Both the position numbers and the translations under genes were made by a program. Positions 1 through 64,000 of a DNA stretch of 64,000 bases are shown here, in pieces (the stretch's first letter is position 1; every line of letters begins with the position of its first letter). Below the pieces are notes generated by a model. The model ran no database searches and had not been told where the DNA came from. It was given only the letters and a program-made list of their open reading frames with translations. The stretch covers positions 375,782,001 through 375,846,000 of the forward strand of contig OZ024740.1 of assembly GCA_964016885.1 (NCBI GenBank). Direction: 5' to 3'. Source of the DNA: Eledone cirrhosa (taxonomy: Eukaryota).

Positions 1-405
1 CGGGAAATGCCTCTCCAATAACATTGTCTACAAATGTAAGGTTGAGACACCCACGTCACGTAGGGTCTACATAGGTGTAACCGTCAATAGCTCAATCAGC
101 GTATTTACATGCATACTCATTCTTTTTCTAACCCTTTAAGAAGGAATATGACGTCACTTTCAGCTTATATCTGCAGTTTAAAAGACAACCACACCCAATA
201 TAGGTTACACTGGGAGATCCTAGCTAAAGCTAGATCGTATAAGGGAGCTAAAAGACCATGTGACCTCTGTGCCACTGAAGCCCTGGAAATACTCTACGCC
301 AAAGACCACATCTTAAACAAAAAATCTGAGGAAATTTCGACTTGTAAACATAAATTGCACAACATTTTCCTGTATTACAGCCCCACTTTATACCCTAACG
401 GATAG
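1..405 (+). mobile_element. Penelope-like element (PLE) GIY-YIG endonuclease C-terminal fragment, frameshifted; its 3' UTR continues to ~1272
   Basis: Frame from nt 2 reads GKCLSNNIVYKCKV...RVYIGVT. ORF 109-405 has TSLSAYI..LK, WEIL, CDLC..E, LNKKSE..STCKHK. The UTR (~500-1240) recurs inverted at ~18240-18810. Confidence 0.85.
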
Positions 406-1272
406 TACGAACTATACGCGGATGATTTACATCTTGATGTGGTAGCTAAGTATATTTTATGTTTATACCATTACTTATGTGTATAGGTAAATATATATTA
501 CCTGTATGTTTTGTGAAGGTACGTATACTTTCTCGTACGTATATTTGCTTGTATTCTTATAGGCGTATATAATATATTATATATACTGGTATATGTTTAT
601 ATGGGTATGCGTATACGTGAGTTTTGCGTGTGTGTGTGTGTGTGTATGCGTGTTGCACATATGTAGGGTGTGTGTATATGTGCACTTTGTGTTTTGGTTG
701 ACGTGTGTTTAGCGAACATATGTGTATTTACATGTGGGTGCGTGTGTGCGCGCGTTATATACGCATTTATGTGTGTATATTTATATACGTTTATATAATT
801 ATATGTATACACGCACACGTACACACACATATATATATTATATATTTTTTTCTTTACATATGTTTTTTGTGTATTTGCTGTATACGTTCGTGTGTGTGCG
901 GGTGCAGGTGTTGCGTGGGGTTTTGTATGTGCGCGCGTAGTTTTGTGTACGTCCCTGTATTTGCATACCCATGGCGGGTGTTTCCGCGTATGCATGTGTA
1001 TGTACGTATATGGATGCGTGCATCTATATATTTAATTATTGTTGATTTCAATAACCTGTGTAATTTATTTACATTATTCTTAACTCCGAATCATTCGGTT
1101 TCCTAAATAGAATTTTAGTCTACGACTTCAGTTATACGTTGATCGTGGTTTTCTCCTTGCGTGTAATTGTTCTTATCGGTCCACATAATGATGTATTATC
1201 TTCGTTTTTTTTCGTTCATTGCCAGGGAACGTCTCCACGTACCACCTAATAGAATATTAATCTACGACTTCA

Positions 1273-3207
1273 TCTATATATATATGCAAGTTTACGAGTC
1301 TGTGTGTCCGCCTAAAACTAGCAAACAACCGGACCAAACTCCTCACAATTACATGTACATATTCACTATACATTCGGACAGATAACGGTCGAAAACTTTT
1401 ACTTTGCAAAGCAAGGAATTCATTTAAATTCAATTTGTCTTATTTTCTAAAGAATAGCAAAAGAGATCATCAATTTTGTTTTTTTATGTTCTCCAGTCTG
1501 TAGATAAGAGAGTGAAGGATGGGAGAGAGAAAGAGAGAGAGTAAGGGATGAGAGAGAAAGAGAGAGAGTGAGTGGATGGGAGAGAGAGAGTAAGGGGATG
1601 AGAGAGAAAGAGAGAGAGAGAGTGGATGGGAGAGAGAAAGAAAGAGAGTAAGGATTGCGTTAGAGAGTAGAAGATGGGAGATAGAGAGTAAGGGGATGTG
1701 AGAGGGAAAGAAAGAAAGTAAAGGGATGAGAGAGAAATACGATGAAAGAGAGAGGGGGAAAGTAACTAGCGTTGTTAACTTTTATGTATTTATTATTTTT
1801 ACACACTTCTTAACTCTCCCAATGTTATTTATCTTTTATTTGTTTTTTGTTTGCAATTCTGTAGAAAATGAGTGAGAGAAACTGATGGCCTCTCTAAGGT
1901 GGATGTAGTTATCTGACCTCAACTTAGTTTGAATACTTCGCAGAAAACCCAATCATTCTGTTTCCATTTTGGTATCCATGTCCACCATGAACTGGCTGGT
2001 TACTTCTTTGAATCGCAGAACTTGGTTGAAGTGATCACGTACCATGAAATGTTAAGCATAGAATTATTTTCAGCTGATTGATCGGCCAGTTTCTTGTCCC
2101 GTTCTTGGGCTGATCTGCCGTAGCTGAAAATCATATCCATCTTGACCATTCCAAAAGATGAACGGATATTGGAGTGAATCATAGGCTCTATGAGTTTCAC
2201 AAATTCCCTCCAAATGTCCACTTCGTTTTTGCAAAACAATGTCACGTCGTTCATGCTGTTCATCAACCATTATGATTGCAACTTCAACAGTGACAGGTGC
2301 ATTGAATCTGCGTTCATGTTCTGAAGCTGGGCGTTTGTCTGGCCTAATGATGATTTTACGATCTCTGGTGTTGTTCATATGCTCCAGTGCATATTTAAAT
2401 ACACCACATGGTGAAGCATTTCTTGTATCTTTATGACTATGTAGAAATGAAATCCACCATGGACATTAGTACATCTTTGTTGTGCCTGTGTTTCATTTCC
2501 ACCCATGAAGTAAGCCTGCACTAATTTGTGAGGCTCCTGTGAAAGTGGCAGAAGGCCACCCATTAAGTGGTAACACTGTCCCTGAATGTTATAACTTGTA
2601 CATTTTCAGCTACGGCAGATGAGCACGGGACAAGAAACTGGCACGGGACAAGAAACTGGCCGATCATTCAGCTGAAAATAATTCTATGTTTAACATTACA
2701 TGGTACGTGATCACTTCAACCAAGTTCTGTGATTCAAAGAAGTAACCAGCCAGTTCATGGTGGACATGAATGCCAAAATTGAAACAGAATGATTGGGTTT
2801 TCTGCGAAGGAATCAAACTAAGTTGAGGGCAGATAACTACATACACCTTAGAGATGCCATCAACTTCTCTCACTCATTCTCTACAGAATAGCAAACAAAA
2901 ATTAAATAAAAGATAAATAACATTGGGAGAGTTAAGAAGTGTGTAAAAATATAAATAGATAAAAGTTAACAACGCTGGTTACTTTCCCTCTCTCTCTCTT
3001 TCATCGTATTTCTCTCTCATCCCCTTACACTCTTTCTTTCTCTCTCATATCCCCTTACTCTCTCTCTCTCCCATCTCCCACTCACTCTCGCATCCCATAC
3101 TCTCTTTCTTTCTCTCACATCACCTTACTCTCTCTCTCTCTCTCCCATCCACTCACTCTCTCTCTCTTTATCTCTCATCCCTTACTCTCTCTCTTTCTCT
3201 CTCTTTA

Positions 3208-3251
<44 letters not shown>

Positions 3252-3450
3252 CCATATCTCACTGTCTTATTCATTAGAAAATAAGATACATTGAATTTAA
3301 ATGAATTCATTGCTTTACAAAGTAAAACCTTTTCGAACGTTACCTGTCCGAGAGTATCGTGAATATGTACATGTAATTTTGAGGAGTTTGGTCCGGTAGT
3401 TTGCTAGTTTTAGGCGGACACACAGAATCGTAAACTTGCATTTATATATA
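1273..3450. mobile_element. Fold-back Helitron derivative: ~830-bp inverted arms around a Rep fragment
   Basis: Starts A|TCTATATATATATGCAAG (Helitron 5' end). 1285-2102 is the reverse complement of ~2643-3450. The minus-strand loop encodes RPDKRPASEHERRFNAP..EVA and ETHRAYDSLQYP, homologous to the RepHel at 53.4-53.6 kb. Confidence 0.8.
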
Positions 3451-3831
3451 TACTACCCGGGTATTTTATGAAAGTTACAATATATTTGGCACACATTACA
3501 AAATATTTGACCGTTTAAATATGATTGCAGAATTTTAACCAAAGTAGGAATTATAGCAGAATATTTATTGCCGTTTGGTCAAAGTAAATCATCTAGATAA
3601 AAATATTTTTTTTTCCAGTGGTGATTTTTTTTAGTACTTCTCACTATTACACTCAGCATATATAATGCTTTACTCGCAGATTAATCATTAGGTATGTTGT
3701 CAGGGCATGACTTAAAAAATACATTTACATTTTCTTTGATTATCCTTTTCTGTCTCCTTTTTTTATTTTGCTCAATCTGAACTTTTGAAATTCAAACAAC
3801 ATGTAAAGAGTATTTTAAAAACCATAAACAA

Positions 3832-4216
3832 AATAATTGTTTCTACTTTTTGGCACAAAGCCAGCAATTACTCAGTACATTACTGGTACTTTATTTTATC
3901 GACCCCATAAGGATGAAAGGTAAAGTTAACCTCGGCGGGATTTGAACTCAAATAATAAAGGGACGTAACTCTATGTTTCAAAGCATGGCGTCCGACCCTC
4001 TACCGATACAGCCAATCCACCATAAAGAAAATAATTGTTTCTACTTCAGGCACAAGGCCAGCAATTGCCCAGTGCATTACTGATACTTTATTTTTTCGAC
4101 CCCGTAGAGATGAAAGGCAAAGTCAACCACGGCGGGATTTGAACTCAGATCGTAAAGGGATGTAACTATGCTGGAAAGCATGGCGTCCGACCCTCTAACG
4201 ATACTGCCAATCCACC
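3832..4216 (-). mobile_element. Two tandem tRNA-derived SINEs (~190 bp each)
   Basis: Minus strand has A-box-like TGGCAGTATCGG, B-box GAGTTCAAATCCC and tail AGTAGAAACAATTATT. Absent from the mirrored arm at ~12340. Confidence 0.85.
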
Positions 4217-4637
4217 ATAAATAAAATAATAACATATATTTAGCATTGGTTTATGATTGAATAAATATTTACTTACTCGTTTCTGTAATTCGGGGAAAGT
4301 GTATTTAAATGTGTACACTGTAGCTTTCACCAATCTTTGCCTCTATGGCAGTAGGATCTTGTTTGAGGGAGATTTGTTTTCTATTTCTATTAGCTATACC
4401 AACAGATATAGTGGCTCACATGACATACATAGATACATACATACACATGTATGTGTGTAAGACAGTTCCTTGTGATTTGAAATGGATTTTGCTAATATTT
4501 CTAGGAGATCGAGTTATCACATAGAACCATTTCTTTTTGCTTCATACATATATACATTTCCTGAGAAAGTAAGGTGGGATTTGAAGGAAATTTGGCTGTT
4601 ATTTCTACCCAACAAAGTCCTCACTTATACTACTTTA

Positions 4638-6806
4638 TATAGCAGAGGTACCCGGGAATTCCTGCATATTCTTCCAAAGTAACACCATGCAGTACATTTG
4701 CGGCTTCAGAATTCCTTGCAAACTACATGACTAAGGAATTAGAATCTGTGTGTATTGTCATTGAATAAGGAATTAGGACATTGCTCATTCCGAAGCCTCT
4801 GGATAAACAACATTCTTGGTTTGCCATGTGGTGCCACAATGAAGAGACAATCAGGGTTCCCAACCCTTGTTGTGCCATCATAGAATTGACCATGCGAAAA
4901 GACAGGATCTGCCAGATTCAACCCAACGACTTTCAATGATTGCCCTTGAAATGTATTAATGGTCATGGCAAAACTGAGCCTGATCGGAAATTGAAGTCTT
5001 TGAAATTCAAATGGCAAACAGTTGGCTTCAGAGGTATTCTGGGAATGAAACAATTGTCACCACAAAATTTTCCTGACATTGCAACTTCTAGAACATTGGA
5101 CATCATATTTTGATGATCAGTCTTGTGCCATTACAAAGAGGATCCAGATTACGAAGTAGCATAACCGATGCTCCAAGCTTCAGTATAAGGTTGTGTGGAG
5201 GAATTCCCGCTCGTTCAAGACTGTTCAAAAATTCAGTTGGATAGTTTACAACCTGGACTTGAGAAGTGATTGTGTCAACTGATGTGTAGCATATTTTCTC
5301 TCCCGGTAACATCTCCAGCAGCCTTCTGTTGATTTCTTTCACAGCAACATTTTTAGGTCCCAAGATTTCTCGTCCACAGAGCCATTTCGGATTACATTGC
5401 CTGGTCTGAATGGTTGGAAATACTCTGGCAATCAGTTCTTGTTCTGTGTCAATGATATAGCCAAATGACAACTGAATATGGTCATTGGAGTACTTTTCAA
5501 GCAGTCCATTTCCCAATTTAAGTAGTTGGATGGCAAACTCACTGACACCTTCGTCACCAGTTATGTGCACTCGCATGCTGGTTGTAGGGCTCAGCAGCTG
5601 AAAGCGGGGTCAGAGACAGGATGTTTTCACACAGTCATTGACCTGATCAGCTCGAGTCCTTCGAAGAATTACAGACAGAATTTGTCTGAAATCACCAGCA
5701 ATAACCATGGTCACGTCTCCCATTATGCAACTATTTTCTCTCAGATCCCTTATCGTCCGGTCCAAAGCTTCAATTGCTCCGTTATGGCTCATAGTAGCTT
5801 CATCCCAAATTATCATCTTGCATGTTTGCAGAAGCTTGCCCTTGGGCGAGTTCCTCTTGATGTTGTAAAATATTGTTCATGCCGTGTGAGATCTATGGGC
5901 AGCTTAAACATGGAGTGTGCAGTTCTTCCTTCATCCAGAAGTATTGCTAAAATGCCACTTGAAGCCACAGCAAGGGCAATATGTTGATTTTGGCGAAATG
6001 TTGCAAGCAGGAGTTTAAAGAGGAATGTCTTGCCTGTGCCAGCAGGAGTATCGATGAAAAAAAGTATATACAACCTCTATAGAAAAGGATATACAACTTC
6101 TATAAAAGCATCTGTGATTTCTTTTGACATATGTAGAAAATAAGCTTTGATGGTAACATACATCGTCAGCTAAAGAACGCCACCACCATAACACAAACAT
6201 GTTTGTGTAAATATATATATAAACGCGGACACACGTTAGGTAAAGTATGCCTCCTATCACCTTCCCTCTCTCCTGCCTCTTTACTCTTTTCTCTCTCTCA
6301 TCTTTACTCTTTTCTTATTGTGTTTTTCTCCCCATCCGCCTCACTCCCTTTCTCTTTCTCATCTCCTCTCTTTCTTTCTATCACTCATCCTCTACACAAT
6401 AGCAAACAAAAAATAAATAAAAGATAAATAACATTGGGGGAGTTAAGAAGTGTGTAAAAATAATAAATAAATAAAAGTTAATGAACACTAACTACTTTCC
6501 CGTTCTCTCTCCCATCCCATTACTCTCTCTCTTTTTATTTCTCTCTCACATAACCCCTCTCCCATACGGAATAGAGAACAAAAAATAAAGAAAAGATAAA
6601 TAACGTTAAGGAAGAGGGAGAGTTAAAAAGTGTGTAAAAATAATAGTTAAGAACACTGATTATTTTACCTCTCTCTCTTTCATCGTCTTTCTCTCTCATC
6701 CCCTTACTCTCTTTCTTTCTCTCTCACATATTCTTACTCTGTCTCTCTCTCGCCCACCTCCCACTCTCTCTATCATCCGTTACTCTCTTTCTCTCTCACA
6801 TCCCCT

Positions 6807-6846
<40 letters not shown>

Positions 6847-7190
6847 CTCACTCTCTCTCTTTCTTTCACATTGCCTTACTCTCTCTCCCATCTGCCACTC
6901 TCTCTCTTTCTCTCTCATCCCTTACTCTCTCTCTTTCTCTCTCCCATCCCTCACTCTCTTATCTCCAGAGTGGAGAACAAAAAAAAGCAAAATGGAATAT
7001 CTCTTTTGCTATTCTTTAGAAAATAAGACAAATTGAATTTAAATGAATTCCTTGCTTTGCAAAGTAAAAGTTTTCGACCGTTATCTGTCCGAGTGTATAG
7101 TGAATGTGTACATGTAATTTTGAGGAGTTTGGTGTAGTAGTTTGCTAGCTTTAGGCGGACACACCGAATCGTAAACTTGCATTTACATAT
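4638..7190 (-). mobile_element. Internally deleted Helitron with decayed PIF1-family helicase (4739-6073)
   Basis: Broken ORFs with PAGTGKT, GRTAHSMFKLP, IIWDEATM, GDFRQ, NYPTEFLNSL, LCNGTRL, FAMTIN..QGQS. The 5' subterminal sequence 6390-7190 matches 2880-3450. Confidence 0.9.
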
Positions 7191-7198
7191 TTAGAAAT

Positions 7199-10100
7199 AT
7201 GTTTCTTTATTAGCCACAGGGGCACAAAAAAAGGTGACAAATTCAAAGGGTGAAGTTTACATACAATAAAAACGTGTAAAATATTATCACAAATGCAATT
7301 GGAAAAGTTAATCGATTTTCCACAATACGGGGAGACATTTCACATGGGTAACACATAACCCCGAAAAAATGTGCAACCCTCATCTCCAGAAGTACGAAGA
7401 GTTTGTACCCCTTTCCTCTCTTCCTCCTTTTCCTCAAACTACAGGCTGATATAGAGAGAAGGCCCATTCACTCGGGCCATTCTCACCATATTCACCCACC
7501 TTTCATAAAACTTGCTGGGGTACAGCACCTCTCTCTCCATCCTGATTCTTCTTCCAAAGTGGTATTTGATAAGAAGAATCAGTTGTTGGCCGGAGAGAAA
7601 TGTGTCTGACCTCAGCTCTTTTAACCTCGCCCACCATACAACCTCTTTCCCCATAGCTATCACACAAAGGAAAACCGCCTCTCCTTCGTGTTTGAAGGAG
7701 GCTGGCGGTTTGATCATGACAATGGACTCGGTGGTCAACCGGATTGGTCCCACCCGCGACAATAGTCGTTCTACATAGCCCCACAGGTCGGTAACGCCCG
7801 CGCAGTGTATGAATGCGTGCGCAAGGGTTTCTTCGTCTCGCACGCATCTCGGACGGATCTTTTTCGAAGGGTCCCTGCCCGGGCGCCCATGTCTATAGAG
7901 CTTGTCTCGAACTGGTAGAGCTACTCTGTAGCACTGCCAGGCAAGGGACTTTGGAAGTTGTCCATCGGTCCCGGGTGGAAGGTCACGGAACAGACTGGCC
8001 AGTTCGTCTTCCTCTACGCCTATTGTTTCTCCGAGCGCGTCGTCGCACTTGCTGCAGATCAACCCTCTATAGAATGATTAAGTGGAGTCTCCACTGATCG
8101 CCGGGTCCTCCTGCCAGAGGCTGTGAGCGCCTGAGCACATTCGATGTGCCAGTCGCCCATTTTCCTCGGTCTTTGCTTGACCCAGGACTGGAGCTCGGTC
8201 AGCGACACGAGTCGTGGGAAGGCTTGCCTCACGAACGGGGCCCACACCGGTTGTCCGGTGAGGAATACGTACAGATGCCACAGCCTGAGTGCGTGTTTGC
8301 GTATCGTCAGCGCCGCATCCCCAGCCCTCCGTTGGAAGGGTTTTGGCAGGAGATGGATCTTATCACCAAAGGAGCCCGCTTCTTCCAAATGAATTGGAAG
8401 AGCGCGCGCTCCATTTTGGTGAGCGTTTTGGCTGGACAAGTCACGACGATCAAGCGGTAGTAGATGACGGACGCTATAAAAGTGTTCACCACCTCCGCTC
8501 GACCATTCAAGGATAGTTTGTACTCGGCCCACTGATGGGTGAGTGCACACACCTTGGCCGTCACCTCGTTCCAGTTTTTCTCCACCTGGAAGTCCGGACC
8601 AAACCAGACCCCGAGCAGCTTTACCGGTCCTTCCGTGCAGCGTCCGGCACACCATCGGAAGGCATCGGTTAGCCTCTCCACGAACCGAGTCGCAAACCGA
8701 TTCAGCTTCGCTCCTGTGAACCTTTCGTATTCCTTGAGAAAGGTGCCGACTTCCTTGATGTGCGAGGTGCTCGACACCTTTCGTAGGCCGACGCCGCTTT
8801 CTGCAATCCCAGTTCCAGAGGGCTGCCCTGCAATAGCTACAACTTCCGCAGTAGTGGTTCGAGAGTCAGTACGAACAGAATGGATGAGAGAGGGTATCCC
8901 TGTCGAATGGATCGCATGATATCGAACGGCGCTGAGAGATAGCCGTTCACCCTGCCCTTGAGAAGATGTTGCTGCTGTGCATTGCAGTATCCAGCCACTG
9001 AACAAGGTTCCGAAGCCTGCCGCCTCGAGCAGCGCATCCACGTAACGATGATCAACCCTATCGAAAGCCTTAGACTGATCGAAGTTGATCAGGGCCCCAC
9101 CGAAGCCGGGTTTACAACCATCCCCCTCTATGATGTATCGCATGAGGTGGAGGTTGTCGTGTATGTACCTGGTCGGGATTGTGCATGTCTGAGCTTCGCA
9201 CACCAGATTTTCGTTGACAAGCGCCTGCCTCTTTGCCAATACCTTGGCCAAAATCTGTAACTCTGTGTTATATCATCCCCCTTATTCTGGTCCTTCCTGA
9301 CTAGTGTGACTACGCCCCTGGTCACAGAACTGGGAGTTCTCCCATTCTGCTGCCAGTTGCAGTACACCGTTTCCTGGAGACCGGAGACAAGTGCGGCATT
9401 GCTACGTAAAATTCGTAGGGTAGACCGTCGAGACCAGGAGATTTGCGTTTGCCGCATTGTCTCAGCGCGTCCCCTATCTCAGCGGCTAAAATCGGTTTTT
9501 CGCATAACTTCGCCTCGCTTTCCGAGAGGCGCGGTAGGCCGTCGAGGTATGGACTGAAATCCATAGCCCCTCCCGGTACGCAGCCCTGCCCGAACAGCTG
9601 AGCAAAGTACCTCTGAAAGGCCGCGCATATCTGCTTCGGCTCACGTATCACGCGTCCGTCTTGGTCCTTTAAAGACCGAATCGTGGACTTGTTGCCGCTT
9701 TTTGCTTCCGTCATCCGGGCCCAGCTAACAGCTTTGGCTCCCTCGTTACCCAGAGCACGTATTTTGCTTCTGACAACGCAGCTCTCGTGCTTTGCGTCGA
9801 ATAACTTGTCCAAGGCCGTTCTTGTTGCTAGCACGCTGGCTAAGTTGCCACTTCTAATTGCCTCTTCTACTTTATCTATCAGTTCCTTCTCGGTCCTATT
9901 TCTATTTAAAGCTAATTATTTACTAAAAACTAACGAGTCTAATCTAACTGCTCTCTTGGGAGAGTACCACCATCTGTTGTTGACAATGGCCCCTGTCAAG
10001 TGCTGTTTAACTAAAGTGCTAATCCGTCTACTGTAGGCTTTGCGTGTCGGTAACGACAATTCAGCTCCCAGTAGCCGGGTTCTTGTATATGGGTTCTATC

Positions 10101-10252
10101 AAGTTTGACCATGCAGGACACTAGTTTGTGATCTGAATAGGCAACCATGAACATTTATGGACAGCTTGACATGTCCCTATCTTTATTTCTAATTAGAACC
10201 CTATCTAGGTACGATCTAGATGTTCCACTAGGATTAGTCCATGTCCACAGTG
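7199..10252 (-). mobile_element. 5'-truncated Tx1/L1-clade LINE ORF2 (end of APE, RT, C-terminal zinc finger), frameshifted
   Basis: KSPGLDGLPYEFY, DQSKAFDRVDH, IRQGYPLS, LLGVWFG, C..ETLAHAFIHC. The 3' end has AATAAAGAAAC. Probable target duplication GCATTTAyATAT at 7179-7190 and 10253-10264. Confidence 0.9.
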
Positions 10253-10334
10253 GCATTTATATATACATAGATAGATAGGTAGATAGATTGATAGATAGAT
10301 AGATTTACACACACATATGTGTGTGTGTATGAGG

Positions 10335-11039
10335 AGTGGGCGTTCTTTAGCAGACGATATATTTTACCATCAAAGCTTATTTTCTACATATGTCTAAAGA
10401 AATCACAAATGCTTTTATAGAAGTTGTATATATGTATGGATCTTAGGTGCGTCAGAGGAATGGAGTGCGCAACATACCAAGATGCATGTAAACAGCATGG
10501 ACTGCTGCATGACAATGGGCACTGGAAGGAGTGCCTAGAAGAAGCAGCAATCACTCAAGACTGATCATCAAAAATATGATGATCAAAAAGTGTTCTAGAA
10601 GTTGCAATCATGTCTAGAAAATTTGATGGTGACAATTGTTTCATTCCCAGAATACCTGTGAAGCCGATTCATTTGCCATTTGAATTTCAAAGACTTCAAT
10701 TTCCGATCAGGCTCAGTTTTGCCATGACGATTAATAAATCTTAAGGCCAATCATTGAAGTCGTTGGGTTGAATCTGCAGATCCTGTCTTTTCACGTGGTC
10801 AACTCGTTGTTGGCACAACAAGGGTTGGGAACACAGATTGTGGTACCACATGGCAAAACCAAGAATGTTGTTTATCCAGAGGCTTTGGAATGAGCAATGT
10901 CCTAATTCCTCGTTCAATGACAATACATACAGATTCTAATTCCTTAGTCATGTAGTTTGCAACGAATTCTGAAGCCGCAAATTTACTGCATGGTGTTACG
11001 TTGGAAGATTATGCAGGAATTCCCGGTTACCTATGCTAT
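10335..11039 (+). mobile_element. Deleted Helitron copy, head-to-head with 4638-7190
   Basis: 10340-10430 is the reverse complement of 6088-6180. It encodes TYQDACKQHGLLHDNGHWKECLEEAA. 10555-11039 mirrors 4638-5125. Confidence 0.8.
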
Positions 11040-11432
11040 ATAAAGTAGTATAAGTGAGGACTTTGTTGGGTAGAAATAGCAGCCACATTTCCTTCAAATC
11101 CCACCTTACTTTCACAGGTATGTATATATGTATGAAGCAAAAAGGAATGGTTCTATGTGATAAATCGATGTACTAGAAATATTAGCAAAATCCATTTAAA
11201 ATCACAAACAACAGTCTTACGCACATACATGTGTGTTTATGTATCTATGAATGTCATGTGCGCCACTATAACTGTTGGTATAGCTAATAGAAATAGAAAA
11301 CACATCTCCCTCAAACAAGATCCTACTGCTATAGATGCAAAGTTAGGTGAAAGCTACAGTGTACAAATTTAAATACACTTTCCCCGAATTACAGAAATGA
11401 GTAAGTAAATGCTTCATTTAATCATAAACCAA

Positions 11433-12326
11433 TCTCTATATATAAAACTGTGGTTGTCTGTCTGTCTATCGATTTTTGGCACACATCTCCTCTTAGAATC
11501 TCTCACGGAATTGCACCGAAATTGCTATACTTGTACATTGAGCCCTAGCGAAGACATCGGAAAAAAAATAATTTCAAATTGACCCACCCTATGTGACGAA
11601 ATCGAATATAATGTATCGATTTTTGAGCGTAAGTGATCAGTTATTTCCCTTTGTTCTGTTTACATTGAGCGTCTGCGTGCAAAAATTAAAAAAATTACGC
11701 TGGCTTTCTCAGCGTTTAAAATGACATTAACACAATACACGATTTAAAGACTACGTAAAACAAGCCTTTTAAAACAATATTTTTACTTGAAAACAAGTCT
11801 ATTTAAAAACTACTTAAAACAAGCAAATATTTCGTAAAAAAAAGCAAAAATTATATAAGTTTATATAAAATATATGTATCTGTAAATTTCGTTAGGCGTG
11901 CAGACAGACAGTCGTGCAGAGAGGTGATATAGGCGTGCAGACAGATAGTCGTGCAGAGAGGTGATATAGGCGTGCAGACATACAGTCGTGCAGAGAGGTG
12001 ATATAGGCGTGCAGACAGACATAACTGATAATTTGGTTACGCTAATGTTTTTCTCTGCGTTGCAGTGTTTACATTTTCGATCTTTGTTAATAAATAACCA
12101 GTGCAGTTTCTATCCCCAGCATCCTCTTTTGTTATAACATTCGGGTTATCGTTATGTTTTCTTAACTTCATAAGGCATATTGTTGGTTGAGGGAATATTA
12201 ATCAAAAACACCACATGCAAGTCTGCACAGTAGACACTACAGTTTTTAAGCCAAGAAAGAAACTTAACATTGTAACTTTAACACAGCTACTGAGCGACCC
12301 CGAGCAACGCCGGGCTTTACTGCTAG
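11433..12326 (+). mobile_element. Complete non-autonomous Helitron (894 bp)
   Basis: 5' TC, subterminal hairpin CCCGAGCAACGCCGGG, 3' CTAG. Inserted between A and T with no TSD; the empty site is visible at ~4241-4253. Confidence 0.93.
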
Positions 12327-13828
12327 TGCTAAATATATTTTCTTATTTTATTTATGGTTTTTAAAATAGTCTTTACAACTTGTTTGAATTTCAGAGATTC
12401 AGATTGAGCAAAAAAAAAAGAAAAAGAATAGGATAAATTAAAAAAATCTAAATGTATTTTTTGGGGCATGTCCTTTTCACTGATAAAATAGCTAATGATT
12501 CATCTATGAGTAAAGCATTATATATGCTGACTGAATTAGGGAGCAGTATTCAAAAAGACACCACTGGAAATAATATGTTTATCTAGATGATTTATTTTGA
12601 CCAAACGGCAATAAATATTCTGTTATAATTCCTACTTTGGCGAAAATTCAGCAATCATATTTGAATGGTCAAATATTTTGTAATGTGTGCCAAATATATT
12701 GTAACTTTCATAAACTAGCTGAGCTACCCGGGTATCACCCTTCAAATGCTTATAATGAACTTGGCAATATATTGTCAATTAATTTTTGAAGGGTTGATCT
12801 CTGTGGTTGATTTGCGGGGCATACTGTGTTTTATTTTTAATATTTTTTTATTTTTTGATATTTTTATTGATATATTGATATCTGTTGTCTATTTATGCTT
12901 GAACGATAATCATGTAGAGTAAAGACAAGAATAGTATTGTTAAAATTAATGTGTGTATGTACACATATATGTATACTAGATTTTTTATAGCACAATGAGA
13001 ATGTTTTCATGTGAAATAGGAATTTGCAGTGTTGATCACGTAAATTCACATGGAAGTCTATAGTATCGAATCTGGGATAACCTTCTATTCTCTTTTTCTT
13101 TTTCTTTTTTCATGAAAGTGCATATATACTTATGTATTTCAATTTTTTTTGAAGTTTTTTATCTCAGTTTTTTATCTCAGTTTTTTTATCTCAGTTTTTT
13201 TTTATCTCAGTTTTTTTTGCTCAACTCTGATATAAACCTAGGAATTTTAAACTAGACATATGATCATTATTTTTCACACATTATTGATACGTGTCTCATT
13301 CATGAATACTGATATTTACATTATAATACCTAATTCATACGAATTGATATTTTTACATTGATGAAACATAATGTTTTAAATCTGCCTCGTTTATGTCTGG
13401 ATATTTTTCTTTTCTCTCTATGTAACGGCTGTTTTCTCTCCTAACCACATATATCTCTCTCTACCTTAATACTAGAACTAAATAAATAAATAAATAAATA
13501 AATATATAATTGATACGTCATTCAACTGGTGCCCAACTACCTATTTTCTTTCTCTCTATCTCTATCTCTATCTATCTCTCTCTATTTTTTTCTCTCTCTC
13601 TCTCTTCTCTCTCTCTCTCTATCTATCTCCCTCTGTGTTTTTTCTCTCTCTATCTATCTCTCTATATCTATCTCTCTCTATTTAGTTGCATGCATTTCTT
13701 CTTTTTCTTCGCTTTTTTTCTTTCTTTCTTTTTATAACTGTCCCTAACATTTTTCACTACCAAATCAACTTTTTAAATGGAAGTTTAAGGTATATCAAAT
13801 CTATCTATTTATAAGACTGTTTATATTG

Positions 13829-13894
13829 TATTTTGTCTGAAGAAGGCATACCATATTTTTAATATGATATCCCTGAAATATATATAATGAAATA
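13829..13894 (+). ncRNA. Minimal type I hammerhead ribozyme
   Basis: TATTTTGT-CTGAAGA-stem II (AGGCATACCATATT/AATATGATATCCCT)-GAAA-TATATA-TA-ATGAAATA. Confidence 0.75.
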
Positions 13895-13934
13895 AATATG
13901 GTTTTATAAATATAGTTTCCATTTATTTAATATC

Positions 13935-13971
<37 letters not shown>

Positions 13972-14891
13972 CGTATAGCACGGAGCATATGTTCATAAAC
14001 ACACATGCGCCGTGTTGTATTATGACAGTATTGTATTAGCTCAATGTACAAAAGCAGAGCCGTTATATTTAAAAGAAACCAACTACTGACAATTCCACTT
14101 CTATTTAACCCCTAGACATTCGGGACATATGTAACCGATTGATCTAGCCTATACTGTTAATATACATGTGTAGTAACTCTTTGCCAGGTGTTTTACAATA
14201 AATAATATTGTGGCGATTTTGCTTCAGCTCTATCTTACAGTAACCCCGCTTTGCTTGTGTATAGTTTGCTTTATATGTGGTGCCTCTCGATATACTAGTT
14301 ATACTCAGCTCTATCCTGTAATAACCATAATTTACTTGTGTATGTCTTGCAAATCTGTTATACCTGTCTATAAGCTTGTGGAACACCCATGGGCTACGTA
14401 ATTCGGGTACCTACCAGTATACCTTGTATATGTATACCATGGCGGGGATTTTGATTACTGTGGTCTTTTTGGATGTACGTTAAGAACCTATCAGTGCTTA
14501 TATAACTATACTTTACGGAGATCCTATTCACTCGTTTTATTAGGGAGCAGCGCTGAATTTCCTCTGGCTTTTTTATGTGCTGAAAACTCTTTCTTTTATC
14601 TTCGTTCTGTTCTCATTTCTTTTAAAATAAAAAAAAAGTGTTTACCTTTTTATTTGCTTTTTATCTCTTTATATTATCTTCCTTTTTATTTTTTTATTAT
14701 TATTATATTATTTTTTTTAATTATGTTTTAACCATTGTTTGTATTTTTGGCTTTTGTGTGTCATCAATTGTATCTGCATCTTGTGCCCTAGCTTTTGGCT
14801 GTGGTGTTTAACAACCCCAACACGTACTCCCTCTATTGTACTCCGATTGTTCGTGTGACTAAGCCTGGTAGAACTTATACTCAGCCCTGTG

Positions 14892-14951
14892 TTTATTAAG
14901 CTCTGAGGAATCCTACCAAACGGTATGGATGAAACATTGTAAGCAAATAAA
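14892..14951 (+). ncRNA. Minimal type I hammerhead ribozyme
   Basis: TTATTAAGCT-CTGAGGA-ATCCTACC AAAC GGTATGGAT-GAAA-CATTG-TA-AGCAAATAA. Confidence 0.75.
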
Positions 14952-15000
14952 ACTGTTTGAGTATGTAAGCGTTCTTTGGTTTCATTTAATAAAGAAAAAG

Positions 15001-15074
<74 letters not shown>

Positions 15075-15196
15075 TTTGTTAACATTTTGAATAACATTAA
15101 AAATTACATGAAAATATTTTTTAACTATTGAGTTAAATTGTAAAATTGTAAAATTGTATTCGTTGCGTAATCAACGAACCACACTAATCTTTGGTC

Positions 15197-15400
<204 letters not shown>

Positions 15401-15714
15401 TGTGTTATCACATTTTGTTTTACATGTACCAAGTTTCATTAAACATTGCTTTTAGAATTGCGATATTCGTACTCTGATATCCTTTATGTGGTATACATGG
15501 CCAATATAAGATTAATAAAATGTTCGACGACTTCATTTCCAAGTGTATGGCCAAAACATTTACGAGTAGAATTTTCAATTAAATTTATCTGTCATATGAC
15601 TAACATTCTCTTGTCCACTGTATGGTTTACATTTTCATGTGAAAATACTGCCTCATAATTAATTGTCCTTATGAGAGCATACAGCCGTTTTCCTGGATAA
15701 CCATTAAAGGTGCT

Positions 15715-15860
15715 ATTGCTGGTATTCATTTTCAGCTGAGTATACTGGGGCAACATGAAATGAAGTGTTTTGCTCAAGAACACAACATTCATCCCAAGAA
15801 TCGAATATACGTCATTATGATCGTAAGCCCAACACCCTTACCACTAGGCCAAATGCCTCT
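15715..15860 (-). mobile_element. Second tRNA-derived SINE family, decayed
   Basis: Minus strand GAGGCATTTGGCCTAGTGGTAAGGG (A box) ... GTATATTCGATTC (B-box-like) ... TTCTTGAGCAAAACACTTCATTTC. Confidence 0.6.
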
Positions 15861-15974
15861 ACACACATATATATATACATATGTGTGTGTGTGTGTACCC
15901 CGCTTCAATCGAGGGTGACAGCAGTAAGTAAGCTACTCAATACATAGTAGAGTACATAATGTTTATTATAGATA

Positions 15975-16028
15975 TGGCTTCTACAGGACTAGAACTGTTT
16001 CATTCAAAGGAAATCATCAGGAAAGCCA
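15975..16028 (-). ncRNA. Type I hammerhead motif, slightly degenerate, in the inverted 5' arm of a PLE relic
   Basis: TGGCTTTC-CTGATGA-TTTC CTTT GAAT-GAAA-CAG TTCTAGTC CTG-TA-GAAGCCA. Confidence 0.65.
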
Positions 16029-16119
16029 ACAGTTATTTTGATATGGTGGTATTTATAAATTGTCTGGTGGTAGAGGAAGCTGGTGATTGGTATATATATA
16101 TGTATATATATACCAATCA

Positions 16120-16470
16120 CCTGCACTCATTTCATTGAAGGCAACAAGTATACATTTCAATCAGACAAAATTTTGCTGGAAAAAATTACTTCACTTGCTC
16201 ATCAAAAAATTTACTTTATGCCATTAAATGTAAAGGATGCAATGAAGATTACATATGACAAACTAAACTCACACTCAGAAACAGAATGACAGTTTATCGC
16301 CGACAATTACTAGATCCAACCACTAAGTGCACATCTAGTCATATGCGAAAGTAATAAGACACCCAAATTCAAAGTCTTCCCATTTTACCTTGGTGGTGAC
16401 AATACAACAGATCAAATAAGAATAAATAAGGAAAATATGTTTATTCAAAAATATTTCTATTAACGGAAAC
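16120..16470 (+). mobile_element. PLE GIY-YIG relic (second family)
   Basis: Hand translation from ~16208: NLLYAIKCKGCNEDYI*QTKLTLRNRMTVYRRQ, then a later PKFKVFPFY segment. Confidence 0.7.
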
Positions 16471-17223
16471 ATTTTCCTACACACACACACAGAAAATATA
16501 TATTCTCTTCATCTTAACATGCTAACCATACTACCACACACACATAACACCCATACAACACACATCACACCCCACCCCCAACACCCCACACACACATCAA
16601 CCTCCCCCATTTGTACTAATAGAATCACTTTCCTACACACATACAGAAACCCAAAATATATATATTCTCTCCCTCTTCACATACTCCCACACACACACAC
16701 AACTCCCTCCCCCCATTTCTACTAATAGAATTATCTTCCTACACACACACACACACACACACACACAAGCACACAAATAAACATACATATCTCTACTTTC
16801 TTTATTTCAATAGAAAGTCTGAATTCTGACACCCCAGCGAACCAGCCATATTCACTGAACCAGAACAATTCTCCCCATCCCATTTCTCTTGACCATTATC
16901 TTTTGTTTGTCATAAAATTCTCTAAAAGGCTACAAGGTAAATTCCCAAATACGGGCGCGATTTTTAATGAACTTGTGCACGTGACAGTCATAATTTCATT
17001 TATAACCAATCAAATTACATTTATAACAAAAAGCCTTCGTGAGCCACTTTTTTTTGAAGTAAAAAGAAATTCAAACAAACTGGCGCGAAAGGTGATGTGC
17101 TTATTCACGTGACTGCATCAACCAAACAAACTTCATTCATATATGAAAAAAAAACAACTTGAGCTCGTTGAGTGCTCCAGCCTGCATACCGAGGTGTTGG
17201 TATACAACCAACATAAACTCAAA

Positions 17224-17262
<39 letters not shown>

Positions 17263-17263
<1 letters not shown>

Positions 17264-17455
17264 AATAATTGTTTCTACTTTTGGCACAAGGCCAGCAATT
17301 ATCCCAGTGTATTACTGGTACTTTATTTTATCGACCCCGTAAGGATGAAAGGCAAAGTTAACCTCGGCGGGATTTGAACTCAATCCGTAAAGGGACGTAA
17401 CTGTGCTGCAAAGCATGGCGTTCGACCCTCTACCGATACTGCCAATTCCCCGCCC
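17263..17455 (-). mobile_element. tRNA-derived SINE, full length
   Basis: Same family as 3832-4216. Confidence 0.85.
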
Positions 17456-17715
17456 TTATATATATAATAATAATACTATTTATAGTTATGTATATAGTAT
17501 AAACAACTATAAACAGGAAGGTAAGTAATTTCTTAATGACCTTATTACCAGTAAGAGAAATAGCTCAATGTATGAACATCAGTTGTTTTACAGAGCAGTT
17601 AAATAAATAAATTATTCAATTATCAAAGTTGTGGTCATATCATTTAGTAGCTGACAATCGTTTCTTCCAAAGTCTCGTTTAATAGGAGGGTAATTATATG
17701 TGCAAACATTGATAA

Positions 17716-17762
17716 AGCTCCGATGACTCCAAACGAGTGTTTGGAAGAAACGATTGTCAGCT
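17716..17762 (+). ncRNA. Hammerhead-like motif with CCGAUGA core
   Basis: AGCT-CCGATGA-CTCCAAAC GAGT GTTTGGAA-GAAA-CGATT-GTC-AGCT; paralog with CCGATGA at 32295-32301. Confidence 0.55.
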
Positions 17763-17798
17763 ATTAAATGATTTGAACACAACTTTGATAATTGTATA

Positions 17799-17860
<62 letters not shown>

Positions 17861-17869
17861 ATAATAATA

Positions 17870-19210
<1,341 letters not shown>

Positions 19211-19218
19211 ATATATAT

Positions 19219-20464
19219 AATAACAGTGGTACCCGGCGTTGCACAGGACAAGGTATTTTTTAACGCGGGCCGCCAACAGATCTAATCGTGGAAAAACTGC
19301 ATGCCTAGACAATATGTAAAGAAAATAAACCGAATACTCTGAAGGCTGGATAATCTTTAAGATTTTTCTCGATGTAGCATGAAAAATGCAGCTTTTCACC
19401 TAATGCAGGCCCTAGAGCATCAAGAAAATGAATTTTTTTATGTGCATAATATGCCTTTGAAATTTCAGAAATATCGGCTAGAAGTAACGCCTAGAAAAGG
19501 TGAATAACACTCCCTGAAACATAACGCGGGCCGCCAACAGACCCAATCGTGGTAAAACTGCATGCCTGGACAATATGTAAAGAAAATAAACCGAATACTC
19601 TGATGCAATTAGTATTAGGTATGCTTCTCATTCCACGTGGAGAAAAAAAGGTGGCATGACTCAGCAGGACAGATGTCACCACTTATATTAGAGGGAAGTC
19701 TGCAATGCTTGAACAAGGCATGGCGTGCAATCTGACAGCATGTGGAGCCTTCTCGAAGGAGTCCACGGAACCTTAGTAAGTAAACTGGACAAACGTTTAC
19801 AAAACTGTGGGTATAATTTAACAAATTTAAGGAGGAATTGTGCAATAAAATGGGCCCCGAGGCGTGTGCGCATTTACTGGCATCCCTAAACGAAAGGGTC
19901 GCTATCAGTTATTTCAAAGGCCCTTAAAAGGGCTGTGTGAGCTGTTTACTCTCAGCCCTGTAAGGATGGGTAACCATCAACAATTTCAAGTTGTAGCCCT
20001 AAAAAGGGCCATGTGAGCGTTCACATGTAGCCCTTAATAGTGACTTGGACTGCGTTCTCCGACATTTGAAGGAGGGTGTTACGATTGCTTCCACTGGTAG
20101 CCTTTAGAATGAATCAGAATGCGTTTGACGCGCCGAGTGCGATGCAGACAGCCAGACATACAGACATATATTATAAGGGGGCATTCTGGAGGCAGAGAGA
20201 ATTGTGGGAATTGATGTAATGCAGACAGCCAGACATACAGAAAGATATTATAAGGAGAAAGACTAAGAATTATAGAGAGAGATCGCTAAATCACCAAATA
20301 CGATCCCTAGGACATTGAAAGTTTGAAATTATTTTTGCTCAGAACACTTCCTGAAGCATAAGTATTACATGTGTAAAGTTTAAAAATAGTCAATTGGGTG
20401 CTTCTCAAATTTTAGGGATTCAAACTCACACACACACATACTTTCTCAGTTTTATATATATAGA
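19219..20464 (-). mobile_element. Non-autonomous Helitron, decayed 3' end
   Basis: Minus 5' end TCTATATATATAAAACTGAG (same start type as 11433). 3' subterminal TGCAACGCCGGGTACC. Internal duplication 19260-19345 / 19520-19605. Confidence 0.65.
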
Positions 20465-20636
20465 TAGATATAATAAAAAAGAAATAAAATTCGCTCTACA
20501 TGGACAATAAATGTAATCTGAGTTTTTCGAATATTAATAATAACATTCGATTCGTTTGTAATTTTGCAAACAAGCCTCAATTTTATAGCCATGTCAGTAG
20601 AATGAACACTTCATTCTTGCTCTTGTGTTGGCATGC

Positions 20637-20698
20637 GAACAGAACTGCAGACGCTGATGTTTCAGGGTATCACCCTTCATCAGTACAGCTCACTGTTC
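20637..20698 (-). ncRNA. Type I hammerhead ribozyme, canonical core
   Basis: GAACAG TGA GCTGTA-CTGATGA-AGGG TGATA CCCT-GAAA-CATCAGC-GTC-TGCAGT T CTGTTC. Confidence 0.85.
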
Positions 20699-21077
20699 AC
20701 CTGCCAAACTGTCAGAGCTAGTGAAAATATATGCTATTTTCAAATATACACAGTGACTGATCGGCCTGACTTGCATGTTAGCGGAATGGCTGATCAGTCA
20801 GATCTGCATATTAGCAGATCCACTGATCAGCCAGATTTGCATATCAGCAGACTGGCCAGTCAGTTTCCTGCATACAATCGATAAATGGCCGTCTTTGCTA
20901 AATTCAAATATAAAAGAAAAAGAACATTTCGCTCTACATGGCTAAATACAATAAATGTAATCTGAGTTTTTCGAATATTAATAATAATATTCGATTCGTT
21001 TGCAATTATGCAAACAAGCCTCAATGTTATAACCATGACAGAAGAATGAACACTTCATTCTTGCTCTTGTGTTGGCA

Positions 21078-21139
21078 GAACAGAACTGCAGACACTGATG
21101 TTTCTGGGTATCACCCTTCATCAGTACAGATTACTGTTC
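21078..21139 (-). ncRNA. Type I hammerhead ribozyme, tandem partner
   Basis: Same as 20637-20698 with one stem II mismatch. Confidence 0.75.
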
Positions 21140-21288
21140 ACCTGCCAAACTGTCAGAGCTAGTAAACACAAGAGCAAGAATGAAGTGTTCATTCTACTGA
21201 CATGACTATAATATTGAGGCTTCTTTGCAAAACTTCAAACGAATCGCATGTTATTATTAATATTCGAAAAATATACATAAATAAATAA

Positions 21289-21337
<49 letters not shown>

Positions 21338-21380
21338 GCAATACTGTTGGCTTTTTGCTACAATATTTTCTATACCTTTC

Positions 21381-21423
<43 letters not shown>

Positions 21424-21429
21424 AATAAA

Positions 21430-21683
21430 TTTGAAAACCAAAACAATGCCTTGGGAAGAACGTTAAATCACCAACATAACTAATAAAGTTACCTTAGTAA
21501 ATTTAACGATCCCGGTTTTAAATGTAACGAACGGGTTTAAAAGCCCGTTAAAAACCCATTAAGAACACAAAACCTAACCCTAATCCGATAATATTTGGGA
21601 TCGTTAAATTTGCTAAGGTATGATTCTTTTGTTATCTTTGCAATTTAGCGTTCTTCCTAACGCATTGTTTTGGTTTTCAAAAT
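21430..21683. mobile_element. MITE-like element with ~85-bp imperfect inverted repeats
   Basis: TTTGAAAACCAAAACAATGC...AAATTTAACGATCCC versus GGGATCGTTAAATTT...GCATTGTTTTGGTTTTCAAA. Confidence 0.55.
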
Positions 21684-21745
21684 TATCTCAATTTCTGTTT
21701 CCTATTCATCAACAATGCTTCAAGCAAGCTACAAAACTCTGTTGT

Positions 21746-21786
<41 letters not shown>

Positions 21787-22652
21787 GCATGGAAAAAAAA
21801 GTCGGTGTAAGCAAGCTGTTAAAACAGCAAAATACCGCCGAAATAGCGTTGGGATAAACTTTACCTCGAAGGATAGAAATCTGCGGCTCGAAGTGAGCTG
21901 GTTCGAAGATTGATAGAAAGTAAAAATAGAATGGATGCGAGGAGACACCAATATTTCAATACACTCGTCAGCTTTCAAACCACCTGCAGTTTCATTCTTT
22001 GAAGCTTCAGGTGGTCTAAAAGCTTTGAGCCACCTCACTACGAGCCGCTGATTTCTGTTTTCCGAGGCAATGTTTTACCCAAAGGCGTTTCGACGGAATG
22101 TATGTATGCATGTGGCCTTCGAGGAGGGGTAAATGGAGGTGTGAGTGTAGATATTTCTGCATGGAAAATGTCTTCATTTTCGATAAAGATATTGAATACA
22201 ATACAAAATTAAAGATTTAGAATATAAATACTAATATTAGCAAAATCCATGACATATACCTTACACATCCTAAAAATATGAGAACAGATAAAAAGGGAAT
22301 GGAACTATGAGTAATGTTGAAGATATATTTTCAAACCGTAATGATATTTTACTTAACGTCATCTTAGAATCCTTTCTATCCGCTACATGAACGTTGCTAA
22401 AGAAATTGCCACACAAACCACTCTGTCATATATGACGCAAATAAGATAAGCTTGAGAACAGTTACATTTTTTTCAAACTAAACATGAAAGACTAATAAGG
22501 AAATATAGAAAATAATTACTAAAATAGATTAAACGCGTACATACATAGTCAGGCATAAAATATGATACTCGCTCACAAACACGAACACACGGTCGCGCAC
22601 AACACATAACCACACACATATATAATTATATAAATACATACTATACATACAG

Positions 22653-22708
<56 letters not shown>

Positions 22709-24304
22709 TTTCCAGATGATTCATCAAAGTCTGTCGTTTCTTTCATAATGTGATTGAAAAAATGTAAATAGTGATCAAGTTGATAATGACGTTTGAAGAC
22801 GCATGATCTATGAAGCATTGTTAATTACAACTGATTTATATATCACTTCAGGAATTATGATATTAATAGGCATCACACGACAATTATATTCGATGAATGG
22901 TAAGATAATACCCAGAGTATTCTACCCGGGACACAACTGATGTATATAAAATATTTTACTTTGCTACAATTAACAGTATTCAAACGTTCAATTTAAGATA
23001 ATAGTTGCCGCTACATTCTTCAGTCTTTTTCATTTTTCCTTAATCGATATGAGAAATAATACTAATTATGAGATGTCCAAAATAAATGAAACTAGTAAAG
23101 GTCATATTGAACAGTTAACGGAATTTAACGAGATTTGTTTTTAATTGACCTTCTCAAAAATGCAATTAACGCAGGAGATCCATTAAAGTAATGATTTAAT
23201 GAAATGTTGTTGCTATTACCTTCCGAATAAATGACTTTTCATGTTTGCATCATTACTGAAATCTAAAGAAGAAGCTTCCTGTTTTGAGTGGAATACAACA
23301 CTGGTTTATCAGAATTCCGAAGTGATATTTTTTTTAATTTTGAATCAAGGTATATCGACATTACAAACGCCTCAACCAATTTAAAGCTGTCTTATATCAG
23401 ATGAATTTCTAGAACTAGATAATAATCAGATACGATCGTGCGGAAATGATCTTTATAATTGTTACAGCTAAATTATCTTGTTAGCTGCATATTTACATAA
23501 TGCGTGTATGTATAATGTGTGTGTGTATAATGTTTGTCGGTAATTCCTCTGAGTCTTCAAATTATAGTGAAGCCCCATCTTGTGATGTCAATGTTGTAAA
23601 ACATACACCAATATAGCAAGAATAAAATCCCACATCCAATACACCATGTGAACATGGACGTAGGAAAGGGGAGCATGCAAAACCTGAGAATCGGCACTGC
23701 TTCAAACCGTGCTATATATTCAGAGTCATGCATACTTACGAGATACGAAACTATGGAACTTGAAACGTTATAATTTCGCTGGTTTGCGCAATGCACTAAT
23801 TAACCCAGTGAAAGATATACTGACTCTCTAATACCAAATAGTCCGTGTACCGATAATTTATATTTATGTCTCCACTATTTTATTATTCACTCGCTTTTCC
23901 ATCGCAGGTGTATTTAATCCTAAATAGTATATTAATAAAGAATGTATCATCTTTAGAAGTGTTTACCCATAGCACAATTGAGAAAAAAACATAAATTTAA
24001 ATCTACAATAATTGGATGAGCAATGTTGATATAAAAATGGTTATCATCACTATGATGGGAAATATTCCTTTAATAAATAATGAGATCCAAATAACCTTCA
24101 TCTAAATGATACTTTGAATATATGATATAGAATAAGAAATGACACTATCTGATATAAAACAGGAACTACATTTCGGAATTTAATCGTAACTATTTTCATC
24201 ATATACAATGATAATGCTCTTCAGAACTGCATAAACATCTTATAATTTATTTCCTGCACCTTAAGATGACACGCCCACACACAAATGCATTCACACACAC
24301 ACAT

Positions 24305-24335
<31 letters not shown>

Positions 24336-24355
24336 CATACATACATATATATGAA

Positions 24356-24446
<91 letters not shown>

Positions 24447-25437
24447 ATGCACCTGCATACGTTTGTTTATAATCTATATATATATTTAATCACTAAACAA
24501 TTATATATTATACTCGCACACCTTCAGATATTAGGTGATCTACTGTTGCTTTCACATAATATAAAAATGATGTGCAATTTAGTTGGTGATTTTAATATGT
24601 TCAGTTCAAAATTCACATCGGAATATAGAATAACAACTACATAGAGACTTGCATTTTCTATCGTGCTCATCTTGTTATATTCAACTGACTACGATGTATA
24701 TCTTATATATTAAATGAATTAATAAATTATATACAATCCCTTGCGTATTCCTTTCCTGACATTTGGGTTCTTGGAATACGGAACATTAGTGCATCCACCC
24801 CACACCTCCCAGCACAGGTTTCAGGGCCATCGTTTGTTCTTGCAGACTACAAAATGTTTTTTGATCAGGCCCCTCTAACCTAAGACCTGAACAACGCACT
24901 TGTTATCCTATCGAAAGGACTATGTAGTACAACTGTCTTTATTGTGTCTAGCCCTATGCATGATGTTGGTGGTATTATTTGCGCTAGTGACTAATTTGAT
25001 ACTTTTCCCAGACCTGCGAAACCTAGGCGTTTTTAGAGCTGGCATTATTCGGCTCGTCGAGGCTACATCATTGTTTCAATCATTATTTCAATCTAATTTT
25101 GCTTGTTTTATGTTGGATTAGGCGTTCTACTTCAATGAGTGTGTGAGTAATTTCTAGTTCCCCAACAATCTTAACAATGTTGTTGCTCTCCACTTGACGC
25201 TAAAAAAACATGGCATTATTCTAGCGTAATATTACTTGCTTACCTTAACAACACTTACGAGAGAGTTTTCAACTGAAATCCGACATGTGGCTTATATTTT
25301 GTAGTACTAAAAACCATATACCTACTGATTTGAACACGCATTTTATTTGCTATTTACCTTGGTTATTTCAGCTATGGCAGTTAATATATTTTTTTGTATA
25401 TGGTTCGAAACAACTGTATATGAATAAATAGTAATGT

Positions 25438-25617
25438 AAGTAATAATTGTTTCTACGTTAGGCACAAGGCCAGCAATTACCCAGTGCATTACTGGTACTT
25501 TATTTTATCGACCCCGTAAGGATGAAAGTTAACCTCGGCGGGATTTGAACTCAGAATGGCAAGGGCCGTAACTCTATACGTCAAAGCATGTTGTCCGACC
25601 TTCTACCAATACTGCCA
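25438..25617 (-). mobile_element. tRNA-derived SINE
   Basis: Family match; (AAT) tail. Confidence 0.85.
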
Positions 25618-26460
25618 AAATGTTATATTTTGATTATTGATTTTTTTAAACTAAATAAACCTTTCTTTGATCAAATATTTCCAGTGTGTTGTAGATATTC
25701 GAAGCACAGTTGTATATTATAAAACTTTAAACAGTGAATTATTCTTACACAAACACTTAGAATATGCGAAATAAAGTCGCATGATGTAATTGGTGCAAAA
25801 TAATTGGAAATTGACACGCAAATCAAGGCGAAAATTTAGACTATATTGTTTAAGAGCAAAATAATTTTGAACATCTTTGTAATTAAATACTATAATTTCC
25901 GAAAACAAATCTTCAAACTCGTGATGTGCAAAAACATTATCCTCAGCAAATGCAAACTTAATTGTATGTAATATGAGTTTCGCTTTTTATGATCCATGTT
26001 TAATCAAATGTATTCGGACTATTTTCTGTCGCTGATGATTTTAACGTCATTCGTAATACTTAATACAAATGCAAAATAAGATATAAAAGTAGTCCTTAAT
26101 CATACGATGGTAAGAGCCAAATGTTCATCAAATATAAATGGATTGTTATATATGGAACATTAATATTTCTCCTCGCAAACGATCTGGAGAAGTGCAGAGA
26201 AGTGCATATGTTCCGACTTGTCGCATTTTGGATTATCTTATAATATGTTGGCACAGTGTTACTACAGTTATCCGTGTGCCACGGCATATGTGTCCAGTTT
26301 TATTGCATCTCTTGCTTTTGATACTTGATGTGTGTAGTGTGTGGTAAAAATTGGTGTATGCAATATTAATGAAAGGTGACATATCCATGTAAGGCTATAT
26401 CTTCAAATGACGGTGCATCTAAAAGCAGGTTAAAATAAATGATATCATTAAGTGCAAGTC

Positions 26461-27123
26461 AAATAATTGTTTCTACTTTAGGCACAAGGCCAGCAAGTAC
26501 CCAGTGCATTACTGGTACTGTATTTTATCGACCCTGTAATGATGAAAGGCAAAGTAAACCTCGGCGCTATTTGAACTCAGATCGTAAAGGGTCGTAACTA
26601 TGGTGGAAAGCATGGCGTCCGACTCTCTACCGATACTGCCAATCCACCGCCCTTTTTAATAATTGTTTCTACTTTACGCACAAGGCCAGCAATTAACCAG
26701 TGCATTACTGGTGTTTTATTTTATCGACTCCGTAAGGATGAAAGGCAAAGTCAACCTCGGCGGGATTTGAACTCAGATCGTAAAGGGACATAACTATGCG
26801 GGAAAGCCTGGCGTCCGACCCTGTACCGATACTGCCAATCCACCGCCCTCGTGTTCAAGTCAAATAATATTGACTAGTGCTGACGATGCATGTGAATATA
26901 AAAGTCAGATATGAATTAAATACATAATCAAATGAATAACTGTTTCTACTTTTGGCAGAAGGCCAGCAATTATCCCAGTGTATTACTGGTACTTTATTTT
27001 ATTGACCCCATAAGGATGAAAGGCAAAGTTAACCTTGGTGGTATTGGAAATCAGACCATAAAAGGCCGTAACACATTGGTGCAAAGCATGGCGTCCGACC
27101 CTCTACCGATACTGCCAATCCAC
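26461..27123 (-). mobile_element. Cluster of three SINEs (26461-26652, 26657-26848, 26935-27123)
   Basis: Family match. TCAAGTCAAATAAT/GCAAGTCAAATAAT flanks the first pair as a probable TSD. Confidence 0.85.
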
Positions 27124-28904
27124 TCATAATGATATATATTGTTACAGAAAAGATCAGGGGACATAACTGGAATTACTTTGTTGACTGCACATTTTATTTG
27201 GATTAAATTGTATCATAATTATGTAATATTAGTTGAATTATATATATGTGATAACGTAATGAATTCAAAGAAGCGCGAGTGTAATATATTATTTTAATGT
27301 GAGAGAAAGCAATTTGTGATGTAAAGGAAAACAGGGAAACGGGGGTAAGGGACTTATCACTACGTTAAAGTCGTCCAAGACTAACACTTGGTTGTCTTAA
27401 AATAATCTAACACAAAAACATCGTTGTGTTAAACTGATCTAAATCTAAAACTTGAAATCATTTGTTCTAAATTCACCGGCGAAATTAATAAAATGTCGAT
27501 ACCAATAAAACAAGGATGTAGACAGGGGAGGTAAATATTATGTTGGGCTAAACTGGAACAGAAGTTATATTAAAATGTTAAAGATGGGTTAAATTATGCT
27601 AACAAAATTACACTCAAAGTACTAGCACATACTATATAGGTTAATGTCATGTAAAAGGACATACTAAGGTAAAAAGTCCGGTGGCTAAAAGATTTCGCAC
27701 TAGGAGTACAAATGAAATGTTGAGAAAGGCGTGAATAATTAAATTATAAACTAAAGGTAAATTGTATAACCTAAGCTATTGATATAGGGGGAAAATGAAT
27801 ATATGTGAAAAAGTAAATTTCTAAACAAATTTTTTTTAATCTTTTAGAAAATCGCTAAATGTGAGAGCAAATGGTAATGATATTTTCATTTTTAACATTT
27901 TCAATTAACTTTATTGGATAATTAAAGTCTTTAAAATGACAAAATGGATAATTTGGGAGTAGTGACAACAAAATTAAACGGCAGACTAAATTTCATTGAA
28001 ATATATGTAGATTATGAATGAATTCCGACTTCGTTTGCTAAAACGATATAATTTGCTATGATCATACTTTCTTTCAAATTATGTTCCTTAATTTATAATG
28101 AAACATTTAAGTAGAAAATTAAGGCTCACACGTCAGAAATTCCGATTCATTCCGGTAAATTCCGTTACAACCAACCAAAGGCAAGGGTATTGAACTGAAT
28201 GACAGATATAATTCACCACCTGAGAAGAGCTTGGTTGAATTTGAACTCAATATATAAAGAGGCAAAATAAAGAGCACAGAGCAATTTATAATGTTAGAAT
28301 CCTTTAGTTACTACAATGATTATGACATCGCAACAAGCATTTGAAAGAACGTATGAGGTGTGGTAATTATATATATAATTTCACTAATGTTAAAACCATA
28401 TTTTATAGGCTAATATTTTGACATCCTTAGGCAGGAGGAATAATGTAGATAAATGAATCATTTATTAGAATCATTGTGTGTGAAGTGATAATCATTAATC
28501 TATTCTCTCATATCTTATATAAATTACGTATATGTATCATGTCATCATATGTTATCATGAATCAGGAAATTTGTATCATATGTATATGAAATATATATTC
28601 CTATATTTACTTGAAATTACCTCATAACAAACGTATTTATTTAACCGTACAGTTTAGGATATTAGTTTACACATTTCAGTTTAACAGTATGACCAGGAAA
28701 CATATATGCAGCATTTCCAAAAGGACAAACGCACATGTGTACACTGGTGGATGATATTATATATATATACTGTATATATATATATATATAATATAAAGAT
28801 TTACATATACACAAACTAGACAAAGTCACAGATATATATGTTTTTGTTTTGGCAACCATTCACGATGTGGCTCAATGATGAATTAATACATTAATTAATC
28901 AGAG

Positions 28905-29795
28905 TAATATACTATAAAGTATGTCCATAGAATCATTTGATAATATATATACACCATTTCCTCTCCCAATTAGCATAATTAACCACATAAAAAATCAATT
29001 AGACCCGACTATAAGATTGATCGACTAAATATACCGTCAACCATACACAATTAGGTATAACATTAAAGTTAGAAGAAATGCCGACATACTTACCAGGATC
29101 GTGTCTCTACCCTCGGGTTTCGTTCGCATTTTGAGATATCCTATTAAGGATAAAATCTCGAACTCGTCAGAAATCAAACTCATAGGACCAGTAATTTTTT
29201 AAAGTGATCCCCGCCAGAAACAGATTCAAAATGGCTGAGAATTGTGACGTGGCGGTGGTCAAGTCAGAAAGAATGTGATTGGTTGCTTACGGCGAGTGGG
29301 CTGGTGCCAGAAAGCGCAGCCCAATAGTGCCCAAATTGCATCTCAATCTAATGGGAGATTATTAAATATAAATATTTACATATACACAAACTAGACAAAG
29401 TCACAGATATATATGTTTGTTTCCTGAGGAGTTCGAAGCTCGAGATTTTATCTTAATAGGATATCTCAAAATGCGAACGATATCCAAGTGTAGAGACATG
29501 ATCCTAGTAAGTGTGTATGCAATTCTTCTAACTTTAATTTTATACCTAATTGTGTATGGTTGACGGTATATTTAGTCGATTTCCACGTGCTGTTGAAATG
29601 TTGGGTAAATATTCTATGGTGGTCGGCCGCGAAGAGATTGCTGTCGTTTATTTATCTACCATTTCTTCATAGGTGCCTTTTAATCTTATAGCCTGGCCTA
29701 ATTGATTTGTTATGTGGTTAATTATGCTAATTGGGAGAGGAAATGGTGTATATATATTATCAAATGATTCTATGGACATACTTTATAGTATATAT
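28905..29795. repeat. Inverted repeat (28905-29165 / 29435-29795) around a GC-richer promoter-like spacer
   Basis: Arms align by eye, with a ~100-bp insert in the right arm. The spacer has CAAAATGGC, TGACGT, ATTGG and CCAAT. Confidence 0.8.
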
Positions 29796-29892
29796 ATATA
29801 TTTATATATATATTATTTATAGTTATGTATACACTATATACAACTATAAACAGGAAAGGTCAGTAATTTATTACTACCTTATTACCAGTAAG

Positions 29893-31912
29893 AAAAATAA
29901 CATGTTTACAAGCATATCAGGCACGCAAAGCTGTTTTTGTATTAAAAGTATGGGTTTATGGTGGATGTAGTGTGACGGTTGTTTCTGTAATGTTCAAATG
30001 TGTATGTGCTGAGAGTAACAATGTTATTGCTATATTTTCCATCACATCAGCTCTGTTTTATTTTAGTGAATGTTTTTAATCAGTCACAGCCATGGATTGT
30101 ACAGCGGTCCTATTATATTGCTATCCGGGGTCGAGTTGCTATGGAGTGATTCTTCTAACGGTTTAATTTCCGGAATTGAGTTTGATCTATATTAAGGGCA
30201 CAAATACCATAATCTTATCAATAAATATACCATTAAAATCTCTTACTCTACCACAGCTCACATCGCATACCATATAGCTAGTAGTAATAAAAGGAAGATT
30301 AATAATTATTTCCAACTAATTAAATCACAACAGGGGTAAATTTACAGGGCAACATAGTACCAGATATTTCTAGTAGCACTAATAATAATGATAATAGCAC
30401 TAATGAAATTAATAACAATGGGAACGACAACCATCATTACCCTACTGCTATCCCTAACAACCAGGCATCTACACAACATAGTAACCAGCAAGCAAACAAC
30501 CAAAATAACTGTAACTGTAGAACAAATAGAACTTGCCCCTTAGGTAAAAATTGCTTAATCAAAGACATCATTTACTCATGCACGGTCAACACAAACAACT
30601 CTTCTAAAACATATATCGGTTCAACTTCGAACTGTTTCAAGACGAGATATAACTCGCATCTCCAGACTTTCAAACATCGCAATGTAGCCAACTCCACTTC
30701 TTTATCTAGCTACATACACTCTCTGAAAACTAGGCATAGACCATATACACTTCAATGGGAGATAGTAGATAGGGTCGCATCGTATAAACCACGAAATAAA
30801 TTATGTAACATCTGTCTCCTAGAGACCCGAACAATAATATATTCTGAGCTAGACCTCCTAAATAGAAAATCATAGGTTTTTTCGATGTCCCAGCACTACC
30901 AGCGACACTCTTTCCATAGCTTTAAACTTAGCTGCTAATATATAACCATGTCAAATCTGAATTTCTCACCACCATTAACACTTCACCTCTAGGTCTTATC
31001 AGCATATAAGTACCCCCACAACATCAAACTCTATGATCAGCTCGTCACTCTACCTAACTCCTTTTTATCTCAAACTTTATACTATACAATAACTATTAGG
31101 AATAAACATAAGCTAACACCATTTAATATAATCACTATAGCTTGCTTATATTATATTCAGTAATGGATAGATAATAATCTGATGAGACGCTTAATGTAGT
31201 ATGGGAAAATAAATTATATTTATAATTAATTATATAAATTAATAGCATTATATATATGGGATTCACTTATAACATAATATAATGTATATTAATAGCACAA
31301 GAGATTTAACTAATTGGACCTGCGAACAACTATACATTTTTTCCTATAGCTTTCTTATACTTTATTCAGTAATGGATAGATAACAATATAATGAAACCTT
31401 TAATGTATTATAGGAAAATAGATTGTCTTTAAAATGAAATATAAACAAATATCATTATATAAAAGGGATTCACTTATAACACAATATAGTGTATATCAAC
31501 ACACAGAATGTAACTAATTGGAGCTGTAAACAACTTTACATTGTTCTAGCTTCTTAAATCATTTACAATATAATTGCTAATTACCTCCCCTTTCGTATTA
31601 GCTCCTCTTAATATAGATCAAACTCACGTCCGGAAATTAAACCGTTAGAAGAATCACTCCATAGCAACTCGAACCCCGGATAGCAATATACTAGGACCGC
31701 TGTACAATCCATGGCTGTGACTGATTAAAAGCATTCACTAAAATAAAACATAGCCAATGTGATGGAAAAGATATCAATAACATTGATACTCTCAGCACAT
31801 ACACATTTGAACATTACATAAACTACAGTCACACTACATCCACCATAAACCCATAATTTTAATACAAAAACAGCTTTGCCTGCCTGATATGCTTGTAAAC
31901 ATATGTTATTTT
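29893..31912 (+). mobile_element. 5'-truncated PLE (Naiad-like GIY-YIG, 30199-30873) between ~285-bp inverted repeats (29893-30175 / 31630-31912)
   Basis: HKYHNLINKYTIKISYST...CNCRTNRTCPLGKNCLIKDIIYSC...YIGSTSNCFKTRYNSH...WEIV..CNICLLE..LLNRKS; has the CxCx5C motif. Confidence 0.88.
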
Positions 31913-32755
31913 ATGTGATACCTTTGCCTTGCAGAAATTATATATGCCTAGTACCATTGCCTGTTTCATTCCTGTATATGCCTAATGCATTTGCACTCTC
32001 TATACGCTTGATTATGTACTGCTAGTCTCCTCGTTTTACGAGTAACTTTCTACTTTAATGCCTCTTTAATGGTTATACTATTCCCTTATAATCTATGTGG
32101 CATGCATTCCACTGTGTGCCTTTTTAATTTTTAATTTTAATTATTGTCTTGAAATCTATGTCGCGTCCATTCTATGTCGCGTCCATTCCACTCTGTAAAT
32201 ACGAAACTGTTGTTGACAACATTAATATACATGTATCTATATGATTGTTCAGTTGAAAAGGAGGTTAATTATATGTACAAACATTGCTAGAGGTCCGATG
32301 AAACGAAACGATAGTTTGGAAGAATCGATTGTCAGCAATAAAATGATTTGAACATAGCTTTGATTATTGTGTAATTTATATTCCGGCTCTGTAAAACATC
32401 TCATGTATTTACATATATGTATACAGACGTAATAAGCGCCGCTAAACTGATACGTGCATATATGTATGTGTACCTGTATGCATATGTATGTATATATGTA
32501 TATATATATATATATGTGCATGCTACTGTACGTCTGTATACATATATGTATGTACGTATACATGCATACTTACATTTAAGTAAGTGCCATACTAAGAGTG
32601 AGAAATGAAATTTCGTTTTCATTTTGTTTCAATTTATCGTTTTCGGTATGCCTGACCGATTTAACTCACTCAATATGCAAATTAGGCTACTCAGCCATTA
32701 ATTTTCATAAGGAAAGTATATACTTTCGAACGTTCAACTATCTGGCAGATGGGTA

Positions 32756-32800
32756 AACGGTGCTGATGATAGCTAACAAGCTTGAAACTAGTACATCGTT
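32756..32800 (+). ncRNA. Minimal type I hammerhead ribozyme
   Basis: AACGGTG-CTGATGA-TAGCT AACA AGCTT-GAAA-CTAG-TA-CATCGTT; palindromic stem III ACTAGT. Confidence 0.82.
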
Positions 32801-33229
32801 CCTGTGTCAGTGTTGAACAAAAAGGTGACGTGGTTGCCTTAACACCGTATGGCATAAATTCAGGCTGTTCAGTTTGTTTACAAACGAACAAAGCTACGTT
32901 ATAATAAGCGCCGCTAAACTGATACGTGCATATATGTATGTGTACCTGTATGCATATGTATGTATATATGTATATATATATATATATATGTGCATGCTAC
33001 TGTACGTCTGTATACATATATGTATGTACGTATACATGCATACTTACATTTAAGTAAGTGCCATACTAAGAGTGAGAAATGAAATTTCGTTTTCATTTTG
33101 TTTCAATTTATCGTTTTCGGTATGCCTGACCGATTTAACTCACTCAATATGCAAATTAGGCTGCTCAGCCGTTAATTTTCATAAGGAAAGTATATACTTT
33201 CGAACGTTCAACTATCTGGCAGATGGGTA

Positions 33230-33274
33230 AACGGTGCTGATGATAGCTAACAAGCTTGAAACTAGTACATCGTT
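33230..33274 (+). ncRNA. Minimal type I hammerhead ribozyme, identical tandem copy
   Basis: Identical to 32756-32800, 474 bp downstream. Confidence 0.82.
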
Positions 33275-33432
33275 CCTGTGTCAGTGTTGAACAAAAAGGT
33301 GACGTGGTTGCCTTAACACCGTATGGCATAAATTCAGGCTGTTCAGTTTGTTTACAAATGAACAAAGCGACGTTATAATAAGCGCCGCTAAACTGATACG
33401 TGCATATATGTATGTGTACCTGTATGCATATG

Positions 33433-33468
<36 letters not shown>

Positions 33469-33536
33469 CATGCTACTGTACGTCTGTATACATATATGTA
33501 TGTACGTATACATGCATACTTACATATATATATATG

Positions 33537-33567
<31 letters not shown>

Positions 33568-34199
33568 TATAGTATAGTGAGTTTATTTGGAAATATCTTA
33601 TGATTGACCCTGTCACAGTCCAGGCAACAGAAGATAGATTAATAGATTAGACATGCTTCATTTGAGATTATGAACAACAGAGTTGACATCGATCATCATT
33701 CTTTGATATCGGAAGGTTGTTTAGAGACCTAATTGGTGCTGCTGATGTTAGGGTGTTTACTCATGTGACATTACACCGGGTTACTAAGAACAATGTCAAA
33801 TTATCGGTATTGCTGTGGTAGCTCTGTGACTTAGCTTGTAATGTACGAAATATGTAGCGAAACTCACCTTTACGTTTTCCTATTGAAAATCTTAAGATAT
33901 TTGTGTGTATGCGCCAAGGTGACGTCTGGGCGAGGAAAGGAAAACATCGTAACTTATACTTGGTGTAACCAAATCATATATTCCTCCTGATTCTCAAAAC
34001 ATTCTTACACATTATTTATTTCCTAATACGGAAATGATATGCTTGTGTTCTGGATTTCACTTTCTGTCGAGTTAGTAGCCCCATGTCGTATGCAAATATC
34101 GGCCAACTGATAAACCACTCTCGCGAATTGTGATGGACTTTCGACCTGGATAGGCATGTCAATAGAATTATTGTATATAATGCATAGCAGACGTTACAA

Positions 34200-35410
34200 G
34201 ACGTACTATCGGCAGAGTCTGACACCCACATTGATTAGTTCTAACTGTTATTAGAGCAATTTACCTTGTGTCCCATTTTAAAATGTGGATTATCACTCCA
34301 GATTTCCATTGCTTTGATGCTTTCAAAGTTTGACTTTTAACTTCTTGACCGAATATCATCCTTCGAAAACACTTTGATACATTTGAGCCGTGTAATTGAT
34401 CCGGTGGACTCAGATTCCGAGTAGTTTTCTTTTGCACCTAGCTCTCATTCCAGATTTAGATGAGCAAAGTATTCTTTCCGCCTCGAGAGGATGCACCGTT
34501 CATGAGAAAGAAATTCAAACGAGTTCTAAATAGCTGGCGTACAGGAAAACTTCATTTTACGTAGGCGGTGTGTGGTCCGTTAGAGCGTCCCACTTAATCC
34601 TCTAGGTCTAGTTGGACCAGTCAATTTTGCGGGTGTTTGCTATCAAAACTTGTTGTGATCCATTGTTAGTTTAACCTCTCTTTTAACACAGATATACTGC
34701 ACAGAATCGAACAGATCAGAGACAATAAAAAAGATCAATTACTGATCACAGACCTCGATGTTTCATTTATCATGTACACCTATGGGTATATTTTACTTAA
34801 AAAAGGTGCCAATAATAAAGAACCCACCATTACCAGAACAGATATATAATTAGATGTCTTATTTTGCATGTAGACCGATGTTAACAGACATTGGAATCAT
34901 TCCTTTTCATGTCATGTGAGCAGAGTAGACCTGTGCATAGTAGACTCCCAGTAGGATATATAACTCAGTATTTACATCTAAATCTGCAATGCCATCGTTA
35001 AAGAAGGATGTGTACCTGGTCTCTCTTTTAGACTCATAGCTTTATACCATCAAGAGTGGCGCTTCTACAGCCTGCGTTTTAGGAACCAAATCCTCCATCG
35101 CAATGGGCTTAATTCCACAATGCATTCCAATGACCAGATTTTATGAGTATCCCCACTACCGAACGTCTAGGTTTCTAGCACCACACCACAATTATTGAGT
35201 TTCAATCTTTCGTCAAACGATACCGTTCAAAATAAATGGAACTGTGTTGATGAAGCCGCGGCTATAACTATCCGGTAACATCTGGCTTCTTCAAATAGCT
35301 CCGGCTCCTTAACTGTAAGGGTTGTGAAGTTCCAGCTGCAAATTATTAATGTGTGTACCTTTATTGACCCAATGTAATATCCAGGGACATGCAATATATG
35401 TACATCCATA
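34200..35410 (-). mobile_element. Heavily decayed RTE-type LINE APE endonuclease region
   Basis: ICSWNFTTLTVKEPELFEEARCYRIVI..SST resembles the APE N-terminus; the left boundary is a guess. Confidence 0.45.
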
Positions 35411-38400
35411 CTACGCCTCCCATGCTAATTGACATTCGATGGGGACAGCTATATAATTTTCGAACGCCTTTCACCCCTATCTAAGGTTTTGTTACATCAC
35501 CTGAAGCAGGGTGATTGTTTTTATTAAATATTACCAGAAGGTAATTTTTTGTAGTTTTATTCGCGCCAGGCACCAATATTTTTATGTTCTCAGACCTAAA
35601 TCTTAGCGTTATTAGATCACTTTACACGCCTAATAGTAACTCAATTGCTGGCTTCTGGGAGTCTTCCTGGTAGCCAAAAATGCCACACATTTCTCTATCG
35701 CATATATGATCTTATGGTAAATTTGTCCTGGACTGCTTATTCGTCAAGCAGATGCCCACTTACATCGCATCAAACCCCCATATTTTGTGGTCGTATCGCT
35801 TTCCGACATCTTCGGCCACATATCCTAAAATGAAGTCAATTATATGATAACATTGTAACCGATATATATTACAAATTTCTAGAAAATGTATGCGCTGAAC
35901 ACCCTCGATAATAAACTGTTTTGATCAAAACTAAATTCAACTAAGCCATGTATAAATAACGTCGGAATACCATAGATGTAGTGTTAGACTAGCGCTTGTT
36001 ATAATATTTTTAATAGATAATATGGTGTTCATATACTACATGTTCTTTTTTCTGTAATATATTGTGGTAGATTGTATGAAATATTTAATAGAAATCGAAA
36101 GTTTATTAATAATATCTATTCTAATTTTAAAATGTTGACCTGTCATTGTATCTTTACTGTACCTCATGATATCATATCTTATAAAATAAACCTGTCTATT
36201 TCCAGAAAGCAATTTACGTGGTAATTATTTATCAGTCCTGCAACAAGGCGTATCTCGGATCTGCATATCAAGATCCTTCGAATTGTAATTTACTTCTTAG
36301 CATTTGATTAGCTACTGATGCTGTAAATCTGTTTATGGATCAGATGAACAACATTACTAATCTACATCCATAACATAGTGACATGCATTAAAATAATTAA
36401 CAGAAGCATCATTTTCTTTCAACATTCAGTAATCAAACAGAGCCATTATTGATAACTGAATTGAAGGGATCAAATATAATAAATATAATTTTCCAATACA
36501 TTCCATTCAATGCCGTTTATTCTCATACATTTCATTTTATCCTTTCGGCTTCACCGTATAAACCAGATGTATAGTAGCGCAAATCAAAATCCTATACTAA
36601 GAATTTTATATTACGAAAATGACATTATTTCTGGAATAAATGATTGTAAAAAATAATTATGTATTTAATCACGCTTAACATCTTCAGACGGTAATATAAC
36701 TAATATTGATACGTATATCATTTTTCCAGAGTTGTTGACAAAACATTTCTACCGCTTATATTTCAAGTCGATTGAAAGTATGTAATTGGCAAGAAATCAT
36801 ACACTCTTCCAAACTATGTTTACCGTAATCAAATTCAAATATTTCCCCAAAGCATCACGGAATAAAATAACTTCATCACTTTTAGATACTTTATACACAA
36901 AATTTCACTTATGCGTCAGAAACTACAGGATGTAATTAATATGTTTTCATACAAGATGAAGTTAATATGATGTTGTCGGTTGGGGTTTGAAATAAATAAA
37001 AGAACATTCGATTTCACATTTATATTTATTTAGTCACCTTATTAAATTTATGATTTGAATTAATTTACAACAGCTACGAACAAAAAAGTCCATGTTTTTT
37101 ATATTCATAACGAGACTATATATATATATACATATATATACACGCACACACTCACAGCCACACACACACACGCATACATACACATATATATCAGAGAGGG
37201 TGTGGTAAGATACCAGGTGGACCATAATAAGGAGAGTCTCGATACTTGGGGTAGTAGAGTGGGTAATATGAAAAGATTCAGGAACCCAACGGCTGAGCTC
37301 CTTCCAACAGCTACATCCGAACTAAGCCACCAGTATTAGAACAGCGAGAATGTAGCTAGAGTTATCAAGGCGTACAGCCCATATATGGGCATGCACTCAA
37401 TGCCAAAAAAGCCAAAAATCATAAAAGTGTGTTGTTTTTCTGGTTTCTTTCCGGGAGTTGTCAGTAAACAGGGGGGATGTGGTTACCCCAGATCAAATGG
37501 CTCATTTAGTCCTGCTAAATGTCATGTATATAGTTTATTACCTTATTGGTAGCGGGGGACTAGAAACGCCGAAATACCAGGGGGAAGGGGTTAGTAGACG
37601 AACTTACCTGAAAATCCAAGCCGGTCGGGCCCACACGCACGGCATTAAGAGAGATTCTATCCTAAACAACTACTTCTAATCCGTAGAAATGGTATTTTGC
37701 TTAACTTCCATTCAAAGGGGAAATAAACTAACAAACGATAAAACATATATATATTCGGGATATATAAGTCAAAGATGGTAGGGTAATGTATTTATGTTAA
37801 TTTTTTTTTCTAACAATTTATGAGTTCCAAAATTCATTTATTTATTTTGAACCAACACTGAAAACATCACATTATTTCAAGGTCATTCTATGTGGCATTT
37901 GAATAATTGCTCCCATCATATATACGTATGAATAAATAGCCTCCTGTTAATACTATCTGCGTGTTGGGAGTTGTTAGAAATGAATCTTGATTGAATTGGT
38001 TTTTCACACGAATCTAAGGATTTCTGTTTTAATCGCAAGCTTATGTAAATATGATACCATTTAAATTAACCATAGTCTTAAATGTATGATTTACGCCAAA
38101 TTCTTAATGCTCAATCTATGTCAGATGACCATTTGTCATCACACTAAATTAAAAAAATTGTATGATAGATTCTAGTTTATAATTTTATCACTATATGTAG
38201 AAACACTCAATCTATTTTTTTTTATATACATTATTTATGTATGAATTACCGGTTTGCCAAATAATACATGAACATCTAACTTTACGAATGTTATCCAAAA
38301 ATAAGAGTCAACGTAATAACTTAAGTCAAAGGGAAATTATACATTTTCCGCTCATGTTCACGTCAATATACACACCCACATACATACACACACATACATA

Positions 38401-38536
38401 CACACACATACACACACACATACACACACACACGCAAACAAACGTACACACAGGCAAAACACATACACGCACACACACCCACACATATATATATATAGTT
38501 CACTAACGAATACGCACACACGAAACCATACATACA

Positions 38537-38619
<83 letters not shown>

Positions 38620-38961
38620 ATGTGGTACGTGCTTGTGTGTGTGTATTCGTGAGCGAATAATAATAATATTATATATAAGCACACAGCCTCATAAACACCG
38701 CGTGTTAGATGACCAACGTCATCTTCTTTTTTCTGTGGTAGCTGAGAAGAAACAATCGACAATTGTTTGGGAGCATTTGCTCCTTCTCAACAATGTGTAT
38801 TCTCATCAATGCTACCCACTGGAACTGCTGAGGATAAACAGTATTATAAAATGTATACATAGGCAGATTAGCCTCCTTTGGCGAAAATTAAAAAACAAAT
38901 ATTTGTTTAGGTCTTCGCATGATGGATACCTAAATGTATTCGGTGTGAATAATGATAATAT

Positions 38962-39155
38962 AATAATTGTTTCTACTGTTGGCACAGGTCCAGCAATTAT
39001 CCCAGTGTATTACTGATACTTTATTTTATCGACCCCGTAAGGATGAAAGGCAAAGATAACCTCGGCAGGATTTAATCTGAGAACGTAAAGGGGCGTTTCT
39101 CTATGCTAAAACCCATTGCATCCGACCCTCTACCGATATTGCCAATCCACCGCCC
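38962..39155 (-). mobile_element. tRNA-derived SINE
   Basis: Family match. Confidence 0.8.
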
Positions 39156-40767
39156 TAAAACTGATATCTTGTTATACTTTGGGAGGATAATACTGCCAAT
39201 AAAAAAAAATTAATATTCTATTTGTGTGCATGTATATGTGTCTGTGTGTGTGCGCGCGCGCGTGTGTGTATATTGAAGGTCGTTCAGTGAATTACAAGTA
39301 TTGGTGCTAGAGCAAGCAATCTATGCACAGTGTATATATTAGAAAAAAACTGAGGAAGTCTCGTTGACATATAAAAGATATTGATTGTGTATCGACCTGT
39401 TATGGGCGTTTCGACTGAAGATTGGCACAATATCACCACAGGAGTTATGGACCCGTCTCCATTATCGATCTGCTCCTCAACTGGCATTGTGGCATATAGC
39501 GTGTTTGATAAAAGGGAAAATTATTGTAATGTGTAATTTTTTAATTAGTTTAAGCAAACACAAAAGTTTTTGGTTACTGTATTCCTGCTTCCACTCACGG
39601 ATGAGTTATTCATTGAATAAATAAGTTTCTAGTACTCAAAATATATTGAACTTCAGTACACTGAAGAGTTAAAGTGGACCCATGGCTTCATTAATGGGAA
39701 TATGCTTCTGAGGATTTCTGCTGATTTTGACCAGGTCATCTACCATTCTTTCAAGAATGTGAAAGATTCATGGATGCTGATTTATTGCAAAGATGATTTT
39801 AAGATTGAATGTATTTTTGATAAAAAAAAACTATTCTTTCCTTTTTTCACCATAAGCATTATCTGGGGTTTGAAAGAATTCTAAATTGAAAATAATGAAG
39901 TTGCTTGTCAAATTACATCAATTCAATGCAAACATTGTAACATGGTTTGAATAAATTAGTGATCCCTCCTCTTTATAATGAATATATTATGCCTAAGATG
40001 CATTATCATTTTCCATAGAAAATGGTTTGTGATGTTTATAAATATTTTAGTTAACCCATTTAAGAGATTAAGAAGCATCTAGACGGAATATTCAGTATTA
40101 AGGATCAATAATGTTTTGTTAATAAATGATCATTTTACATCATATATGTAAATATTCAAATAACAACAGAATAGATCACCCACATGCAAAACTGGTTTTT
40201 GATATTTTAATTAAAAACTACCATTATTTTGAATAATATCAATATATGCGAGCTCCTGTATTCGAATTACCATATTAAAAAATACGTTCTTTCTCAATAG
40301 AGGATATACTAGCAAATCTAATATCCTAGTTAATTTCTTCCTTCAAATAATCATTATCGATGTGTACTTCAATTTCAAATATAACTCTTTAAACCAAAAC
40401 AGAATATGTGTGAGTTTGTTTCAGATATTATGCCGATTTGTGTATGTATACATTTATATATATATAAATTCATTTGAGTAAATCTTAACTTATTAAATGA
40501 TTAAATTCAAATATATATAAAGTTATCTACATTATATGATAACTTTACAAACATATATATATACACACACACACATATGTATACATATATGTAACGAAGA
40601 TATATAGATGTATATATTTATATATTTATATATATATATATATATAATCTGAGTTTTTTTAAATATTAATAATAACATTTGATCGTTTGCAATTATGCAA
40701 ACAAACCTCAATTTTATAGCCATGTCAGTAGAATGAACCCTTAATTCTTGTTCTTGTGTTGGCATGT

Positions 40768-40828
40768 GAACAGAATGCAGACACTAACGTTTCTGGGTAT
40801 CACCCTTCGTCAGTACAACTCACTGTTC
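40768..40828 (-). ncRNA. Type I hammerhead (CUGACGA core)
   Basis: GTTGTA-CTGACGA-AGGGTGATACCCA-GAAA-CGTTAGT-GTC-TGCA. Confidence 0.7.
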
Positions 40829-41285
40829 ATCTGCCAAACTGTCAGAGCTAGTGAAAATATATGCTATTTTCAAAAGTACACTGATCGGCCTGATTTGCAT
40901 ATTAGCAGACTGTCTGATCAGTCAGATCTTCATATTAGCAAATCTGCTTGTTTGCATAATTGCAAACAAATGAATCGAATGTTATTATTAATTGAAACGC
41001 AAATGAATCGAATGTTATTATTAATATTCGAAAAAGACAAATTACATTTATTGTATTCAGCCATGTAGAGTGAACATTTTCTTTTTTAACGCCGGCCATT
41101 TATCGCTCATATACAGTAAACTGACTGGCCAGTCTGCTGATATGCAAATCTGGCTGATCAGTGGATCAGCTAATATGCAGATCTGACTGATTAGCCAGCC
41201 TGCTAATATACAAATCAGGCCGATCAGTCACTGTATATTTTTGAAAATAGCATATATTTTCACTAGCTCTAACAGTTTGGCAGGT

Positions 41286-41346
41286 AAACAGTCAGCTGTA
41301 CTGATGAAGGGTGATGTCCAGAAACATTAGTGTCTGCAGTTCTGTT
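41286..41346 (+). ncRNA. Type I hammerhead (weakened stem II)
   Basis: GCTGTA-CTGATGA-AGGGTGATGTCCA-GAAA-CATTAGT-GTC-TGCAGT. Confidence 0.65.
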
Positions 41347-41455
41347 CACATGCCAACACAAGAGAAAGAATGAAGGGTTCATTCTACTGACATGGCTATA
41401 AAATTGAGGCTTGTTTGTATAATTGCAAACGAATCGAATGTTATTATTTATATTC

Positions 41456-41645
41456 GGTGGATTGGCAGTATCGGTACGCAGTCGGACGCGATGCTTTGAC
41501 GTATAGAGTTTACGGCCCTTGCTATTCTGAGTTCAAATCCCGCCGAGGTTAACTTTGCTTTTCATCCTTACGGGGTCGATAAAATAAAGTACCAGTAATG
41601 CACTGGGTAATTGCTGGCCGTGTGCCAAAAGTAGAAACAATTATT
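41456..41645 (+). mobile_element. tRNA-derived SINE with ~14-bp TSD
   Basis: ATTATTwATATTCG on both sides; the only plus-strand copy I found. Confidence 0.88.
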
Positions 41646-41721
41646 AATATTCGAAAATCTCAGATTACATTTATTGTATTCAGCCATGTAGAGCGAAAAT
41701 TGTCTTTTATATATATATATA

Positions 41722-41756
<35 letters not shown>

Positions 41757-42136
41757 CTGGAAGGTAAGATCCGTAGTGGTAGAGCACTCAGTCCATGGGA
41801 CGAGTTGGTAGATGAGGTAACACAGCAATTAGTTCCCCGTACCGAGAACAATTGTTTCACCTTGCGTACTTCATTCTTCTCGGTATGGTGAACTAACTGT
41901 TGTGTTACCACTTCTATATAAGGGAAACAATGACTTCACTTATAGTTCTCAACAATTTAATTTAATTTTATAATATGATTTTACAATTTGATTTGGTAGA
42001 ACTACCAAACCAAATTGTAAAATTACAATATTATAAAATTAAATTAAATTGTTTAGCACTACAAGTGAAGTCAATCTTTTCCTTTATTAAAACATACCTA
42101 ACTGTACCAAGGATTTCACACATTTGCCTATACACA

Positions 42137-42269
<133 letters not shown>

Positions 42270-42774
42270 GTACATACATATTACGTACATACATATACAA
42301 ATGCAGACATACATGCAAACATACATACATGATGGCTGTCCCCTCGTTATCGAGTAAGGCCATTGCACGATATACCATTATTAATAATTATTTATTAATT
42401 CTATCGTGCAATCCTTGTGCATGAAGATTTTTTTTTTAAGTGAGGAAAGACAGTGCTCCTGAACCAATTCCAATGTCTGAGCAATAGTAGCTATAACCCG
42501 AAAAGAAGAAAAGATCAACATCATCGGTAACTACTGAACCGCAGGTTTTATGACGGAGTTGTCCCAGTTTCCTGAGTTGCCTTCTCCTAGAAAAATTCCC
42601 TGACAAAGGCTAGAGGTCCTTCACTCCTCGTGGTTTAACCGCACGATCGGGTATCCACGCCGACTATTTCTATGTACCCACATACATATGTATATGTTTA
42701 TATACATATTTACACATGTTTGGATGGCTGTTGACATTTATGAGTTCTTCCGCCGTTACATACATACATACATT

Positions 42775-43660
42775 GATTTCCAAAAGAGACAGGGATGCAG
42801 GCAAAACACCTAGATGTGATAACAAGTGCAGACTGCAGAATTAACATCGAAGATGTCACACATGTCATAAGCAGCTGTCCTAAGATATCATAGCGGTACT
42901 ATCTACCTATAAGGTATGATGAGGTGGCCAAAACACTGTACAATGCAATCCCTGGAAAATATAGCCGCGATAATAAACACATTAAAAGCTACAACAATCT
43001 GGAAGACATACATATACAAAATACGAAAGAGTACTGCTGTAATGTTCCAGTAAAAACCCCAATAAAATGCAGGCATAACAGACCAGATATTATGATATGG
43101 GACAGGGAAAAGAAGCCATGCAAGGTAGTGGAAGTTAGCTGCCCAGCAGATGCCAATAAGATATCAAAGATTAGCGTAAATGAGAATATTTATGCAGATC
43201 TGATGAGAAATCTGCAGATACTCCACCCTGATTATACCTTCAGATTTATGCCTGTGATTATTGGGGCACAGGGATATATTAGTAACTGCCCCAATATAAA
43301 TCTTGAGAATCTATGCTTCACAGGAACAGAAAGAACACATCTAGTTAGGAAATTACAAGTACAATCCAATAATGGAATAGTAAAATATGTAAAACATTCC
43401 AAATATTTTGAATCTAATAACTGCATATACACATGTACAAATACAAAGCATATACACATGGACACATATAACTCAAAACATACACATCCACACATACGAT
43501 AACATCCATATCCACACATGCATGCATGCAGATATGCATACATATCTACAAGGTTGAAGTTGTGTAAATTCCAACGAGAGAGTATTGTGTCTATGTTAGA
43601 AACTGACACTCTCTCTATTGGCAAAACTTGGTGAAATTATAAAACCAGAAGAACATACAT
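42775..43660 (+). mobile_element. R4/Dong-type non-LTR 3' fragment (CCHC finger + restriction-like endonuclease) in an (ACAT)n tract
   Basis: KCRL..EDVTHVISSCP, R(Y)DEVAKTLY, NRPDIMIWDRE..VEVSCP..ENIYADL; ACATACAT at both ends. Confidence 0.8.
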
Positions 43661-44061
43661 ACATACGTACACATACATAAAAATAACTACATGGATATAT
43701 ATTTATCTAAAACATAGCGGTAATAAAATAATTTCCCTTACCCACGACTGGTTGGATCCTTTAATTCGTTAGTATGCAGAAAATATTGAGCGTATCAATT
43801 CAGCGCAAAATTTGTAATTTATATTCGTGATGTATTGAATTTGTCTATGGTGTTGTGTTCTTTGCGAAGATATATAATGAAATGTACCAATATATTGAAT
43901 AATATACATTTATAATTATTATTGGTGTTGCCGTATTGTCGACTATAGTAATCAATATATCACTATATTCTAAAGCGTTTAGATAATAGCACGAATAATA
44001 ACCCGAATAAAAACTCAGTTAAGTGTTATGATACTATATATATATTTTTTAATACTACATA

Positions 44062-44181
<120 letters not shown>

Positions 44182-44940
44182 CATATGTGTATGCAGTAAC
44201 ACATTGGTGGACGTGATAGTGGAAAATGGAAAATAATCTGGTTTTGGTGCTGACATATTACATTATTTATCACAGTGAAAAATAGATACCTTAGGTCTCA
44301 TGTCCAAATAGGGCCAATTCCTTGCTAAGTAGAAACACTCAATGACTTCACCAGATCTTCAACCACCTTAACATTAATATATATACATTCTATATAACCT
44401 TTCTATTCTTCACAATGTTATAGCACAGTGCACATTCTATACTGCTCATCCCCAACACCTAAATAAAATGCATATATTACATACCACCTCATTTGCTGTG
44501 CTGATCACACACAGCCACAGTTAAATACACATTTCTATATAATATTTTTACAATAAGGAACACTCAGACACAAACATGTACATTACAATTTTACATCGCG
44601 AATTATTTCCCTTTATTATGAAGCGTCAATAATTAGATAAATAAATAAATAATAATATCATAAATGTGTATTTAACAGTCTTATCATTAACTTTAAACTC
44701 GTTTATATTCCTGATGACTAGGTCACGAATTTGATTGCTTCTCCATGCATTCTGCCTGACAATTTCACAATTTGGGGAACTGGCCATATTTGGTCTTTGA
44801 AACATAAGACAACGCTCTTTGTGCTGTGTCTGAATATAAAATACATAATAATAATAATGATAATAATAATAATTGTTTCTACTTTAGGCACAAGGCCAGC
44901 AATTACCCAGTGCATTACTGGTACTTTAATAATAATAATA

Positions 44941-47900
44941 ATGATTTCTTTATTGGCCACAAGGGCTGACATCAAGAAAAACATTACTGATGGCACAAGT
45001 GAAACTTGAAAAAGTTAATCAGGGATTCGCCGAAGAGGACAGTTTCTGTATTTAACCCTTGTCCACCACACAAACTCATGGCCACAAGGCAGATGAAAAC
45101 CGCCTGCCCTTCCTCCTCAAAGGAAGACGGCGAAACCATCTACACAATGTACTCACTCGATAACCGGATCGGTCCTACACGCGACAGCAACTGTTCGACA
45201 TAGCTCCACAAGTCAGCAATGCTCGGGCACTGAACGAGTGAGAGCACGGGGTTTCGTCTCTCTGGGCGCATCTCGAAAAGGCTCGGCTGACGGTACTTCC
45301 GTGCCTGTAGAGCTTATCTCGAACCGGCAAATCTCCCCGGTAGCAGTGCCAGGCCAGGGATGTCTGGAAGTTACCCATAAGCCCTGGGCTGAAAGTTTTC
45401 CGGAAGACAGCAAACAGCTGATTTTCGTCGACGCCCAGGATCTCTCCGACAACGTCTTCGTTCTTCCCCTCCACTAGTCCTCTACCTCTATAGAACGCCA
45501 AGGTGGATGTTCCACAGATACTAGTGCCCAGCTGGCAGAGGGAAAATAATAATAATAATAATTGTTTCTACTTTTGGCACAAGGCCAGCAATTAGCCAGT
45601 GCATTACTGGTATTTTATTTTATCGACCCCATAAGGATGAAAGGCAAAGGTAACCTCGGCAGGATTTGAACACAGAATGGCAAGGGCCGTAACTCTGTGC
45701 CTCAGAGCTTGGCGTCCGACCCTCTACCGATACTGTCAATCCACCGCAATAATAATAATGATTTCTTTATTGGCCACAAGGGCTGACATCAAGAAAAACA
45801 TTAGAGACCACACAGGACGGTAAGGTGTGGGTTTTGCGCGTGTAAAGATTTTTATTATTTATATAAGAAAAGAAAAAGTATAACACATAGAAATAGAGGG
45901 CGGCGAGCACCTGGATGCATTCCAGTTTCCAAGCGCTATCCGTAGGTCTTTTCCTGACCCACGAATACAGCTCCGTCATGGAGGCGAGCTGTGGGAAGAC
46001 GGCCTGGCGAACGGCGACCACACCTGGTCACCGTCAAGGAAGCACCAGAGATGTTGCAGCCTCAGCGCATGTTTGCGCATCATCAGCCATGGCATGCCCA
46101 GTCCTCCACACAACGGGTGTTGACAGCAGATGGATCGTCTGACCATGGGAGCGCGTCCCTTCCAAAAGAAGCGGAAGAGGAGACGCTCCATTTTGGTGAG
46201 AGTTGGGCCGGGGCAAGGGACGACGGTGAGGCGGTAGAAGATGACGGACGCGATGTACGCATTCGCTACCTCCGCCCAGCCTTTCAGGGACAGTTCCTCT
46301 CGGCCCAATACTGGGTGAGGGAGGCCACCCTGTTCGTCACCTTGTTCCAGTTTTTCTCCATCTCGAGGGCCGGTCCCAACCAGACCCCGAGCAATTTAAC
46401 CGGTCCATCCGTCCAACGCCCCACGACGCTGTCGGACGGCATGGACTTGCCTCTCCAGGGGCCCAGCTACAAGCCCACTGACTTTACATGTTTGTCTTTG
46501 CTCCTGTCACCGCTTCGTATTGCTTGAGAGCGGTGCCAAGCATCTAGACGTGTCTGGTGCTCGACAACACCACGGTAACGTCATCGGCGTAAGCCGACTC
46601 GGATTTACCGCATCCTAGTTCGCGTAGGACGCCCCTCATCGCCCCGAGTTTGTGCACTAACGGCTCGAGAGCCCATACGTACAAGAGGGACGATAGGGGA
46701 CAACCCTGGCGGACCGAAAACATAATACTGAACGGCTGCGACAGGTGACCGGTCACCCTCCAAATTGAGCAGATGTGGCTGTACATCGCAGCGATGCAAC
46801 CTCTGAAAACGGTCCCGAAACCGGATGCCTCGAGGACCGCGGCCAGGTACCGATGGTCGAGCCTAGTGAATGCTTTAGATTAATCCAAGTTGATCAGTGT
46901 CCCACCCGTGCCAGGTTCCTTAACCACCCTCTCTATGATGTATCGCATGAGGTGGAGGTTGTGGTGTATGGATCTGTCCGGAATGGCGCATGTCTGCGCC
47001 TCTCCCACCAGACCCTCGACGACAAGCGCCAACCTCGTTGCTAACACCTTGGCCAAAATCTTGAACTCTGCGTTTAGCAGAGTTATGGGCCTGAAGCTAT
47101 CGATTACATCCCCCTTGTTCGGGTCTTTTCTCAGAAGCGTCACCGCTCCCCGGCTCACAAAAATGGGAATGTTCCCGTTCTGCTGCCAATTGCAGTAGAC
47201 GTCTGCCAAGACGTCACCGAACAAGTATGGCATAACTGCATAAAGCTCGTAGGGCAGACCATCCAAACCTGGCGAATAACCCCTCGTGTAGTTAGCCTTC
47301 GCTTCCCGTATTTCACCGACTGTTATTGGCTTTTCGCAACACTGTGCTGCGGTAGTCGAGAGCCGAGGCAGTCCGTCGAGGTATGCACTGAAGTCAATAC
47401 CCCGATCCGGCTCGCCGCTGCTCCCAAACATTTCAGCAAAGTGCTGCATAAAAGCCTCACACATATGCTAGTGTTCGAGCAACACGAGCCCGATTTGGTC
47501 AGGCAAAGACCGAATTGTGACTTTGTTGCTACGTCGCGCCTCTGCCACCCGAGACCATTGGACGGCTTTTGTCCATCGGGTTTCAGAGCACGCGCTCTAG
47601 TTCTAACAACGCAACCTTGGTGTTTTGCGTTGAAGAATTGGTCGAGTGCCAATCTCGCTGCAAGCACGTCGGTTGCGATGCCTGTCCTAAACGCCTCTTC
47701 TAGCTTTCTGACTAGTTCTCCCTCTACTCTATTTTCCTCTATCACTAGTCCTTTGCTAAACCTAATCGATTCCACTTTAATTGCCCTTTTCAGGGCTCCC
47801 GTCAACGCCAGCTTAACTAATACGCTAAAGAGCGGGACGTTCCGAGAAAGGTCTTTAGACGTCTGAAGAAATCTGGCCGTCATGCCCCAGTTGGGGCGCA

Positions 47901-48160
47901 GACGGCTACTAGCCTGAAAGCATTGCCTTCGCTGCCGTTTACTTCCACCACCACCGAAGATGGTCCGTATGGCGATATCCAGGAAGATGGCCCGTATGGC
48001 GATATCCAAGCCTCTCCGAAAAAGGACGGCAAACCCTCCCCCGCTCCTGGACGGCTGGGAGATGCGTATACATCATCGCCGAAGATCGGTGGGAAGGCTC
48101 GTGCTTCGTAGAGTCTGGTCTCGCTGATGGCCACTACATCTATATTTAGTGACCTGGGGT
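44941..48160 (-). mobile_element. Tx1/L1-clade LINE ORF2 (APE-RT-ZnF), decayed, with a nested insert at ~45541-45895
   Basis: AISETRL, SPGLDGLPYELY, FRPITLLNAEFKILAK, VRQGCPLS, AYADDVTV. Related to 7199-10252. The 3' end AATAAAGAAATC(ATT)n occurs at 44941 and 45760. Confidence 0.9.
45546..45747 (-). mobile_element. tRNA-derived SINE in an (AAT)n tract
   Basis: Family match, AAT repeats on both sides. Confidence 0.85.
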
Positions 48161-49380
48161 CCTCTTGTGGAACATGTTGTAGATAGTCAATAGCTTCCTA
48201 GTCTTCCTATCCATTTCTTTTTGTTCAGCAACATTCCATTTCAGAATTCTCGCAGTGTACCTAATAATAGACACAGCTCGGGAATTCGCTCCTTACTCTC
48301 CTTATGTACTCAATCTTATCAATTCCTTCATTTTTTGTTCTCGATGTCATCTGCCTCCAGAAAACCTAAATATCAGTATCCTTCTTCAGTGTCAATTTCC
48401 TTTATCTTCTCACCTGTTGGTACCTGGATTCCCTTGCTTCTGATCAATTTACCCATGTTCATCACTAGGACTCCACACTTATTAATACCAAATTCCGTAC
48501 ATATATCATTGCTGTAAATACGGACAGTATCAACAAGTACATCCAACTCATTCTCACACTTCCCAAAGAGTTTAAGATCGTACAGGAAGAGGAGGTGTTT
48601 GATAGTAAGCTCTCCTTTTCCCAACTTGTATCCTGCTCTCACTTTTCGCAATATAACGGTCAGGGGTATCAGACCAAGGACAAACAGCAGAGGGGACAAA
48701 CTATTTCCCTGGAAGATACCTCTCTTGATCTTCACGCCTCCCAAGGATTCTCCACCCGATGTTAATTCTGTTTCCCAGGATTTCATACTTTTGCTGAACA
48801 ACTGTCTGATGTTATCTGCCACCTTGAAGATCTCTAGGTTTTTGGTTATCCAAGAATGAGGTACTATGTCGAATGCCTTTTTGTAGTCTATCCATCCCAT
48901 GGCCAGACCAGTGTGTCTCCTCTTGCAATTCCTCATTACCATCTTATCAATAAGTAACGGGTCCTTTGTACCACGGGACTTCTTTCGGCATCCTTTCTTT
49001 TTGTCCGGTAACAAGTTGTTTATGTGGAGGTGATTGTAGATTTCCTCAGACACAATGCGTGTTAACAGTTTCTACATTACGGACTGACATGTGATAGGTC
49101 TATAGTTGGTAACATCATTATCTTTGATTCGGTCTTTCATTACCAGAGCTGTGGTACCTTTTGTCAACCACTCTGGTACCTCACCTGACATCAAGCAGTT
49201 ATCGAACATGTTTGTCAGTTTCGGGTGGAGGGATGTTATATTTTTAATCCAATACCCTTGCACACTATCTGGGCCTGGTGATTTCTAGTTGGTTAGTTTT
49301 TTGGCCTGCCCTTTAAGAGTTTCATCTGTGATACTCAAATCAGTTTGTTGGTGTACTTGTTCACTAATCTCTATTTCAGA
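48160..49380 (-). mobile_element. R4/Dong-type reverse transcriptase fragment
   Basis: KSPGPDSVQGYWIK, YRPITC, GCRKKSRGTKDPLLID, WIDYKKAFD, GIFQGNSLSPLLF, HLLFLYDLK (decayed catalytic motif). Confidence 0.88.
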
Positions 49381-49467
49381 GCACCAAACCTAATACCTAA
49401 TTTTTCTGGACCGGCAATCGCTCTGTATAATCAGTGCCTGGATTCTATAAGAATCCAGCTTCTATAA

Positions 49468-49558
49468 TTTTCGGCGAAAGCAAAGGAGTATGTGGCTCTG
49501 ATGAACGCCAACGGGCGTGAAACAAACAGTCAGCTACTCTCCCTTCTTTCGCCGAAAA
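49468..49558 (+). ncRNA. Type I hammerhead ribozyme with long extended stem I
   Basis: TTTTCGGCGAAAG..GGAG TAT GTGGCT-CTGATGA-ACGCC AACG GGCGT-GAAA-CAAACA-GTC-AGCTAC T CTCC..CTTTCGCCGAAAA. Confidence 0.88.
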
Positions 49559-50043
49559 GAAATAAGTGACATAGTCACTACTTTAAAACTCATAGGGATG
49601 GTCTTCCAATTGTGCTTAATTAAACATACGGTATATTGCCAAATATACTATACATACGTTTATATATATACTAGACTACTCGTGACCCGTTGTGTCACCA
49701 ATATTTCAAAGTACCCGAAACAACCGCATATCTCAGGATACCGTGGTCCGATTTACGTGAAACTTCTCTTTTCGCAGTATTATTCACAAGTATTTTCACA
49801 AAGAAAATATCAAGCCATTTTTCACTAATAGCTCTCCTTTCACTCCACATCAAATTCTTTTTTTCGTATCTCTTTCGATGTTTGACTGTTTGTTCTGAAA
49901 GATTTTTCTGCTTAAATAGTTGCAAAGTTAATGAAAGACTGGTTTTATTTACAAAAATTTGAGAGAAATTATTCTTACTTGTTAGCTTTTATTTTCTGCT
50001 TTCATTTTCTGACGTTAGAATTAATATTTTATCATATTTATGT

Positions 50044-53000
50044 TTACAGTTTTTTCAAAAGAATGCTTTTGATGACAACATTCTTAGTCGACTGGGTGTC
50101 TTTCAGAAACACTCGGACATTTTGTTTTCGTTTTCCGCGGGTAAGGGCGACATAGAGTTGACCGTGTTGGAATACAGGTCGTTCCAGATAAACTAACACA
50201 TTTTCCATAGTTTGTCCTTGTGCTTTATGAATAGTCATAGCGAAGCACGATTGAACTGGAAATTGACTTCGCTGCAAAGGGATATCCTCATGTTCGGATA
50301 GATTAATTGTTATTCTAGGTATCATAACAATCTCATTTTTGAAAGCAGCACTGTTGATTCTTGCTACTAGATTGTTATGCAGTTCTTCCACGATCATGCG
50401 TGTTCCATTACAAAGCCTTGGAGGATTCAAGTTTCTCATTAGAATTATTGGTGATCCTTTTTTCAATTCCAGGTTATGTGGTGGCAGTCCTGATAGTTCA
50501 ACCGAATCAAGGAATTCAGTCGGGAAATCAGTGGCATTGGCACCATCACTCACATAATTATAGGATCGGTACTCTTTTATGGTTCCAGGGAAGCGTCTGA
50601 TACAGGTGGAATTGATGCTTCTCATCATTTAATTGAGAGGTACTAAGATGCAATTGTTCGAAAACATTTCAGTTGGATTGTCGAATGAGGGGTAGATGAA
50701 ATCAATACATTCTTCCATTGTTGTTGCTTGGAGAATCATTTCTTTTGGAAAAATAATTTCCAGATTTTCATTTTTGGGGATCTTATCTTCTCCAATATCC
50801 AATAGGAACTCTGAATAGTCTCCTGCTCCCTCACACAATCGCATGTTTGTCTTCAAATGAGATTTTTTAAAGCTTCGCCATAAGTAGGATTTTTGAATGC
50901 AGGCATTTTCCACATCTGCTTCATTTCCTCTTTTCACTACCGGAAGAAGTTGACGGAAATCTCCACAGCAAATTGTCAAAATTCCACCGAATTCCTCATT
51001 GTTGTCGCATATGTCACGCAGAGTAAGGTCAACAGCTTCGAAGCTTTCCCTCCGAATCATAGGACACTCGTCCCAAACAATCAGCCTTGTATGCTGGAAT
51101 AGGTTTGCCGTCTTTGAGTTTTTATCAATGTTGCACAGACCATTTTCTTTCACTGCTATTGGTATTTTGAACCTAGAATGCGCCGTTCTTCCACCACACA
51201 TCAGTGTTGCCGCAATGTCAGATGACGCAACAGCAATAGCCACATCGCCGTTTCCCCTAACTTTTGAAAGGATTAAGTTAAGCAAGAATGTCTTTCCTGT
51301 TCCACCTGGAGCGTCAATGAAAATCAATGCAGATGTGTTCCTCTCTAAACTGTTACAAATGAAGTCGTACACATGTTTTTGGTCACTATTCAATAAAGGT
51401 TCCCTTTCTTCTACAAATTGTCGCTGTTCTTCTTTGTTGTATTGCAATTCATGCAATAACTCCAAATTGCCAATATCCTGATTAGCGACAATATTATTTG
51501 GCATTGGCAAGTTAAAGTCACTAAGACTTTTGCCCAGGTTGTTAAGTTTGTCTTCAAAATACAGAAGACATTGATCATAATGTCTCTCGCTAATGAAAAG
51601 GCTAGAGTTTCTTGTAGCTCTTTTTTCTATCTGAAGGTAATCCTCAGACAGCGAATTCTTAAATCGAGCCCATAAAGCATTGGAATTGTCAATTTCCGTA
51701 TTTGTGAGGATCACGATGAATAGATCTCTCATGGCTTTGGGAAGCCTTGTTCGCTCAGCATCTTCCAGAGTCTGCTGCCAATGATCATCTGATTGAAGCA
51801 AACCTTTCTCTCTGCAAACGTCTTTGAATAATGGCAGGAGTTCTCCATCACACATTTTCAAAGAGTTGAAAGATACTGGTCCTTTGACGTGATGCAGAAG
51901 GAGTCTTAAATAATATAGGTCACTACTTCGTGGGGAAACAGTGTACACTCGTCCCTAAACGTTCGCCTCAAAAATTCCTGGATACTGCTCAACTATTTTC
52001 CCCACCTTCCTCCTTTCCCATCTCTTATTATTCCATGTGTAAAACTTTGGTACATCGGCATAATACAATGTTTTTGCAAACGGTTCGCGAGTGCAAAGAT
52101 CCATGAACTCAGTCAGAGTTGTCTTAGCCATGTTATTGTTTACTTTAACAGCAACATTGACCCGAAAGAAGATTTGATTTTTCTCAGGTAGATGAACTTG
52201 AAGGCGAACTACGGTCGGTTCCCTCTCATGAATTGGAAATCCAAGTACCGAGGCAACAGCTTCTGAAGGACCGATATATCTTCCTGTTAAATACTGTGTT
52301 ATCTCATCTTCCCTGTTCACTCCAAACATTGCTTGATCACTGCCCTTCATGGTATATTTTATAACGTATTTGATCGATTTCACGGAAGAGCATATCTCTA
52401 CATTTAGGTGGCAGTTGAACAGTTTTAATAGTTTCATATTGTAGGGAACCACCCATTCTGAAGTTATATTTTGGCTTTCCCTTCTTTCTTGGTGCCCTTC
52501 AAATCCTCCCATTTCAGGGGACCGTCTTCTGTACACAGGATAAGAGTCCCCTCCACACAATGTATGTTCAACAAAAGGCTTAGGGTACCGCTTACTGCAT
52601 GTTCCATCTTTCCAACACGGTGAATTGTTAGAGCAATTCGGACCATGGATCATGTGCTTCAGCACCAATTGATGAACCTCTGGATCTTTGTTTGGATCTG
52701 GTATTTCGGCTTGAACGAATTTATCATATTCCTGTGGTCTGGGCTTGGTGGTTTCATTGAGCCATAACAAACAGTGCACATGAGGAAGACCTGGCTTTTG
52801 ATATTCAACTGTCAGCACGTAAGCAATGCAGTTGCCAAATAAGCCATCTACTCCAGTAAGATGCTTTCTGAACAGTTTCCGTTTCAGGTCAAATACTCTG
52901 GCAATTAAATCTGGCCTGTCCTGTGGCTTCTGATTCAGGAAGAGGTTTTGCCGGATTTCGGGCCAGTTTGGATTGCATGTCATTGTGATGAACAACGAAG

Positions 53001-54884
53001 CATTGCCGTACTTCCGTATGTACATCATGGCATCCTGGCATCGCTCCATCATATATCTCGGTCCACCAACAAATGTAGAAGAGAGTATGATTCGTCTGCC
53101 GATGTTGCGAAAATCGTCATCATCATTCAATGCATCAGTAAGGCCCTTGTATGTTTTAGATCGCAATGTTGTTTGATTCATTTGGATGTATCTGAGCCTA
53201 TCTCCTTCAATCTTTGCAGCCATGTCAACCAAATATTGCTGAAATAAACGACCACCTCTGAGAAGTTGGTTGAATTCATTCTCATGGTTCATTATTCGAT
53301 AGGCATAGTAGCGCATCGGTGTCAATTTCTTGATGTTGCTCATTAACAGCTCATGATGCCATCCATCATCGCCAAAAGGAAAAAATAGAACATACTGCAA
53401 ACTATCATAGGACCGATGGGACTCTGAGATTATTTTCAGTTGTTCACCTTTTTCTTTCAACACGATCTGCCGTGCTTTTGATTGAAGTTCGGTGCTCTTT
53501 TGTATAATAACAGCAACTTCATTTGCAGTTTGTGCATTGAATCTTCTGTCATGTTCCATTGCTGGTCTCCTATCAGGATCAATAATAATCGAAGCTTCGG
53601 GAATATTTTTAATTTGTTCTTTTGCCAGTTGAAATGACGCAACATAAGGGTTATATTGTCTCAGTATAATTTCTAATAATTCAACTATGTCGCGCTGAAT
53701 GCCATCGTTATGGATTATCCTGATCCTTAAATCAACACTATCCTGAGGATCCAAGAAGTAAATTTGAAGAAATTTGGGTTGTTCATTGGGATTAGGAGTT
53801 AAGGAACCGATGTAATGGTGAATTTGACCATGAATAACAATAGAAGGATTCCATCCACTTCTTGAGGTACGAACTTCTTTGGCCCCAAAAGATGTCATTT
53901 GGAATAAGCAGTTGTATTGTCTGAGGTTCTTCCTGAACTCGTTTGCTCTAGGTTGATCTGTACTAAATAAATGTTGAAGTTCTTGGGGTAAAGGCTGCAG
54001 ATTCCCTAGCCTGACTTTTCCATTCATACAGCAAAAGTTAGCAGTTTCACCATGAAAAAGCATTGCATGGCAACAGACACAGATCTTATTCATTTGTCCA
54101 ACATCAGCAGAGAGGTCACGTCGTTGAACTGTCTTTGCTCTATCCTTCTGTTCCACCAGACGTGCAGCTTTCTGAGCATTCGATTCCTGATCTTTCTTTC
54201 TTCTGTTTCTTTCCCTCTGTTCCGCCAGACGTGCAGCTCTCCGAGCCTCCGATTCCTGATCTCTCCTGCTTCTGTCTCTTTCTCCCTGTTCTGCCAGACG
54301 TGCAGCTCTCCGAGCCTCCGATTCCTGATCTCTCCTGCTTCTGTCTCTTTCTCCCTGTTCCGCCAGACGTGCAGCTTTCAGAGCCTCCGATTCCTGATCT
54401 CTCCTGCTTCTGTCTCTTTCTCCCTGTTCTGCCAGACGTGCAGCTCTCCGAGCCTCCGATTCCTGATTACTCCTGCTTCTGTCTCTTTCTCCCTGTTCTG
54501 CCAGACGTGCAGCTCTCCGAGCCTCCGATTCCTGATCTCTCCTGCTTCTGTCTCTTTCTCCCTGTTCTGCCAGACGTGCAGCTCTCCGAGCCTCCGATTC
54601 TTGATCTCTCCTGCTTCTGTCTCTTTCTCCCTGTTCCACCAGACGTGCAGCTTTCCGAGCCTCCGATTCCTGATCTCTCCTGCTTCTGTCTCTTCCCTCT
54701 GTTCCGCCAGACGTGCAGCTCTTGCTTTATCAGTCTCATCGATCCTTCTCTTCGCATGCCTGTCCTGGTCTTGTTGTTGGCATTGACCACTATCTTGCTC
54801 ACCTTCTTCGGCTTTCCTTAGCCGCACTCTCTTCCCATTATCTGTAGTCGAACAAGATGTTTTCTTTCTTCCTCGTTGAGGCAT
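50044..54884 (-). pseudogene. Helitron RepHel transposase (HUH-Y2 Rep + PIF1 helicase), ~1600 codons, one frameshift and two in-frame stops
   Basis: FITMTCNPNWPEI, EYQKPGLPHVHCL, KYVIKYTMKG, DAPGGTGKT, IVWDE, GDFRQ, MTIHKAQGQT, HGQLYVALTR. Stops at 51955-57 and 50629-31 are in frame. One N-terminal repeat unit is 68 rather than 69 bp. Confidence 0.95.
54140..54725 (-). repeat. 69-bp coding minisatellite (~9 units; 23-aa EQGERDRSRRDQESEARRAARLA)
   Basis: CAGACGTGCAGC recurs at 54157, 54226 ... 54640, 54708. Confidence 0.95.
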
Positions 54885-55821
54885 GATTTAAGAATAGAAA
54901 ATCCTATTCACCTGACAAAAATTTCCTATTACCTCAAAAATTATTTTTCTTAAATTATCACTTTAAAATATTTCTAAATAATGAAAATATTGTCTGTTTA
55001 AAGAAAGCTAAATATAAATATTTACTCTACAAACGATTCGTATTTTTCAAATCACATTCACTTATAAAATACTTTTTGATAATTAAAAAAAAAATTACCG
55101 TATTCACTTGTAAATAGTTTTAAAAACAATTAAAATATTATCTGTGCAAAGAAGGCTAAAATATAAACACTTACAGTGTGAACAACTTTTGGAAATCACA
55201 TTCACTTAAAAATATTTCTAAATAATTAAAATATTTTGTTCAACAAAAACAAAAATATTTACTGTAAAAGCAACTCGTATTTTTCAGTCATATTCACTGA
55301 ACAGTTTTAATTTTAATAATTACAATATCGTCTGTTTAGTGAAAGCTTAAATATAGATACTTAAAAGTACAAAGAAATTGTAATTTTGAAATCATATTCA
55401 CTGAGAAATCACTGAAATTGGTGTATGTAATGATTATGAAAAATATTTTTTGCATAATGAAAATATTTATTTAAGATTTACGCCAAAATTGCTTTATCCC
55501 CTTTGTATTCCAATTACGGAATATTTTCCCATTATGCACCGTTTTGGCTATTTACGAAGATAGAGAAAGATACTTAAAAGTACAAAGAACTTGTAATTTT
55601 GAAATCATATTCACTGAGAAATCACTGAAATTGGTTTATGTAATGATTATGAAAAATACATTTTGCATAATGAAAATATTTATTTAAGATTTACGCCAAA
55701 ATTGTTGTATCCCCTTTGTATTCCAATTACGGAATATTTTCCCATTATGCACCGTTTTGGCTATTTACGAAGGTAGAGAAAGTGTGTGCAAGCAAACAAA
55801 CAAACAATCAAGATCAGAGTT

Positions 55822-56706
55822 GGGTCACCGATATTTCAAAGTACCCGAGTCATATATATTGCCTGTACAGATAATCAAAGTGTGTATACATTTTTCGGGG
55901 ACATCATATATATATATATATACCGGGATCCCTAAAAATGTATACACCATTATAATATATATATTGCCCGTACAGGTAATCAAAGTGTGTATACATTTTT
56001 CGGGGACACCATATATATATATACCTGGGTCCTGAAAAATGTATACACCATTCTAATATATATATTGCCTGTACAGAAAATCAAAGTGTGTATTCATTTT
56101 TTCGGGACACCATATATATACCTGGGTCCTGAAAAATGTATACACCATTCTAATATATATATTGGTTGTACAGAAAATCAAAGTGTGTATACATTTTTCC
56201 GGGACACCATATATTTATATATATATACTGGGGTCCCTAAAAATGTATACACCATTCTAATATATATATTGGCTGTAGAGGTAATCAAAGTGTGTATACA
56301 TTTTTCGGGACGTCATACATATATACGGGGGTCCCTAAAAATGTATACACCATTCTAATGTATATATTGCCTGTACAGGTAATCAAAGTGTGTATAGATT
56401 TTTCGGGGACACCATATATATATATATACCAGGGTCCCTAAAAATGTATACACCATTGTAATATATATATTGCCTGTACAGGTAATCAAAGTGTGTATAC
56501 ATTTTTCGGGGACACCATATATATATATACTGGGGTCCCTAAAAATGTATACACCATTCTAATATTTATATTGCCTGTACAGGTAATCAAAGTGTGTATA
56601 CATTTTTGGGGGGACAACCTGTATATACACAAATATGAACATATATATAGAGAGAAAGTGTGTGCAAGCAAGCAAGAAAGCAAACATCGAGATCAGAGTT
56701 TTAGTA

Positions 56707-56715
<9 letters not shown>
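55822..56715 (-). mobile_element. Non-autonomous Helitron derivative carrying a ~101-bp x8 tandem array (55850-56615)
   Basis: Shares the 3' subterminal GTCACCrATATTTCAAAGTACCCGA with 49694 and the 5' subterminal AGAGAAAGTGTGTGCAAGCAA..GATCAGAGTT with 55775. Confidence 0.75.
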
Positions 56716-56760
<45 letters not shown>

Positions 56761-57165
56761 TAAGAGGTGAGTTTTATTGATTATTATTAAAAATTGATGA
56801 GGTTTAAGAGTGATGATGTTTATGATTACAGATATAGGAATTAAGTATACTAATTACTTAGGGTTTATATAGGGTTTATATACTGAAGGATTTATTAAGA
56901 TGTTCGAAAAAGTTTTATTAAAGTGTATTATTAAGATAAACTAAAGTGAAATAAGGTAAGGTGAATAAAAATAAATTTAATGATTTATAAGTTTAATAAG
57001 CTTAGAAGGCTATATAAGGTCCAAATTTGTTTAAATAGAATGTAATTGAAAAAGTATTTTTGTGAAGAAGTAATTATTTTAGCAAAGACAAGTAAGGAGA
57101 GAGAGAGAAGAAAGAAGAAAAAAGTGGTTTGTTTTTCTTATACATTTAAATGTGTTTATGTATAT

Positions 57166-57282
57166 ATAGGAAAATGTATGACACCGACGGCAAAGCTCAA
57201 GCGGTTTCGACGGCTATTTCCAGTCCAGAAATAGCCGTCGAAACGGCTTGAGCTCTGCCGTCGGGGTCATACATTTTCCTAT
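57166..57282. repeat. 55-bp-arm near-perfect hairpin containing the 3' half of a hammerhead
   Basis: Arms 57166-57220 / 57228-57282, loop CAGTCCA; GAAA-CGGC..GCCG-TC at 57240-57262. Confidence 0.85.
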
Positions 57283-58199
57283 TATCCACTCTACTACTCT
57301 AAGTATTGAGTACTCTGGTGCGTTATGGTCCACCTGGTTCCTTACCACAATTCCTTCGTTATAAATATATATAATTGTTTCTACTTTTGTCACAAGCCCA
57401 ACTATTATTTCAATTTATTACTGGTACTTTATTTTATCAGTATATATATAATATCGGTATATATTAAATATATATATATATATATAATATAAAACACCGT
57501 GTCGCGCGAAGTTACGAATTTATATATATGATATATTAGGCTAATTAAAAGCTCATTAATAAACAACAGACCTAATACATCAGGTCTCATCTATAGGCAA
57601 AGAGCTTGCAAACGAAGTAGAGATGGATATATGATATACGAAGATTGGGGTCAGCGAGTGGGAGTGTACTTACACGAAAAGAAATATGGTAGTTGAGGTA
57701 CATCGTAATAAACATATAAAAAAATAGAAATATATGTGTTTATTTGTGTTCTTATATTTCTATACTGACTGACAATAGCGATTCTTTAAGTGATACCCTA
57801 TAGACTTCATGATACTGACTCCTGCCAAATGAAAGTTGATTAATCATGACGTATTGAAGCAGAAACAAACAAATTCAAATTTAACTTACGGAGTCCATTT
57901 GGAGACTACAGCAGAATTGTATAGAATATAAAATAGAATAGTCTATAATTAGACTCTCATATATTTACTGGTGTGGGGCTTGTGATAGATCCTTATGTAC
58001 AAAAGTAAGATTATTTGAAATTATAAACATTTCTCAACACATTACGTTCTACTCAAGTTATTTACCTAGATTACATATACATACATCACATTAAAGATTT
58101 TAATGGTAGGAGAACTAGATATAAATCCCAAATAGGTGAAGGGAAAAGCGCTATAGCACCGTCAAATCCATTGTATTTTAATACTAGATGCCTCGATTT

Positions 58200-58420
58200 C
58201 CTTAGATACAATTGATGTCCTGCGAAGTGTAGTAAAGTCAAAACCTGGCGTGGAGAAATGAGGAGCGGCTTTAGCAGTAGATATCCATGTCACTCATCCC
58301 CTGGCAGCTTTGGGTATATCATTCCATTAGAGTTGGACATGCTGATTAAGGCAAGGAGTAATATATTTCAAAAAATTTGGTGTCTGTCTGATAGCAGTTT
58401 TGTCTAGTTTTTGAGACATA
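58200..58420 (+). mobile_element. Possible decayed CRE-like RLE endonuclease fragment
   Basis: Short frames WRNEER and LAVDIHVTHPLA only. Confidence 0.3.
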
Positions 58421-58594
58421 CATAGTGTATTCCTGAATCAGAAATTCCTCCCACCGCCTAATAGAATGTCTGATGAAAGATAACTGCCCATAAATGACTG
58501 TATTAACTGCTGGACGTGTTTGTTTTCAAACATACACAAACACACACACACACCCAAGAGCATACGCACACACATATATATATATATGAATATA

Positions 58595-58659
<65 letters not shown>

Positions 58660-58692
58660 TTGTTAAACAATATTCAATGATTATATCAAAGA

Positions 58693-59878
58693 ACTAGCAG
58701 TAAAGCCCGGCGTTGCTCGGGGTCGCTCAGTAGCTGTGTTAAAGTTACAATGTTAAGTTTCTTTGTTGGCTTAAAAACTGTAATGTCTACTGTGCAGACT
58801 TGCATGTGGTGTTTTTGATTAATATTCCCTCAACCAACAATATGCCTTATGAAGTTAAGAAAACATAACGATAACGCGAATGTTATAACAAAAGAGGATG
58901 CTGGGGATGAAAACTGCACTGGTTATTTATTAACAAAGATCGAAAATGTAAACACTGCAATGCAGAGAAAAACATTAGCGTAACCAAATTATCAGTTATG
59001 TCTGTCTGTGAGCCTATATCACCTCTCTGCACGACTGTCTGTCTGCACGCCTATATCAACTCTCTGCACGACTGTCTGTCTGCACGTCTATATCACCTCT
59101 CTGCCTGACTGTCTGTCTGCACGACTGTCTGTCTGCACGACTGTCTGTCTGCACGACTGTCTGTCTGCACGACTGTCTGTCTGCACGACTGTCTGTCTGC
59201 ACGACTGTCTGTCTGCACGCCTAACGAAATTTACAGATACATATATTTTAAATAAACTTATATAATTTTTCCTTTTTTTTACGAAATATTTGCTTGTTTT
59301 ACGTAGTCTTTAAATAGACTTGTTTTCAAGTAAAAATATTGTTTTAAAAGGCTTTTAAATGGAAATGAAGCAAAACGGAAGCTTAGTGTTCGAACTGATG
59401 AATTTTGCAGGTCAAAATTTTGCTGGCTCGACAACTGTTCGTGTATTGTGTTAATGTCATTTTAAACGCTGAGAAAGCCAGCGTAATTTTTTTAATTTTT
59501 GCCAGCGTAATTTTTTTAATTTTTGCACGCAGAAAATGTAAACAGAACGTAAGACGCTACGCTGAATGTAAACAGAACAGAGGGTAATCATTTTTTCAAT
59601 TTTTGCACGCAGAAAATGTAAAGAGAACGTATGACGCTACGCTGAATGTAAACAGAACAAAGGGAAATAACTGATGACTTACGCTCAAAAATCGATACAT
59701 TATATTCGATTTCGTCAGATAGGGCGGGTCAATTTGAAATATTTTTTTTCCGATGTCTTCGCTAGGGCTCAATGTACAAGTATAGCAATTTCGGTGCAAT
59801 TCCGTGAGAGATTCTAAGAGGAGATGTGTGCCAAAAATCGATAGACAGACAGACAACCTCAGTTTTATATATATAGAT
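58693..59878 (-). mobile_element. Complete non-autonomous Helitron, sibling of 11433-12326
   Basis: Plus strand starts A|CTAGCAGTAAAGCCCGGCGTTGCTCGGG and ends TTTTATATATATAGA|T; near-identical body with expanded internal repeats. Confidence 0.93.
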
Positions 59879-59962
59879 GAGTTTTACGGAAAAATAATTT
59901 TCTGGAGTTATTAATATTAAAATATAAGTATTAATAAAATAGATGTTCTTTTGATCAATTAC

Positions 59963-60015
59963 ATTTTATTATACATATTTCCGATGTACAGCAGTACGTC
60001 CTCATCAGACAAAAT
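59963..60015 (-). ncRNA. Minimal type I hammerhead in the left arm
   Basis: ATTTTGT-CTGATGA-GGACGTACTGCTGTACATCG-GAAA-TATGTA-TA-ATAAAAT. Confidence 0.7.
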
Positions 60016-63000
60016 ATAATGATACATGACATACCCTGAGATGTTAAATGATTAAGATTTAATCAAGGTAGTGATTAACCCGATAGGCAATTTTACTTAT
60101 ATCCTATTTATGGGAAAATGCGAAAACGTAATAAATTCATTAGAGAATGTGTGGGTAATAAAAAAAACGTTGCATACTGTAATTGTTCTAAAATGTTAAA
60201 GTGTATGATACTACGATATATCTAGGAAAACGTCTCATGAATCATAACAGCCAGTGATAGCCACTGGAAAAATGATTTATAAAGAAGGAAAAATAAAGCG
60301 CGGGGTGTGGGTCGAAAGTTAAACGGTTAGATTTGAAAATATTTAATTTATAATATTAGGGTGAAGACTCCAGATTTCAGGATTATTTGCTGGTTATTTA
60401 TATATTATTTATATTAATTCGAAAAGTGTGTTATCATTTCTAAACTTCTGAATTGTGAGAGTAATATTTACAGGATTTAGTTGGCATATAAATAATGAAA
60501 TATTATACTGTTGATCATTTACCTAAATTTAAACTTTAACAAATATACCAACTTATTGTTATAAATATTTAAATAACTATTATGTATATAGGTATACTTT
60601 AAGGAGCCAGTATGTTTAAGGTAAATAATAACGACGAATATAAAAATAAAATAAGATAATATATTGAAGGATGTTAAGGATAAATATATACATATGTATA
60701 ACTGAGTGTAAATGCACTAATTGTTCTTCAACCAAGGTATCAACATATTATTAGATATAGGGATGTATATATATAGATATATATTAGGTATTATTAGTGT
60801 AGTATACTTTAAGTAAATGATAACAGTTATAATCTTATCACAGTGTCACATTTAAATACATATATATATATATACATATAAGAAAAACAACAATGAGTGC
60901 ATGGATAATACAGAGTTCAAAATAATGTCTATAATAATTTCTAGTTTGGATATTTTCTCTATATTTGAATCATATATATAGAAATGTGGTAGGTATATTT
61001 AAAAATATTTAAAAATATATAAAATATAATATATAACTACATACATATTATAATAGATTATATTATAAATAAATAAGAGATCGAAAGTACAGCGAAAGAT
61101 ACACATTTATATATAAGTTTGAATCCATCTCAAAATTTAGATTTTATAGTGCAGTAAATATATTTATAATAAATATATGCTTTATTATATTATAAATAAT
61201 AGATCAAAAACTCATTAAAAATTTAGAGTTATAGATAAGTTTCATAAAAATGTATGGATAGGGTATTAAACTGAAATTTAAAAGAGATCACGAATGTATT
61301 AACAATTCACAGTTAAATAAATTCCATAAATATGTAAGGATTAGGTATTATACTAAATTATAATCATAGATAGAAATAAGGAGATGAAGAAATGAGAGTA
61401 TTGATCAAAGTTAACAAATAATGTTGTATGAATCAATGGTTAGGCTTGTTAGTTGAAATATTGTCATTCATTCCAGCGTTGTTTCTTCTATAGATAGTTA
61501 TAAAATAAAGCAATATTAAAGGCCATTAATGTTTTTTACTGTTGATTATATATTCCTGGTAACCGAGTTGTTATTGGTTTGGTATAATTGTTTCTTTCTT
61601 TCTCGTTTTATGTGAGGCTAAAAAAGTGGACGTGGATTTATGGAGGCAACTAGAAAATAATTCACTTTTTTTGTTAATTAGGGTCTCATAATTATTAATA
61701 ATCAACAGGGCCTCCATTGTACAGAGCGGACAGTTATTTGATATACTAGAGTTGCGGTAAATTCCAAATTTCCGAAGTTTTGTCCAAAGAATGGAGTATT
61801 ATAAATTCTTCTCTTTTAAAGACCATATGAGCTGTGATAAAGACGTGGATGATTTCTTCTTAGAGTTCGAGAATGATCATTTATGGTTCGCAAAACGAGC
61901 CTTGAATGTGGACGAGGTTGATCCAATGTAATTTTATGTTTTGTGATCAGATATTACGGTGCATTTATAAACAGAAATATGCTAGATAAATCGAGAATAC
62001 GAACTAGATCTAAACCAGTCATATGGTTTGCACCCCTTGCTTCGGTCGCAGTTAAAACACCAATTGCAAAACTATTCTTTAAAGCTCTTGACACCTCTTT
62101 CCCTACTCAAAATAAATACAATTCCATTTTTAATAGACATACCATTAAATTCGCGAATTCTACAACCAGTAACATGGCCCAAAACATCGCCAAATTAAAC
62201 GCCAAAATCCTAGAACCAAACCAACGTAATGATCATAATAATAGAGTTAACATTAATGATACTAAACCAAAATGTAATTGTAGAAATAAAATAAATTGCC
62301 CTTTTGTAAAATTAGATACTAATTTGGTTTATAAACCAAATTAGTATCTAAACAATTATTTTGCATATTTTTAAATATTTTTAAATATACCTACCACATT
62401 TCTATATATATGATTAAAATATAGAGAAAATATCCAAACTCAAAATTATTATCGACATTATTTTGAACTCTGTATTATCCATGCACTCATTGTTGTTTTT
62501 CTTATATGTATATATATATGTATTTAAATGTGACACGCTGATAAGATTATAACTGTTATCATTTACCTAAAGTATACTACCTAATATATATATCTATATA
62601 TATACATCCCTATATCTAATAATATGTTGATTTATTGGTTGAAGAATAATTAGTGCATTTACACCCAGTTATACATATGTATATATTTATCCCTAATATC
62701 CTTCAATATATTATCTTATTTTATTTTTATATTCGTCGTTATTATTTACCTTAAACGTACTGGCTTATATACCTATATACATAATAGTTATTTAAATATT
62801 TATAACAATAAGTACTTCAAAAGCTTTACATACCTAATATGTTGGTATATTTGTTAAAGTTTAAATTTATATGTTATATTTCATTATTTATGTGCCAGCT
62901 AAATTCTTTAAATGTTACTCTCAAAATTCAGAAGTTTAGAAATGAACTTATCGAATTAATATAAATAATATATAAATGACCAGCAAATAATCCTGAAATC

Positions 63001-63348
63001 TGGAGTCTTCACCCTAATATTATAAATTAATTATATTCAAATCTAACCATATAACGATCGACCCCCCCCCCCCCCGCCACACTTTAATTTTCCCTCTTTA
63101 TAAATATTTTTCCTGTGGCTATCACTGGGTGTTATGATTCATGAGACGTTTTCCTAGATATATCCTTTAACATTTTAGAACAATTACAGTATGCAAACTT
63201 TTCTATTACTCACACATTCTCTAATGAATTTAATACGTTTTCGCATTTTCTCATAAATAGGATATAAGTAAAATTTTCTATCGGGTTAATAACTACCTTG
63301 ATTTAATCTTAACCATTTAACATTTCAGGGTATGTGATGTATCATTAT

Positions 63349-63401
63349 ATTTTGTCTGATGAGGACGTACTGTTGTACATCCGAAATATGTATAATAAAA
63401 T
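63349..63401 (+). ncRNA. Minimal type I hammerhead in the right arm
   Basis: ATTTTGT-CTGATGA-GGACGTAC TGTT GTACATCC-GAAA-TATGTA-TA-ATAAAAT. Confidence 0.8.
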
Positions 63402-63437
63402 CTGCAAAAGAACATCTATTTTTTATTAATACTTATA

Positions 63438-63509
<72 letters not shown>

Positions 63510-63629
63510 GGAGGAAGTGTGGTAAGGAACCAGATGGATGATAACGCACCGCAGTACACAATACTTAGGGTAGTAGAGTGGGTAATAGGAAAATGCTCGG
63601 TGTGTTTGTAAAGAAACATCCCGTATTAA

Positions 63630-64000
63630 GCCGTAGTGTCCAGCAACCATCGTTGCTCGTTTGTTCAACACTGACAAAGGAACGCTGTACTAGTTTCATG
63701 TACTAGTTATATATATGTACGTGTACATACTTATATTTAAATAACAGCCGTACTAAGAGTGGGAAATGAAATTTCGTTTCATTTTTTCCGTTTATCGTTT
63801 TCGGTGCCCCCGGCCGATTAACCCACTCGATATGCAAATTGGGCTACTCAGCCGTTAATATGCATAAGGTAAGTATATACGTTCAACAATCTGGCAGGAA
63901 GGTATACGTTGCTGACGATAGCTAATAAGCTTGAAACTTCTACAGCGTTCCTTTGTCAGTGTTGAACAAACGAGCAACGATGGTTGCTGGACACTACGGC
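63630..64000 (+). mobile_element. Diverged copy of the 474-bp HHR family with an inverted 5' arm (63630-63697); HHR at 63906-63948; runs off the window
   Basis: ATGCAAAT at 63832; ACGTTG-CTGACGA-TAGCTAATAAGCTT-GAAA-CTTC-TA-CAGCGT; 63630-63697 is the reverse complement of 63933-64000. Confidence 0.78.

What the first reader, a model, noticed from the sequence alone, without database searches (positions are those of the whole stretch)
32430..33524. 474-bp tandem unit: octamer + hammerhead, a candidate retrozyme producing a circular RNA
Seen: 2.3 near-identical non-coding units. Each full unit has ATGCAAAT (32675, 33149) 88 nt before an HHR core, with predicted cleavage after 32793 and 33267. 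The palindromic stem III lets the two adjacent HHRs pair as a dimer. The diverged copy at 63.7-64 kb keeps the octamer and core and swaps a stem I G.U pair to U.G, which fits structural constraint. All copies share a U.U mismatch at the base of stem II. Established: metazoan non-LTR retrozymes are tandem HHR units yielding monomer/circular RNA, and newt satellite 2 uses snRNA-type octamer elements. Inference: a 474-nt monomer is excised and possibly circularised.
Basis: partly seen in the sequence, partly recalled or inferred. Interest (0 to 1): 0.8.

Follow-up and report, generated by a model that had tools for sequence, protein, structure and literature searches.

The report
Self-cutting RNA retroelement with own promoter
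This 474-bp tandem repeat is one copy of an abundant, protein-less jumping element whose units each carry a hammerhead ribozyme motif and motifs matching the host's own small-nuclear-RNA promoters, so it likely makes a self-cut, probably circular RNA that Penelope-type retrotransposons would copy into (TA)n repeats.

Summary
In detail: 2.3 units of 474 bp, each full unit with an octamer 88 nt before a type I hammerhead core. It is one insertion of a dispersed non-LTR retrozyme family (25,528 exact cores genome-wide, control 0), not a local duplication and not the pLTR of a PLE. Copies end in (TA)n at one of two fixed 3' ends, 51-59 nt apart. Inverted two-armed copies pair one end of each kind (36 of 37 classable pairs), which is the Penelope-like 'tail' signature. 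Helices covary with a 59%-identical sister family. No arm starts at the cleavage site (0 of 179), so templates span it: circles or uncut multimers. The octamer is best read as a promoter element. The same TATGCAAAT-N-AG lies at -76/-77 of two of this genome's U6 genes. A YCAG plus TATA pair, spaced as in its U1/U2/U4/U5 promoters, follows it in most of the diverged hammerhead families found. Predicted +1 is 32747, 47 nt before the cut. No RNA data were available, so transcription, cleavage and circularisation are inferred. Known kind (retrozyme, like newt satellite 2), with promoter and integration anatomy not found in the papers I read.

The parts
32410..32430 (-). 21-nt inverted stub (5' inversion) of the insertion
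   Evidence: exact reverse complement of the unit's AT-rich segment
32430..33526 (+). direct arm of the family A retrozyme insertion: 5'-truncated partial unit, one full cut-to-cut unit, partial unit ending at the short (S) 3' end
32674..32685 (+). octamer 12-mer TATGCAAAT-T-AG, putative promoter element; also the 5' arm of a predicted hairpin
   Evidence: same 12-mer at -76/-77 of U6 loci L275 and L276; octamer or a close variant in families A-F; hairpin
32691..32694 (+). TCAG, putative PSE core
   Evidence: YCAG at -55..-58 in 25 of 26 own U1/U2/U4/U5 loci; rank 1 of 400 local positions with the snRNA-built matrix
32717..32722 (+). TATATA, putative -30 box; predicts +1 at A32747
   Evidence: 26 nt after TCAG, as in own Pol II snRNA promoters
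32756..32800 (+). type I hammerhead 1 (stem I 7 bp, core 32763-32793, predicted cut after GUA 32793); stem I extends as a rod from ~32734 to ~32818
32794..33267 (+). predicted 474-nt monomer between the two cuts
   Evidence: sequence; linear fold -156.4 kcal/mol, z -9.3, inflated by the AT-repeat hairpin; circular fold
33048..33052 (+). short (S) 3'-end site, in a predicted hairpin loop
   Evidence: 68 of 179 arms end at S
33107..33111 (+). long (L) 3'-end site TTTAT, single-stranded in a multiloop closed by a covarying helix
   Evidence: 81 of 179 arms end at L; helix A-U to G-C change in 6 of 24 copies
33148..33196 (+). second octamer / TCAG / TATATA set
33230..33274 (+). type I hammerhead 2 (predicted cut after 33267)
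33527..33576 (.). (TA)n target microsatellite at the 3' end
63592..64000 (+). two-armed copy of sister family B (inverted arm from 63592; direct arm runs on to ~64066); both 3' ends truncated, stem III mutated
20500..21270 (-). distant sister family D, two hammerheads 441 nt apart, with 33-bp octamer repeats
40650..41720 (+). two-armed family D copy flanked by (TA)n

Best explanation
This is one insertion of a dispersed, ORF-less tandem element with a type I hammerhead motif in each unit (a non-LTR retrozyme), likely transcribed from an internal snRNA-type promoter, predicted to cut itself into 474-nt monomers that likely circularise, and likely copied into (TA)n by a Penelope-like element's enzyme. 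Steps: (1) the octamer, YCAG and TATA would start Pol II at about 32747, 47 nt before the first cut (inferred, ~0.6); (2) two adjacent hammerheads would pair through palindromic stem III and release the monomer, removing the capped leader (inferred from known type I behaviour plus covariation, ~0.85); (3) a host ligase would close monomers and dimers into circles (inferred, ~0.65); (4) a PLE endonuclease would nick both strands of (TA)n, one strand priming at site L and the other at site S on the RNA, and reverse transcription would run through the junction repeatedly, giving tandem, 5'-truncated, often inverted two-armed insertions (end pattern shown, enzyme inferred, ~0.85); (5) the likeliest partner is the Neptune/Nematis-type PLE of this genome (~0.45).
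For: Dispersed and young: 1,632 and 1,087 candidates for families A and B with best hits 96-100% identical; 25,528 cores. Of 179 arms in 107 loci, 81 end at L, 68 at S, 30 elsewhere; 136 of 149 S/L ends abut (TA)n; of 55 diverging pairs 36 are L+S, 1 L+L, 0 S+S, and 18 have an unclassed end. Family C repeats this in 11 of 12 two-armed loci. PMC8557442 (passages) describes this inverted arrangement with a one-sided tail as PLE-typical. 0 of 179 arms start at the cut site. Variants seen in one locus only are shared by most or all units and both arms in several arrays: L129 8/8, L092 8/9, L011 3/3; L098 4/4 in one arm. Dimer periodicity in L117 and L042. Stem I, stem II and a helix closing ~210 nt stay paired with different sequence in family C, 59% identical. 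Promoter: U6 loci L275 and L276 carry the same 12-mer at -76/-77 with TATA at -30; YCAG at -55..-58 in 25 of 26 Pol II snRNA loci; the site 16 nt after the octamer ranks 1 of 400 in A, B, D and F, 4 in C and 2-4 in E. Neptune-type PLEs with open 1,217-aa frames also end in (TA)n with two ends ~55 nt apart.
Against: No RNA evidence of any step. The window's two units differ at loop/bulge positions (A,A versus G,G) shared with other loci, so a single monomer circle did not template this array; most locus-private variants occur in one segment only. Promoter scores (6-13 bits) lie below the in-sample snRNA range (14-21). A full-length matrix scores A at -9 and B at -26, below all leave-one-out snRNAs. 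The three-box rule misses family C, and the boxes were chosen after seeing family A. The octamer, TCAG and TATATA also sit in predicted RNA hairpins. The octamer is absent from the proximal promoters of the Pol II snRNAs (1 of 26 within 500 nt, at -399), and proximal (exact or one-mismatch) in only 4 of 8 U6 loci inspected. No sequence homology to the Neptune pLTR. In Xenopus only 1 of 9 predicted retrozyme dimers cleaved in vitro (10.64898/2026.07.22.740005, results section).
Confidence: 0.7

Rival explanations
1. Same retroelement, but the templates are uncut linear multimeric read-through transcripts; the hammerhead only trims or limits RNA and no circle is an intermediate, with arrays regrown by DNA-level duplication.
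For: Units within arrays, including the window's, are often heterogeneous for shared variants. Linear multimers also span the cut site. L122 shows DNA-level duplication of whole insertions.
Against: Fixed 3' ends plus 5' truncation would shrink arrays each round, yet arms with 5-8 cores exist (6 of 179). Rare variants run through both inverted arms and terminal partial units. The ribozyme fold is kept across families. Circles were shown for coral, mussel and axolotl retrozymes (PMC7229834, results).
Confidence: 0.2
2. The octamer region is kept as an RNA hairpin or protein-binding site on the RNA, and transcription comes from read-through of outside promoters.
For: The octamer is one arm of a predicted hairpin in A, B and C. 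Five other runs of 8-10 nt are equally invariant between A, B and C. Matrix scores are modest.
Against: The partner strand varies while the octamer strand does not. The same 12-mer sits in U6 promoters, where it is not transcribed. The fixed 8-nt gap to YCA(G/C) and a TATA at 40-45 nt recur in families whose spacers do not align. Family D carries 3-4 tandem octamer repeats.
Confidence: 0.25
3. The unit is the terminal pseudo-LTR of an autonomous PLE and this tandem is a local duplication or debris.
For: It has PLE-type ends. PLE fragments lie near both window copies (GIY-YIG at 30324-30875, E 7.5e-4). Xenopus retrozymes resemble pLTRs.
Against: In the Neptune-type PLE the S-L tail runs into the ORF start and the hammerheads are ~4.1 kb apart; here L returns to the next hammerhead within 156 nt. 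9 of 66 single-armed 5' flanks hold a PLE fragment within 1.5 kb, none in sense closer than ~480 nt and none at a shared junction.
Confidence: 0.05

Closest known systems
Metazoan non-LTR retrozymes (Cervera and de la Pena 2020, PMC7229834; Li, Clavereau and Pollet 2026, bioRxiv 10.64898/2026.07.22.740005)
   Same: ORF-less, low-GC tandem units with a canonical type I hammerhead, weak palindromic stem III and a U.U at the base of stem II (as axolotl HHR_Amex2); thousands of dispersed copies; co-occur with PLEs.
   Different: Unit of 424-474 nt is above the ~170-400 nt reported in PMC7229834. In the parts read, neither paper describes (TA)n targeting, two fixed 3' ends, inverted two-armed copies or an internal promoter (word searches). 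Neither text has a cephalopod or octopus mention.
Newt satellite 2
   Same: Tandem hammerhead repeat transcribed by Pol II from an internal snRNA-type promoter (stated in a passage of PMC2220036 citing Coats et al. 1994).
   Different: Here the octamer is proximal (16 nt before the PSE-like core), as in this genome's U6, and a TATA is present. The newt octamer and a start about 47 nt before the cut are recalled; the primary paper was not held.
Endonuclease-positive Penelope-like elements, Neptune/Nematis and Naiad clades (Craig et al. 2021, PMC8557442)
   Same: 5' truncation, partial tandems, inverted 5' copies, one-sided tail, (TA)n preference; hammerhead then S then L in the same order as the genome's Neptune-type element.
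   Different: No ORF; tail 51-59 nt (about 70 in family C) versus 30-40 bp in the paper; no sequence similarity to the Neptune-type pLTR examined.

Membership tests
non-LTR retrozyme | short tandem units each with a type I hammerhead | tested here: met
   46 of 179 arms hold two or more cores
non-LTR retrozyme | no ORF or LTR; low GC | tested here: met
   the only frame of 120+ aa over the array is low-complexity, from the AT repeat; region GC 34%; PBS/PPT not searched for
non-LTR retrozyme | dispersed multi-copy, co-existing with autonomous PLEs | tested here: met
non-LTR retrozyme | self-cleavage in vitro, better as dimer | not testable with these tools
   only fold, energy and covariation
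non-LTR retrozyme | expressed as monomeric linear and circular RNA | not testable with these tools
   no RNA holder listed
autonomous PLE (unit as its pLTR) | RT plus GIY-YIG ORF between the repeats | tested here: not met
PLE-mobilised element | 5' truncation, inverted copy, tail on one end only | tested here: met
   36 of 37 classable pairs L+S; 11 of 12 in family C
PLE-mobilised element | terminal sequence shared with an identified autonomous partner | tested here: inconclusive
   no homology to the Neptune-type N2 loci; a 14-nt pyrimidine-rich likeness to another element's end is out of register; other PLE families not surveyed
snRNA-type promoter | PSE core and -30 box at host spacing | tested here: met
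   TCAG then TATATA 26 nt later, as in own U1/U2/U4/U5; weaker in families C and E (YCAC)
snRNA-type promoter | octamer placed as in host snRNA genes | tested here: inconclusive
   matches U6 (-76 to -78 in 4 of 8 loci inspected) but not the Pol II snRNAs (0 of 26 proximal); octamer to TATA 40-45 nt here versus 46-48 in U6
snRNA-type promoter | SNAPc/POU binding and a mapped start | not testable with these tools
   needs experiment

The most novel reading that the evidence does not exclude
A superfamily of at least five deeply diverged retrozyme lineages in this genome carries a hybrid host snRNA promoter (U6-type proximal octamer with Pol II-type PSE/TATA spacing) inside an RNA circle. The hammerhead cuts off the capped 47-nt leader so the promoter is regenerated in every copy. 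A PLE enzyme primes the two strands of a (TA)n break at two fixed single-stranded sites on that circle. This would give a minimal, self-transcribing model substrate for PLE retrotransposition and suggest that snRNA-type promoters are a general feature of animal retrozymes from molluscs to newts.
Probability: 0.4. Interest if true: 0.75.

Novelty: new variant of a known kind. Interest (0 to 1): 0.56.

Why it matters
How animal retrozymes are transcribed and which enzyme moves them is proposed but not shown in the papers read (PMC7229834 discussion; 10.64898/2026.07.22.740005 discussion), and PMC8557442 calls the origin of PLE inverted repeats and tails open. This family gives base-level predictions for all three: a start site, two priming sites with a strict one-of-each rule, and a candidate partner with intact ORFs. 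At more than 25,000 cores it is also a sizeable repeat of this genome; the one recent octopus repeat annotation checked never uses the word ribozyme (PMC13282606).

Tried and rejected
Rfam: nothing at gathering, only sub-threshold HH9. RNA evidence: no RNA holder listed; four runs of unrecorded kind laid as contigs told nothing about ends or expression. Octamer as a vertebrate-type distal enhancer: rejected, 1 of 26 Pol II snRNA loci has an exact octamer within 500 nt. Three-box promoter rule including AATTAA at -33: fits 12 of 15 snRNA promoters and family A/B (34 of 2,000 shuffled units, 64 of 73 copies) but is post hoc and absent in family C; dropped for the two-box plus octamer reading. 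Full-length matrix: not significant. Pol III with site L as terminator: disfavoured because T4 runs lie at 33090, 33096, 33114 and 33176 and L lies ~8-10 nt beyond the T6-7 run in B and older A copies. HHR-cut linear RNA as template: 13 apparent 5' ends at the cut were alignment artefacts; 12 extend 7 nt or more upstream and one starts 4 nt downstream. Partner by sequence: none found; Pfam gave no family for the 1,217-aa ORF, whose PLE identity rests on BLASTP to an RVT_1 + GIY-YIG protein (E 9e-17) and motifs. L273 and L274 (octamer plus core pattern hits) lack the boxes and are treated as chance. Earlier findings: three look-ups, nothing. Newt primary papers were not held. No supplements were read; those of PMC7229834 and the 2026 preprint may list cephalopod elements.

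Full report
Observation. The array is real: 32430-33525, period 474, 2.3 copies, 98% matches. Each full unit has ATGCAAAT at 32675 or 33149 and, 88 nt later, a type I hammerhead core with a 7-bp stem I, a 4-bp stem II over a U.U, and the palindrome ACTAGT as stem III; the cut is predicted after GUA at 32793 and 33267. Rfam does not call it (0 hits at gathering; HH9 18.5 bits, E 0.21). The genome is 3.0 Gb; that it is probably an octopus is my inference from size and repeats, not a call result.

Family. The unit is dispersed. There are 1,632 candidates for this family (A) and 1,087 for the 63.7-kb copy, which belongs to a young sister family B with a ~424-bp unit. A 31-nt core pattern has 25,528 exact matches against 0 for the control. 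A relaxed pattern (251 matches, control 2) led to family C: 469-bp unit, GUC triplet in 25 of 30 cores, 1,002 candidates, 181 of 306 positions (59%) identical to A outside the AT tract and core. A core scan of the window found family D. An octamer-plus-core pattern (27,640 matches, control 30) gave E and one locus of F; E and F were selected for the octamer, C and the window's D copies were not.

Integration anatomy. I parsed 107 loci: best hits of A and B, a positional sample made of most of the first 100 core matches on contig 1, and two long arrays. Of 179 arms not cut by a locus edge, 81 end at site L (318 nt after the cut in A, 277 in B), 68 at site S (259, 226) and 30 elsewhere; 136 of the 149 S/L ends abut (TA)n. 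Of 55 diverging two-armed pairs, 36 are L+S, 1 L+L, 0 S+S, and 18 have an unclassed end; three of the L+S pairs come from one duplicated locus (L122). In the positional sample alone it is 18 of 18 classable pairs, among 28. Family C gives L+S in 11 of 12 two-armed loci among 14 read. The window's insertion is an S-ended arm with a 21-nt inverted stub at 32410-32430. 5' truncation, an inverted 5' copy, a tail on one end and (TA)n bias are described for PLEs in PMC8557442 (passages). So the element is inferred to be moved by a PLE enzyme priming both strands of a break at two fixed places in the RNA. Both sites fold as U/A-rich single strands in the circular models of A and C.

Not a pLTR. In the genome's full-length Neptune/Nematis-type element (open 1,217-aa frame, CxxxxCxxC before GIY-YIG; no Pfam hit) the S-L tail is the ORF start and the hammerheads are about 4.1 kb apart. 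In the retrozyme, L returns to the next cut within 156 nt. Of 66 single-armed 5' flanks, 9 hold a PLE fragment within 1.5 kb, none in sense nearer than ~480 nt and none at a shared junction. The two Neptune-type families seen also end in (TA)n with ends ~55 nt apart, though with some intermediate ends. They are the best partner candidates, but no sequence is shared with the N2 loci tested, so this step is weak.

RNA structure under selection. Against family C, proximal stem I, stem II, mid stem I and a helix closing ~210 nt stay fully paired with different letters (helices picked by hand). Stem III stays palindromic; closing it in a monomer costs 5.4 kcal/mol and a self-duplex gives -4.8, in line with the dimer model in PMC4209133 (passages).

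Template. None of 179 arms begins at the cut, although the loci were chosen for holding a core. Templates therefore span the junction. Variants seen in only one of 107 loci run through both arms in several arrays (L129 8/8, L092 8/9, L011 3/3, L059 2/2) and through the terminal partial unit in L098 (4/4); L117 and L042 alternate with dimer period. This fits repeated copying around monomer or dimer circles. Against a simple picture: most private variants are in one segment only, and the window's own units differ at two unpaired positions whose variants recur in other loci, so this array came from a mixed or dimeric template or was converted later. Uncut linear multimers are not excluded.

Promoter. 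I compared the unit with the genome's own snRNA genes. Of 26 U1, U2, U4 and U5 loci inspected (50 fetched, many from the same arrays), 25 have YCAG at -55 to -58, most have a TATA-like box near -30, and 1 has an exact octamer within 500 nt, at -399. Of 8 U6 loci inspected (16 fetched), two on different contigs carry TATGCAAAT-G/T-AG at -76/-77, two copies of one array carry ATGCTAAT-TAG at -78, and four have none nearby. Families A-F show the same ATGCAAAT-N-AG (N-GG in B), YCA(G/C) 16 nt after its start, and TATA 40-45 nt after it. In 965 kb of mostly retrozyme-selected flanks, 56 of 61 such 12-mers are followed by a hammerhead core. A two-box matrix built only from 15 distinct Pol II snRNA promoters ranks that position 1 of 400 in A, B, D and F, 4 in C and 2-4 in E, with scores of 6-13 against 14-21 in sample; two other pattern hits failed. 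YCAG-to-TATA spacing is about 26, as in the Pol II snRNAs, versus about 30 for the matching positions in U6, and T4 runs lie before the second hammerhead, so Pol II is preferred. Both boxes put +1 at about A32747, 47 nt before the cut and within the 5' strand of the extended stem I. Against: a full-length matrix scores the site poorly, the AATTAA box is not kept in C, the boxes were first noticed in A, and all three motifs also lie in predicted hairpins.

Mechanism, shown versus inferred. Shown: tandem ORF-less units, copy number, end classes and pairing, target, helix conservation, motif match to own snRNA promoters. Inferred: transcription from 32747, dimer-assisted cleavage, ligation to circles (shown for coral, mussel and axolotl retrozymes in PMC7229834; results and discussion read), PLE-driven two-site priming, and the Neptune-type partner. 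In the 2026 preprint (introduction to discussion read) only 1 of 9 predicted dimers cleaved, so activity cannot be assumed.

Comparison and novelty. It is a non-LTR retrozyme by every feature testable here and works like newt satellite 2, for which I saw only a citing passage (PMC2220036). Searches for hammerhead + retrozyme + octopus, hammerhead ribozyme + cephalopod + retrotransposon, retrozyme + promoter + snRNA, Penelope + rolling circle + tail + inverted and U6 promoter + cephalopod + octamer listed no paper describing a cephalopod retrozyme, its two-end rule or its promoter; most of these were judged from listings, and the library lacks subscription journals and Repbase. Verdict: new variant of a known kind, interest 0.56.

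Noticed in passing
window 20500-21270 (-) and 40650-41720: A further hammerhead retrozyme family (D) with 3-4 tandem 33-bp octamer repeats and a PSE-like stretch close to that of U2 locus L133.
   Followed up: partly
L275, L276, L277 upstream of U6: U6 promoters of this genome have a proximal octamer at -76 to -78 and TATA at -30; its Pol II snRNA genes have AATTAA near -90, YCAG near -57 and a TATA-like box, with no octamer. Possibly useful for guide-RNA expression in this animal.
   Followed up: partly
window 63356 (+) and 60008 (-): Inverted pair of PLE-type hammerheads around a decayed PLE fragment (61922-62344).
   Followed up: no
window 29880-31910: Older PLE with GIY-YIG (30324-30875) and inverted terminal copies; a degenerate hammerhead-like stretch near 32296.
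   Followed up: partly
window 49498 (+): Hammerhead-like core near an RT fragment (48373-49071, minus strand).
   Followed up: no
L254-L259: Neptune/Nematis-type PLE with many 96%-identical copies and open 1,217-aa frames; its short 3' end falls just after the putative start codon, so the tail is the ORF's N-terminus.
   Followed up: partly
L092:1-1336, L103, L106, L107: Another (TA)n-targeting element with inverted arms and a ~40-nt tail; no hammerhead noticed in the stretch read; possibly Naiad-type (not tested).
   Followed up: partly
window 32689 and 32697 (unit positions 370 and 378): A/G variation recurs at these two unpaired positions within and between young arrays; CpG decay explains one, and RNA editing or mixed templates could explain the other.
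   Followed up: partly
L268-L272: Families E and F: hammerheads with unrelated stems but the same octamer-YCA-TATA geometry; tandem structure not established for F.
   Followed up: partly
window 50044-54726 (-): Near-complete Helitron-like Rep/helicase frames with a 69-bp coding tandem repeat (identified by eye from the translation, not tested).
   Followed up: no
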